A stretch of DNA of 39,449 bases, taken from the IMG/VR virus record IMGVR_UViG_3300046490_000092, positions 1 through 39,449 of that record. One strand, given 5' to 3'. Shown here piece after piece: positions 1-39,449 of this stretch. The notes beneath the pieces are model-generated. The model did not search any database and was not told where the DNA came from. It saw only the letters and a program-made list of their open reading frames with translations. The DNA comes from a virus. Its lineage: Duplodnaviria; Caudoviricetes. Position numbers and translations under genes: made by a program. How positions within the stretch are numbered: the stretch's first letter is position 1; each line of letters starts with the position of its first letter.

Positions 1-1459
1 TCCTCTCGCATTTGGCCCACATTGCGGCCACCCGGAGTTCGGCCTGGGCTAGGTCTAGCTCCCAGATTGACCAACCAGGCATGTCCTTGGCGACTGCTGA
101 CGCAATAAGCGCACGGGGCGTGGGTAGCCCGTCAAGAGCTTCGAATCCTTCCAGCCGGTAGTCGTGGGGAATCGCCTGCAGATTGACCCGTTCCACACTA
201 AAACGAGTGGACTGCGTCCCATTCTGGCGGAACACAGTTCGAAGGCGTCCGTCACTTCCGATGGAGTCGGCATATCCAAGGTACCACATCCCGTTTGCCG
301 TATTGATCTTCTGGAGGTCGGCCCAATGTCGGATGTGCTCCACCTTGTCGAGAATCATGGACTCCACGACTTCGGCGGTCATCTGCGGCTGACCGGTCGC
401 TGTGACCGAGTATGGTGCCAGTTCGGGACCCGTGTTTCCACGCTTGGCGACCCTGCGCCAGTCCTTCTCTTCGCCGAACCAGAATTGTTTGGCCGCCGCA
501 ATCGTCGGCGGGTAGAACGGCAGTTTGGATGCTGCGGCCTTGGCTCGGGCGTCCAGCTCGTTGGAGACCTCCAGCGACCGCGCCGAGTCGTAGGGCACGC
601 CTCGCTTCTCCACGTGGTAGAGCGTGATCATCGTGCGGAACTCGCGCTGAATCTCCGCGAGCATCTCATCGGAGCGGGGGTCGCTGATCCATAGCGTCTG
701 GAACGCGTAGAGCTTCCAGGTGAGCCGAGCGTCCTGATCAGCATACGGGCCTAGAATATCCCACGGGATGAGATCGTATCGACCAGCGGGCAGATTACTG
801 CCTCGCAGATACTTCTTGATAGCGTCCGCTTCGAGCGTCGCCTCTTCACCCCAGTACCGCTTGCAGGTCGGTTTGAGGCTAGTGGTCGGGCGTCCGGTGC
901 TTGGGTCCTTCCCCAGCGGCCAGATCTTCTTGGCCACGAGCTGCGTGTCCCAGTCGAACTGGTCCTCCAATTCGATCCCGGCGCCCGCAGCCGCACCCCA
1001 ACGACCTTCACGCACCCCAACCCGCAGCTTCTCCAGGTCGAACTTAGCGTTGTGGAACACCAACGCCTTGGTGCGCAGCCACGTGAGCAGGCTGGCCCAA
1101 TCCGCGGCCTCCAGGTTGGGTGCATCGTCCCACAGAGTTCCCTGGCCCCGCCCTTCCGGCTTCCCCTCGCGCCCCTGATCGAACGGCAGCGCGATCGATG
1201 CACACCACGCCTTGAACGATGGGTCCCAGGTACGTCCCAACTCGTCCGGCCCCGCGGGAACGTAGGATTCCAACTCGACCTTGAACCCCAGTTGTTGGAG
1301 TTTGGGCACCTCGCGGCGTGTGGCCTCGAACGCGATGGACACTGTCGACACCCGGGCACCGTCATCGGCGTACAGTCCCGAGGTCTCCGTGTCCACGATG
1401 ACTGGCCCACAGACGTCGATCTGGCCACCGAGCAGCCGCTGGATCGCTCGCGCGGTCAT
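1..1459 (-). CDS. polA: DNA polymerase I (family A) with 3'-5' exonuclease domain, 3'-truncated by window edge
   Basis: Not in the ORF track because it runs off the window. Manual translation from ATG 1459 (ATGA overlap with upstream stop): MTARAIQRLL..., ExoI VDTETSGL, ExoII FHNAKFD, ExoIII YADQDA, STRFSVERVNLQAIP and motif A ELDLAQAELRVAA. Confidence 0.93.
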   Translation of the reverse strand, partial: MTARAIQRLLGGQIDVCGPVIVDTETSGLYADDGARVSTVSIAFEATRREVPKLQQLGFKVELESYVPAGPDELGRTWDPSFKAWCASIALPFDQGREGKPEGRGQGTLWDDAPNLEAADWASLLTWLRTKALVFHNAKFDLEKLRVGVREGRWGAAAGAGIELEDQFDWDTQLVAKKIWPLGKDPSTGRPTTSLKPTCKRYWGEEATLEADAIKKYLRGSNLPAGRYDLIPWDILGPYADQDARLTWKLYAFQTLWISDPRSDEMLAEIQREFRTMITLYHVEKRGVPYDSARSLEVSNELDARAKAAASKLPFYPPTIAAAKQFWFGEEKDWRRVAKRGNTGPELAPYSVTATGQPQMTAEVVESMILDKVEHIRHWADLQKINTANGMWYLGYADSIGSDGRLRTVFRQNGTQSTRFSVERVNLQAIPHDYRLEGFEALDGLPTPRALIASAVAKDMPGWSIWELDLAQAELRVAAMWAKCER

Positions 1460-1755
1460 TCCACCCACCTGAAGATGACGGCTGGGCCCAGCGTCGGATT
1501 GTTGGTCGTACTTAACTGCACCTGACGCGTGCCCAGGTAGGCCCCGAGGGTGGTCGCCATGCGACCCTGCTTGATTCGACTGATCTTGGTGTGCGCCGCG
1601 TTCAAACTAGCGTGCACTGACAGCACTTGCCACCCTCCCGTCACTCGCGCCATCGCGATGAGATCTCTGAGTTGATCTTCGTTAGTTACGGGACTTCGAC
1701 CCAGATAAGTTTCCACCGCCCCCGGAGCTAGTGTCCGGGCTGTTGTTTCTGCCAT
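1456..1755 (-). CDS. hypothetical protein, probably leaderless, co-transcribed with DNA polymerase
   Basis: Trimmed from ORF 1456..1812 to ATG 1755, 7 nt below a -10 box; stop overlaps the polymerase ATG. Confidence 0.7.
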   Translation of the reverse strand: MAETTARTLAPGAVETYLGRSPVTNEDQLRDLIAMARVTGGWQVLSVHASLNAAHTKISRIKQGRMATTLGAYLGTRQVQLSTTNNPTLGPAVIFRWVE

Positions 1756-1762
1756 GGGGGAG

Positions 1763-1792
1763 AGACTACACCCCTGGGTAACCCCAGCGCAA
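1763..1792 (-). promoter_or_regulatory. sigma70/HrdB-type promoter TTGCGC-N18-TAGTCT
   Basis: Boxes read directly; the spacer holds the inverted repeat CTGGGGTTACCCAG; ATG 1755 follows 7 nt after the -10. Confidence 0.6.
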
Positions 1793-1864
1793 TCCGGCTG
1801 GGTTGGCATCATAGTAGGGCCTACCTCCCGTTTTGAATATAACCTCCGCCGCGGTCACTGGGGC

Positions 1865-2268
1865 CATATGCTCTCCGCGACCGCCAGTCATATGGAGTAC
1901 ATTACCCCCCATATGACCGCTCGCTATTGCTCCTACCGGCCAGGCTTAAGACTCTCTTATGGTCAGTCATATGGTCCGGCGCTACCGAGCCCCTCTGTAG
2001 GGTACGAACGCATAGTGTGAAGGGTATTAGTGTAGGAGTATGACCCAGGTATACTCACGTTACAAAACTTGTCACACTCCTACACCCCTACACACTGTTA
2101 CACTACCTAGCTCCGCCCGCATAGAGGGCACCGTACCCCATATGACTCCATATGACTGGCCTCTTGTTTATCATCTCCGAAACACTCCATCCCCGGTCCA
2201 GAACCTGTAGAACCCAGAACACCACCATATGACTAGCCATATGACTTATAATAGATAGTCATATGACT
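1865..2268. repeat. putative replication origin: array of CCATATGAC(T) iterons in both orientations plus a 15-bp inverted repeat
   Basis: Nine CATATG cores at 1865, 1889, 1910, 1968, 2139, 2149, 2226, 2238, 2260 in a lower-GC non-coding gap between primase-helicase and polymerase; inverted repeat GTGTAGGAGTATGAC (2030-2044) / GTCACACTCCTACAC (2071-2085). Confidence 0.75.
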
Positions 2269-2277
2269 TGTAATGCA

Positions 2278-4923
2278 TCAATCCCCACCCCGAGATCTCA
2301 GTAACACCACATCAACCAGCTCTTGAGGCAGACGGTAGTAGTATAGTCGACGTCCACCAGTGCCGATCAGCTTCCACATCTTGCGTTCGCATTGCAACGC
2401 CTGAGTCTGCGCTATCAGCGCGTCGTACGTCTCCGTCCGCTTGTCCACCATCCCGTGAACGTGCAGATGGAACGCATCAGCCACACCCTGCGGGTTGAAC
2501 CACAAGTGGGTCTCGTCCTCAGTCGGCCCCTGCCCCGGTTTGGCGAACACCGGCACGTCAATATTGCCGTACAGCTTCTCATTGCTGCGGATCCCCGCCT
2601 GCTGCGGCCATGAAAACGCTCGCAGCGCGAAAGGCAGAATCTTGAGCGTGAGAGTGTTCTCTGCTGAGTTACCATCGTGCCTGCCGGTGCGCGCTAGCCA
2701 TGCGTCTACCCGCGCGTAGTGCGGCCCCCGACCAGAGAAGGGACTGTCGTGACCACAGAGGTAGTCGAGCAGGCACGCACCCGCCCGCAGGATGCCGTCC
2801 TTGTCCGCGGCCCGTCCAGAACCGTGCTTCTTGCCGCGCTTCAGCGCTGCCAGCACTTCATCCCGCACCGACAGAGCCGCCTGGACGTACCACCCCGCCA
2901 GATCCGCGAGTCCGAACCGATCCCCGTGTACCGGGTACCGCTCTCGCAGGGCCAAGATGTCATCCCACTGTGGACGCTCCGGGTCCCTCCTCGACTTCCG
3001 TCCAACCGGCGAGCCCACCTGCAGCGGAATCGCTCGGTCGATCATAGCCTTCTGGGAGTTCATGCCAAGTGTCTCGCCAGATAGCACCAACGGAGCGATA
3101 ATCTTCACGCTCGCCAGTGTCCGTTTGTCCTCGCCAAGCTTCGAAATGTTTCCGGCACTCGTCGAGGCTCGCAGCAGTTCCATCAAGTACATCGGGTCGT
3201 CCAGGTCGTCCACCCAGACGATACCGGAATGGTGCGCCGCTGCCATATCCCGCATCGCGGCCTTGGTCGGCTGCTGCTCTCCGATCCAGTTCCCGTTCAG
3301 TTGGATCATCATCTCGAAGAAACCATTCGTCTTTCCGGATTCGGATGGTGCCTCGATCGCCATGAAAGGAAACAATGCAGCGCGTTCCATGAGCTGCGGC
3401 TTCAGCAAACATGCGGCCCACCACGCTCCAAAAACGCTCGTCACAGTCGAGTCGTGGAAAGTGAGGACCTCGTTCAGAACCCACTGCGCTTCGTTCCAAT
3501 CTTCCCGGAATCCGTACTTGTGGGGGGCGAGCTTCCCGGACATGAGCATGGGATCCGGCCGCACCCCGGCCCGCTCAATCGGGATCACGTCCTCGGGTGT
3601 AATGACGTGCTCGTGGGTGACGAATCCGCCGTCGCCGTCCAAGATCTCGGCGTCCCAACCCAGCACGTCGGTCACCGTGACTACCGGCGGCATCTGGTAT
3701 TCGAGGTACCTCTGCAGCCGGGTGCCCATGCCCATGTGCGACGGCCTCGCGTTGGGCGGGATGGCATAGGTTGCGGCATACCGTGACAGGATAGCCCGCA
3801 GTTTCTTCTCGTCGCCGAAGATTTCACCCTTGACAACAACGTCAGTGTAACGCAGCTCGGCCGTGCGCTGGTCCCGCTGAATTAGAGTTAGCCAGTAGGT
3901 GCGCCACCCCTCCGGCGAGGTCATGATGCCCTCGGCCTTCATGTCGAAGTCCGTGCATTGGTCTAGGACCAACATCGCTTCGTCGCCGCGACCCTCCTGA
4001 ATCTGTAGCCGCAGGATCTCGCCGTTACCGACGAGGTATCCGTTCGCCTCCCCCACCTTAGCCAGCCCGTCCGGCTGCTCATGGTCTTTAGTCCAGATCG
4101 AATCCGCTACCTTCTGAAACTCCCCTTCATCAAGGGGTGGCCGCAGTCGGTTGTTGGCGTCGAGGAGAGCCAACTCGTACAGGTCGTGCTGGGTGTGATG
4201 CTGCCGTGAGTAGTGACCGGCGACTCGGGTGAGCCACGCGTTGCGGCCACCTTCGGCAGGCGGGTTGTTCAGTAGCTTGACCAGCATCGAGACGGCACGT
4301 GAGCCACCCCCCGATTCGAGCGGGGTCTCAGACGGCCCGCCGTGAGCCGCGCTAGAGCGGCTGTGGTGCCGGTACCACGAGCCATCCAATAGTTCGCGGG
4401 GGGCTTCCCGTACGTCGGAGAGAGGCACGGCCCAAGTATAGGCCAGGCCGGTGTCCGGGTGCGTGCTCGGCGGGACCAGTACGCCTCCGCCGTCCGCCTT
4501 CACATCGAATGACACCATGTCTGTGGTGACATCCTCGGCTCTTACGCCGATGGGGTGTACAGCCCAACTGTTGATGGACTGAATCCAGTCTTGGGGGACC
4601 TTGTACCAGTGATGATGCCGACCGAGTCGGGTATCCACCCGAGTCGTTGCGTCAATGTCCGGGATGAGTTCCACCCAGAATTTGTGGCCAGCTTCGGTGT
4701 CACAATCGATGACTATCATCCCGGACATTCGACCGGTCATTACCCAGTAATTGCATTGACCTCCACCGAACCAACGAGTCGCCATTTCGTCAGCGCGGCG
4801 GTCCTGCCATTTCTTCCATGAGATCTTGGGAGCCTTGCTTCCCAACGCAGCCGGGAGGACCTGCAATCCCTCTGCGATGAGACCCCGCGCCACATCCAAC
4901 GGGGTTAGATCGGTGATGCGCAC
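2278..4923 (-). CDS. bifunctional DNA primase/polymerase (Prim-Pol) + PriCT + C-terminal ATPase/helicase
   Basis: GMIVIDCD, HHHWY and DVKADGGGVLVPPSTHPDTGLAYTW Prim-Pol motifs; GGRNAWLTRVAG PriCT-like; Walker A-like EAPSESGKT and Walker B IVWVDD. Confidence 0.88.
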   Translation of the reverse strand: MRITDLTPLDVARGLIAEGLQVLPAALGSKAPKISWKKWQDRRADEMATRWFGGGQCNYWVMTGRMSGMIVIDCDTEAGHKFWVELIPDIDATTRVDTRLGRHHHWYKVPQDWIQSINSWAVHPIGVRAEDVTTDMVSFDVKADGGGVLVPPSTHPDTGLAYTWAVPLSDVREAPRELLDGSWYRHHSRSSAAHGGPSETPLESGGGSRAVSMLVKLLNNPPAEGGRNAWLTRVAGHYSRQHHTQHDLYELALLDANNRLRPPLDEGEFQKVADSIWTKDHEQPDGLAKVGEANGYLVGNGEILRLQIQEGRGDEAMLVLDQCTDFDMKAEGIMTSPEGWRTYWLTLIQRDQRTAELRYTDVVVKGEIFGDEKKLRAILSRYAATYAIPPNARPSHMGMGTRLQRYLEYQMPPVVTVTDVLGWDAEILDGDGGFVTHEHVITPEDVIPIERAGVRPDPMLMSGKLAPHKYGFREDWNEAQWVLNEVLTFHDSTVTSVFGAWWAACLLKPQLMERAALFPFMAIEAPSESGKTNGFFEMMIQLNGNWIGEQQPTKAAMRDMAAAHHSGIVWVDDLDDPMYLMELLRASTSAGNISKLGEDKRTLASVKIIAPLVLSGETLGMNSQKAMIDRAIPLQVGSPVGRKSRRDPERPQWDDILALRERYPVHGDRFGLADLAGWYVQAALSVRDEVLAALKRGKKHGSGRAADKDGILRAGACLLDYLCGHDSPFSGRGPHYARVDAWLARTGRHDGNSAENTLTLKILPFALRAFSWPQQAGIRSNEKLYGNIDVPVFAKPGQGPTEDETHLWFNPQGVADAFHLHVHGMVDKRTETYDALIAQTQALQCERKMWKLIGTGGRRLYYYRLPQELVDVVLLRSRGGD

Positions 4924-4952
4924 CCGCCACTCTCCTCAAGGGATACTGCCCT

Positions 4953-4996
4953 AAAGACAACTGGAGGGCTGAGAGTCACCACTCCCAGCCCTCCAG
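4953..4996 (-). terminator. intrinsic terminator after the SSB-like gene
   Basis: 16-bp stem CTGGAGGGCTGAGAGT / ACTCCCAGCCCTCCAG with a 4-nt loop, followed on the minus strand by TTGTCTTT. Confidence 0.75.
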
Positions 4997-5019
4997 GCTA
5001 CTGCGGTACTGCCGATGGA

Positions 5020-5550
5020 TCAGAAGTCGGAGTCGTCGTCCTCATCCTCGCCGCCCGCGAGTAGAGACTCGTCGACGTCCTCGAAGGGGAGGACCTTGAC
5101 GACGTAGTTCTGCTCCTCACCCTTGCGCGGACCGCCCTTGATCGCCTGGATGCCGATCTGCAAGATGCAGGGCTCACCGAGCATCTCGTCGGTGTCTGAG
5201 TCCTCGGAGTAGCCGAACGCGAGGAACATCGCCTTGATGCGACCGGCGGCCAAGCGCTCCGCGATCTCCCACTTCTTGTGGATCTCTTCGTAGTTGTCGA
5301 TCCCCGGCTTCGGCTCCGGGGTACCCGGCAGGATCGTCCACACCCACTGCTTGCCGGACTGCTTGGTACCATCCAGCGCGACCATGTCGCCGAACTCCCA
5401 GTTCCAGCCGGACTTGCCTGTGCCGGACGGCTTGGTCTCCACCGCCTTGAGGATCGCGGCGTACTTGCCGGGCTTGATCAGGTCGAATCCGCCCTGCACC
5501 GGCTCGGCGTCGGTGACCTTCTCGATGAGACCCTTGCTCAAGCGTGGCAT
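5020..5550 (-). CDS. phage ssDNA-binding protein (DUF669-like) with acidic tail
   Basis: Start moved to ATG 5550 (RBS GGGAGA); GGFDLIKPGKY motif, acidic C-terminus EDEDDDSDF, next to a Sak4-like ATPase, high GC3. Confidence 0.75.
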   Translation of the reverse strand: MPRLSKGLIEKVTDAEPVQGGFDLIKPGKYAAILKAVETKPSGTGKSGWNWEFGDMVALDGTKQSGKQWVWTILPGTPEPKPGIDNYEEIHKKWEIAERLAAGRIKAMFLAFGYSEDSDTDEMLGEPCILQIGIQAIKGGPRKGEEQNYVVKVLPFEDVDESLLAGGEDEDDDSDF

Positions 5551-5632
5551 TCGATATCTCCCGGTAAGTCTGCATGCGCTCTGGCCTGCGTAGTGTACCA
5601 CCCCAGCCGATGCCGGGGTAGGGTGTGCTTGG

Positions 5633-5806
5633 CTACCGTCCGGCTTCGGGGTCGGTGGTCGTTCCGTACTTGCGCTGGAAGCTCTCCTTGATCATGTGAA
5701 CGATGTCGTCGTCAGCGGGCCCGAACGCGTCCACGGCCTCCTCGCGGAAGTGCTCCAACCAGTCCAGGTACGACTTGTCGACCAGTACCCGAACTCGACC
5801 GTTCAT
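5633..5806 (-). CDS. hypothetical protein (57 aa)
   Basis: Protein-like C-terminal part of ORF 5633..5944 from MNGRVRV. Confidence 0.6.
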   Translation of the reverse strand: MNGRVRVLVDKSYLDWLEHFREEAVDAFGPADDDIVHMIKESFQRKYGTTTDPEAGR

Positions 5807-5816
5807 GCCGACCAGC

Positions 5817-5948
5817 TTACCCACCGGTTGCCGCCGTCTCGACCCCGCTGCCGTTCTCGGCCCGCAGGCCGTCGAGCACCCGCTCCAGGGTGGCGCGATC
5901 CGTGCTGCACCCGCCCAGGATCTCTCCCACGCGCTCCGGCTCACTCAC
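5817..5948 (-). CDS. hypothetical protein (43 aa)
   Basis: Manual translation VSEPERVGEILGGCSTDRATLERVLDGLRAENG...; GTG overlaps the upstream stop and the ORF fills the gap. Confidence 0.45.
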   Translation of the reverse strand: MSEPERVGEILGGCSTDRATLERVLDGLRAENGSGVETAATGG

Positions 5949-6945
5949 TGCGTTCGTCTCCTGTCTCGTCGACCTCGGCTTCAGCCTTGATCTCGGCCTT
6001 CGTCTTCTTGACCTTGATGAGAGCCTGGTCGGGATCGTTCTCCTTGGTCAGGACTCCGTCGTAGTAGTCCAGCAGGCGACCGAATCGCGGGTTGGCCAGC
6101 ACCGGCGGGAGCACCCCGTCGCGGTCCTTGACCCGGTACTTGCGCGCCCGGCTCGTCGCCGCCCGGAACGGCTGCTCCTCATCCGCCCCCTTGAAAGCGA
6201 GCGCCAAGTCGACGTATCCGAGCAGGTCGGTGGCGAGCGACGGACTGACGGCCGGACCGTACATGACGGTCCCGGAGTCCTCGTCCAGGTCGCGCCGTTC
6301 CAGGGCCGTCACCACGAAGTGGCAGGGCAAGTCCCGGAACCGGCGTAGGAGGTACCGCAGTCGCTTCCCCATGCCGTTGTAGTCGTCGCGGTCCGTCCAC
6401 CACGGATCGGTGTCCTCGCCCCGCCGCTGCAGTGACGCAGTCCGCGCGCCGGACACCTCGTCCAGTATCGACTGCGTCACATCAGTGATGGAGTCCATGC
6501 CGATCCCAGCCCAGGCGTTCGGGTCCTTGAGCAGATCCGCGTACAACCGCTCGTACAGGGCCTTCAAGCCATCGAACGTGAGCTTCTCGCCTGCCGACCG
6601 GTCGGGGTACACCCGGATGTTGCTGGTCTCGATGCCCTGGCGACGGAGCGCCCGGGTGCGGAGACCAGCCTCGGCGTTGATGATGACGACCGATCCGAAG
6701 TTGGCCATCTCCGCCATGGCGGTCGTCTTGCCGGACCCCTCCTTGCCGTAGAACAGGCAGTTGAGGAACTCGTCCGACTCGTCCAGGCTGGCCAGCGGCT
6801 TGGACCGCATGACCGCGCCACCGGTCTTGCGCGCCTTCTTGGGGACCTCGGGTGCTGGCGCCGGGTCGACGTCAGGCGTCTCGTCCAGGGTAGGGGTCGA
6901 CGGCTCCGGCGGCGGTGTGCTGATCTTCGCTTCCAGCTTCGGCAC
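5941..6945 (-). CDS. AAA_24 / Sak4-like phage ATPase (ssDNA annealing/recombination)
   Basis: LFYGKEGSGKTT Walker A, GIGMDSITD Walker B, lies between a Cas4-like nuclease and an SSB. Confidence 0.85.
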   Translation of the reverse strand: MPKLEAKISTPPPEPSTPTLDETPDVDPAPAPEVPKKARKTGGAVMRSKPLASLDESDEFLNCLFYGKEGSGKTTAMAEMANFGSVVIINAEAGLRTRALRRQGIETSNIRVYPDRSAGEKLTFDGLKALYERLYADLLKDPNAWAGIGMDSITDVTQSILDEVSGARTASLQRRGEDTDPWWTDRDDYNGMGKRLRYLLRRFRDLPCHFVVTALERRDLDEDSGTVMYGPAVSPSLATDLLGYVDLALAFKGADEEQPFRAATSRARKYRVKDRDGVLPPVLANPRFGRLLDYYDGVLTKENDPDQALIKVKKTKAEIKAEAEVDETGDERSE

Positions 6946-7153
6946 TGATGATCTCCATCTCTGTGGTGATGTGACTCATGGCGCGCTGGAGCGCACCCTT
7001 CACGCTCGTCGCCCGTACGGTGATCTTGACGTGTTCGATGCTGGGCTTGTCGTCGTCCACCTTCTCGAAGACCAGTATGTGGGCCGAGATGGTGCGCTTG
7101 CTCTCCAGCAGGGGCGCTGCCTCCCGGAGGGTGTATCTCTGCTCGTACGCCAT
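6872..7153 (-). CDS. hypothetical protein
   Basis: MAYEQRYTLRE... part of ORF 6872..7219 with upstream GGAGG; overlaps the 5' end of the ATPase gene. Confidence 0.6.
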   Translation of the reverse strand: MAYEQRYTLREAAPLLESKRTISAHILVFEKVDDDKPSIEHVKITVRATSVKGALQRAMSHITTEMEIISAEAGSEDQHTAAGAVDPYPGRDA

Positions 7154-7154
7154 G

Positions 7155-7742
7155 CTATGCACTTCCTCCCGTACATGTGTTTCCGTACCCGATTCTCTGG
7201 GTCGTGGAAGAGAAGCCATCCGGTGCGATCAGTCGCAGGACGACCCCCTTCTTGTTGCGCAGCCAGCGCTGGGACGCGGGGGTCTTGCGCTCGTCTACGA
7301 CGAGCCGCCCCTGCGAATCCTTGGTCGTTGGCAACGTGTGCCATTCGTCGCCTTCCCGGGCCTGGGTCTGGAGCGAGACCTCGGTGGGAGGCTGGGGTTC
7401 CCACCCCTGGGATCCAGCCGTATCGGTCTCGTATCGGACCACGAACTCGTGCGACTCATTCCAGCACTGCATGATAATGCCAAACCATGCGTGGGTCGGA
7501 GTGTTCTCCGCCGACAGGGCCACGCCCGCCGTCGGGGGTGCTTCAGCCGCCATCGGCGTGCCGACCCACGCATCGTAGTGCGTCGAGACCCACAGGATGA
7601 TGAAGGCCGCAACGAACGCCGTCACCACCGGGACAGACCACCAGGGGAAATCGTAGTTGCGAACCCAATAGCTAGGCCTGCCCTCCTGACGGTGACGAGC
7701 GGGCTGGCGGTCCACGCGGTTGCCGGTCCATGTCATGCTCAT
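7155..7742 (-). CDS. membrane-anchored hypothetical protein
   Basis: One TM segment WWSVPVVTAFVAAFIILWVS followed by a beta-rich domain; RBS GGAGGAG. Confidence 0.7.
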   Translation of the reverse strand: MSMTWTGNRVDRQPARHRQEGRPSYWVRNYDFPWWSVPVVTAFVAAFIILWVSTHYDAWVGTPMAAEAPPTAGVALSAENTPTHAWFGIIMQCWNESHEFVVRYETDTAGSQGWEPQPPTEVSLQTQAREGDEWHTLPTTKDSQGRLVVDERKTPASQRWLRNKKGVVLRLIAPDGFSSTTQRIGYGNTCTGGSA

Positions 7743-7751
7743 TTCTCCTCC

Positions 7752-7958
7752 TCAGGCCTTACGGTTGATGCACAGGCACGGGCCGCCCTCGCGATTGCGG
7801 CTGGGGCATCCTACCAGGGTGTGAACCGGCGCGGTACTCTGGGGGCGGATCGCGATCGGCGTGGGGGCCGGGCGCGGCTTGCGCAGCTTGGCGATACGCT
7901 CGTCGCGATCCCGACACTCGGTGATCTCCACCGCGGTTGTCACACTGACCATGTCCAT
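7752..7958 (-). CDS. hypothetical protein (68 aa)
   Basis: ATG 7958 overlaps the upstream TGA; RBS GGAGG. Confidence 0.55.
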   Translation of the reverse strand: MDMVSVTTAVEITECRDRDERIAKLRKPRPAPTPIAIRPQSTAPVHTLVGCPSRNREGGPCLCINRKA

Positions 7959-8152
7959 CACAACACCTCCAGCGTGGGCTGGTGGAGGATGCGATCCAGG
8001 TCCGAGATATCGGCCGCGTAGACCTCCAGCACGGCGATGATGGGCCGAAATCCGTCGACGTCCGTGGGCTCCGATCCCCGAGGCTTGGGGACTCGATCCA
8101 TGAGCGAGAACAGTAGGTTGCGGTGTTGGTCGAAGACCTCGTCGACGCTCAT
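7958..8152 (-). CDS. hypothetical protein (64 aa)
   Basis: MSVDEVFDQH... with ATGA overlap to the upstream gene. Confidence 0.6.
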   Translation of the reverse strand: MSVDEVFDQHRNLLFSLMDRVPKPRGSEPTDVDGFRPIIAVLEVYAADISDLDRILHQPTLEVL

Positions 8153-8349
8153 GGGCGAATCTCCCCGCGCAGGTAGGACTCGAACATGTGACAAAACTTG
8201 AACAGCTCGGCGGGAGAAGGGACGCGGTGCGCGTACAACGCAACTGCTGCGGTTAGGGCGTGTCCCCGGATGATGGTGTTGATGTCGAGGCCCTCGACCG
8301 GAACCGCCAGCGGCGGATACTCGGACTCTTCGATCTCGTTCTCGCTCAC
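8149..8349 (-). CDS. hypothetical protein (66 aa)
   Basis: VSENEIEESEY... from GTG 8349, GTGA overlap and RBS GGAGG. Confidence 0.6.
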   Translation of the reverse strand: MSENEIEESEYPPLAVPVEGLDINTIIRGHALTAAVALYAHRVPSPAELFKFCHMFESYLRGEIRP

Positions 8350-8717
8350 TTGACCTCCAGCTTGGTGAGTCGGTACAGGGTGCCGTCCGGAGTGACGCCG
8401 ATGACGTACTCGGCTCCCGGCTGCGTCACCAGCGTGAGCTGCAGCTTGGGAAGCGTCGGCTCTTCTCTCCTCCTGCGCGTCGTGCTCCACATGTAGATGC
8501 CCGTACCGGTGCGGACGATGGGGAACCCATTGTCTTCGTTTACCAGGTTCGCCAGGCACTGCATGAGCTGGTCGCGGGAGAAGTGAGGGACACCCTCGCT
8601 GATAGTGTCGCCCGTGATGTGCTGGTCGGGGTGTGACTGCATATAGTCGATGACAGCCGCGCGACATCCGCGCATCACTGTCGACCTGTTGCCGCCGTTC
8701 TCGGTGGTTGTACTCAC
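8346..8717 (-). CDS. putative winged-helix DNA-binding protein
   Basis: AAVIDYMQSHPDQHITGDTI...QLMQCLANL...IVRTGTGIY fits a wHTH pattern; GTG 8717 with RBS GGGAGGGA, downstream of a strong promoter. Confidence 0.55.
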   Translation of the reverse strand: MSTTTENGGNRSTVMRGCRAAVIDYMQSHPDQHITGDTISEGVPHFSRDQLMQCLANLVNEDNGFPIVRTGTGIYMWSTTRRRREEPTLPKLQLTLVTQPGAEYVIGVTPDGTLYRLTKLEVK

Positions 8718-8752
8718 GAGTCCCTCCCGGGGATCGCTGGGATATAGGACGC

Positions 8753-8782
8753 AGCCTAGCATAGGTGTTGCCTAGTGGTCAA
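8753..8782 (-). promoter_or_regulatory. promoter TTGACC-N18-TAGGCT (extended -10 TG)
   Basis: Near-consensus Streptomyces housekeeping promoter in the gap after the Cas4-like gene. Confidence 0.75.
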
Positions 8783-9690
8783 TGCCGGGTGAAGTCCTGG
8801 CGGAAGCCGTAGTCCTTCATCAGGCTGTCGGCCTTCACCCCCTTGCGGTCGTGTAGGTGAATTTCCTTGAAGTCGCATTTCCAGCCACATTGGCGCACGT
8901 CAGGGGAGGAATACGGCGCCTCCGTGTTGAACTTGCCGTACGCGGTACGTGCGACGAGGTACGCATCTCTTGCGATCTCGTCAAGCTCTGCAGGGGTACG
9001 GCGCATGGGGGTGCGTGCAAATCGCTCATCCAGCGACAGCTCTCGGGTTTTGAGTCGCTTGGTTCGAGCGGCGTCGTGCATGGTTCCCGCGATCTTCACC
9101 CCGGTAGCCATGTAACCCCACTCGTACAGACCGAACTGGTCGTCCATGTCCAACTCGTAGTCCGTCGGCAGGCTGGCGCACGACTTGTGGTCGAAGATCC
9201 ACCGCAAACCCGTGCGGAGGTCCAGCACCACCAAGTCTGCGCGGATCTTCAGGACGAAGCGAGATGGCCGCCCCTGCAGATTGAGTAGGCGCACTTGCCG
9301 TCGGTCCTCGACGCTGATGACGCGCAGGTCGTCGTCGAGACCATAGGTCTGGATGTGGCCGTGATACATCCACTCGACAGTCGCCTGCGTCTCGGACTGG
9401 GATTTGCCACCCTCGGGCCGGAGCAGCGGGCGGATGAGGTCCCAAGCTCGGTTCACCCGCTCCTGCGGCGTGTGAACCGAGCGCGCCCTGACCCGCGACC
9501 GCTGCGTCGACTTGAGCACCTTGTAGTGGATCTCTAACACTTGATGCCACAAGCTGCCCAGGTCCAACGGACCCCCGGGCCGCGGGGGGCGCGTCCACCG
9601 CTCCACATACGACCATTTGTGCTTGAGGGGGCACTGGCGGAACGTATCCAGCTCCGAGTACGAGACGATGATGTCACTCGTTGATGGCAT
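8779..9690 (-). CDS. Cas4-like / RecB-family PD-(D/E)XK exonuclease
   Basis: SYSELDTFRQCP, GSLWHQVLE, RADLV, IFDHKS, QFGLY and C-terminal CGWKCDF. Confidence 0.88.
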   Translation of the reverse strand: MPSTSDIIVSYSELDTFRQCPLKHKWSYVERWTRPPRPGGPLDLGSLWHQVLEIHYKVLKSTQRSRVRARSVHTPQERVNRAWDLIRPLLRPEGGKSQSETQATVEWMYHGHIQTYGLDDDLRVISVEDRRQVRLLNLQGRPSRFVLKIRADLVVLDLRTGLRWIFDHKSCASLPTDYELDMDDQFGLYEWGYMATGVKIAGTMHDAARTKRLKTRELSLDERFARTPMRRTPAELDEIARDAYLVARTAYGKFNTEAPYSSPDVRQCGWKCDFKEIHLHDRKGVKADSLMKDYGFRQDFTRH

Positions 9691-9841
9691 TCGCCTTCTC
9701 CCTCGCCGTCTCCAACTGCTCCAGCTCCATCGCGTAGTGAGCCAAGGCTTCAGCGTTGGCCTTCGTCAGGCGGAACCCCCAGGTTATCGGATATTGACCC
9801 ATCCCATGCAGCGAGATGACGACCGCACTCGTCGACGTCAC
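9674..9841 (-). CDS. hypothetical protein (55 aa)
   Basis: GTG 9841 overlaps the upstream TGA; RBS GAGGA. Confidence 0.5.
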   Translation of the reverse strand: MTSTSAVVISLHGMGQYPITWGFRLTKANAEALAHYAMELEQLETAREKANAINE

Positions 9842-9996
9842 GGCTGGGTGTCCTCGTTGACCACAAACTCGTATATCCACCAGTCTGGGAGATCGGCGGC
9901 CAGCTTGACTTCGTCGGCCCGCCGCTCGGCCGCGGTGCGGTTGTTGTACACGCCATAGATATCCTCGTACTGGCGCACCACGTAGACTTTACTCAT
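9838..9996 (-). CDS. hypothetical protein (52 aa)
   Basis: Below the ORF-track cut-off; MSKVYVVRQYEDIYGVYNNRTAAERRA...WIYEFVVNE, a typical small phage protein that tiles the gap. Confidence 0.65.
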   Translation of the reverse strand: MSKVYVVRQYEDIYGVYNNRTAAERRADEVKLAADLPDWWIYEFVVNEDTQP

Positions 9997-10384
9997 CGAT
10001 GAGGTCACGCCAAACCTTCCTCGACTCGGGGTTGGGGTCCGCGCTCATAAAAGGCTGAAACTCCCTCGGCAGGAGGGTGGCCCCCAACACCGTGTACCAC
10101 TGGTTCCCGGACGCCCACCCGGATGTGGGATTGCCGCAGGCGGAGTGCACCCACCAGCCATAGTCCGGATCGCGCCGGTAGCCACCAGCGGTACCCTTCC
10201 CAGCCGGACGTACGCAGGTGCAGAACACCTCGGGTTTCTGCCAGATGCCCCAGACCTGCGCCGGGTACATGTTCGGCTCGTCAGGAGGGAGCTGGACGAC
10301 CATGACCGCGTCCTCGGCGATTGTAGCGGCCACGAAGTCCTTGGCCTGCTCTTCGTCCGGGATGTTGAGCAGTACGTACACCAT
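9989..10384 (-). CDS. hypothetical protein with CxC...HxxC putative Zn site
   Basis: From MVYVLLNIPD (ATG 10384, TGATG overlap); FCTC...WWVHSACG. Confidence 0.65.
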   Translation of the reverse strand: MVYVLLNIPDEEQAKDFVAATIAEDAVMVVQLPPDEPNMYPAQVWGIWQKPEVFCTCVRPAGKGTAGGYRRDPDYGWWVHSACGNPTSGWASGNQWYTVLGATLLPREFQPFMSADPNPESRKVWRDLIDE

Positions 10385-10659
10385 CAGAGGTCCTCGATTG
10401 CGAAATACTGCACATTGGCCAGAGGAATCGAGAACCTGCAGAGCTTGGGAGCGTTGAGCGGGCACATGCGGATGTCGAGCAGAGTATTGTCCGGGTTTAG
10501 CCGCCAACTGTGCATGTCATCGATCTTCACGCAACCGCCGTGGAAGTAGCCGATGACCAATCGCTTGTGAGAGCATTCGGGAGGCGTGGTGGGGAACAGG
10601 TCGTGTAGAAGGGCTTGCATCTCCTGCTCCTGTTGCGGACTGAGTTCATCATCGTACAT
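10384..10659 (-). CDS. hypothetical protein
   Basis: ORF track 10384..10665; ATG 10659 is better spaced from RBS GAGGAG. Confidence 0.65.
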   Translation of the reverse strand: MYDDELSPQQEQEMQALLHDLFPTTPPECSHKRLVIGYFHGGCVKIDDMHSWRLNPDNTLLDIRMCPLNAPKLCRFSIPLANVQYFAIEDL

Positions 10660-10672
10660 GGTCACTCCTCAG

Positions 10673-10780
10673 TTAGATGGCGCGGAATATGATGAGGATG
10701 AGGACGCCAACTAGGCACCCGCACAACAGCGACGATACTAACAGAGCGACGTCATCCCAATTCAAGGTAGGTCCTGTCAT
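10673..10780 (-). CDS. small membrane peptide (35 aa)
   Basis: MTGPTLNWDDVALLVSSLLCGCLVGVLILIIFRAI, a single TM helix filling the gap. Confidence 0.45.
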   Translation of the reverse strand: MTGPTLNWDDVALLVSSLLCGCLVGVLILIIFRAI

Positions 10781-10979
10781 ATTCGAATCGGAGGGTCTTG
10801 GCGTTGCGCACGTACACGCAGATCGCGAGGGGGGCGGAGCGCATGTCTTCGACCCGAACCGAAGCGTACCATCCGGATTGATGGGGGTCGGCCACCTGCA
10901 GAACATGATCACTCTCAGGGACGAACATCTTGACGCCGTCGAGTGGTCCAGCCCACAGGACGACTGGAACGGCGGTCAC
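10752..10979 (-). CDS. hypothetical protein (75 aa)
   Basis: VTAVPVVLWAGPLDG... from GTG overlapping the resolvase stop; GPxDG motif common in small phage proteins. Confidence 0.6.
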   Translation of the reverse strand: MTAVPVVLWAGPLDGVKMFVPESDHVLQVADPHQSGWYASVRVEDMRSAPLAICVYVRNAKTLRFEYDRTYLELG

Positions 10980-11563
10980 TCGCCCCATCCCTCGATGTAC
11001 CTGCCGATGAAGTACCAACCATGCAGCTCTGCAGACTGCCCATGCGGGAGTGCCTTCATCCGGGCAGCGACCGACTTGATACCGTGGGCCCGAAGGATGC
11101 CGCGCGCCGGGCCGTTCTTACCCTGGACCTGGGGCTGCTGACCGTGCAGGACCACCCTCTCTGGGAATGGCCTTTCAGGATCGGAGCAGGTGCCGCCCTG
11201 CTGCTCGCAGGTGGTGAGCAGCCCCTGGCGGATAGCACCCTCGTGCATGTCTACGTGCAGATTGTTGGTGTCGACGATCCACCTGATGACGCCGATCATC
11301 TGCGACGTATCGAACTCTGAGCCGATCTGCTCTTCGGCTAATGTCCCGAATAACCCGAAGCGCTCATACACAACAATATCAAAGTCACCCACCAGCACGG
11401 ACTCAGCAAAGTCGCGCAGAAACGCAGGCGGGTCGTCACGGATGAACGCACCCGTGCAAATCCAGGGAGTCGGTTTGAGAGCCTCAGGACCCCGGCGCTC
11501 GAATGTAGCGTAGCCCACATGCTCATCACCGGGGTCAATTGCGATCAAAGTCGTGCACGCCAT
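10976..11563 (-). CDS. RuvC-like Holliday junction resolvase
   Basis: LIAIDPGDEHVGYA and IVVYERF RNase-H-fold motifs. Confidence 0.75.
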   Translation of the reverse strand: MACTTLIAIDPGDEHVGYATFERRGPEALKPTPWICTGAFIRDDPPAFLRDFAESVLVGDFDIVVYERFGLFGTLAEEQIGSEFDTSQMIGVIRWIVDTNNLHVDMHEGAIRQGLLTTCEQQGGTCSDPERPFPERVVLHGQQPQVQGKNGPARGILRAHGIKSVAARMKALPHGQSAELHGWYFIGRYIEGWGE

Positions 11564-11834
11564 CAGCAGGTCGCGCGTCGGCAATGGGGTTGGCACCGAG
11601 ACGGGCACGGTACAGGATCCTCTCTTCCAGGGTGTCGCGGAATCGGGTGGGGTCGCCGGACTCCAGGTCTTTGACCTGCCGCTCGATCGGGTAGTTGAGA
11701 GCCTGGCTGATCCGGATCATCATTCCGCGCGAGGGAGCACGGGCTCCCGATCGAAGACGACTGATACCGGAGATGGAGGCATACCCGAGCCATTGCGCCA
11801 CTTGACGGTGCGCCACCGTCGTCACTACGGACAT
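11535..11834 (-). CDS. XRE/Cro-like helix-turn-helix DNA-binding protein
   Basis: HRQVAQWLGYASISGISRLRSGARAPSRGMMIRISQAL; first gene of the leftward arm, beside divergent promoters. Confidence 0.8.
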   Translation of the reverse strand: MSVVTTVAHRQVAQWLGYASISGISRLRSGARAPSRGMMIRISQALNYPIERQVKDLESGDPTRFRDTLEERILYRARLGANPIADARPADGVHDFDRN

Positions 11835-11875
11835 TGTCGTGCTCCAATCTGAGTCATGGCTGGCCAGCCGGGAGG

Positions 11876-11905
11876 AGTCTACCGCCTGGCTTGCCCCCCC
11901 GTCAA
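11876..11905 (-). promoter_or_regulatory. leftward promoter TTGACG-N18-TAGACT
   Basis: Read directly; drives the HTH and replication arm. Confidence 0.75.
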
Positions 11906-11920
11906 GTAGTGTGATAGACT
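11891..11920 (+). promoter_or_regulatory. rightward promoter TTGCCC-N18-(TG)-TAGACT
   Basis: Overlaps the leftward promoter; helicase ATG lies 8 nt downstream with no SD. Confidence 0.65.
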
Positions 11921-11928
11921 ATCCAGCC

Positions 11929-13320
11929 ATGAAGCCACTTAGAACGCAGCACCAGGAGGAGGGCATCGATTGGTTGCAAAAAACAGGCCGGGCGCTGCTG
12001 GGAGACGACCCCGGCACCGGGAAGACTCGTCAGCTCATCGAAGCTGCGGATGGCGGGAGGACCCTCGTGGTTGCCCCTGCGATGGTGATCGCTGGAGGAA
12101 CCTGGGAGACCGAGCTGCAGAAGTGGGCAGCTCATCCCGAGAAGTTCTCCGTCGTGCCCTATTCGATGTTGAATCAACGGAAACGTACGACTGGTTCTGG
12201 GACCGCGCCGGTAAGGGCTCTTCGAGTCGAACACAAGGGCCGCTGGGACACGCTGATCGTCGACGAAGCTCACTACATCAAGGGCCGATCTACTCACTGG
12301 ACCTGGGCAACGCTGGAGATAGCGAAGCAGGCCGACCAGGCGTTCGCCGCAACCGGAACTCCGATTCCCGGTTGGGCACACGAGCTGTTCACGATTCTGC
12401 AACTAATCCATGGAGGGGGACGTGGGACACAATACGGAAGCTTCTGGCGCTGGGCCGAGCAGTGGTTCGAATGTAAGCCCACCCGATTTAGCGCAGGTGC
12501 TCCGGTCGCAGGAGAGCTACTGGCGTGCGGTGGGACGCGGAGCGACTGTCTTCGATTCGACCCTACGACACCTTGCGAGCATTACCGAGAGTTCGCCCGC
12601 GCTAACCTCGGAGACGCGTACCTACGTCGAACAAGAGACCAGTGCATTGATCTCCCTCCTACTACAGACACCACGATACAGGTGCCGCTAAGTCCCGACG
12701 CGCGAAGGGCCTACAATGAACTCAAACGAGATTTCACAACCCAGGTGGATGGTAACGACGTTATCTCCTGGACAGGAGGATCTCGGATACAGAAGCTCGA
12801 ACTCCTTACCGTCTCTCCTTGGTTCCTTGGTAGAGGCGATAAGAAGCCAACTGGGGGAAAGCTGGACCGGCTCAGTTTTGATCTCTCACTTAGAACCCGA
12901 CCGACCCTGGTATTTGGACATCGACGGGCCGTTGTCGAAGCTTGCAGCCGAGTCGCTGCCGATCTCGGACTCTCTTCTGCCTACATTCACGGAGGCGTCC
13001 CCACTTCCCTTGCCGGAGACATCCTCCGTCGCTGGCGAAACGGAGAACTTGACGTCCTTGTGGGCTCAATCTCCAGTATTGGAACCGGGCTCCAGCTAAC
13101 CGAAGCTGACTGCGTAATCTTCGTACAGGAGACGTATTCGCCAGACAAGAACGAGCAGGCGTTGCGCCGGGTCCATCGGATGGGGCAGACGCGTCCGGTG
13201 GAGATCCTGCGGTACTACGCACCCAACACGCTGGATGCCAACCGGAGCAAACTGCTCCGAATCAAGATCGACCGCCAGATCCGTCATCTGACCGCTGCAA
13301 ACATCAAGGACGTGCTCTAA
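11929..13320 (+). CDS. SNF2-like (SF2) helicase
   Basis: HQEEGIDWL Q-motif, LGDDPGTGKT, LIVDEAH, ATGTP, GTGLQLT, QALRRVHRMGQ. Confidence 0.92.
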   Translation: MKPLRTQHQEEGIDWLQKTGRALLGDDPGTGKTRQLIEAADGGRTLVVAPAMVIAGGTWETELQKWAAHPEKFSVVPYSMLNQRKRTTGSGTAPVRALRVEHKGRWDTLIVDEAHYIKGRSTHWTWATLEIAKQADQAFAATGTPIPGWAHELFTILQLIHGGGRGTQYGSFWRWAEQWFECKPTRFSAGAPVAGELLACGGTRSDCLRFDPTTPCEHYREFARANLGDAYLRRTRDQCIDLPPTTDTTIQVPLSPDARRAYNELKRDFTTQVDGNDVISWTGGSRIQKLELLTVSPWFLGRGDKKPTGGKLDRLSFDLSLRTRPTLVFGHRRAVVEACSRVAADLGLSSAYIHGGVPTSLAGDILRRWRNGELDVLVGSISSIGTGLQLTEADCVIFVQETYSPDKNEQALRRVHRMGQTRPVEILRYYAPNTLDANRSKLLRIKIDRQIRHLTAANIKDVL

Positions 13321-13321
13321 C

Positions 13322-13612
13322 GTGCAACTGTTTCGGATCGCCTGGCCTCTAATCCTGGGGTCTGGCTGGTTCGCTGGGTTCGTAGCTCTATCTCGGAGGG
13401 GTAGCACAGACGACGTGCTGGCTGAAATATCCCACGAGGAGGAGTGGCTGGATGATGGACTTGTCTCACAGGCAAGAGCTATGATAGGATACAGGTATGA
13501 CGACATCTCGTACTCCGGGCATCGAGAAGGGCTTCGTGCGGGGACGCACTATCGCCCACCGACCCACGCTGCAACACCGCGTTGCCGACGCCGGACTCAC
13601 CTGCTGCGGTGA
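13322..13612 (+). CDS. hypothetical membrane protein
   Basis: N-terminal hydrophobic segment right after the helicase stop; 3' part overlaps the next ORF. Confidence 0.45.
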   Translation: MQLFRIAWPLILGSGWFAGFVALSRRGSTDDVLAEISHEEEWLDDGLVSQARAMIGYRYDDISYSGHREGLRAGTHYRPPTHAATPRCRRRTHLLR

Positions 13613-13718
13613 GGACTACACCCGCTGGCCGTGGCGCTCGTACTCTGTAGCGCGTGACGACATCACGGCGTGCCTGCGCTGCAACCAGGACCTCGCCGCC
13701 CCATGGAGCCTGCGATGA
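13497..13718 (+). CDS. small Zn-finger-like hypothetical protein
   Basis: H...TCCG...TACLRC pattern; stop overlaps the next ATG. Confidence 0.55.
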   Translation: MTTSRTPGIEKGFVRGRTIAHRPTLQHRVADAGLTCCGEDYTRWPWRSYSVARDDITACLRCNQDLAAPWSLR

Positions 13719-13843
13719 CCGAACCGGCGATCCACCGCGAGCGTGGTTGGCTGAAGCCCGCGCCCATTGACCCATCCATGAAAGCAGACTGGGATAGGGT
13801 GGCGGAGGCGATACTCTCCTTAGCCAAAACTGCCAACGAATGA
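13715..13843 (+). CDS. hypothetical protein (42 aa)
   Basis: MTEPAIHRERGWLKPAPIDPSMKADWDRVAEAILSLAKTANE; ATGA overlap. Confidence 0.45.
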   Translation: MTEPAIHRERGWLKPAPIDPSMKADWDRVAEAILSLAKTANE

Positions 13844-13855
13844 GGAGAACGGCGA

Positions 13856-14740
13856 GTGAAGCCCATCAGACTGCAGCCAGATCTAACCCGGGTGCGCCCG
13901 GTTGCGGGCAGCGGGACAGGTATGATACGCTGTGGCTTCTGCGTCAGCGGGTCGTGCGATCAGTGCCCGGGAGGAATCGAGCACCGTGGTGGCATGATTT
14001 GGAAGTGCGGATGCACCAAGCACCCGCTCGTGCTGCGGTGCTTGTCGTGTGGCAGCCAAGACCCCGCGCTGGTAGACTCCGAGAAGTATCACTGCACCGA
14101 TAGCAAGGCATGCAAGGCCAGAGCAACAGAGCGTACCGAATCCAATCCAGCAGTTCGACACATCCGGGAGATACAGATGGCCACTGAGACGGCCGAGATC
14201 AAGGCCCCCAAGGCGCGTGCACCGAAGGTCGGGTACTGCGTCCACTGCAACGAGCCCACGAAGGGTGGCAAGTTCGTCGCCGGTCACGACGCCAAGTGGG
14301 TGTCCGAGCACGTCGTCGCCGTCATGAACGGCCAGGTCGAGGAGAAGGCCGCCCGCGCCAAGCTCGTCCAGATGGGAAGCGACGCGCTCGGCAACAAGTT
14401 CGACAAGTCGCTGGCCAGCCAGCGTGGCAAGGCCGAGTCGAAGCGTCTCGCCAAGGAGGAGAGCGAGGCGAACGCGCTCGCCGCCAACGAGGCCGCTGCA
14501 CTCGACGAGAAGCGCCAGTCGCTGAAGCCGGAGCCGGTCCTCGGCAGGGTCGGTTCCGAAGACGAGAACGGCTTCGAGTCCGAGGACGACGAGGACATCG
14601 AGCTGGAGGAGGACGAGGAGGACGAGGACGGGCCGGAGCCGGAGCCCGCGCCCAAGCCCGTCGTGCGTCGGACCCGCCTCGGTGGTGCCAAGACGGCGGA
14701 TGCCAAGCCCACCGTGCGCCGCCGATCGACCGCGAACTGA
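13856..14740 (+). CDS. Cys-rich protein with CxxC-F-x-x-GHDAK module, acidic tract and basic tail; likely internal start at 14177
   Basis: RBS GAGGAG before GTG 13856; second RBS CCGGGAGATA before ATG 14177, where GC3 rises sharply. Confidence 0.75.
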   Translation: MKPIRLQPDLTRVRPVAGSGTGMIRCGFCVSGSCDQCPGGIEHRGGMIWKCGCTKHPLVLRCLSCGSQDPALVDSEKYHCTDSKACKARATERTESNPAVRHIREIQMATETAEIKAPKARAPKVGYCVHCNEPTKGGKFVAGHDAKWVSEHVVAVMNGQVEEKAARAKLVQMGSDALGNKFDKSLASQRGKAESKRLAKEESEANALAANEAAALDEKRQSLKPEPVLGRVGSEDENGFESEDDEDIELEEDEEDEDGPEPEPAPKPVVRRTRLGGAKTADAKPTVRRRSTAN

Positions 14741-14744
14741 TCAC

Positions 14745-14848
14745 AGGGGCGCTCCGGGCAGTGCACCCAACATCGACCCCGGAGCAGTGAAGCACGCCAG
14801 GAAGACGACGCGGGCCGCCCTCGCGTTGCGCTGCTGGTCGTCGCCCCT
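14745..14848 (+). ncRNA. putative structured RNA (three-way junction) directly upstream of the tRNA-like gene
   Basis: AGGGGC/GCCCCT closing stem, GCTCCGGG/CCCGGAGC hairpin, third arm CCAG/CTGG plus CGACGCG/CGCGTTG. Confidence 0.4.
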
Positions 14849-14854
14849 ACCCAA

Positions 14855-14955
14855 GGCGTTGAGGTGCTACGGCAGCACATCCAGGTTCGATCGCCAGCTC
14901 GCCGCCCGAGCGGGGCGCAACTGGATCGTAGAGGGTTCAATTCCCTTCGACGCCA
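14855..14955 (+). tRNA. tRNA-like RNA with a 29-nt insertion in the anticodon loop (nominal anticodon TCG, Arg)
   Basis: Acceptor GGCGTTG/CGACGCC-A, D-stem GTGC/GCAC with GG in the loop, anticodon stem TCCAG/CTGGA, T-arm GAGGG-TTCAATT-CCCTT; no encoded CCA. Confidence 0.75.
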
Positions 14956-15014
14956 CTCCCACCCGGACCTCGTGGGTGCAGTAAAATCCCCTACTCTCTG
15001 ACCGAAGGACAGTC

Positions 15015-15446
15015 ATGCGCAAAAAGTTCCTGGCGGCCCTCGCGATGCTGTTGCTCCCACTGTTCGTCTTCTCCGGGACTGCGCAGGCCAAGGAGCAGGA
15101 CAGCTACTATTGGTCCGGCTGGTTCAATTGCCCGTTCACCGACGGACATGTCGAGTCGGTCCACTGGATGTTCGACAACGATGGAGTCGAGCGCCGGGTT
15201 GCGGAATTCGGATGGAGCGGCACGCTGCTGATCAACACGTTCGCCATTCGCGAGGTGCGCACGGACACGGGAGCGCAGCAGGGTGGTATCTACCACCAGA
15301 GCGGTTACCCGGGTGTGGCGAACTACCAGACCGGTGACCTGGGCAGTACGTTGCCATTCATCTGGAACACCACCCCGGCGCGGCTGTACATCACGCTGTC
15401 AAAGGACAGCGGGAGCACGACCGCATCCTGCTACCACGACATCTGA
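15015..15446 (+). CDS. secreted protein (Sec signal peptide)
   Basis: MRKKFLAALAMLLLPLFVFSGTAQA|KEQ with an AxA cleavage site; beta-rich mature part with two Cys. Confidence 0.8.
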   Translation: MRKKFLAALAMLLLPLFVFSGTAQAKEQDSYYWSGWFNCPFTDGHVESVHWMFDNDGVERRVAEFGWSGTLLINTFAIREVRTDTGAQQGGIYHQSGYPGVANYQTGDLGSTLPFIWNTTPARLYITLSKDSGSTTASCYHDI

Positions 15447-15453
15447 CCAGAGG

Positions 15454-15483
15454 TTGTCTTCTTGGCAAGATACCTGCTAGGAT
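15454..15483 (+). promoter_or_regulatory. promoter TTGTCT-N18-(TG)-TAGGAT
   Basis: Read directly; followed by a CCCCGG/CCGGGG leader hairpin and RBS GAGGAG. Confidence 0.6.
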
Positions 15484-15529
15484 GGGGTCATACCCCGGAG
15501 CCGCCGGGGCTCACCCCGAGGAGAACAAC

Positions 15530-15748
15530 ATGCCCGCCGTTTCCGACCGCGAGTTCCACGTGGCGACCACGCTCCCCCACCTGATCGCCGAATTCTTGGC
15601 GGAGACGATGGGGGACGGCGCCAGCCCCGAGATCGTGCAAGAGATGGGGCTGGGCTGCCCATGCGGGAACGACAAGAGCTACCCCGCAATCATCGGATTC
15701 CTCATCGACGGTTCGGGCTACAGCCTCACGCTGAACAAGACCGAGTGA
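15530..15748 (+). CDS. hypothetical protein (72 aa)
   Basis: MPAVSDREF... with a strong RBS. Confidence 0.7.
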   Translation: MPAVSDREFHVATTLPHLIAEFLAETMGDGASPEIVQEMGLGCPCGNDKSYPAIIGFLIDGSGYSLTLNKTE

Positions 15749-15760
15749 CCTGAGATACAA

Positions 15761-15807
15761 CGAGACCCCCGACCTGAGGCGCTGGATACCTCAGATCGGG
15801 GGTCTCG
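15761..15807. terminator. bidirectional terminator at the convergence of rightward and late transcripts
   Basis: CGAGACCCCCGA-CCTGAGG ... CCTCAG-A-TCGGGGGTCTCG long stem between convergent genes. Confidence 0.8.
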
Positions 15808-15833
15808 CTATGTCCCTGATGCCGGGAGGCCCA

Positions 15834-16046
15834 TCAGGGGGTCAGGGTGAGGAGGCTAGTCTTGGGTAGCTTGATGGCCTCCGTCAGCGGGGGGACACTG
15901 GGCGCGGGGAGTCGGACGTGGTGAGTCCAAGTCTGTGAGGCTTGGTCCCACCAGCGCTCCACGGTCCCGGCCACCCTCCCCCAAGCGACCGTTTCAGCGC
16001 AGGTGCGGTACCACCCGGACGGCCGGGCGCTGGGCTCCGGCATCAT
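15834..16046 (-). CDS. hypothetical protein (70 aa), last gene of the late operon
   Basis: MMPEPSARPSGWY...; ATGA overlap with the holin stop. Confidence 0.5.
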   Translation of the reverse strand: MMPEPSARPSGWYRTCAETVAWGRVAGTVERWWDQASQTWTHHVRLPAPSVPPLTEAIKLPKTSLLTLTP

Positions 16047-16219
16047 CGCGGCGCGTTCTCCGTGTGGTACACACCGAAGTACGTGGCCACGGCCAGCACA
16101 CCCACCGCCAGCTTGTCCCACGGGTCAGGGAAGACCCCGTACGCGACGCCCGTGGCCAGGGCTCCCACCCCGCCGACTGCGGCCTTGCGCGCCACGGACC
16201 AAAACTTCTGCCACTGCAT
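16043..16219 (-). CDS. holin (2 TM, 58 aa)
   Basis: Below the ORF-track cut-off: MQWQKFWSVARKAAVGGVGALATGVAYGVFPDPWDKLAVGVLAVATYFGVYHTENAPR; RBS GGAGGAGG; actinophage holin-like GVY-x-x-x-N end; in the lysis cassette. Confidence 0.75.
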   Translation of the reverse strand: MQWQKFWSVARKAAVGGVGALATGVAYGVFPDPWDKLAVGVLAVATYFGVYHTENAPR

Positions 16220-16221
16220 GT

Positions 16222-16530
16222 CTACCTCCTCCAGCGTCTTGGGTTGGTTGCGTGGTCCTCCAGATGGCGGAACAACGCTTGCCGCTCGCGATCCTGAGCC
16301 GAGCGAAGCTCGACCATGTCGCGGTGCATCTCCGTCACTTGTTCGGTCAGCCCGGACAACATGTTCAGGGTGTGGCTGGCGAACCCGTTACCCGTGGGCT
16401 CGGCCAACCGTCGTACGTTCTCCACGCTGCGGGAGGTCTTGATGTGAGCGACAGTGACGGCCGCGACCAAAGACGCGATGGCGGTGATGCCCACCCCTAC
16501 CGTCGCCCACGCATCGGGCGACAGGTCCAT
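16222..16530 (-). CDS. lysis-cassette membrane protein (TM + coiled coil, DUF2746-like)
   Basis: MDLSPDAWATVGVGITAIASLVAAV TM, PTGNGFA, coiled coil ending HLEDH; between endolysin and holin. Confidence 0.75.
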   Translation of the reverse strand: MDLSPDAWATVGVGITAIASLVAAVTVAHIKTSRSVENVRRLAEPTGNGFASHTLNMLSGLTEQVTEMHRDMVELRSAQDRERQALFRHLEDHATNPRRWRR

Positions 16531-16970
16531 CAGGCATACTGCCAAATGGCCGGGGTGGCGACGGAGCTGTTCGTGAGGTTGTGTCCGGACGCATGCCGAA
16601 CATCCACGTGCCGGACGAGCTGGTGGCCGCCGGACCACTGCCACCCGATGCCGGAGAACGCTCCCAGCTCGCGGACCGCCTGCAACGGCGCGACCAGGTC
16701 GACGTCGCAGGCCGCTGCGAAGTTGTGCTGAGACGACCCGGGAGGCGCGGCGTTGGCCGGACCCTCCTGCTTGTACAGCTCGGCCTGGTAGTCGTTGCAC
16801 CGGTATCCCGAGACCACGATCAGGCCGTGAGGGTAGAACTTGGTGCGGAACGCCTCCAGCCCGTGGACGAGCGCGGACAGACCGACCGAGTGCTGGTCGG
16901 GGAGTCTGCCGCAGTGGTGGCACTTGAACTCGGAGAGCATGAAGTGCGGCGAGAGCCGAACGTCGGGCAT
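16530..16970 (-). CDS. endolysin, peptidase M15A family, single domain
   Basis: LSPHFMLSEFKCHHCG, SGYRC, SQH...ACD, GIG, HVDVR zinc-peptidase motifs; ATG 16970 with RBS GGGAGG. Confidence 0.88.
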   Translation of the reverse strand: MPDVRLSPHFMLSEFKCHHCGRLPDQHSVGLSALVHGLEAFRTKFYPHGLIVVSGYRCNDYQAELYKQEGPANAAPPGSSQHNFAAACDVDLVAPLQAVRELGAFSGIGWQWSGGHQLVRHVDVRHASGHNLTNSSVATPAIWQYA

Positions 16971-16986
16971 TGCGTGAACCTCCCGG

Positions 16987-17484
16987 TTATGTTCCCAAGA
17001 ATTCAACACTCAGGAACGAGTTTTGGCCGGAGCCGTTGTTGGTGCTCAAGGCCGATCCGCGGTCGTGGCCCGCGTACACTTCGACGTAGTCCGTGGACAC
17101 TGTGGCTTGAACGATGAGGGACCCAGTGACCACCATGCAGAAGTTTCCCGTGTTGGGGATCTCCGTATGGCCACCACTGATATCGCCCCCGTTCTTGCGG
17201 ATGACGGCCCCGCGGTAGGTGCCGCCAGCACCAGAGAACCAGGATACACCAGCCGTGACCCGGTACCAACCCAGCTCCAACCCGATTGTTACCTGGGTAC
17301 CAGATCCGGAGTGCATGTTGTATCGGTCGATGGTCTCGCTGTCGAACGTAACCGCGGTGTACGCACCAGTCGGGATCGACTGCGTGTTGAGCTGCCAGAC
17401 GGAGGTCAGCGGCCGGGTCGTGATCCACCAGTTGAGATCCGCGCTGGTGATGGGGTTGCCCGTGTTGAAAGTGGGTACGGCCAC
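16987..17484 (-). CDS. minor tail protein, C1q-like beta-sandwich
   Basis: VPTFNTGNPITSADLN N-terminal tail motif; VTFDSETID, GWYRVTAGV, DYVEVYA. Confidence 0.75.
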   Translation of the reverse strand: MAVPTFNTGNPITSADLNWWITTRPLTSVWQLNTQSIPTGAYTAVTFDSETIDRYNMHSGSGTQVTIGLELGWYRVTAGVSWFSGAGGTYRGAVIRKNGGDISGGHTEIPNTGNFCMVVTGSLIVQATVSTDYVEVYAGHDRGSALSTNNGSGQNSFLSVEFLGT

Positions 17485-17493
17485 GTGTGCTCC

Positions 17494-19995
17494 TCAGAAA
17501 GCGATTACTGCCGTGGAACCGATCAACCCCGTGCCGATCAACCCGGGGGTGTAAGGCGGGGGAGCTTCGAGCTGGAGAGTGCACGTCATCCCAGTGGTTG
17601 GTGTCTCCGCGAACTCGATGCCTTCCACGACCCCGAACACTGTGGATGTGAACGCAGGGGCCCGCCGCGCCACTTTGACGTAATCGCCCAACCGAACCGC
17701 ATACAACTGCGCAGCGATGGAAGGACGAGCCGTCAAATTGAACGTGACCGAGTCGATTCGCACCCGACCCGTGTTGAATCGCAGCGCCAGGTCCTGCGCC
17801 ATAGTCTGCAGATACGGCGGGTGCGGAGCATACGTCTTCACAGACAGCGGGTTGTTGATGAACGTAGTGGTATGGGACGCGTAGTACCCCGGCTTCCCCT
17901 GAGGCGCCGCATCAGACGTAGTGGTCACCGTATCGTACAAGTACGTCGCGTCGAGGACTGCCGCTAGGGAGTCCAACAGGTAGGGGACCTCCCCGCCCGC
18001 CACGTTCTCTCCTGCGGTGAGCGTCGGTCCGGCAGCCACGTTCTTGTACACTTGCAGGCGGGACAGGTAGGTCAGCTCGCCGGATGGCGCCGCGTAGACG
18101 TAACCCCCCTCACCAGCGGACGTTGACCGCGTCTTGTCCTGGAGTCCCCCGGCGAGGGCTGCAGCTTCAGCAACGTACCCACGCTCGTTGTTAATGGAGT
18201 TGTAACGGGACCACCCCCCGAGGGCCAAGATGCGTCTCAGGCGAACTCCGACCAGCTCCATGTAGTACGCCGAGGCGTTGCCCGATTGGCAATGTTGCGA
18301 GATGCGGGCGGAGGAGAGCGCCACTCCCTTGTAGACGGCGAAGTTAGAGATACGTCCATCGTAGCAGGTGGTCCCAATGAATCTGTCGTATCCGATGAAG
18401 CAACTCCATCGGGCTTCCGGAACGGCCCCCGCCCGGCTCGCCGAGCCTACCTGGTTGCCGTCTTGGTAGAACGTCTCCGTGATGTTGGTGCCGTCACAGG
18501 TAACGGTCAGTGCGGCGTGGTGCCAAGCCCCGTCGTCGCATTTGAACCCGGACAACGTAGTGAGCAACGTGCCGGACGAGTTGTAGAACAGATACTGAAG
18601 TTGTCCGGACCCAGACGCGAGCTTGAACAGCCCACGACTCACCAGGCCGCCGTACAGTCCGAGGATCACCATGTCGTACGAAGCTGAATTGACGGCGTTG
18701 GTCTGGAACCAAAATTCAACCGTATACGAGCCGGTGGGGCTTACAGCGTTGCCCAATACGGACGAGAAGCCGTTGTACCCAGCCCAGTCGTTCCAGATCC
18801 CGTAGGAGCTACCGGACGTGCCCGGAGCGTTGCTGAACGATGTGTACAGCTCGGAGTCAACACCCGGGGAACCTGTCTGTCCTGGCTTGAAGCTACCCAG
18901 ATTTACACCGGTCGGGTAGAAACCCCAGTACGGCGAGGCGGTTGTGGGGCTGGTCCCGTAGTTGGTCGTGTCGGTAGGAATCCACGCGGCGCTGGGTTCA
19001 CGAAACGGCCAATACCAAGTCGGGGAATCGAGTAAGATCTCACCCAGAAGCATGTCGTTGACGGAACTCTGTCGAGCCGCCAGCCCAAGCGCGTCAATCA
19101 CGCTTAGGCGACACACTCCATCGAATCCACCCCATCGCCAAGTCTTGGGGTATGCGTCGATGAATCCCCAAAACATGGGATAGATGGTTACCCCAGACGT
19201 GGTGAACGCCGAAGCGGAGGAGGCGTATTCAAGTTGCACTGAGTCGACATGCACCTGCTGCCCGGCCGTGGTGCTGCCCGAAGCGAATAGGCGCATCGTG
19301 GAATCGCCGTCCACTGCCGTGAAAGTGCAGACGACGCGCTGCCAAGATCCCGTAGTCGACGTGCTGGTAGCGGTCGACCCATTGATCTGCAGCGTGATGG
19401 CCGGTCCGGACACGAGCCACACCCAAGCCGACAGAGTGTAGACGTACCCGGATCGGACCGGCAACCCGTACAGGCTGATCGACGCCGTGCTACCGACGCC
19501 GCCACCGGTCTGAGTTGGCCAAGTTACCAACATTGACTTGGTTCCATCGTGGGCCCGCACGGCGCTGTTACTGATGGCTGAACCGCCCGCCGACCAGCAG
19601 CCGGTGGTCCCGCCCTCGAAACTGGCCGAATCCGCATAGCCGCCGGATAGGCCCGAGACTCGGGCCCAAACGTCGTTCGCGGAGCAGATCAGGTTGCCCG
19701 CTGCGTTCGCCATCTCCCAGTGTCGGATCTGGCGATACAGTGTCAGCGAGTTTCCGCCGGAGTTGTAGACCGAACTTCCATTGAGGGGGTTGAGGGACTC
19801 GTCCTTGTCTCGGACCACCAACCCTGCGACGCCGGTTTCAGGGATTCCCAGCTCGTGCTGCTTCCCGTACTTGTGGTTCCATCCTTCTATCCTGTCGGAC
19901 AAGGTGTACCACTTGGTGGGGACCACCATCGGGCCCGAGTCGAAGTTGGCTTGCCAACCCTGAACCGAACGGTTCGGATTCTGGGTGCGAGCCAC
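17494..19995 (-). CDS. minor tail/hub protein with CBM-like and LamG-like inserts
   Basis: Follows the tape measure; ASFEGGTTGCW...YTLSAWV...VDSVQLE (CBM-like) and YTVEFWF...DGAWHHAALT...YDGRISNFAVY (LamG-like). Confidence 0.85.
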   Translation of the reverse strand: MARTQNPNRSVQGWQANFDSGPMVVPTKWYTLSDRIEGWNHKYGKQHELGIPETGVAGLVVRDKDESLNPLNGSSVYNSGGNSLTLYRQIRHWEMANAAGNLICSANDVWARVSGLSGGYADSASFEGGTTGCWSAGGSAISNSAVRAHDGTKSMLVTWPTQTGGGVGSTASISLYGLPVRSGYVYTLSAWVWLVSGPAITLQINGSTATSTSTTGSWQRVVCTFTAVDGDSTMRLFASGSTTAGQQVHVDSVQLEYASSASAFTTSGVTIYPMFWGFIDAYPKTWRWGGFDGVCRLSVIDALGLAARQSSVNDMLLGEILLDSPTWYWPFREPSAAWIPTDTTNYGTSPTTASPYWGFYPTGVNLGSFKPGQTGSPGVDSELYTSFSNAPGTSGSSYGIWNDWAGYNGFSSVLGNAVSPTGSYTVEFWFQTNAVNSASYDMVILGLYGGLVSRGLFKLASGSGQLQYLFYNSSGTLLTTLSGFKCDDGAWHHAALTVTCDGTNITETFYQDGNQVGSASRAGAVPEARWSCFIGYDRFIGTTCYDGRISNFAVYKGVALSSARISQHCQSGNASAYYMELVGVRLRRILALGGWSRYNSINNERGYVAEAAALAGGLQDKTRSTSAGEGGYVYAAPSGELTYLSRLQVYKNVAAGPTLTAGENVAGGEVPYLLDSLAAVLDATYLYDTVTTTSDAAPQGKPGYYASHTTTFINNPLSVKTYAPHPPYLQTMAQDLALRFNTGRVRIDSVTFNLTARPSIAAQLYAVRLGDYVKVARRAPAFTSTVFGVVEGIEFAETPTTGMTCTLQLEAPPPYTPGLIGTGLIGSTAVIAF

Positions 19996-22025
19996 TACGA
20001 CCTCCCCGCCGGAACAGCCAGGCCGGTGTTACCGTTGCGGATGCCGTAGAACACGGTCTGCCGCTGCATCACCGGCTGGATCTGCTGTCCATCAATCATG
20101 ATCACGTTCTGGATCATCGTACTGCCGGACCGCTGGGACGGAATGGACCCCCCGCCCGGACTGCTGCTGTAGGAAGATGAAGACGGGCCGCTCATCATAT
20201 CGCGGGAAACCACGTACTCCCCGCCGTGAACTACGGCCAACATAGGCGCACCGGCAGCCCCTGGCACCCACCCGCCATCGTCGAAGCCCATCAGCCCACC
20301 TAGGCTGCCCAGAGATGATCCGACGTCACTGAAAAACCCGCCCATCCCGGAGAACGTACTGGACAGATTGCCGAACCAGTGGTAGAGGTCCTTACACTTG
20401 TCCACAATCCACCCAATGACGTCCAGCATGCGAGAGAAGAAATGGAGCGTTCCCTCGGCCGTAGTACCAACGAACCAGCCCAGCTTCTCGATCACCCAGA
20501 CCAGCGCGGATCCTTCAAGCTCGATGTATTTGGCCGTCAGCTTCTCGATGAAATCGATCGTCGGCTTGATCCAATACTGATTTCGCTGCCAGGACTCTTC
20601 CAGGTCCTGCAAACCGGGTTTGAGATGGTTTACGATACTGTTCCACGCACCTTCTAGTGCAGGCACCAGCTTATGCGTGAACCAGTCGGAAACTTCGCCT
20701 ACGATGTCCCGCACAGGTTTGAAGTTGTCGTACGCCCATTTGAGCCCGTAGGCCAGAGCGCCGATTCCAAGGATCACCGCTGCAATCGGGGCGGCAGCGA
20801 CGATCATCGATCCGATGAAGGACCCGATTGCTACTACCAACACCGTACCGACCGCGACCGCCAGACCCTCGGCAACCTCTTTGTGCTTTTCAAGCCATTC
20901 GACACCCTTCATGATGGCGTCGGTGGCCTTCTCGACATAAGGAATCAAGAAGTTACCAAGCTTGATGCCTAACGCATCGATCTTGGCCGTAACAGCGTCC
21001 ATCTTGAACTGGAAAGTCTCGGTCGTGTCTTTCCACGCCTGCCCGAATTCCGTGGCACCCTTGTTGATTTCAGGGTACTTGGACAGCATCCGGTCGAACT
21101 CCCCAACCAGCATGTTGAGACCGACACCGGCCTTGCGCCCGAACACGTCAGTAATGATACCACTGCTGTTTTCGGCGCTAATTCCGGCGGCTTTCATGTG
21201 GTCCATGAGGTCCGTCAAGGCAAGCTTCAAGCCGCCCTTCTGCATGTCCTTGGAGAGCTGATCAGATGCGAGCCCTAGCTTCTTGAGCCCGTCCGACGAT
21301 CCGGAGATCGGTTTACCCAGGGACGTGAGGACCATGCGGAGCTGAGTACCGGCGTCCGCACCGCGCTTGTTGTTGTCGCCGAACACAGCGAGTGCAGCGC
21401 CAACGTCCTGGATCGATGCGCCGAAGCCCTTAGCGACCGAGATCACGCCGGTACCGAACGCGTCCGCCAGGTCCTGCATCGACATGTCACCGGCACCGAC
21501 GGTCGCGTTGAGCGCGCCCATCGCCTGTTCCATGTTATTGACGCCAGGGAGACCCGCGGCCAGCACTGCGGTCAGGGCGTTGGTGACATCCACTACCTTG
21601 GCGCCGCCGACCTTGGCTCCTTCAGCGGCAACCTGGACGGCGTGTAGAGCCTCGGGACCCTTGATCCCGAGAGATGCAAAGTTGGATTCGACGTGGTACA
21701 GAGCCTCAGCCAACGAGTCGGGGCTCTGACCCACCTTGCCTGCGAGCTCAAGGACCCCATCTTCCAGGCCCTTGATGTCCTTGAGCGGGACGTGGGCTTG
21801 AGTGGAGATGCGGGTCATCGACGCATCGAACGCCGCTGCGGCTTTGATGGAGTGCTCGGCGACTAGACCTAGTCCAACAACTGCAACGCCGCCAAGGACT
21901 GACATACCCTTGAACGCGCCAGACAGCGCGCTTCCCTCGCCGACCAGTGCGCCCGCTCGGCCCATCGCGCTTTCGAACTCAGAAATGTTCGCCGTTAGTA
22001 CGGCGACCAGCGGAGGAAGCGCCAC
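19995..22025 (-). CDS. tape measure protein (TP901-type, 676 aa)
   Basis: Ala/Gly-rich helical repeats, GADAGTQLR, Trp-periodic region, FDDGGWVPG...AVVHGGEYV C-terminal motif. Confidence 0.93.
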   Translation of the reverse strand: MALPPLVAVLTANISEFESAMGRAGALVGEGSALSGAFKGMSVLGGVAVVGLGLVAEHSIKAAAAFDASMTRISTQAHVPLKDIKGLEDGVLELAGKVGQSPDSLAEALYHVESNFASLGIKGPEALHAVQVAAEGAKVGGAKVVDVTNALTAVLAAGLPGVNNMEQAMGALNATVGAGDMSMQDLADAFGTGVISVAKGFGASIQDVGAALAVFGDNNKRGADAGTQLRMVLTSLGKPISGSSDGLKKLGLASDQLSKDMQKGGLKLALTDLMDHMKAAGISAENSSGIITDVFGRKAGVGLNMLVGEFDRMLSKYPEINKGATEFGQAWKDTTETFQFKMDAVTAKIDALGIKLGNFLIPYVEKATDAIMKGVEWLEKHKEVAEGLAVAVGTVLVVAIGSFIGSMIVAAAPIAAVILGIGALAYGLKWAYDNFKPVRDIVGEVSDWFTHKLVPALEGAWNSIVNHLKPGLQDLEESWQRNQYWIKPTIDFIEKLTAKYIELEGSALVWVIEKLGWFVGTTAEGTLHFFSRMLDVIGWIVDKCKDLYHWFGNLSSTFSGMGGFFSDVGSSLGSLGGLMGFDDGGWVPGAAGAPMLAVVHGGEYVVSRDMMSGPSSSSYSSSPGGGSIPSQRSGSTMIQNVIMIDGQQIQPVMQRQTVFYGIRNGNTGLAVPAGRS

Positions 22026-22026
22026 G

Positions 22027-22473
22027 TTATGCCCCTAACAGAGCGGCAGCCCATGCCGTCTCAAAATCGTCCCTCAGAACTCCGCGATCGACGGCGTCCT
22101 GCAGGCCAGGCTCGAAGTACGGGAAAGGCGACTGATTGAACACCCGACCTTTGGCGTCCGAACCGCGGAAGCCGAATTCGATGCGACGTGCGTAGTCCGT
22201 GTTAGCCGAGATGGTGGACGCCCAACCACCAACGTTCCCCGGTACCCCGCTAACCCGAAGGGACGTGGACCTAATGGAGTCGAACAGTGTACCCGAGATG
22301 CGATTTGGTCCTGGGCGCCCGTCCATGTGGGACCGGATCAGATCCACTATCTTGAGACCTGCAGCCTTGGACGCGAGTTCGGTGCTGGCCGCCACCCGGA
22401 CCACGGTGGCGGCTAACGCCGCTTCAAATTCGGGAACGCCTAGAATCCGCACGCTGATGCCAGGGTTAGTCAT
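22027..22473 (-). CDS. HK97 gp10-like tail-completion/neck protein
   Basis: SGTLFDSI, TDYARRIEFG and PFPYFEPG motifs. Confidence 0.8.
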   Translation of the reverse strand: MTNPGISVRILGVPEFEAALAATVVRVAASTELASKAAGLKIVDLIRSHMDGRPGPNRISGTLFDSIRSTSLRVSGVPGNVGGWASTISANTDYARRIEFGFRGSDAKGRVFNQSPFPYFEPGLQDAVDRGVLRDDFETAWAAALLGA

Positions 22474-22693
22474 TGCTGCCTTCACCCCGAGTCTTCTTTA
22501 CCAGACCGTGGATGGCCAGCATCCAATCGGCCGTCTTGGCGCTGGTGTTATCAACCTGGTTCGGGGTCCATCCGAATGCATCCGCAAACAACCAGTACCG
22601 GAACTCCTCATCCGGTAACTGGTCGATGTCGTAGTAGTCTTTCTCGGCTTTCCCCTCCAGCACGTTCCTCAGACGGCGGAGGGCAAAGTAGGG
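22466..22693 (-). CDS. tail assembly chaperone, frameshifted (GT) C-terminal segment
   Basis: Open -1 frame relative to 22669..23004: PYFALRRLRNVLEG...AFGWTPNQVD...; WTP-x-x-x-D is typical of gpT-like segments. Confidence 0.7.
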   Translation of the reverse strand, partial: PYFALRRLRNVLEGKAEKDYYDIDQLPDEEFRYWLFADAFGWTPNQVDNTSAKTADWMLAIHGLVKKTRGEGSND

Positions 22694-23004
22694 GAAGCCG
22701 GGTCCGGGTCGGGCTCGAAGTCGGGAGAGATCTGCTTCAGCAGTTCCGAGATGTACCGACCCATCGCATCCAAGAGATGGACCGGCAGATCGTCGAGAGC
22801 CTCCAACGTCTCCGGTCGCTCGAAGTTGGGCAGTGGGAGCGGAAGGGTCCAGGACTTGATGAAGAAAACGGTTGCGAGATTCGGCCTGTCCTCCGACGGA
22901 ACCTCTTTGATTGCTCGGTAGAAAGCCTTGCGTATGCGGCCGGTGATCTCGTCGGGCGTGAGGAACTCGGCGGTGCCGCCGGGAATGTTGATGGTACAGG
23001 TCAT
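22669..23004 (-). CDS. tail assembly chaperone (G)
   Basis: Immediately after the major tail gene; IKSWTL and LDDLP motifs; ends DPDPASPT. Confidence 0.8.
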   Translation of the reverse strand: MTCTINIPGGTAEFLTPDEITGRIRKAFYRAIKEVPSEDRPNLATVFFIKSWTLPLPLPNFERPETLEALDDLPVHLLDAMGRYISELLKQISPDFEPDPDPASPTLPSAV

Positions 23005-23029
23005 GACAGATCCTCCCGGGATCTTGGTG

Positions 23030-24001
23030 TTACACGTAGACGTTCGTAGCCTTGGCGTTCTGGATGGTGGCCTTGAGGGGGGAGAAGCCGCCGGATGCTC
23101 CAGCGTCCGTGGAGTTGCCCAGCATCTCCCAGGTGATCTCGTACTCGACGAACCTCTTGCCGCGCACGGGCTTGGCGAGATCGTAGTTCACCTTGCTGCC
23201 GTGGAACTGAGTCTGGACTAACGCCGCTCCGGCTCCCTGAGTGAAGTTGAAGTCGAACGTGGTCTGCGTCGCCGATAGGTAGTTCGTCATCTGGGTGTTG
23301 ACGTCCGCCACGAGCACGCACTTGCCTGTGACCTCGATCTCACCGACGAAGATCTCCAGCGGAGCCTGCGTCCCATCGGCGGTGTTGATCGGCTCGCCAG
23401 CCCGCTTCATCTTGATATCGGCGCTGACCAAGGTGCTCAGGGTCGAACCGCCCACCTTGAACACACAAAGCCAGCCGGGCAGCATCCGAATGGTCGAGGG
23501 AGCGTTGGTGGGCTTGGCCTGGATCACGGACTGGAACCCCTGGAAAGCGCCATCCCAGGTGAAGCCCTTCTCGCCATCCCAGGCGAAGTTCAGATCGTAC
23601 CAGCGAGAGCCCACAAAGCCTCGGGGCTCCACCGAGTTGAAGTCGGTCCAGGACTGGGAAGTGGGCTGGCCGTCACCGGAGTTCTTGATTGCGCCTGCGT
23701 AGGTGTACGGAGCCGACGCGCCCGAAGCCGTCACGTCACCCAGCATGCCCATGAGTGGGTAGCCAATGGTGTCGGGGAACACCGGTCCACCGAGCGTGGC
23801 CTTCGACCAGACGGGACCGGCGATCTTGTCGTAAGATTTGACCATCGATCCGCGGGTGGCATCGTCATTGATCCAGGTGGTCATGTCCTCTGGATCGAAC
23901 TTGGTGAGTGGGATGTAGTCCGTCGGCGCGACGTACGTTCCCGTGTCCTTGGCCACCCCCCAGAACGATAGTGCAGTCGGGTTGGCGAGGTTGGCCGTCA
24001 T
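23030..24001 (-). CDS. major tail (tube) protein
   Basis: ATG 24001 with RBS AAGGAG; WGVAKDTGTYVAPTDYIP N-terminal tube motif; precedes the chaperones. Confidence 0.88.
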   Translation of the reverse strand: MTANLANPTALSFWGVAKDTGTYVAPTDYIPLTKFDPEDMTTWINDDATRGSMVKSYDKIAGPVWSKATLGGPVFPDTIGYPLMGMLGDVTASGASAPYTYAGAIKNSGDGQPTSQSWTDFNSVEPRGFVGSRWYDLNFAWDGEKGFTWDGAFQGFQSVIQAKPTNAPSTIRMLPGWLCVFKVGGSTLSTLVSADIKMKRAGEPINTADGTQAPLEIFVGEIEVTGKCVLVADVNTQMTNYLSATQTTFDFNFTQGAGAALVQTQFHGSKVNYDLAKPVRGKRFVEYEITWEMLGNSTDAGASGGFSPLKATIQNAKATNVYV

Positions 24002-24207
24002 TCGGCTGTCTCCTTCTCGTAGACCCACGGGTACTGCGACACCGGTCGCAGTCGCCGAACGTCGATGGTAACGGTGTCAGGCACCGGCTCGAACCAGCCA
24101 CTCCCCAGGTGTGGGGGGGTTTCAGACTCCACGAGGTCGCCGTCCTCCAGGCGTCCGAACACCTGAGAGTCTCGGGGTGTCTCCTCGGTGTACCGCCACA
24201 TCGGCAT
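23998..24207 (-). CDS. small hypothetical virion-cluster protein
   Basis: MPMWRYTEETPRD...GDLVE...GWFE; fills the gap with ATGA overlap to the tail gene. Confidence 0.6.
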   Translation of the reverse strand: MPMWRYTEETPRDSQVFGRLEDGDLVESETPPHLGSGWFEPVPDTVTIDVRRLRPVSQYPWVYEKETAE

Positions 24208-24215
24208 GCTCACTC

Positions 24216-24716
24216 CTACGCTTGGATCTCTTCGGACACGAGCCATTCCACGCCGACCCACGTGATGGATACGCCGTTGGCTACCCCGTCGTTGATGTAG
24301 GTGACGTCGCCCCGATTCACCTTGATCTTGGCGTCGTAGGGGCCCTGCCCCGACTCCCACACGGCATCGGGACTCTGACCCATCCGAGGATCCGAGCGAA
24401 TGCGCGTCTTCACGGACTCGATCATGTCGTCTAGGGCATCGGCGATGTCGCTGCCCTGGCCGTCCGACATGAAATGGCAGATCAACAGTTGGATGGTGTA
24501 GTCGACCATCGTCCAGCCAGTCACCGCCGGAAAGGAGACCCGGCTCTCGGTCTCCTTGGCGATGTGAATGCACGCCAGCGTCTGCTCCGGAATCGTGATT
24601 CCCGTGGCCAGCAGTTGCATCTGGTTGTCCCATTCCTTCAAGATCACCGGAAGGGACGAGAGCTGAGGCTTGGTGAGAAACGCCTGCACGATGTTGCGGA
24701 TCGATTTGCTACTCAT
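24216..24716 (-). CDS. putative tail terminator
   Basis: Position before the major tail gene; DALDDMIESVKTRIRSDPRMG helix typical of terminator-like proteins. Confidence 0.65.
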   Translation of the reverse strand: MSSKSIRNIVQAFLTKPQLSSLPVILKEWDNQMQLLATGITIPEQTLACIHIAKETESRVSFPAVTGWTMVDYTIQLLICHFMSDGQGSDIADALDDMIESVKTRIRSDPRMGQSPDAVWESGQGPYDAKIKVNRGDVTYINDGVANGVSITWVGVEWLVSEEIQA

Positions 24717-25630
24717 CGGGGCGGCCTCTGGTACCGGAACAGGAGATCCGTCGCTGTCTTGACGTTGGCGTCCACGTACTCGGTCGACTGCTGCGCACCC
24801 CGGTTGCCGGACCCGCCCTGCGTCAAGCGACCGGCGAGCGTGTTCATCTGGGGGGCGAGCACCGCAACCGCGCCACGCGTTTGGATGAGGGTGGATGCGA
24901 GGAGGATCGTAGCCTGTCGGATATCTTCCGGGATGGCGCTCACGGTGACGCCGGAGCCGTGTGCGAAGACCAGGGCGGACGCCAGCGGCACCGAGCTACC
25001 CCCCGCGTACGCCGCGCTCACCGTGACCTGCTCCGTTTGCGCTCCGTCGTACACCACCATCGACATACCGGGTTGCACACCCAACGGGGCAGAGATGGTC
25101 AAGCTGGTCGCACCCGCTGAAGCCCCGCCAGAGAGGGTGGCATGGGGCCACCCGGCGATGTGGGACCACTGGCAGTAGACCGAGCGTCCCGGCCGCACCG
25201 AGCCGAATTGCAGGGGCCCTGCGGTCGACATGAACCCGGAAGTGAGAGGGACCTCGTAGAAATAGAAGTCCGGCGTGACGTCGGACAAATCGCTCTTCGA
25301 GGCCAGGTTAGAGGCACTGGTCCCGTAAGCGAAACTGACCAATTGCAAACAAGGCGTGTTGCGTGGGTTGACCAGGATCGTGCCATCCGGGCGAGCCGTC
25401 ATCCGCCGAATCTCGGTGTCCTGGTACGCGATCACGGGGATCGGACGTTTCATGATGGTGTCGGCCCATGCCGAAGCGGCCCGGATGCGGTTCAATAACT
25501 CCGCATCCGTAGCCGCTGCGTCTCCCTTAACAAGGGCGGCAGTGTCGACGCCGGTTGGAGCCTGCCGGTAGTCCGCGACTGAGATGTAAGGCTTTGCCGA
25601 CGTCGGCAGCGTCGGATTTACGGCAGGCAC
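24713..25630 (-). CDS. head-to-tail adaptor with an inserted beta domain
   Basis: PYISVADY, RAASAWAD, AGWP, IPEDIRQATI and LLFRY adaptor motifs. Confidence 0.8.
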   Translation of the reverse strand: MPAVNPTLPTSAKPYISVADYRQAPTGVDTAALVKGDAAATDAELLNRIRAASAWADTIMKRPIPVIAYQDTEIRRMTARPDGTILVNPRNTPCLQLVSFAYGTSASNLASKSDLSDVTPDFYFYEVPLTSGFMSTAGPLQFGSVRPGRSVYCQWSHIAGWPHATLSGGASAGATSLTISAPLGVQPGMSMVVYDGAQTEQVTVSAAYAGGSSVPLASALVFAHGSGVTVSAIPEDIRQATILLASTLIQTRGAVAVLAPQMNTLAGRLTQGGSGNRGAQQSTEYVDANVKTATDLLFRYQRPPR

Positions 25631-25638
25631 ATCGTCTC

Positions 25639-25881
25639 CTAGGGTCGTTCCGCTCGACTACCGCAGCGACCGCACGTCGCGAACCACACCTTGCGCCCGC
25701 ACTCGGTGCAGACGAACCCCGATGCCCGGGGCACCCCGCCCTCGGACGCTGGGAAGTACCCGACCTCACGGAGCGCTGTCTCGTGGCTCTTGTCCTCCAC
25801 GTTGAGGATGCGTCCGTGATATCGAGTGTTGCCGACGTCGGCTTCGATACACCCTCGGTCGGGTGCCACGAGCTTGGTCAT
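25639..25881 (-). CDS. small protein with C-terminal Zn ribbon
   Basis: MTKLVAPDRG...CTECG...CGRCG; RBS AGGAG. Confidence 0.7.
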   Translation of the reverse strand: MTKLVAPDRGCIEADVGNTRYHGRILNVEDKSHETALREVGYFPASEGGVPRASGFVCTECGRKVWFATCGRCGSRAERP

Positions 25882-25889
25882 CGGTACTC

Positions 25890-26075
25890 CTAGGTCAGAG
25901 GGGTTGCGGGGGTCTCGCGACCGACGGTGAGTTGCAGCTCTCGGGCGCGGTCGTAGGCTTCGGCCGCCGCTGCGTCCTGGCGGACTGCCGCCATGGCAGC
26001 AGCCGTTGCCAGGTGGACGTTGCGTTCCGCTTGCATGTCCGCGCGCTGCTGCGGCGTGTGAGGGCTGGTCACCAT
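25890..26075 (-). CDS. hypothetical protein (61 aa)
   Basis: MVTSPHTPQQRAD..., TGATG overlap. Confidence 0.55.
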   Translation of the reverse strand: MVTSPHTPQQRADMQAERNVHLATAAAMAAVRQDAAAAEAYDRARELQLTVGRETPATPLT

Positions 26076-26380
26076 CAGGAGATCCGCTCCACGGCGTAGC
26101 CGGTAACCGGATTGACCCGGTACTCCCGCCCGTCGATGGAGACGAACTCTGCACCCAGACGGTGCTGGATGAACGCGTAGGGGTCCGCTTCGTCGAAGAC
26201 CGCGGGGTCGGCTGCGGCCTCGGCGCGCATGTCGGCCTCGGCCTCGGTGCACGCCTGAATGATGTCGGTGAGCCTGGCGGCCTCGTCGACCTCCAGACCG
26301 AGATGTTCCGCATACTTGGACCACGCGACGCGTCCCGAACCCACACCCGACAGCGGGGGGCGGACGATGTTCTCTGCCAT
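26075..26380 (-). CDS. hypothetical protein with HeH/LEM-like motif, after the capsid gene
   Basis: RPPLSGVGSGRVAWSKYAEHLGLEV...DII; RBS GGAGG. Confidence 0.7.
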   Translation of the reverse strand: MAENIVRPPLSGVGSGRVAWSKYAEHLGLEVDEAARLTDIIQACTEAEADMRAEAAADPAVFDEADPYAFIQHRLGAEFVSIDGREYRVNPVTGYAVERIS

Positions 26381-26403
26381 GGTTCCTCCGGGATGGATGT
26401 GGG

Positions 26404-26470
26404 CCGGGTGCCCCGACGATGTGGATGCCGCACCCAGGTTCCCTTCGCGCAGGCGGATCGGTTGCGCGAA
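26404..26470 (-). terminator. tandem hairpins after the major capsid gene (terminator/mRNA stabiliser)
   Basis: TTCGCGCA/TGCGCGAA (26444-26470) and GGGTGC/GCACCC stems; no U-tract. Confidence 0.45.
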
Positions 26471-26480
26471 CCCGTTCAGA

Positions 26481-28193
26481 TCACTTGCGGACGATGCCGG
26501 TCAAGCATCCGTTCCAGGCAGCCGCGTAGCAGAGGAACGTCCCGTACCAGTAGGACGATGCCTCGTACGCGAGCTGGAGCACTGGCCACTCCAGGCTCAT
26601 GTAGTCCTGGACGTTGAAGGCCTTCCAGACGTCCGAAACCTCGGAGTTCTGGAGCGGAAGTTGCCAGGAGATGATCGGGCTGATGCCCTGCGGGATCCAG
26701 GGGTGAACGGTGAAGTCCACCATCTTGCCCGTGACCTCGTTCTGCAGCCCAGTGACCACGGCACCGATGGTCGCACTGTGCTCCTGCTCGATGGTGATGC
26801 GGTACGAGCTGGAGTTGCTGTTGAGCTTGATGAGGTCCGACATCTGCTTGCGGTCGCCGCCGTAGAGGAAGATCTCGTCGGGATCGGCCTTGACGCTGTC
26901 GTACAGCGAGACGAACACCTGGTTGTAGTCGTCGCCCGGGTTGGACGAGAACGTACTGCCCAGGTGCCGGACGTAGCCCGCCTGCGACGGGTTGGAGCAG
27001 ATGGTGAGCAGGCCGTCGTAGTCCAGCGCGCTGGAGTCGGTCGCCGAGGCGGGCGGGTTGGAGCCCGCGATCGGCGCGCCGCCAGTGCCACCACCGGTGA
27101 AGTTGATGGTCACCGCACCAGCAGTACCGGACGCCACGACCAGCGTGCCGATGCCGTTGCCGAACTTGGCGGCTTGAATGCCAGAGGCACCGGCTGCGAT
27201 CGTCAGGTCCGCGGTCCAGACGGAAGCCGCCGCGTTGACGGTACCGGCGTAGACCTTGTACTGCTGCGCACCCGTGACCAGGGTGGTGAGCTGGACGTCC
27301 ACGACCTTGCCGGTCGCGGCGCTCATGCCCGTGGTGTTCGCCGAGCCCGCGACCGTCTCGCCGAAGGCGGTGGCCGCCGTGACGTAGACGTACAACGTCG
27401 CGATGTTCGCGGTGTTGCCGGTCTCACCTGTGGTGGCGTTCCGAACGGTGAGGGTCGGCGTACCGGGGGTGGTGAGCGCGCCAGCGAACCCGGCCGCGGT
27501 ACCGCGACCACCGAGCAAGAGGCGCTCCTCCATCAGGAGCGAGGACCACAGCAGTGCGGAACGGTCGGTCGCCCGGATGTCCTGGAACCCCTGACCGGAG
27601 AACTGCGCCGAGAAGGGAACCGAGCTGGACAGACCGAACTGCAGGTAGGGCACACTGGCCTCGTCACCCGCGTACGAGATCTTCGCACCACGGATGAAGT
27701 TGAGCGAGCCGAATGTGGTAGTGGTCGAGTCGGTCAGGCCGGGTCGGATGTTGCCGACACCGCCGGTACCGGTACCGGTGTGACCGGTGATCCTCTTGTA
27801 CCGGTGCGCCGTGCCGACACCCCTGCCACGCGGGATCCGATTGCGGAGCGGCGTGAGACGCGGGGCCAGCAGCTTGGCCGGAGCCTCCAGGTCGTAGGCC
27901 ACGTAGCCAGTCGACAGCGGCGAAGTCAGCGTCAGGTCCTTGACGACGTCGGCCGTCATGCCCATCGCCGCGCCGATCGACTCCAGGACGTCGGCGGACA
28001 CCGACTTGGAGAGGGTCTGGAGAGCGGCGGTCTTCGGGTCGATGTTCTGGGCCGCCAGCCCGCCGCGCATCTCGGCGAACTTCTGGGTGATGTCGGTCGG
28101 AGCATCCATGAGGGTCTGGAACGACTTGTAGCGGTCCGCGCGATCCTCGGCAGTCGAGGCGTCAGCGAACATCTCCTTGGTGTTGATTGCCAT
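26481..28193 (-). CDS. major capsid protein (570 aa) with an internal Ig/FN3-like insertion
   Basis: Follows the protease/scaffold; very high GC3; LEAPAKLL..TPLRNRIPR, VHPWIPQG and YGTFLCYA motifs. Confidence 0.88.
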   Translation of the reverse strand: MAINTKEMFADASTAEDRADRYKSFQTLMDAPTDITQKFAEMRGGLAAQNIDPKTAALQTLSKSVSADVLESIGAAMGMTADVVKDLTLTSPLSTGYVAYDLEAPAKLLAPRLTPLRNRIPRGRGVGTAHRYKRITGHTGTGTGGVGNIRPGLTDSTTTTFGSLNFIRGAKISYAGDEASVPYLQFGLSSSVPFSAQFSGQGFQDIRATDRSALLWSSLLMEERLLLGGRGTAAGFAGALTTPGTPTLTVRNATTGETGNTANIATLYVYVTAATAFGETVAGSANTTGMSAATGKVVDVQLTTLVTGAQQYKVYAGTVNAAASVWTADLTIAAGASGIQAAKFGNGIGTLVVASGTAGAVTINFTGGGTGGAPIAGSNPPASATDSSALDYDGLLTICSNPSQAGYVRHLGSTFSSNPGDDYNQVFVSLYDSVKADPDEIFLYGGDRKQMSDLIKLNSNSSSYRITIEQEHSATIGAVVTGLQNEVTGKMVDFTVHPWIPQGISPIISWQLPLQNSEVSDVWKAFNVQDYMSLEWPVLQLAYEASSYWYGTFLCYAAAWNGCLTGIVRK

Positions 28194-28209
28194 GATGGTG
28201 CTCTTCTCC

Positions 28210-29520
28210 TTACGAAGTCAACTGGGAGTACTGGACGCGAAGCTCGGCAGCGCGCTTCCGGTAGATGGTGGCGACTTCGACGTCGCCCACCGTCTTGGAC
28301 AGCGCGTCGAGCTGCGCGATCTCGGTGAGCAGCTCGTCCCCGTGGTTCGATCGAATGCGAGCATCCGAGGGACGAGTTCGGGCGGGACCGCCCGGGACCG
28401 GGGCTTTCTCCAAAACTTCCAATCGCTGCATGAACGGCGCGAGCGCCGTGTCGAGCACCTCTGCGATGGACTTCGTCAGACCGGCCTTGTTCAGCACGCC
28501 GACCGAGCCACGCCCCGATGCGGGGGGTAGTTCAGGCTCGACGGCCTTGATGGACTTGACGGCAGCGAGCGCCGCCTTCATGACTAGATCGGCGTGATCG
28601 GCCTTGTGGCCGTCCGACCAGCCAGCCGGGATCGCAGCCGACAGTCCCATGGCGCGGGCCCGCTCCATGATGTGTCGACGTGCGGCCTCGGGATTCTTGG
28701 CATTCCCCGCGAGACGGATCGCGTTGTGCAGATCCTCCTCGTTGTGGATGGGGAAACTGCCGTCCGACATCGCCGCGCCCGAAGACGCAGCCTCTCGACG
28801 CTGGGCGACACTGAACTGGCGCTTCACGATCTCCTCGTGATCGTTCTGGAGACCCTCGGCGATCCAAGACTTCACGAGGTACGCCGCGTCAGCCGCGACG
28901 TCGTCCTCGTCGTTCGAGTCCGAGGAGTCCGCTTTCTCCGCCGGATCCATTTCCACCGGCTCCGGCCCGTCCTCCTCGGACGGCTGGGGGTCCTGCTCGT
29001 GCAGCTCCTCCGTCTTGACCAGCATCCGCGCGGCGTCCAGCAGATCACCCTTGACGGTGACCCCCGGAGTCGCGGCCTTGGCCAACGTGAGCGTGCAGTT
29101 CGGGTTGGCGGGCCGATCGACCAAAGAGACCTCGACGATCTTGCCGTCGACGATCCGGCCCCCGATGGCCTTGTTGTCCTTGACCACCCGCGCGCCTCGA
29201 ATACCGATGCTGAAGCCCTTGAGGACTTGGTCCTTGACCTTCTGCACCGACACCGGGTCGACCACGTGAGCGACGATGCGGTGACCGGCTTCGCCGATCA
29301 GCTCCAGCTCCGTCGCCACACCTGCGGCCTTGGCCCCGTGCATCTCGCGGATGTTGCCCCACTTGAACCAGTCCGGGACCGCAGTCTTGAGCCACCCCGC
29401 GTCAGCGACCTGGAGGTCCGCGTCCTCGGTCTCGTCCGAGACCAGGCCAGTCACCATCAGGCTTCCGTCGTCGAGTTCCGCTGACTTCTCGATCAGCGCG
29501 AACAGCGTTGCGTCACTCAT
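28210..29520 (-). CDS. HK97-type prohead protease fused to a helical domain and scaffold region
   Basis: IREMH, GFSIG and EVSLVDRPANP protease motifs; central GSFPIHNEEDLHNAI domain; C-terminal coiled coil. Confidence 0.88.
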   Translation of the reverse strand: MSDATLFALIEKSAELDDGSLMVTGLVSDETEDADLQVADAGWLKTAVPDWFKWGNIREMHGAKAAGVATELELIGEAGHRIVAHVVDPVSVQKVKDQVLKGFSIGIRGARVVKDNKAIGGRIVDGKIVEVSLVDRPANPNCTLTLAKAATPGVTVKGDLLDAARMLVKTEELHEQDPQPSEEDGPEPVEMDPAEKADSSDSNDEDDVAADAAYLVKSWIAEGLQNDHEEIVKRQFSVAQRREAASSGAAMSDGSFPIHNEEDLHNAIRLAGNAKNPEAARRHIMERARAMGLSAAIPAGWSDGHKADHADLVMKAALAAVKSIKAVEPELPPASGRGSVGVLNKAGLTKSIAEVLDTALAPFMQRLEVLEKAPVPGGPARTRPSDARIRSNHGDELLTEIAQLDALSKTVGDVEVATIYRKRAAELRVQYSQLTS

Positions 29521-31549
29521 CTGCGTTCTCCAGATCGGCCAGCGGGTCGAGGCTCAACACGGCAACAGCCGCATCGTACTTGTCGTCCCAAAGCAGGCTC
29601 ATGGCCGCCTTGGCGAGGTACTCGGGATGATGATGAAACTCGAAGTCGCGCCAGTTGTTATTGCGATCTGGATCGCGGCGACGGTTGCGGATGTAGGTCT
29701 TGAACGCCTTGACTTCGGCCGCCTTGACTTCGGCCGCCTTGTTGTTGCGGGCATTGTCGAGGGTAATGGACGTCGTAGAGGTTGCGGTGCGGGCCCGAGT
29801 GGGCTTGCCCTGTGCCCCCGGCTGGTCAGTGGATGGCTTCTCGCCCGGCTTGCGGACCGATCCGCCGGGGCCTGGCGCAGGTGGCTGGAGAACCACGTTG
29901 GCACGGTCTACCGCGCCTTCCAGCGGGATGACATCGCGACCGGTGACGATGAATGGGATGTCGGCTTCCGGAATGTCGTAGCGAGGGAGCCCCTGCTTGT
30001 CGCGCATCTCGTTGACAGTAGTGCCACCAACCTTGAACCGGTTGGCGTCCGTCTCGCTGGCCATCTTCTCGTCTTCGGATTCCAGTCCCAGGAACTGGAA
30101 TCCGAGGTCGCCAGACATCCCCATCCAGTGGCAGGAGACCCCGTCGATGACGGAGCTGAGCCACTGCGACATCGGGAGCGTGGCCTTGCGGTAGGTGATG
30201 TTCTCCTCGGCTTCGCCGAAGCCCTTACCGCCCAGACCGCCGGTAGGGGGGAATCCCAGCTCCGAAGGCATCACGTCGAAACCGAGCGCGATCATCCGGA
30301 TCAGGAACAGGTCCAACTCTGGGCGGTACCGCTGCTCGAAGTTGTTCGGGAATACCGGGGTGAAACCTGCCGGGAGGATCTTGGCGCGGTGGCGCTCGCT
30401 GGTCATGCCGGAGAGCGCGTCATTGAGGATGCGCTCATAGGCCAGCAGATATTCTGGGGTCATCGGAGAATCCGTAGTGACGAACATTTCCGGCACGACA
30501 CCCGAGGTATACTCCGCCCGGATCCATTCCTGGCGACGCATGTAGATGTCGACGTCGACAATCACCTGCTCGACGTTCGAGTATCCGTAGGGTGAGCTAG
30601 CGCGCCGGAACCGCGGACGGTAAATCAACGCGTTCTTGTCGTACTCGCCGTCCGCACCCCCACACGCTGTGAACTCCCCGCGCGGGAACCCATGTAGGAT
30701 CTGCTGGTACGCCGGATCGGGCGGTTGCGGTGTCGCTCCACGGTGATCGAGCAAAGGCTTGATGGTGTCCCCTGCAATGACCTCCAGAGCGGCGAGCGTG
30801 CCGTTGCGGGCCGGATGCGGGTACAGCGTCAGAGCATCCAGAACGAAATGCTCTTCCAGAACCGCGTTGATCCAGTCTGCGAAGTCCCATTCGTTCAGAG
30901 GGTCCGGCATCTTCCACCAGTCCTGCAACCTGGCGATGCCGTCCGCGTTCTTCTCCCGGATCGTCTGCTCGATTCGCTGGCGAGTCTTGCTTGCCTTCAG
31001 GTCGGACTTGGCCTGCGGGTCGCCTTGAGCGGCCTTAACCGCGAGCTGGCGATCCGCCTTCGAGTTCGAGGAGAGCATCGCGCGCTGGATCGCCCGGGGG
31101 GACACCCCGAAGGTCCAATCGAGAGCCACCACTTCAGCCTTGCGCACTTCGATGCAGCGACGCACGAGCGACGTGTTGGCGATGCGCCGGAGCACGGTCC
31201 AGGGAACCTCCCGGTCGGTGACCCCCGGAAGGTTCCACGAGACCATGTACTCGGACCGACGAGGTGCAACCGTGCCAGTCTTCGGATCCGGCGGGTCGAT
31301 CGGATACGGCGTGATCGGCATCCCCGGCCCGAAGGGAACCAGGGGATCAGCCCAACCAAGCGACCCGCGCGTCCCGCGGGGGCTCATCCCGTTCTGCGCC
31401 GCTGCGATCTGCGCCGGAGTCATGGTCTGGGTGCGGGTGCCGGGTGGGATGCGGTCGAGAAGGGCCTTGGCCAACTCGTCGTAGTCGATCCCGGCCGGGG
31501 TGGATGGGCGCACCCGGGGGAGTTCACCTCTGGTAGAACGGCGGCCCAT
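29513..31549 (-). CDS. portal protein
   Basis: Between TerL and protease; YRPR..SPYGYSNVE, FDVMPSELG and TVNEMRDKQGLP portal motifs. Confidence 0.92.
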   Translation of the reverse strand: MGRRSTRGELPRVRPSTPAGIDYDELAKALLDRIPPGTRTQTMTPAQIAAAQNGMSPRGTRGSLGWADPLVPFGPGMPITPYPIDPPDPKTGTVAPRRSEYMVSWNLPGVTDREVPWTVLRRIANTSLVRRCIEVRKAEVVALDWTFGVSPRAIQRAMLSSNSKADRQLAVKAAQGDPQAKSDLKASKTRQRIEQTIREKNADGIARLQDWWKMPDPLNEWDFADWINAVLEEHFVLDALTLYPHPARNGTLAALEVIAGDTIKPLLDHRGATPQPPDPAYQQILHGFPRGEFTACGGADGEYDKNALIYRPRFRRASSPYGYSNVEQVIVDVDIYMRRQEWIRAEYTSGVVPEMFVTTDSPMTPEYLLAYERILNDALSGMTSERHRAKILPAGFTPVFPNNFEQRYRPELDLFLIRMIALGFDVMPSELGFPPTGGLGGKGFGEAEENITYRKATLPMSQWLSSVIDGVSCHWMGMSGDLGFQFLGLESEDEKMASETDANRFKVGGTTVNEMRDKQGLPRYDIPEADIPFIVTGRDVIPLEGAVDRANVVLQPPAPGPGGSVRKPGEKPSTDQPGAQGKPTRARTATSTTSITLDNARNNKAAEVKAAEVKAFKTYIRNRRRDPDRNNNWRDFEFHHHPEYLAKAAMSLLWDDKYDAAVAVLSLDPLADLENADE

Positions 31550-31557
31550 TCAGTACC

Positions 31558-33072
31558 TCACCTGATGCTAGACAGTCCGGGAACCGATACCATGCCCACC
31601 ACACCCGCCGCGCTGATACCGAACTTGTCCTCGCGGAGTTCGGTCAAATCGTGGCCGCAGGAGAAACATGCTATCGCTGCCGAAACATTCGGGATACCAC
31701 ACTTCGGACAGGAGACCGAGATGGCGTTCAAATACTCGATGCCGGACCCGCCACCGAGTTCGGTAAGCGCCCATACCAGAGCGTCAAGGCGGTCCGGCGA
31801 CCAACCAGAATCCGGCGTCCAAGTGCAGAGTTGGTCTTCGAGGTCCAGGAAAGTGCCCACATGCGAGACCCGATTCTTACGGTAAAGAACCGAAATCGGC
31901 TCGGCGCGCACCGCCTTGCCTCGTGATGCGCGAACGAGCTTGACTGGAAGCGTGGATCGCTCATGGTTGAGCGTGGCCTCCACCATCTCGCCACCGTAGT
32001 TCACCTCCGCGATGACCATGTCGGCCTGGACTTCGTCGTACAGCCGCACCACGGCCTTAGCCCACTGATCCGGGCGACCCAGCCGCGAGAAGTCGCGCAG
32101 CACATAGAACCGGTTGTCTCGACCCAAGCCCACCGCGACGATGCCGCATTCATCCGCGCCGTCCTGCGAGGATCCAGCGGGGTCCACGCCGATCACGATG
32201 CGGAAAAGCTCCGGATGCTGACCGACGCGATTCTCGTCGATGTTGGTCTGATCCCAGAGAGCGCCCGGGACGGAGTCCATCGCCGACCAGTCGCCGTCCA
32301 GAAGGGCACGACGCAATCGGCCGTCCGGGAGTGCCCGGAGCTGCTGAACGTACGTCGGGTTGTTCTCCAACAGGATCGGATTGTCGTAGACCGTAGCGGG
32401 AATGAACGCTCGCGACGGATGCCACCCGATGATCTCACCCTCGTCGACGATCGGAGGCGCCCACGACTCGTATGGAACAGGCATTTCCTGACCAGGAGCA
32501 AGATCGGTTGGCCGGGGCTGAACCCAGCGCTTCTTGACCCAGCGAAACCCGCGACCCTCAGGGTTAGCCGTTGCGATGACGTGAGCCCGGTATCCGGCCG
32601 CCGATCGAACGCGCGAGAGCATGAACGTGTATTGCTCTTCAAGGAGTTCCGTCACCTCGTCGAACAGTAGCAGATCGAACTCGGCGGACTTGTATTGCTC
32701 TTGGTCGTTCTCGTTCTGCAACGAGATGAATCGGATCACCGATCGGTTGTCAAATTTCCAAGTCGATTCCGTACGGTTGACCTTGGCAAACCCCTCGGTT
32801 AGCTGGTCGAGGTGCAGCCCGTGCGTCTGCTTGAGACGGGGAAGTGTGCGCCGGACCAGCCCGATGTGTGATCGTGGGTGGCGCAATGCGAACTCCACCG
32901 CGTAACAGCGGAGGAACATCGACTTGCCGCCACCCGCAGCCCCACCGTACAGAAGCTCGAAGACGGACCCCGCGAGATCGGCCGCCCGCTGTTGCTTCGG
33001 GTAAGGACTCCAGACTCGAATCCGTGTCGGTGCGAATGCCTTTAGAGCCTGGCCGAACACTGAGTCGGCCAT
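31558..33072 (-). CDS. terL: terminase large subunit with C-terminal Zn ribbon
   Basis: GGAAGGGKS, LLLFDEVT, ATANP, IGVDPA, PDRLDALVW; CPKCG..CFSCG tail; ATG 33072 with SD GAGGAGG. Confidence 0.95.
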   Translation of the reverse strand: MADSVFGQALKAFAPTRIRVWSPYPKQQRAADLAGSVFELLYGGAAGGGKSMFLRCYAVEFALRHPRSHIGLVRRTLPRLKQTHGLHLDQLTEGFAKVNRTESTWKFDNRSVIRFISLQNENDQEQYKSAEFDLLLFDEVTELLEEQYTFMLSRVRSAAGYRAHVIATANPEGRGFRWVKKRWVQPRPTDLAPGQEMPVPYESWAPPIVDEGEIIGWHPSRAFIPATVYDNPILLENNPTYVQQLRALPDGRLRRALLDGDWSAMDSVPGALWDQTNIDENRVGQHPELFRIVIGVDPAGSSQDGADECGIVAVGLGRDNRFYVLRDFSRLGRPDQWAKAVVRLYDEVQADMVIAEVNYGGEMVEATLNHERSTLPVKLVRASRGKAVRAEPISVLYRKNRVSHVGTFLDLEDQLCTWTPDSGWSPDRLDALVWALTELGGGSGIEYLNAISVSCPKCGIPNVSAAIACFSCGHDLTELREDKFGISAAGVVGMVSVPGLSSIR

Positions 33073-33078
33073 AGTAAC

Positions 33079-33158
33079 CTCCTCGTTGGAGGCGCCGATT
33101 GCGACGCAGGTGGCGGAACCTAGGACGCCACACGGGACCACCCACCCCCAACGAGGAA
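33079..33158 (-). promoter_or_regulatory. RBS-sequestering RNA stem upstream of terL
   Basis: 16-bp stem UUCCUCGUUGGGGGUG / CGCCUCCAACGAGGAG covers the SD; inner hairpin GUGGCG/CGCCAC. Confidence 0.65.
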
Positions 33159-33160
33159 GA

Positions 33161-33481
33161 TCAGAACACCGTTAGGACGTCGATCGGCTCCGTTGGCACC
33201 TCGGGGTTGTCAGCGATCTTGATCCAGACGGCGTACGCACCCTTGGTCAAGATCACCGTGCCGACCGGACCCAGGAGGACGCGAGCAACGTACCGAGATG
33301 GCGGACCCGCCTCGACCTCCCAGGATCCCGACTTGAAATCACTCAGGGTTGGGTCTACTCCAGGCGCCATGAACGCGAACGTTACCGTGGTCGAAGTGGG
33401 GTTGTAGGGCAGTCCATCCTTGGTGGCCCCGACGTAGTACCGAAGATACCGAGTCGTCAAGGCCGCGCGACGCGTTGCCAT
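33161..33481 (-). CDS. small Ig-like virion protein (BppU-N-like adaptor)
   Basis: All-beta 106 aa: PYNPTSTTVTFAF...GAYAVWIKIADNPEVP. Confidence 0.65.
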   Translation of the reverse strand: MATRRAALTTRYLRYYVGATKDGLPYNPTSTTVTFAFMAPGVDPTLSDFKSGSWEVEAGPPSRYVARVLLGPVGTVILTKGAYAVWIKIADNPEVPTEPIDVLTVF

Positions 33482-33484
33482 CCG

Positions 33485-35425
33485 TCATCCTCCAGCGAAC
33501 CCGAAAACCCAGTTGTCGTTGTCATCGTCAAGTTGCCAGTTGTCCGCCGTATATCCGAACAGCCATGAATCCTTGGAGGCTGTGGAGATCGTATACACGA
33601 TGTCGTCGACTACCTGAATGACCGGCACGAATATCCGCCCTCTACCCAGACGCGACTTGATGCCTTCCATGCGCCGGGTCCGCACCCATCGCGGAATGAA
33701 CACCGGAGCGATGGGGTTGTTCCAAGCCGATCGACCGGTAACCCTGCCCCGGCGCAGCGCCATCCCCTCCCGGAACGACGACTCCACACGACCGCGAGGT
33801 ACCAGCGTCGGGTTGATATATCCCGATGAAGGAACCACCACAGCCGAGGACCCTCGCCGAGGGATCCCGCGACGACGTGCCGGGGCGGGGGCACCGACGG
33901 GCGCGGCGGGCGGTGTGGTCTTCACGGTGAAAGACGGGCGGGTCCTCCGTGACGCCATCGGCAGGATCGGTCCCCGGCGCCCAGCGCGAGGCAGCGGGGT
34001 GTCCGGCAGCGTGTTTGCGGTCATTCGGCGTCGAACCGTAGGCATCCGACGTGCGGTGACCCGTTCGGCGACCACGAAGTCCTGCGCATTCGGAGCTGCT
34101 GCGAACGTCGATCTACGACGCAAAACTCCGAGCCGTTGTCTGCGCAACGTCACCGACACTAGGGGAGGCGCAATCCCGACACCTTGCGCAAGCACTCCCG
34201 CGGTGCGTTTGCGGGACAAGCTGGCGGGTAGGACCGCCCTAGAACGGCGAGTGGTGGAAACCAGGGCGGGCGGCAATGGCGCAGTCGCCTGCGGCCACCC
34301 CGGCTCGTACCTCCTGACAATCCGCCGGAAGTTGGTGGCCCTACGCAGGATCGTGGACCACGGCTTGGGGTAATCCGGCTGGAAAGGCGCGAAGGCGCGG
34401 AGCGATTCACCCGGTTTGCGCCGTGCGTACCGCGGAATGCCGACCCGCAACGACTGCGCAACGTACTTGACAGGATACGGTGGTGGCGTCACGGTCTGCG
34501 GCTTCGGAGGCGGGAACTCGTGACCTCGACGCACCGCGGGCCGGGAGATCAGCCGTCGCCCAGACGACAGGTTGCTGCGGAAATCCGGAGGTACGACGAT
34601 CTGAGTGGCGACGAGCTTCTGCGGCGCAGGACGCTTCTTGAACAGGGACACGGAAGCCTTGACGGCTCGCGTAGAAGCAGCCGCGGACGGAGTCACCAGA
34701 ACCTTGGGAGCGGGGGCTGGCGGCACGCGCAAGATTCGCCGCACTGCTGGCACTATGAGCTTTCGACGAGCCGGAGTCCGGGGAAAGTCGAAATCGATGA
34801 ACGTACCATCCGTGAACTGCACGTCGCTGAAGTCCACCTGCTCGCCGGTGGCTCCGCTCGTGATCACGTGCAGTGTGGAGAACCCGGCGGCATTGGCGGG
34901 GGTGGTGCTATCAGCCGCAGTGACCGTTGAGCTGCTAGGTCGGATGCTGGACACAGCCCAGATCCGACAATCCAGGTTGACCGTGCCAGTACCCAGGGCT
35001 GAGAACTCGATCCAGTACTGGGTTCCCGTTGTGAACGTGAACGCAGACGTGGCGAGCGTGGGGTACGTCCCACCACGCCCGGTTATCAGGTTTACACCCG
35101 AATGCGCTGGTATCTGGATGAAGTATCCAGTGAGGTTAGCCGCCGTACCTGAAGCCTCCCGGAGCCAAAACTCCAGGTTACCGTTCGCGCCACCAGTAGT
35201 CTGGAACGTGAACTTCATCTTCATGGCACAGTTGGGACCCACCGCCGCATTGTGCTGCATCGTGGACTGTGTGGAACCCGTACCCGGATTCAAACGACCC
35301 TGACCGCTCTGGATCGTGATCGACTGACCGGTACCGACCTGGGAGTTCTGCCACGTGCCGATGGTAGTGTTCCACGCGGATCCGTTGGATCCGGGGAATC
35401 GACTGGCCAGGAAGATCGAGGTCAC
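33485..35425 (-). CDS. N-terminal lectin-like beta-sandwich + long Arg/Pro-rich periodic region + acidic/Trp C-terminus
   Basis: GTG 35425 with RBS GGAGG; uninterrupted frame in operon orientation, tightly flanked by neighbours. Confidence 0.75.
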   Translation of the reverse strand: MTSIFLASRFPGSNGSAWNTTIGTWQNSQVGTGQSITIQSGQGRLNPGTGSTQSTMQHNAAVGPNCAMKMKFTFQTTGGANGNLEFWLREASGTAANLTGYFIQIPAHSGVNLITGRGGTYPTLATSAFTFTTGTQYWIEFSALGTGTVNLDCRIWAVSSIRPSSSTVTAADSTTPANAAGFSTLHVITSGATGEQVDFSDVQFTDGTFIDFDFPRTPARRKLIVPAVRRILRVPPAPAPKVLVTPSAAASTRAVKASVSLFKKRPAPQKLVATQIVVPPDFRSNLSSGRRLISRPAVRRGHEFPPPKPQTVTPPPYPVKYVAQSLRVGIPRYARRKPGESLRAFAPFQPDYPKPWSTILRRATNFRRIVRRYEPGWPQATAPLPPALVSTTRRSRAVLPASLSRKRTAGVLAQGVGIAPPLVSVTLRRQRLGVLRRRSTFAAAPNAQDFVVAERVTARRMPTVRRRMTANTLPDTPLPRAGRRGPILPMASRRTRPSFTVKTTPPAAPVGAPAPARRRGIPRRGSSAVVVPSSGYINPTLVPRGRVESSFREGMALRRGRVTGRSAWNNPIAPVFIPRWVRTRRMEGIKSRLGRGRIFVPVIQVVDDIVYTISTASKDSWLFGYTADNWQLDDDNDNWVFGFAGG

Positions 35426-35463
35426 GGCCACCCTCCGGCGCAGTGGTGTTTCAGAGCGATGTG

Positions 35464-35536
35464 CCGAGAGCCGGGCTGCCTGGTTCCCCCTCCAGGTGGT
35501 GCGAGTTCGCCTTCTCGCCTTCAGCCCAGCCCTCGG
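35464..35536 (-). ncRNA. intergenic three-way-junction RNA element
   Basis: 15-bp P1 CCGAGGGCUGGGCUG/CAGCCCGGCUCUCGG enclosing GCGAG-AAGGCGAA-CUCGC and CCUGG-AGGGGGAA-CCAGG. Confidence 0.6.
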
Positions 35537-35543
35537 GTCTAGA

Positions 35544-36059
35544 TCACTCCTCCCACTCCAGGTCGAGCGTGAAGAGGTGGGACGGAGGGAGCGCGTTGCC
35601 GATGTTGACGAAGGCCAGAGCGTTGGCGGCACCCTGGTCGCAGATCAGTTCCTCCATGAACTCGTGCGGGATGTCCAGACCCGTCTGGGTGTTGAAGGAG
35701 GGCAGCTTCCGGAGGGCCGTCGCGCCGATGGTCGGACCGGTGGTACCGGCCGCAGCCGCCGTGGTGATGTCCAGGCCGGTGACGGCGGTACCGGCGCCGC
35801 GCGGGTCCATGTTGGCGCCCGTGACGGTGGAGAAGCCGGTACCGACCACGCGGACCGTCTGCCGGTAGATCGCCACGGTCATCTGCTGCGAGGTGGGGAC
35901 CGTGGCACCGGCCCGCACGCCGAGGAAGATGCGCCGGAGCTTGTAGTTGGCGGTGCCGCCCGCGACCAGGGCCGCGAAGTAGCCGTTGAAGGTGACACCC
36001 GACGGGACGCCAGCGGGCTGAGCCGCCTGCGACTCGACGGTGGCGACGAAACGACTCAT
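35544..36059 (-). CDS. abundant virion-type beta-sandwich protein ending LEWEE
   Basis: ATG 36059 with RBS AAGGAG; Ala/Gly/Thr-rich, capsid-like high GC3. Confidence 0.8.
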   Translation of the reverse strand: MSRFVATVESQAAQPAGVPSGVTFNGYFAALVAGGTANYKLRRIFLGVRAGATVPTSQQMTVAIYRQTVRVVGTGFSTVTGANMDPRGAGTAVTGLDITTAAAAGTTGPTIGATALRKLPSFNTQTGLDIPHEFMEELICDQGAANALAFVNIGNALPPSHLFTLDLEWEE

Positions 36060-36076
36060 GGTCGCGTTCTCCTTGA

Positions 36077-36277
36077 TCAGGCGGTCTGGTCGCCGCCGGG
36101 GTTGACTGCGTTGCCGGTGTAGGGGGTCTCGGTGAACAGATAGTCGACGACCATCCGGTTGGTGCTGCCGACGCTCAGGTACTGACCGTATCGGCCGGGG
36201 TTGGATGTGGCGAACTGGGCTGCCGCTGCGTCGACCTGGTCGAGCAGGTCCATCGCCTGTTGGAGGGTGTAGGTCAT
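36077..36277 (-). CDS. hypothetical protein (66 aa)
   Basis: ORF track; RBS GAGGAG; operon orientation. Confidence 0.65.
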   Translation of the reverse strand: MTYTLQQAMDLLDQVDAAAAQFATSNPGRYGQYLSVGSTNRMVVDYLFTETPYTGNAVNPGGDQTA

Positions 36278-36280
36278 CGG

Positions 36281-36559
36281 TTACTCCTCGTTGTCGTCGG
36301 GCTTGGGAACCTCGGGTGCCCGCGACGACTTCGGAACGTGGGGGATCTCGTCGAACAGGTACCCGACGTGCATGGCCGCTGTCAGGAGGTGGTGTCGAGC
36401 CGCCGCGACCCTGCCGGGGCTGTAGGGGTCGTGGGCGCCGTCCGGGCCGCCGTCGGTGAACGGTTCGATCTCGTTGTAGACGCGAGTGAGGAGGCCCAGC
36501 AGCTCTTCCTTGGTGCTGTTCAGGCTGTCGATGATGTCCTGACGCTTCTGACGGCTCAT
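36281..36559 (-). CDS. hypothetical protein (92 aa)
   Basis: ORF track; TGATG overlap with TerS. Confidence 0.65.
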   Translation of the reverse strand: MSRQKRQDIIDSLNSTKEELLGLLTRVYNEIEPFTDGGPDGAHDPYSPGRVAAARHHLLTAAMHVGYLFDEIPHVPKSSRAPEVPKPDDNEE

Positions 36560-37359
36560 CAGTTGATCTCCTCAAGCACGATCACGGGGGTGGGGTCGTC
36601 GTCGGCGGTGAGCTTCTCCAGGACGGCAGCCAGGAGACTACGCAGGAGTTCGACGTCACGGTCGTTGAGGGTCGGGACGCGTCGGCTGAACTCGATGACG
36701 GCCTCGGTGAGACCGGTCGCGAGCTTGTTGCCGCGGATCTCGTCCATGCGGACGCGTCGCTCTTCGATCCCCAGCCGGGCCATGTCGACAAGCGACGACC
36801 GCAGGTGGTGGATGAGGCGTTCCCAGAGGACGACTTCAGCGCGGAGCTGCTCGCCGCCTGCTGCGGTCTGGACCCCAACGGAACTCAGGTCGTTGACGCG
36901 CTTCCCGGCCGCGTGGAAGGCGTTCCGGAGGATGCCGACCATCTTGGCGAACTCAGCGGCGACGTCGTCGACGGGCTTGGCCGTGGGGTCGTGGAGCATT
37001 TGCAGAATGCGCAGATCCGCGGTCTGCTTGGCTTCGAGTTCGGCGTTGCGACCCCCGGCGCGACGGGCCGTGGGATCGTCGTGGTGGGCGCAGTACCGGG
37101 ATCCGCGGCCGGGGTCGAGCTTGCAAGGCCGCTGCAGGTAGTGGCCGGGCTGGTCCGGGTCGGGGATCTTGTCGTCGTTGGCGTCGAGCTGCAGCGCGTG
37201 GCCCTGGCATTTCAGGGCGGGGTGCGTCTGTCCACACCGGACGCAATCCCAGGGCTCCAACGCGCGGATGTGCTGCGGGAGGCTGGGATTCTTGGTGCGC
37301 CGCTTCTGGCCCTCGATCTCGGAGCGCTGGCGGGGTGTGATGATCGGATCGTCTGACAC
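36559..37359 (-). CDS. putative terminase small subunit
   Basis: CVRCGQTH..KCQGH, PC...RYCAHH Zn/HGG-like region and RAEVVLWER...MARLGIEERRV motif of actinophage TerS; first gene of the late operon. Confidence 0.7.
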   Translation of the reverse strand: MSDDPIITPRQRSEIEGQKRRTKNPSLPQHIRALEPWDCVRCGQTHPALKCQGHALQLDANDDKIPDPDQPGHYLQRPCKLDPGRGSRYCAHHDDPTARRAGGRNAELEAKQTADLRILQMLHDPTAKPVDDVAAEFAKMVGILRNAFHAAGKRVNDLSSVGVQTAAGGEQLRAEVVLWERLIHHLRSSLVDMARLGIEERRVRMDEIRGNKLATGLTEAVIEFSRRVPTLNDRDVELLRSLLAAVLEKLTADDDPTPVIVLEEIN

Positions 37360-37383
37360 GTTCGTGAGATCCTATCTTGGGAT

Positions 37384-37413
37384 ACTCTAGCATGGACGGT
37401 TAGCTGGGCGCAA
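37384..37413 (-). promoter_or_regulatory. late-operon promoter TTGCGC-N18-(TG)-TAGAGT with overlapping ACGGTT/AACCGT inverted repeat
   Basis: Read directly upstream of TerS. Confidence 0.6.
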
Positions 37414-37430
37414 ACCGTTAGGATGGGCTT

Positions 37431-38243
37431 CTAGGTATCGGCTGGAGGCCACAGTAGGTTGATCAAGTCTCCCAGGTTATACAGGGGACGAGGTGGCTTC
37501 ACGGATTCGTCGACTCCGCACGGGGTGATCCGGCCGGTGCTCTTCCAGGTGTAGAATTTGCCCGCGAGCTTGGCAAGGGTGGTCGGCGCTCGCCGGGTGT
37601 CAGCGTTGATGAACGGCAGCAGGACGGCTGCCGCGAGCCTCCCGTGGGCCACTGCCCCGCGCAAGTGGTGCTTCAGTACGTCACGCCGCTCGCGGACGTC
37701 ATGGAGGTAGTGACAGCGAGGGCACCGGAAATCCAAACAGCCCGGCGGAGCGTACAACTCCTGATCGCAAGGGCCCTCGGGGCCAATATTGGAGCAGACA
37801 CCGATGTAGAGCTTGGGAAGATCGCTACCTACATCACACAGGGACCAGAACCGATCCGCGGAGCGAACAGCGACGAACCACTCGCGGAACTGCAACGGAG
37901 CGAACCGGAAGGTACCCATGACCTGGATGACGTCGGTGGTGTCGGTGACGTTGAAGCGCTGTAGGAGAAGGGTAACAGTGCGGAGAGCAACCTCCTGACG
38001 AGAGCTCCCACGGCTCTGGGACGTATAGAACGGACGGGAGAGAGAACGCGCGGGCCCCATGTCGATGCGAGAAGACGGGGGGCGAGCGGTGAGCAGCCGC
38101 GAATACTCGACCGTGGAAAGAGCGAACTGGAGTGCAGACAGCGCGACTGCCCGACGGATATATGCTGGACGGCAGTCGGGCAGAGCACACAGATGCGGAA
38201 GGTGCGTGGGGGAAGAGCAGTTGATACATGAGGCGGGAGCCAT
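37431..38243 (-). CDS. Zn-finger + C-terminal HTH DNA-binding protein (candidate late regulator)
   Basis: CINC..LCALPDC, YIGVC..CDQELYA..CPRC, FYTWKSTGRI..PLYNLGDL; start moved to ATG 38243. Confidence 0.75.
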   Translation of the reverse strand: MAPASCINCSSPTHLPHLCALPDCRPAYIRRAVALSALQFALSTVEYSRLLTARPPSSRIDMGPARSLSRPFYTSQSRGSSRQEVALRTVTLLLQRFNVTDTTDVIQVMGTFRFAPLQFREWFVAVRSADRFWSLCDVGSDLPKLYIGVCSNIGPEGPCDQELYAPPGCLDFRCPRCHYLHDVRERRDVLKHHLRGAVAHGRLAAAVLLPFINADTRRAPTTLAKLAGKFYTWKSTGRITPCGVDESVKPPRPLYNLGDLINLLWPPADT

Positions 38244-38249
38244 GGATGG

Positions 38250-38279
38250 AGAGTAGCAGGCAGAGAGAATGATTGGCAA
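38250..38279 (-). promoter_or_regulatory. promoter TTGCCA-N18-(TG)-TACTCT, leaderless
   Basis: ATG 38243 lies 6 nt below the -10; no SD. Confidence 0.65.
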
Positions 38280-38391
38280 GCGACTTGACTGTGAGGCAAT
38301 ATTTGGAATGTCAATATGGATTCCGTAAGAGAAAAAAGCCGCTTCGATATATATGTATATATGCACCGTCACAACAAGTTGTGCACGACCT

Positions 38392-38419
38392 TGTTAAGAG
38401 CAGGTCACCGCTCTTAACA
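38392..38419. repeat. operator-like inverted repeat TGTTAAGAGC-N8-GCTCTTAACA
   Basis: Perfect 10-bp arms just upstream of a -35 box. Confidence 0.7.
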
Positions 38420-38428
38420 CGAGGGGGC

Positions 38429-38457
38429 TTGCCAACCGGGCACGACCATGGTAGACT
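38429..38457 (+). promoter_or_regulatory. early promoter TTGCCA-N17-(TG)-TAGACT
   Basis: Read directly; leader hairpin GGGGCGGG/CCCGCCCC and RBS GAGGGAG follow. Confidence 0.7.
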
Positions 38458-38509
38458 TTTTCTTATGGGGGGCGGGGCGGCCCGCCCCCACCAAGCGAGG
38501 GAGCCCACC

Positions 38510-38971
38510 ATGAACGCGAGCCAGACGACTGCCCCCGTTGCGACCACCCCCCGCTGTGAGTGCGGCCTGTGGGAGGACGCCGAGGGAATCTCCCTCACGG
38601 GGTGCAACCAAAACACCAGCACCAGCAAGAAGACCTTCCTGCCGGGGCACGACGCCAAGCTGAAGGGTGCCCTCATCAAGGCCAAGCACGCGGGGACCTC
38701 CGTGGTGCGGCCCGCCGACGGTGGGGACGTCCGGACGGAGATGTCTCCCGTGGATGCGGCCTCGCGCTTCGGTTTCGCGGCCATGGTCGCCAACGCGACC
38801 CCCCGCGCCAAGAAGGCCGCCGCGCCGGCCCCCGAGGGTATCGCGGAGGTCATCGCGCAGGCCGAGGCTGCGGAGATCGCGGCGGACGAGGCGAAGGCCG
38901 TGGAGGCGGTCCGGAAGGCCACCGCGCCCCGGCCGCGCCGGACCCGCAAGGCCGTCGCCGCCGGTAAGTGA
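38510..38971 (+). CDS. early protein with CxCG...FLPGHDAK module and Ala/Lys/Arg-rich tail
   Basis: Start moved to ATG 38510; very high GC3. Confidence 0.8.
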   Translation: MNASQTTAPVATTPRCECGLWEDAEGISLTGCNQNTSTSKKTFLPGHDAKLKGALIKAKHAGTSVVRPADGGDVRTEMSPVDAASRFGFAAMVANATPRAKKAAAPAPEGIAEVIAQAEAAEIAADEAKAVEAVRKATAPRPRRTRKAVAAGK

Positions 38972-38977
38972 GCCCCA

Positions 38978-39014
38978 CCGAGCGCCCGGGGCCGATTGGT
39001 CCCGGGTCGCTCGG
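38978..39014 (+). terminator. hairpin terminator
   Basis: CCGAGCG-CCCGGGGCC-gatt-GGTCCCGGG-T-CGCTCGG right after the stop. Confidence 0.6.
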
Positions 39015-39036
39015 GCGCTCGCTGTTTCACGTGAAA

Positions 39037-39077
39037 CTTAACGCGCGCGTGCATGTTAAGTCAACGCCTCTTAACAT
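39037..39077. repeat. CTTAAC/GTTAAG operator-like array
   Basis: CTTAAC 39037, ATGTTAAG 39053, CTTAACAT 39070, upstream of a consensus promoter. Confidence 0.65.
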
Positions 39078-39084
39078 TGAATAC

Positions 39085-39113
39085 TTGACAGCCGGGCAAT
39101 CCCGTGATAAACT
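39085..39113 (+). promoter_or_regulatory. strong early promoter TTGACA-N17-(TG)-TAAACT
   Basis: Consensus -35, extended -10. Confidence 0.85.
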
Positions 39114-39142
39114 TAGATTAACGACAACGAGGGAGGCCCCAA

Positions 39143-39334
39143 ATGTTCTGGACCATCACCCGCGACGGCCAGCCGGACACCGAGGTCGTGGCGGACAGCG
39201 CCACCGAGGCGCTCCAGGCGGCCGGGATCGTTGCCTGGGATGACGAGCAGGAGGGCCCGGACGGGTCACTCACCGTGTACGCTGATAACAACACGTGGCA
39301 GATGCGCTGGCTGGCGCGCGCCGACCCGGCCTGA
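39143..39334 (+). CDS. small early hypothetical protein (63 aa)
   Basis: RBS GGGAGG; downstream of the promoter. Confidence 0.75.
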   Translation: MFWTITRDGQPDTEVVADSATEALQAAGIVAWDDEQEGPDGSLTVYADNNTWQMRWLARADPA

Positions 39335-39369
39335 CCGTTAAGTTAACATTAAGTCAGATGGAGGCAACC

Positions 39370-39449
39370 ATGAGCAGTCCCGAGATCCGGCGCCAGGCCC
39401 TGCAGGCGCTGCAGCAGATGGATGACGACGAGCTGGTCCGGATGTGTGA
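39370..39449 (+). CDS. early hypothetical protein, truncated by window end
   Basis: RBS GGAGG, MSSPEIRRQALQALQQMDDDELVRMC... Confidence 0.6.
   Translation, partial: MSSPEIRRQALQALQQMDDDELVRMC

Follow-up and report, generated by a model that had tools for sequence, protein, structure and literature searches.

The window analysed here spans an entire IMG/VR virus record (39,449 bases; 84% complete). Its genes include a siphovirus-like head and tail module as well as a replication module with a primase-polymerase, Sak4, a Cas4-like exonuclease and an SNF2 helicase. The replication module was matched in 147 isolate records (105 Arthrobacter, 18 Microbacterium, 16 Streptomyces, 6 Gordonia, 1 Curtobacterium and 1 Micrococcus), suggesting that the host is likely an actinobacterium. 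The probable capsid gene (26481-28193, minus strand) has isolate matches only in Thermoanaerobacterium, Brevundimonas and Alicyclobacillus phages; these differ from the actinophage-type replication module and the genome therefore appears to be mosaic. The two runs that cover the record best are peat metagenomes, one of them perhaps its source, while runs X3-X5, with small shares of the record, were left out of this habitat reading.

A tRNA-body RNA of 101 nt lies on the plus strand at 14855-14955, in intergenic DNA 114 nt past a PHROG 5477 gene (13856-14740, plus strand) and 59 nt ahead of a gene of 143 aa (15015-15446, plus strand). The upstream gene has no assigned function and encodes a Cys/His-rich protein that contains a C-x2-C...GHDA motif and ends in an acidic tail, and the downstream product has a signal-peptide-like N-terminus and no family; neither neighbour yielded a usable family in Atlas searches. 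A possible GC-rich hairpin just 5' of the RNA (14796-14843, plus strand) is weak, its folds being within chance (z -0.31 and -0.88), unlike the crisp hairpins of the isolates described below. On the 3' side, a weak -10-like hexamer, TAAAAT (14977-14982, plus strand), stands without a TTGACA-like -35, and the promoter scan called no site there. Further downstream, a long near-perfect hairpin between converging genes (15754-15814, z -4.9) is probably a two-way terminator, and the weak Rfam F6 match corresponds to this hairpin (15760-15808). A second GHDA-motif gene (38273-38971, plus strand) shows weak similarity (tblastn E about 1e-3) to gp56-gp58 of Korra, and no tRNA body was found beside it. 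Nor was any other tRNA or tRNA-like gene found in the 39-kb window.

The element combines a 7-bp acceptor stem with one U-G pair (14855-14861/14948-14954), a D stem (14864-14867/14875-14878), an anticodon-type stem (14880-14884/14921-14925) that closes a 36-nt loop (14885-14920), a variable loop of 5 nt, and a T arm (14931-14947, plus strand; GAGGG-UUCAAUU-CCCUU) in which a 5-bp stem (14931-14935/14943-14947) carries the loop UUCAAUU. Its acceptor/T branch is accordingly 7/5. Sequence, folds and descriptor agree with the full cloverleaf and the 36-nt anticodon loop that an earlier note on this DNA had described. All four stems pair without a mismatch, though the body is far from every sampled tRNA, and the pairing probability of the D stem is only about 0.3. 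The 3' part with the T arm (14931-14947) matches the 3' ends of phage tRNAs by blastn. The discriminator is A14955 and CCA is not encoded (the next bases are CTC); this absence, together with A8, U14, C20 and G32, reads as the earlier note had it.

In place of an ordinary anticodon arm stands an irregular rod (14880-14925, plus strand), composed of a 5-bp stem, a 7-nt/3-nt internal loop, 4-bp and 5-bp helices and a 5-nt apical loop. The insert had been claimed to fold on itself, and both inner helices are indeed predicted, CGCC/GGCG (14892-95/14914-17) with a pairing probability of about 0.75 and GCUCG/CGAGC (14897-901/14907-11) with 0.94-0.98. However, when the arm 14880-14925 is folded by itself, shuffled sequences do equally well (z -0.67; 45 of 200 as good), and hence the structure of the insert as such lies within chance.

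The cloverleaf at 14855-14955 as a whole is genuine. Its descriptor score is 22, and a score of at least 20 was reached in none of 300 third-order Markov genomes (maximum 19.5); the fold of the whole element has a z of -2.58, with 2 of 200 shuffles as good. It is hardly conceivable that the element is a chance fold in GC-rich intergenic DNA, since no control genome attained a comparable score and the D arm is nearly letter-for-letter that of a natural tRNA class, even though neither default ARAGORN nor Rfam calls the element, as such an origin would predict. The check with the intron option of ARAGORN recovered the element, but only at a lowered threshold; it was called Gly(tcc), the intron being placed elsewhere, and this setting reported 34 matches in the window. 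Contigs from two other studies are identical to the window over 14598-14948 (X2) and 14888-15038 (X4); without any differences between them, the element is no assembly error. The one RNA run, X5, matches the window only over 14002-14159. An attachment-site relic was also considered and ruled out: both tRNA halves are present, and no integrase was found in the 57 of 235 ORFs scanned.

The extra sequence had been placed by the earlier note at the 37/38 intron position, where removal of 29 nt would leave the anticodon UCG. Such a cut is possible, but it is only one of eight 29-nt cuts, whose products have the anticodons CGC, UGC, UCC or UCG and G32 in every case. No cut gives a pyrimidine at 32 together with U33 and a purine at 37 in any of four stem registers. 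The anticodon-intron pair of tRNA introns joins position 32 to the third-last intron base; in the element G stands opposite G. The catalytic core of a group I intron takes a few hundred nt, and the 29-nt insert, which has no Rfam match, does not qualify as a group I tRNA intron. A20 is an identity element of tRNA-Arg, and a canonical tRNA-Arg(UCG) is contradicted by C20, by the 36-nt loop and by the lack of a call from default ARAGORN and RF00005. Archaeal and eukaryal tRNA intron splice sites are defined by a bulge-helix-bulge (BHB; PMC4090602, partial text), of which only 2 of 4 central pairs form at 37/38; the sole strict BHB sits inside the insert. The splicing endonuclease EndA (PF01974) and the ligase RtcB (PF01139) are absent from the 84%-complete record. 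Among 14 control genomes, PF01974 gave a signal in only the 4 archaeal ones, while RtcB was detected in 10, including Corynebacterium.

The idea of a tiny 37/38 intron is therefore not supported. In a variant of it, a nuclease would cut out the 29 nt and host RtcB would join the halves to tRNA-Arg(UCG), -Gly(UCC) or -Ala, as in a protein-spliced mini-intron of the Lak-megaphage type. The cut would restore tRNA length, RtcB is frequent in the controls, and Lak phage tRNAs have been reported with short introns (PMC6784885, partial text). We nevertheless consider this very improbable, given the incomplete BHB at the site and a strict one that would leave a 23-nt loop, the G32 of all products together with the missing A20, the lack of EndA and RtcB in the record, and DNA contigs in which no joint across the insert was seen. 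With its anticodon loop replaced by a 36-nt segment, the RNA is probably unspliced and non-decoding.

A8, G9 and the D arm (14862-14878, plus strand; G18 G19 C20 A21) are of the A8/U14 phage-tRNA type. Intact phage tRNAs of 71 nt with Gly, Trp, Pro and Lys specificities share the element's D arm, save for U13 in place of C13. A8/U14 was seen in 57 of 858 distinct tRNAs of the fetched loci, a set enriched by the search pattern, and A15/A48, as in the element, in 14 of 49 scorable A8/U14 tRNAs. As both combinations are found in natural phage tRNAs, the body is of a natural type and not decayed, and A8/U14 is not the oddity for which it had been taken. Intact 71-nt phage tRNAs with A8 and U14 are found at L130-L221 (e.g. 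L130, L133, L151 and L160), and several tRNA-Pro(UGG) among them have C33.

The unusual character of G32 was confirmed (3 of 858 phage tRNAs). It would be accounted for by the stretch at 14884-14890 (plus strand), where the anticodon loop would start, because this stretch is the T-loop consensus GGUUCGA. The same heptamer occupies tRNA positions 31-37 in none of the 858 phage tRNAs, which makes the "shielded UCG anticodon" of the earlier note doubtful, and CCAGG-UUCRA-NN-CCUGG occurs as a T arm in 12 of them. By its sequence, the rod may thus begin with a piece of a T arm rather than with an anticodon, and may have originated from such an arm.

Blastn searches with 2.1 kb and with the RNA against 50,697 phage records returned no relative; what they matched were tRNA fragments from the 3' T-arm region, along with chance sequences. 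One IMG/VR sequence pattern gave 3 matches, all in coding DNA, and another gave 0. The single-protein scan with the upstream gene yielded 0 loci; with the helicase as query, 6 loci emerged, of 23-28% identity. The homologs nearest to the upstream gene (P0002 and P0003, 69% and 48%) are encoded on Logan contigs, as are proteins at 57-62% to Sak4 (P0006-P0008). No element with a like insert was found by the single-sequence model R1 in 21 records, and uncultured records with an upstream-gene homolog contained no convincing element (0 of 9, with one weak match). Scans with D-arm patterns found other tRNA-body families, none with the element's rod. Hence no close homolog of the element was found, and the elements of its relatives seem to be analogues at other loci.

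Several of the tRNA-body families deserve a short description. One family from IMG/VR (L026, L038, L046, L084 and L100) has a short variable loop and a structured replacement of the anticodon arm; its architecture is the nearest to that of the element, and two-sided changes occur at 3 of 25 predicted pairs. A large phage family (L028, L029, L035, L041-L043, L051, L052, L071, L075, L076, L078, L081, L099 and others) is characterized by a long anticodon-arm rod with an AAA...CAGCA internal loop and by a paired variable arm, which is a T5 RNA1-like plan. The tRNA bodies at L027, L031, L032, L085, L090, L102, L110, L117 and L127 possess no clear anticodon stem, and their interior is conserved (AAGTCCGAG...GTAGGCA). 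Moreover, an apparent tRNA in a tRNA array of Klebsiella phage KP13-16 (L129:1458-1532) has no annotated feature.

The element could also be a recent relic, namely a genuine A8/U14 phage tRNA that acquired extra sequence in the anticodon loop, perhaps a T-arm piece, and is now inactive. Such an origin is suggested by an insert that is kept in no homolog and whose fold is within chance, and by the best natural tRNAs, mostly of the A8/U14 class, which match 38-40 of 65 body positions. We regard it as quite unlikely, because the four stems are free of mismatches although the body is far from the sampled tRNAs, and because bodies lacking an anticodon recur in related phages, where two-sided changes are seen.

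Since the single-sequence model matched intergenic DNA of Cicada and Parvaparticeps, the relatives were scanned for tRNA bodies, defined as an acceptor stem and a T arm around an unconstrained interior; the control gave 0.125 matches per 39-kb genome. Among 10 isolate genomes that share the replication module, scanned whole or nearly whole, 8 possess one or two such bodies (Korra, Cicada, Parvaparticeps, Sucha, Theresita, Ghobes, Keanu and Archimedes), and none was found in Olihed or Marky. These bodies keep the acceptor stem and the T arm (their 12-bp acceptor-plus-T length is partly built into the scan), whereas the anticodon arm ranges from long through short to missing. It is long and irregular in Korra (88 nt) and one Parvaparticeps body (95 nt), and reduced to a 2-3-bp stem with an 8-nt loop in Archimedes and the 67-nt body of Parvaparticeps; the interior is a tetraloop in Ghobes, a 10-nt loop in Keanu and a rod without a D arm in Sucha (85 nt). 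Jemerald and Mercedes have a branched insert, unannotated in 4 of 4 records. Clear hairpins lie 5' of the tRNA body in most isolates. Bodies of 67 nt in which a good D arm accompanies a contracted anticodon arm are present in Archimedes (L294:19881-19947), Parvaparticeps (L256:12099-12165) and an uncultured record (L327:11307-11373), each with CGCG in the loop. Across 18 elements, the discriminator is A in 16 and the next base C in 17, neither of which is demanded by the scan, though kin among them are not independent; the full CCA is encoded in 4. Default ARAGORN called 2 of the 18, and Rfam 1 as a tRNA in 10 loci.

The clearest case of a variable arm is found in Arthrobacter cluster AK, where a tRNA body stands between genes 57 and 56 (Korra L011:40324-40411, minus strand; L269-L274). 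A long form with an irregular arm (87-88 nt) is possessed by Korra and Suppi, 2 of the 7 genomes read, and a short form without an anticodon arm (50-51 nt) by the other 5 (Nancia, EstebanJulior, Albanese, Pumancara and HunterDalle); both stand between the same flanks. The T stems at this locus show two-sided changes at 2 pairs. A hairpin lies upstream of the AK elements and a promoter-like TTGAC stretch 5 nt downstream. The interval is matched by 105 Arthrobacter records, and 0 of the 45 listed carry any annotated feature at this place. Korra gene 57 and the PHROG-5477 gene upstream of the element share the Cys...GHDA motif; the PHROG-5477-like gene of Korra is gene 32, so that the link to gene 57 is at motif level only.

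Goodmanvirus has a mini-tRNA of 63 nt directly 3' of a RecA-like gene (Cicada L254:11429-11491; L259-L262), with C33 and a 7-nt UGG loop, which is annotated as tRNA-Pro in 7 of 17 records. A reading in which the Cicada element lacks an anticodon loop is contradicted by this 7-nt loop with UGG. Sucha has an extra pair in the stem of that mini-tRNA, with its second, 85-nt element straight after, and Keanu also carries an ordinary-looking 72-nt tRNA. The UGG loop of Goodmanvirus and the ordinary tRNA of Keanu indicate that some of these genes may decode. At 65 loci selected by a Sak4 profile, 5 convincing bodies were found 137-762 nt past the Sak4 match (control: 2 matches in 1.97 Mb); 58 of the 65 loci, many of them partial, are without an element. 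Three matches among the 8 at Sak4 loci (L348, L351 and L360 minus strand) were set aside as chance by their irregular folds, where the control expects about 1. In Mycobacterium phage Send513, an unannotated minimal acceptor-plus-T-loop hairpin is found between genes 48 and 49 (L275:385-424), and there are similar matches in Zenon, Riparian, Papyrus and JIND1.

Across these phages the acceptor-T stack and the T loop are kept and the decoding arm varies, which supports that branch of the earlier note in which the RNA is a tRNA mimic or a processing signal for RNase P or RNase Z. RNase P recognises its substrates by the T-stem/acceptor stack, to which it binds, with the elbow as its measuring point; in these substrates the D loop appears dispensable and the T loop needed (PMC4919913, partial text); a requirement for the acceptor and T arm is also evident from the available part of PMC4201824. 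Phage RNAs such as M3 and C4 are cut by this enzyme (PMC11143913, partial text). The element offers what an RNase P cut demands, its 7-bp acceptor, its T stem and its T loop all being intact. Because this stack is kept and RNase P binds such a stack, we prefer the reading in which the main role of the element is a signal for cutting by a host enzyme, through which the upstream message would end and a stable mimic would be released; we give it an even chance of being correct. Starting from the observed anatomy, the failed intron tests and the related-phage pattern, we infer the following course of transcription, cutting and CCA addition and the purpose they would serve. Transcription would place the element at the 3' end of the helicase/PHROG-5477 message, and host RNase P, measuring the acceptor-T stack from the elbow, would cut at 14855 and thereby create the 3' end of the upstream mRNA. 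Trimming of the 3' end and addition of CCA would yield a stable RNA of about 104 nt, parted from the downstream gene. The rod would prevent codon reading by the released RNA, which might have a second job as a decoy. Some features argue against the cut-signal reading: the complete D arm exceeds what RNase P needs, the apparent analogues lie at other loci with no homolog found, the 9 uncultured records and 58 of the 65 Sak4 loci are without a convincing body, some of the analogues may decode, and the predicted upstream hairpin is within chance.

The processed RNA may instead serve mainly as a stable decoy that soaks up host defences acting on tRNAs. It would lack a normal anticodon loop for the anticodon nucleases, and its most plausible targets are toxins acting at the acceptor or CCA end (toxSAS/FaRel and MenT types). 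Such toxins exist and some are anti-phage, according to sources available in part; the full D/T elbow is kept, the similarly shaped RNA1 and RNA2 of T5 are annotated as stable RNAs, and the part kept across relatives would be the part that these toxins bind. However, the element is present as a single copy in a small genome, and acceptor sequences differ freely among relatives, while FaRel2 selects particular acceptor stems (partial source). We therefore regard this as an unlikely main role, though one compatible with a cutting signal. More speculatively, small lytic actinophages (Korravirus, Goodmanvirus, Neferthenavirus, Ghobes/Archimedes, Parvaparticeps and the peat phage) may have in common a hitherto unrecognised class of anticodon-free "top-half" tRNA mimics, which would use RNase P/CCA punctuation in place of terminators and act as decoys against CCA-end toxins. 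Within such a class the element would come closest to a tRNA, with a captured T-loop module at the site of the former anticodon; this is a tentative proposal that we think has less than an even chance of holding.

None of our literature searches, with few subscription papers in scope, turned up a paper that describes these actinophage RNAs; some may be among the 10,006 candidate viral RNAs in the supplement of PMC10690425. In the accessible text of PMC5513430, only cluster AQ Arthrobacter phages encode tRNAs and cluster AK is described without tRNA genes, yet a tRNA body stands at one locus in 7 of 7 AK genomes read. Goodman and Johann are listed with 0 tRNAs (PMC7302621, partial text). The word "phage" is absent from PMC7609411, and PMC11662646, in its available part, deals with host tRNA fragments and has no bearing on the element. 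The tRNA-like RNAs of T5 are still of "unknown function" by annotation, and tRNA finders miss such genes. Cultured relatives with natural long and short forms, which grow on harmless laboratory hosts, make the role of an anticodon-less phage tRNA directly testable by deletion and swap. Should these RNAs prove to be RNase P signals, punctuation by tRNAs would reach the ends of phage mRNAs; as decoys, they would represent an RNA-only counter-defence.

Compared with known systems, the element belongs to neither the 37/38 introns nor the group I introns, the YrlA RNAs or the allo-tRNAs. Its 29 nt fall within the 11-129 nt of archaeal introns, with one of the possible cuts at 37/38 (PMC4090602, partial text), but unlike the archaeal and eukaryal introns it has no BHB at the site, no splicing endonuclease and a bacterial host. 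The "enigmatic" tRNA introns of Lak megaphages likewise add sequence to the anticodon loop (PMC6784885, partial text); in their case intron-bearing alleles could be aligned to intron-less ones, whereas the element has no known intron-less allele, and none of its cuts gives a canonical loop. Allo-tRNAs have an acceptor branch of 8/4 or 9/3 (PMC5389517, partial text), in contrast to 7/5 here. The Y RNA YrlA is, like the element, a mimic with a D arm, T arm and acceptor stem, and in M. smegmatis it is cut by RNase P and then gains CCA (PMC4201824, partial text). However, YrlA adjoins Ro60 according to the same source, while the free ends of the element lie in the acceptor stem, and the 84%-complete record contains no Ro60/TROVE gene and gave no Rfam match to the element.

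Two other systems resemble the element more closely. MALAT1 and Men-beta are eukaryotic long non-coding RNAs with a triple helix, and their mascRNA and menRNA share with the element a tRNA-like top half behind an upstream transcript, the lack of a usable anticodon and an unencoded CCA. The element differs from them in its phage origin, its position behind a protein gene, its full D arm and enlarged anticodon arm, and in that its cutting is only predicted, while mascRNA and menRNA are named as RNase P substrates (PMC4919913, partial text). The second system consists of RNA1 (T5s03) and RNA2 (T5s06) of phage T5, annotated as "tRNA-like stable RNA with unknown functions" (NC_005859.1). No sequence match between them and the element was found by blastn, and they differ in belonging to a large tRNA array and in having a predicted paired variable arm, whereas the element is a lone tRNA-like gene with a 5-nt variable loop. 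Nevertheless, all three RNAs are predicted to fold as cloverleaves whose acceptor and T arms are intact and whose anticodon loop gives way to a long irregular rod, and in none of them does a single cut produce a canonical loop. Moreover, the rod of T5 RNA2 holds a T-loop hairpin and that of the element contains a stretch of T-loop consensus. The element may therefore work like the RNA1/RNA2 kind, a kinship of predicted architecture and not of sequence.

Follow-up and report, generated by a model that had tools for sequence, protein, structure and literature searches.

The five genes that lie between the terminase genes of the window (the whole stretch of 39,449 nucleotides of viral DNA analysed here) form one module of a widespread gene kit. 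Its probable product is a rope-and-bead fibre of the virion, sited most likely at the neck. All the evidence is genomic or comes from models of single chains; we draw on the genes themselves, the modelled folds of two of the products (WEE and the Ig protein), the constant spacing of the repeats in a third (the rope), the co-occurrence of the genes across loci, and the pairings of rope tail with anchor and of repeat with bead.

Organization of the module

As the original prediction had it, five open reading frames separate the terminase subunits, all on the minus strand between a TerS-like gene and TerL:

31558..33072, minus strand, terminase large subunit (TerL; Pfam Terminase_6N/6C, PF03237/PF17289, and PHROG phrog_979)
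33161..33481, minus strand, 106-aa Ig-fold protein, predicted collar or anchor (AF2 model, pLDDT 91.7; VIA match to Sf14 gp30)
33485..33592, minus strand, C-terminal Trp-repeat tail of the rope, predicted anchor peptide (tail/Ig pairing elsewhere)
33593..34753, minus strand, repeat region of the rope, residues 225-611, 12 degenerate units (motif and period analysis)
34781..35425, minus strand, N-terminal beta domain of the rope, residues 1-215 (identity to the L090 head; LamG-like look-alike)
35544..36059, minus strand, WEE, 171-aa single jelly roll, predicted high-copy bead (AF2, VIA, codon adaptation)
36077..36277, minus strand, g66, small protein (cluster c4, alignment A10, E 5.5e-11)
36281..36559, minus strand, g92, small protein (HMM of the family directly upstream of WEE, E 3.4e-10)
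36559..37359, minus strand, TerS-like gene, 266 aa (position; weak phrog_9231 link)

The 266-aa flanking gene is indirectly suggested to be TerS by its position and by a two-step match, first to a 220-aa protein (a weak tblastn hit) and from that protein to phrog_9231 (E 0.003). Pfam and PHROG gave no family for any of the five module genes, g66 showing one chance-level Pfam match, and the search for promoters and terminators returned no signal exceeding chance. The two small proteins g66 and g92 are paralogous (the family HMM finds them at E 5.5e-11 and 3.4e-10, respectively), the g66 family adjoins WEE in 20 loci, the window counted in, and both proteins are likely helical assembly helpers.

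The rope protein and its repeats

The rope protein has 646 residues (33485-35425), and its residues 214-603 contain 17% R, 14% P and only 2.8% D+E. The expected acid-poor stretch of ~390 residues with RR clusters every 30–35 residues is thus present; the basic residues recur with a period of 32.5 aa (p=0.004; 3 of 1000 shuffles reach the period signal). A repeat motif trained on 37 homologs, with the window excluded, fits 12 units in the window rope, spaced by 28-37 aa, with a score of 84.5 (the best of 200 shuffles scores 1.4). The unit reads RRGR-x3-PVPxQ-xx-PP, with conserved Gln and Pro positions; it is degenerate in the window, too much so for the repeats to pass a strict repeat detector. 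Among homologous ropes the basic residues show a period of 30-35.5 aa in 40 of 40 (p<0.01 in 37), and the number of units varies between 2 and 19 while the spacing stays at 28-37 aa, which is the expectation if one rigid partner fits each unit.

GC-rich genomes often contain shadow frames rich in Arg and Pro, and in 22 of 79 loci a looser composition test also scored on the reverse strand. The idea that GC-rich DNA has produced the Arg/Pro stretch as an artefact, by a wrong frame or as neutral low-complexity sequence, is, all the same, already largely refuted, and we regard it as extremely improbable: the frame of the repeat region is the sole stop-free frame of six, with GC3 the highest of the three codon positions, the motif test matches the reverse strand in none of 80 loci, and identical pieces of the window sequence occur in other public sequencing runs. 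Most pairs of homologous ropes show dN/dS values of 0.24-0.54 (the exception, L039 vs L040-42, gives 1.04), so that coding and purifying selection, both asked for at the outset, are supported in the homologs, the public runs having given identical pieces of the window only, with no variants.

The WEE protein

The AF2 model of WEE (pLDDT 93.9) is a single jelly roll with no helix. It agrees with the earlier description of a beta-rich protein of 171 residues with a strong ribosome-binding site (AAGGAG) and capsid-like codon bias, the codon adaptation of 0.84 being the top of 16 genes tested (0.78 for the MCP, 0.48 for the rope). The acidic C-terminal tail ascribed to it is not found: in the model LDLEWEE forms a beta-strand (162-170) of the core, and WEE is near neutral overall, with a family median net charge of -2. 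Six acidic residues (D129, E133, E136, E137, E168 and E170) are kept in at least 90% of the homologs. The WEE family comprises 942 clusters at 90%.

The best VIA match of WEE is the KHP40 cement trimer 7DOU (Z 7.6, rmsd 2.8 over 105 aa), a non-significant score tied with nucleoplasmin and satellite-virus capsids, that is, with generic jelly rolls. The trimeric cements of Pam1 and GP4 are also among the top matches (Z 6.5-7.6 for the three), and WEE shares with such cements the single jelly-roll fold. Together with the capsid-level codon bias and the frequent position of the module after the MCP gene, these matches would suit a capsid decoration, in which WEE forms a cement-like trimer or vertex pentamer and the rope is laced over the head between WEE sites, the repeat length equalling the site spacing (~80 Å between 3-fold sites, an estimate). 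We consider this unlikely. No WEE match reaches Z 8, and WEE does not follow one capsid-protein family: its best homologs in phages of each of three other MCP families share 73-85% identity with it (phrog_10, phrog_1650 and phrog_29592; the window has phrog_13692), while the MCP and tube of the window have no BLAST match in these three phage groups, and thus neither capsid nor tube is a likely partner of WEE. Furthermore, in many of these genomes the MCP already has a small neighbouring gene (c7, phrog_673), presumably a DUF2190-type cement.

The searches at the sequence level gave little for WEE. No match was found in Pfam at E up to 5, Gp80 (PF23140) included, nor among the sequences of solved structures (best E 0.82). 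Searches with WEE, a distant WEE, two adaptors and a clean rope found no match in 50,697 annotated phage records, where the low-complexity filter may mask the rope, and thus no cultured phage with these genes; among 185,579 genomes only 3 short MAG contigs matched. Longer or fused forms of WEE were looked for and none was found, which is weak evidence. The neighbouring clusters c6, c27 and c31 were considered as WEE paralogs and are not detectably so.

Co-occurrence of rope and bead

Ropes occur within 4 kb downstream of WEE at 68 of the 80 related loci, as compared with none upstream (of 85) and none on the opposite strand (of 80). The expected co-occurrence of the WEE, rope and Ig genes across phages is borne out; as the loci are kin, the counts overstate independence. 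For the WEE clade left out of motif training a rope was found in 26 of 34. The rope test fails in 12 of the 80 loci, and none was seen in L128, L153 and L154. A WEE-blind DNA scan of viral contigs returned 22 stretches: all five analysed tandem-array contigs have an upstream WEE, all five being known from the WEE scans, and the other 13 new stretches have neither array nor WEE.

A second small protein (phrog_5417-like) is present in 5 of 112 loci, and at least 11 acidic repeats of ~19 aa are found in 4 of these 5 vs 1 of the 107 others. All five ropes accompanied by the second small protein are composite, with the Arg/Pro units coming first. Locus L022 has the same head type as the window (46%), the Trp tail and the same Ig, along with acidic repeats, another small gene and no WEE match. 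Neither the 153-aa gene of L022 as a Gp80-like protein nor the second bead as a Gp80 relative found support.

The pairing of repeats with small proteins bears on another reading, in which the rope stays naked and, as a polycationic tether, binds minerals, DNA or anionic wall polymers, WEE acting only as a chaperone or forming a separate tip outside the final fibre. The strongly basic, acid-poor rope and the near neutrality of WEE would agree with it, as would the ropes that retain WEE with just 1-3 Arg/Pro units. A tether of this kind, on the other hand, has no need for a fixed period of 28-37 aa with conserved Gln/Pro positions, an unprotected Arg-rich chain is expected to be protease-labile, and composite ropes match each repeat type with its own small protein; we find this reading rather improbable.

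The ends of the rope

The N-terminal part of the window rope (residues 1-215) is likely an exchangeable beta domain acting as a lectin-like tip. It shares 65% identity with the head of L090, a locus in which a different anchor type follows the rope. The lectin-like label derives solely from a language-model look-alike (a LamG-type cluster, score 0.94), Pfam and PHROG giving no match for the head. With the tip absent from 23 of 74 ropes, the proposed lectin tip becomes an optional element of the kit.

At the other end, the gene that follows the rope can be told from the type of the rope's C-terminal tail. After a Trp-repeat tail comes a window-type Ig in all 7 other loci, after a VDxY tail a phrog_1084-like protein (6/6) and after a TxRP tail unannotated genes of the connector region (16/16); a further 25 tails stand before an Ig of the type fused to the head-tail adaptor (phrog_442).

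The Ig protein and the position of the fibre

The AF2 model of the 106-aa protein shows an Ig fold, in support of the small Ig-like adaptor of the original prediction, as does the pairing of tail type with adaptor type. Rank 2 of 48,161 VIA comparisons is Sf14 gp30 (Z 7.8, rmsd 3.2 over 90 aa), the best phage match, with a score tied with antibodies and generic Ig folds. In sister modules the Ig domain is fused to the phrog_442 head-tail adaptor, or the anchor gene lies beside it. From these modules we extrapolate the neck site of the window fibre, by analogy, and we infer that the stand-alone Ig of the window binds the connector; its profile link to the adaptor-fused Ig is weak (hhalign 30% and 3%).

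Alternatively, the same rope-and-bead fibre may be anchored by the stand-alone Ig at the head vertices, at the portal or along the tail. The head-tail adaptor of the window is without a fused Ig (E 0.98), and of the 12 loci with a window-type module 8 have it before TerL and not by the connector, a position taken by none of the 24 and none of the 16 modules of the other types. There are precedents too, in the head fibres described for 7-7-1 (PMC12796354) and in the A1002 rope, which is described as running along the tail (PMC13730344). Nevertheless, a site of this sort seems unlikely to us, as the anchor gene of sister modules is fused to or beside the head-tail adaptor, and one anchor family on unrelated capsids suits the conserved neck better. 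Where a filament of the head or neck had been foreseen, the genetic evidence favours the neck over the head.

The proposed fibre

The preferred reading, a rope with beads at the neck, has its precedent in the neck fibres of Bas63/Sf14 and GP4, which consist of an Ig collar, a rope and beads. The 646-aa protein of the window would stretch out as a rope on which each of the 12 Arg/Pro repeats docks one WEE bead, the unit RRGR-PVPxQ binding one WEE unit, perhaps through the conserved acidic residues of WEE. The number of repeats would set the number of beads and the length of the fibre, which for 12 units may be ~50-120 nm (a geometric estimate). The Ig protein would hold the Trp-repeat tail, the N-terminal domain, where present, would serve as a swappable adhesion tip, and g66 and g92 may assist the assembly; reversible attachment to cell or soil surfaces is the likely job. 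Of the scheme envisaged earlier, the varying repeat count at fixed spacing and the Ig-like adaptor find support, and the coat of acidic tails is given up.

More tentatively, uncultured soil phages may share a programmable fibre kit, with the rope as a three-part code in which the tail picks the anchor, the repeat picks the bead and the count sets the length; we hold this as a serious possibility, short of a probable one. Large phage gene families that have no Pfam or PHROG name, WEE with its 942 clusters among them, gain a testable role. If the proposal is true, rope-and-bead neck fibres, solved so far in a few phages of Gram-negative hosts, reach siphophage-type soil viruses, the fibre architecture is readable and rewritable in sequence, and the Arg/Pro-WEE pair is a self-assembling, length-defined filament apart from the GP4-type bead. 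Since repeat number varies in nature, three recombinant proteins would suffice to test template control of length, and a nanofibre scaffold of defined length is a possible use of the pair.

Comparison with known systems

The filament had been taken as undescribed for actinophages; outside actinophages the design is known, rope-and-bead neck fibres having been solved in Gram-negative phages. In the literature search, mainly of open-access main texts, neither an Arg/Pro rope nor whiskers of this kind in Streptomyces phages came to light, and rope, collar and whisker are unmentioned in PMC13252515, on three mycobacteriophage baseplates.

The collar and whisker of Bas63/Sf14 (PDB 9MT4, 9C39) are described as an Ig-like collar at the head-tail adaptor and an extended rope on which the beads are threaded ('such as beads on a string'). 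There the rope is the N-terminal arm of the collar and carries two dimers of a bead made of an N-terminal helix and an incomplete sandwich, which the rope completes (PMC12609058, PMC11821841). The window Ig protein aligns with gp30 of Sf14, as given above; the window rope, in contrast, is a separate protein of 12 Arg/Pro units with a terminal domain, and its predicted bead is modelled as a complete, helix-free jelly roll.

In Fiber-1 of the Ralstonia podophage GP4 (gp80, PF23140; adaptor gp77, PF23148; PDB 8JOU) a separate rope locks into an Ig-like collar and bears five dimers of the bead, according to the accounts in PMC12609058 and PMC13730344. The window module resembles it in having a separately encoded rope, an Ig-like protein and predicted beads. 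By sequence WEE does not belong to the Gp80 family: gp80 matches PF23140 at E 6.5e-41, WEE profiles compared with gp80 give E 0.51 and 0.34, and 8JOU is not among the fold matches listed for WEE, though such lists exclude no family. The candidate GP4 rope is likewise without the Arg/Pro motif, and none of the 11 GP4 tail-region proteins searched has Arg/Pro repeats (R at most 8%, best single motif score 4.1).

The chain-like fibre of the Pseudomonas podophage A1002 is described with a rope of 11 serial docking sites that binds 11 dimers, two bead proteins occupying different parts (PMC13730344). Two beads on one rope are likewise suggested for the composite ropes L034, L071, L073, L110 and L142, whereas the A1002 rope is fused to the nozzle and runs along the tail with gp80-like beads, in a podovirus of a Gram-negative host. 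The neck fibre gp82-gp81-gp80 of the Anabaena myophage A-1(L) also has three parts, namely an anchor, ~14 beads and a carbohydrate-binding tip; it differs in its stacked trimers, and the portions of PMC10966104 consulted mention no internal rope. With the capsid cements of KHP40 (7DOU), Pam1 (7EEL) and GP4 (8H89) WEE has the single jelly roll in common (Z 6.5-7.6), but the scores are non-significant, and WEE goes with the rope gene and not with any one capsid family.

At the sequence level, the 12 units at 28-37 aa correspond to the serial, even docking sites of an extended rope, and the Ig fold with the adaptor fusion in sister modules to the Ig-like collar or adaptor of the GP4, Sf14/Bas63 and A1002 fibres, whose dimeric beads hold the rope in a groove. 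By analogy, the Arg/Pro-WEE pair likely works like these fibres, with an unrelated bead and an unrelated repeat.

The module between the TerS-like gene and TerL

As originally noted, five open reading frames, all on the minus strand, separate the TerS-like gene (36559..37359) from TerL (31558..33072). These are g92 (36281..36559), g66 (36077..36277), the 171-aa WEE protein (35544..36059), a 646-aa protein referred to here as the rope (33485..35425), and a 106-aa Ig protein (33161..33481). Since g92 and g66 are both members of one small family located directly upstream of WEE, all five genes form one module. The module is real and widespread; literature searches found no description of such a module. 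Across 16 genes of the window, codon bias is strongest for WEE (0.84) and among the weakest for the rope (0.48), as expected if WEE is a high-copy and the rope a low-copy protein.

The Arg/Pro region of the rope (aa 214-603) is the sole frame without stops among six. Its claimed periodicity of ~30-35 aa was borne out by the measured period of the basic residues (32.5 aa, p=0.004). A motif of 22 columns (core RRGR-x3-PVPxQ-xx-PP), trained on 37 homologs with the window excluded, scores the window rope far above shuffles and parses it into 12 units with a spacing of 28-37 aa. The units are degenerate, and the strictest repeat detector missed them.

Co-occurrence of WEE and the rope

Related loci on other viral contigs were taken from two sources: 79 of 80 from the first (L085, cut by the contig end, was left out) and 45 of 53 from the second (the other 8 are contigs already in the set). 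After 12 near-duplicates were removed by hand, 112 loci were left. One uniform motif test was applied, the denominators being loci with enough sequence (4 kb). The expected co-occurrence is evident, with a rope ≤4 kb downstream of WEE in 68/80 loci, compared with 0/85 upstream of WEE and 0/80 on the reverse strand. For the 155-aa WEE clade, absent from motif training, the rope is found downstream in 26/34. The 12 loci missed by the test comprise four composite ropes, whose Arg/Pro units number 1-3 (L034, L073, L110, L142), a rope upstream of WEE (L063), one at +4.5 kb (L113), two short ropes (L122, L143), three loci in which no rope was found near WEE (L128, L153, L154), and the ambiguous L036.

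A WEE-blind DNA-pattern scan, covering a single repeat subtype, returned 22 stretches, of which 19 were analysed (three were set aside, namely L024, a locus already known, and two repeats from a single contig; one analysed stretch is the L026 contig). Tandem arrays are present in 5 stretches, with WEE upstream in 5/5; the remaining analysed stretches contain neither array nor WEE, and the scan gave no new array.

The period lies within 30-35.5 aa in 40/40 ropes, with one length class near 29 and another near 34, while the number of units per rope varies from 2 to 19. Rope dN/dS values are 0.24-0.54 (L070/074/075/077/078, L079/084, L109/114, L125/132 and L138/140 comparisons). The value of 1.04 for L039 vs L040-42 comes from an aligned region that probably takes in an overlapping upstream stretch.

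In many loci (e.g. L076:8523-9412, L026:8597-9400), though not in the window, small conserved genes lie between WEE and the rope. They fall into the neighbour-gene clusters c6 (about 180 aa, 16 loci), c14 (about 105 aa, 12), c27 (about 88 aa, 6) and c47; PHROG comparison of these four gave no clear match, and they are possibly extra beads or caps. A glycosyltransferase-like gene (phrog_34859) and other modification-type genes adjoin the module, upstream or downstream, in L016, L017, L088 and L098, where glycosylation of virion proteins is possible.

Pairings of rope repeats and tails with neighbouring genes

Among 74 ropes compared, the tail type foretells the next gene. Trp-repeat tails are followed by the window-type Ig family (7/7, and likewise in the window), VDxY tails by a phrog_1084-like protein (6/6), and TxRP tails by unannotated connector-region genes (phrog_13779/19109; 16/16), which, judged by position, are head-closure-like. 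For 25 ropes with tails of other types, the next gene encodes an Ig of the sort found fused to phrog_442 head-tail adaptors, and 11 have no assigned neighbour. Each pairing is present in both WEE clades.

A second small protein (phrog_5417-like) occurs in 5/112 loci (L034, L071, L073, L110, L142), L110 and L142 having been detected with a profile built from the other three. All five ropes are composite, acidic ~19-aa units following the Arg/Pro units; the acidic-repeat count was passed by 4/5 of these loci vs 1/107 others. The acidic repeats and the phrog_5417-like protein likely form a second rope/bead pair. These composite ropes (among them L073:8542-12960 and L034:8558-12004) contain up to about 43 acidic repeats.

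At L022 (4471-6297), a window-type head (46% to L031) and Trp tail, with the window-type Ig protein, go together with acidic repeats. No WEE match was found in this locus, which has a different small gene (phrog_26662), possibly a third bead family. Upstream lie genes that, judged by eye, are glycosyltransferase-like and epimerase-like.

Predicted structures of the WEE, Ig and rope head domains

The predicted fold of WEE is one jelly roll (pLDDT 93.9). Its matches in Foldseek and VIA are generic jelly rolls only, with a best Z of 7.6 (KHP40 cement, nucleoplasmin, satellite-virus capsids), and those in BFVD are uncharacterised phage proteins. The acidic C-terminal sequence noted earlier, DLEWEE, is there, but in the model it forms the last beta-strand. 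Among 102 homologs, 45 end in WEE and 32 in EIE. The conserved acidic residues (D85, D129, E133, E136, E137, E168, E170) are nearly offset by basic ones (R3, K40, R42, R43, R66), and the median net charge of the family is -2. WEE is 73-85% conserved across four capsid families. In L082 a divergent second paralog (8524-8991, E 4e-8) stands immediately behind WEE.

The 106-aa protein is predicted to adopt an Ig fold (pLDDT 91.7). Of the 48,161 chains compared, 9C39 chain I ranks second (Z 7.8, rmsd 3.2, 90 aa), and many unrelated Ig domains tie with it; this chain is Sf14 gp30, a homolog of the Bas63 'collar protein'.

The rope of the window has a head, the proposed tip domain, that is 65% identical to the head of L090, and 23/74 ropes are headless (first repeat ≤11 residues from the frame start; L071 excluded as an artefact). 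Elsewhere the head is an unrelated beta domain, and enzyme domains (spherulin-4, GDSL) occur in some ropes. L026:9421-12948, L034:8558-12004 and L044:8773-12123 show enzyme-like inserts (spherulin-4, GDSL esterase) or fusion of the rope to tail-like proteins.

Genome setting and host

The window spans an entire contig (39,449 bases, 62.7% GC). Its genes are of siphovirus type, among them those for TerL, the portal, a protease, a head-tail adaptor, the tube (PF18906), the tape measure and a LamG/CBM tail protein. The capsid position is occupied by a phrog_13692 protein. Three features of the window are listed below.

Features of the window outside the module
24713-25630, minus strand: head-tail adaptor, 305 aa, with a beta-rich internal insertion at about aa 160-230 and no N-terminal Ig domain
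26481-28193, minus strand: capsid-position protein, phrog_13692, 570 aa, interrupted mid-protein by a long, beta-like insertion rich in Thr, Gly and Ala
31558-31720, minus strand: zinc-ribbon-like end segment of TerL (PF13248, E 6e-4, below cutoff)

The Thr/Gly/Ala-rich insertion is possibly a protruding domain, and the insertion of the adaptor may be where the stand-alone Ig protein docks.

Pieces identical to the window are contained in peat and permafrost metagenome runs (run X1, possibly the source of the window itself, was left out of the count). MAGs with WEE relatives are labelled Acidothermaceae, Streptosporangiaceae and Sporichthyaceae, and also Ca. Acidoferrum and one betaproteobacterium. 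An actinobacterial host is plausible.

Proposed mechanism and comparison with known fibres

A period that stays fixed as copy number varies freely, a WEE conserved across capsid families, and pairings that swap together are as predicted for a rope with serial docking sites, and favour a bead/anchor reading. Judged from sequence, each Arg/Pro unit would bind one WEE bead, and the rope tail would bind the Ig anchor. By extrapolation from the fused Ig-adaptor forms, the anchor may be seated on the head-tail connector; the profile link of the window Ig to the adaptor-fused Ig is weak, and the window's own module subtype is located before TerL in 8/12 loci. Control of fibre length would be a consequence of the rope acting as template.

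Comparable fibres are described in several papers. In Bas63 the adaptor bears Ig-like collars, on whose rope arms whisker dimers are strung 'such as beads on a string'; in GP4 the rope is separate and holds five dimers (both PMC12609058). The whiskers of Sf14 are threaded by gp30 (PMC11821841), A1002 has a rope of about 300 Å with 11 sites and two bead proteins (PMC13730344), the bead chain of A-1(L) is made of stacked trimers (PMC10966104), and the capsid fibres of 7-7-1 are of unknown composition (PMC12796354). By sequence, the window module is no member of the GP4 system: WEE is not Gp80, and the GP4 proteins lack the Arg/Pro motif of the window rope. Sf14 gp30 aligns with the window Ig protein, at a score tied with unrelated Ig domains. 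In its proposed working principle the module resembles the fibres of Bas63/Sf14, GP4 and A1002.
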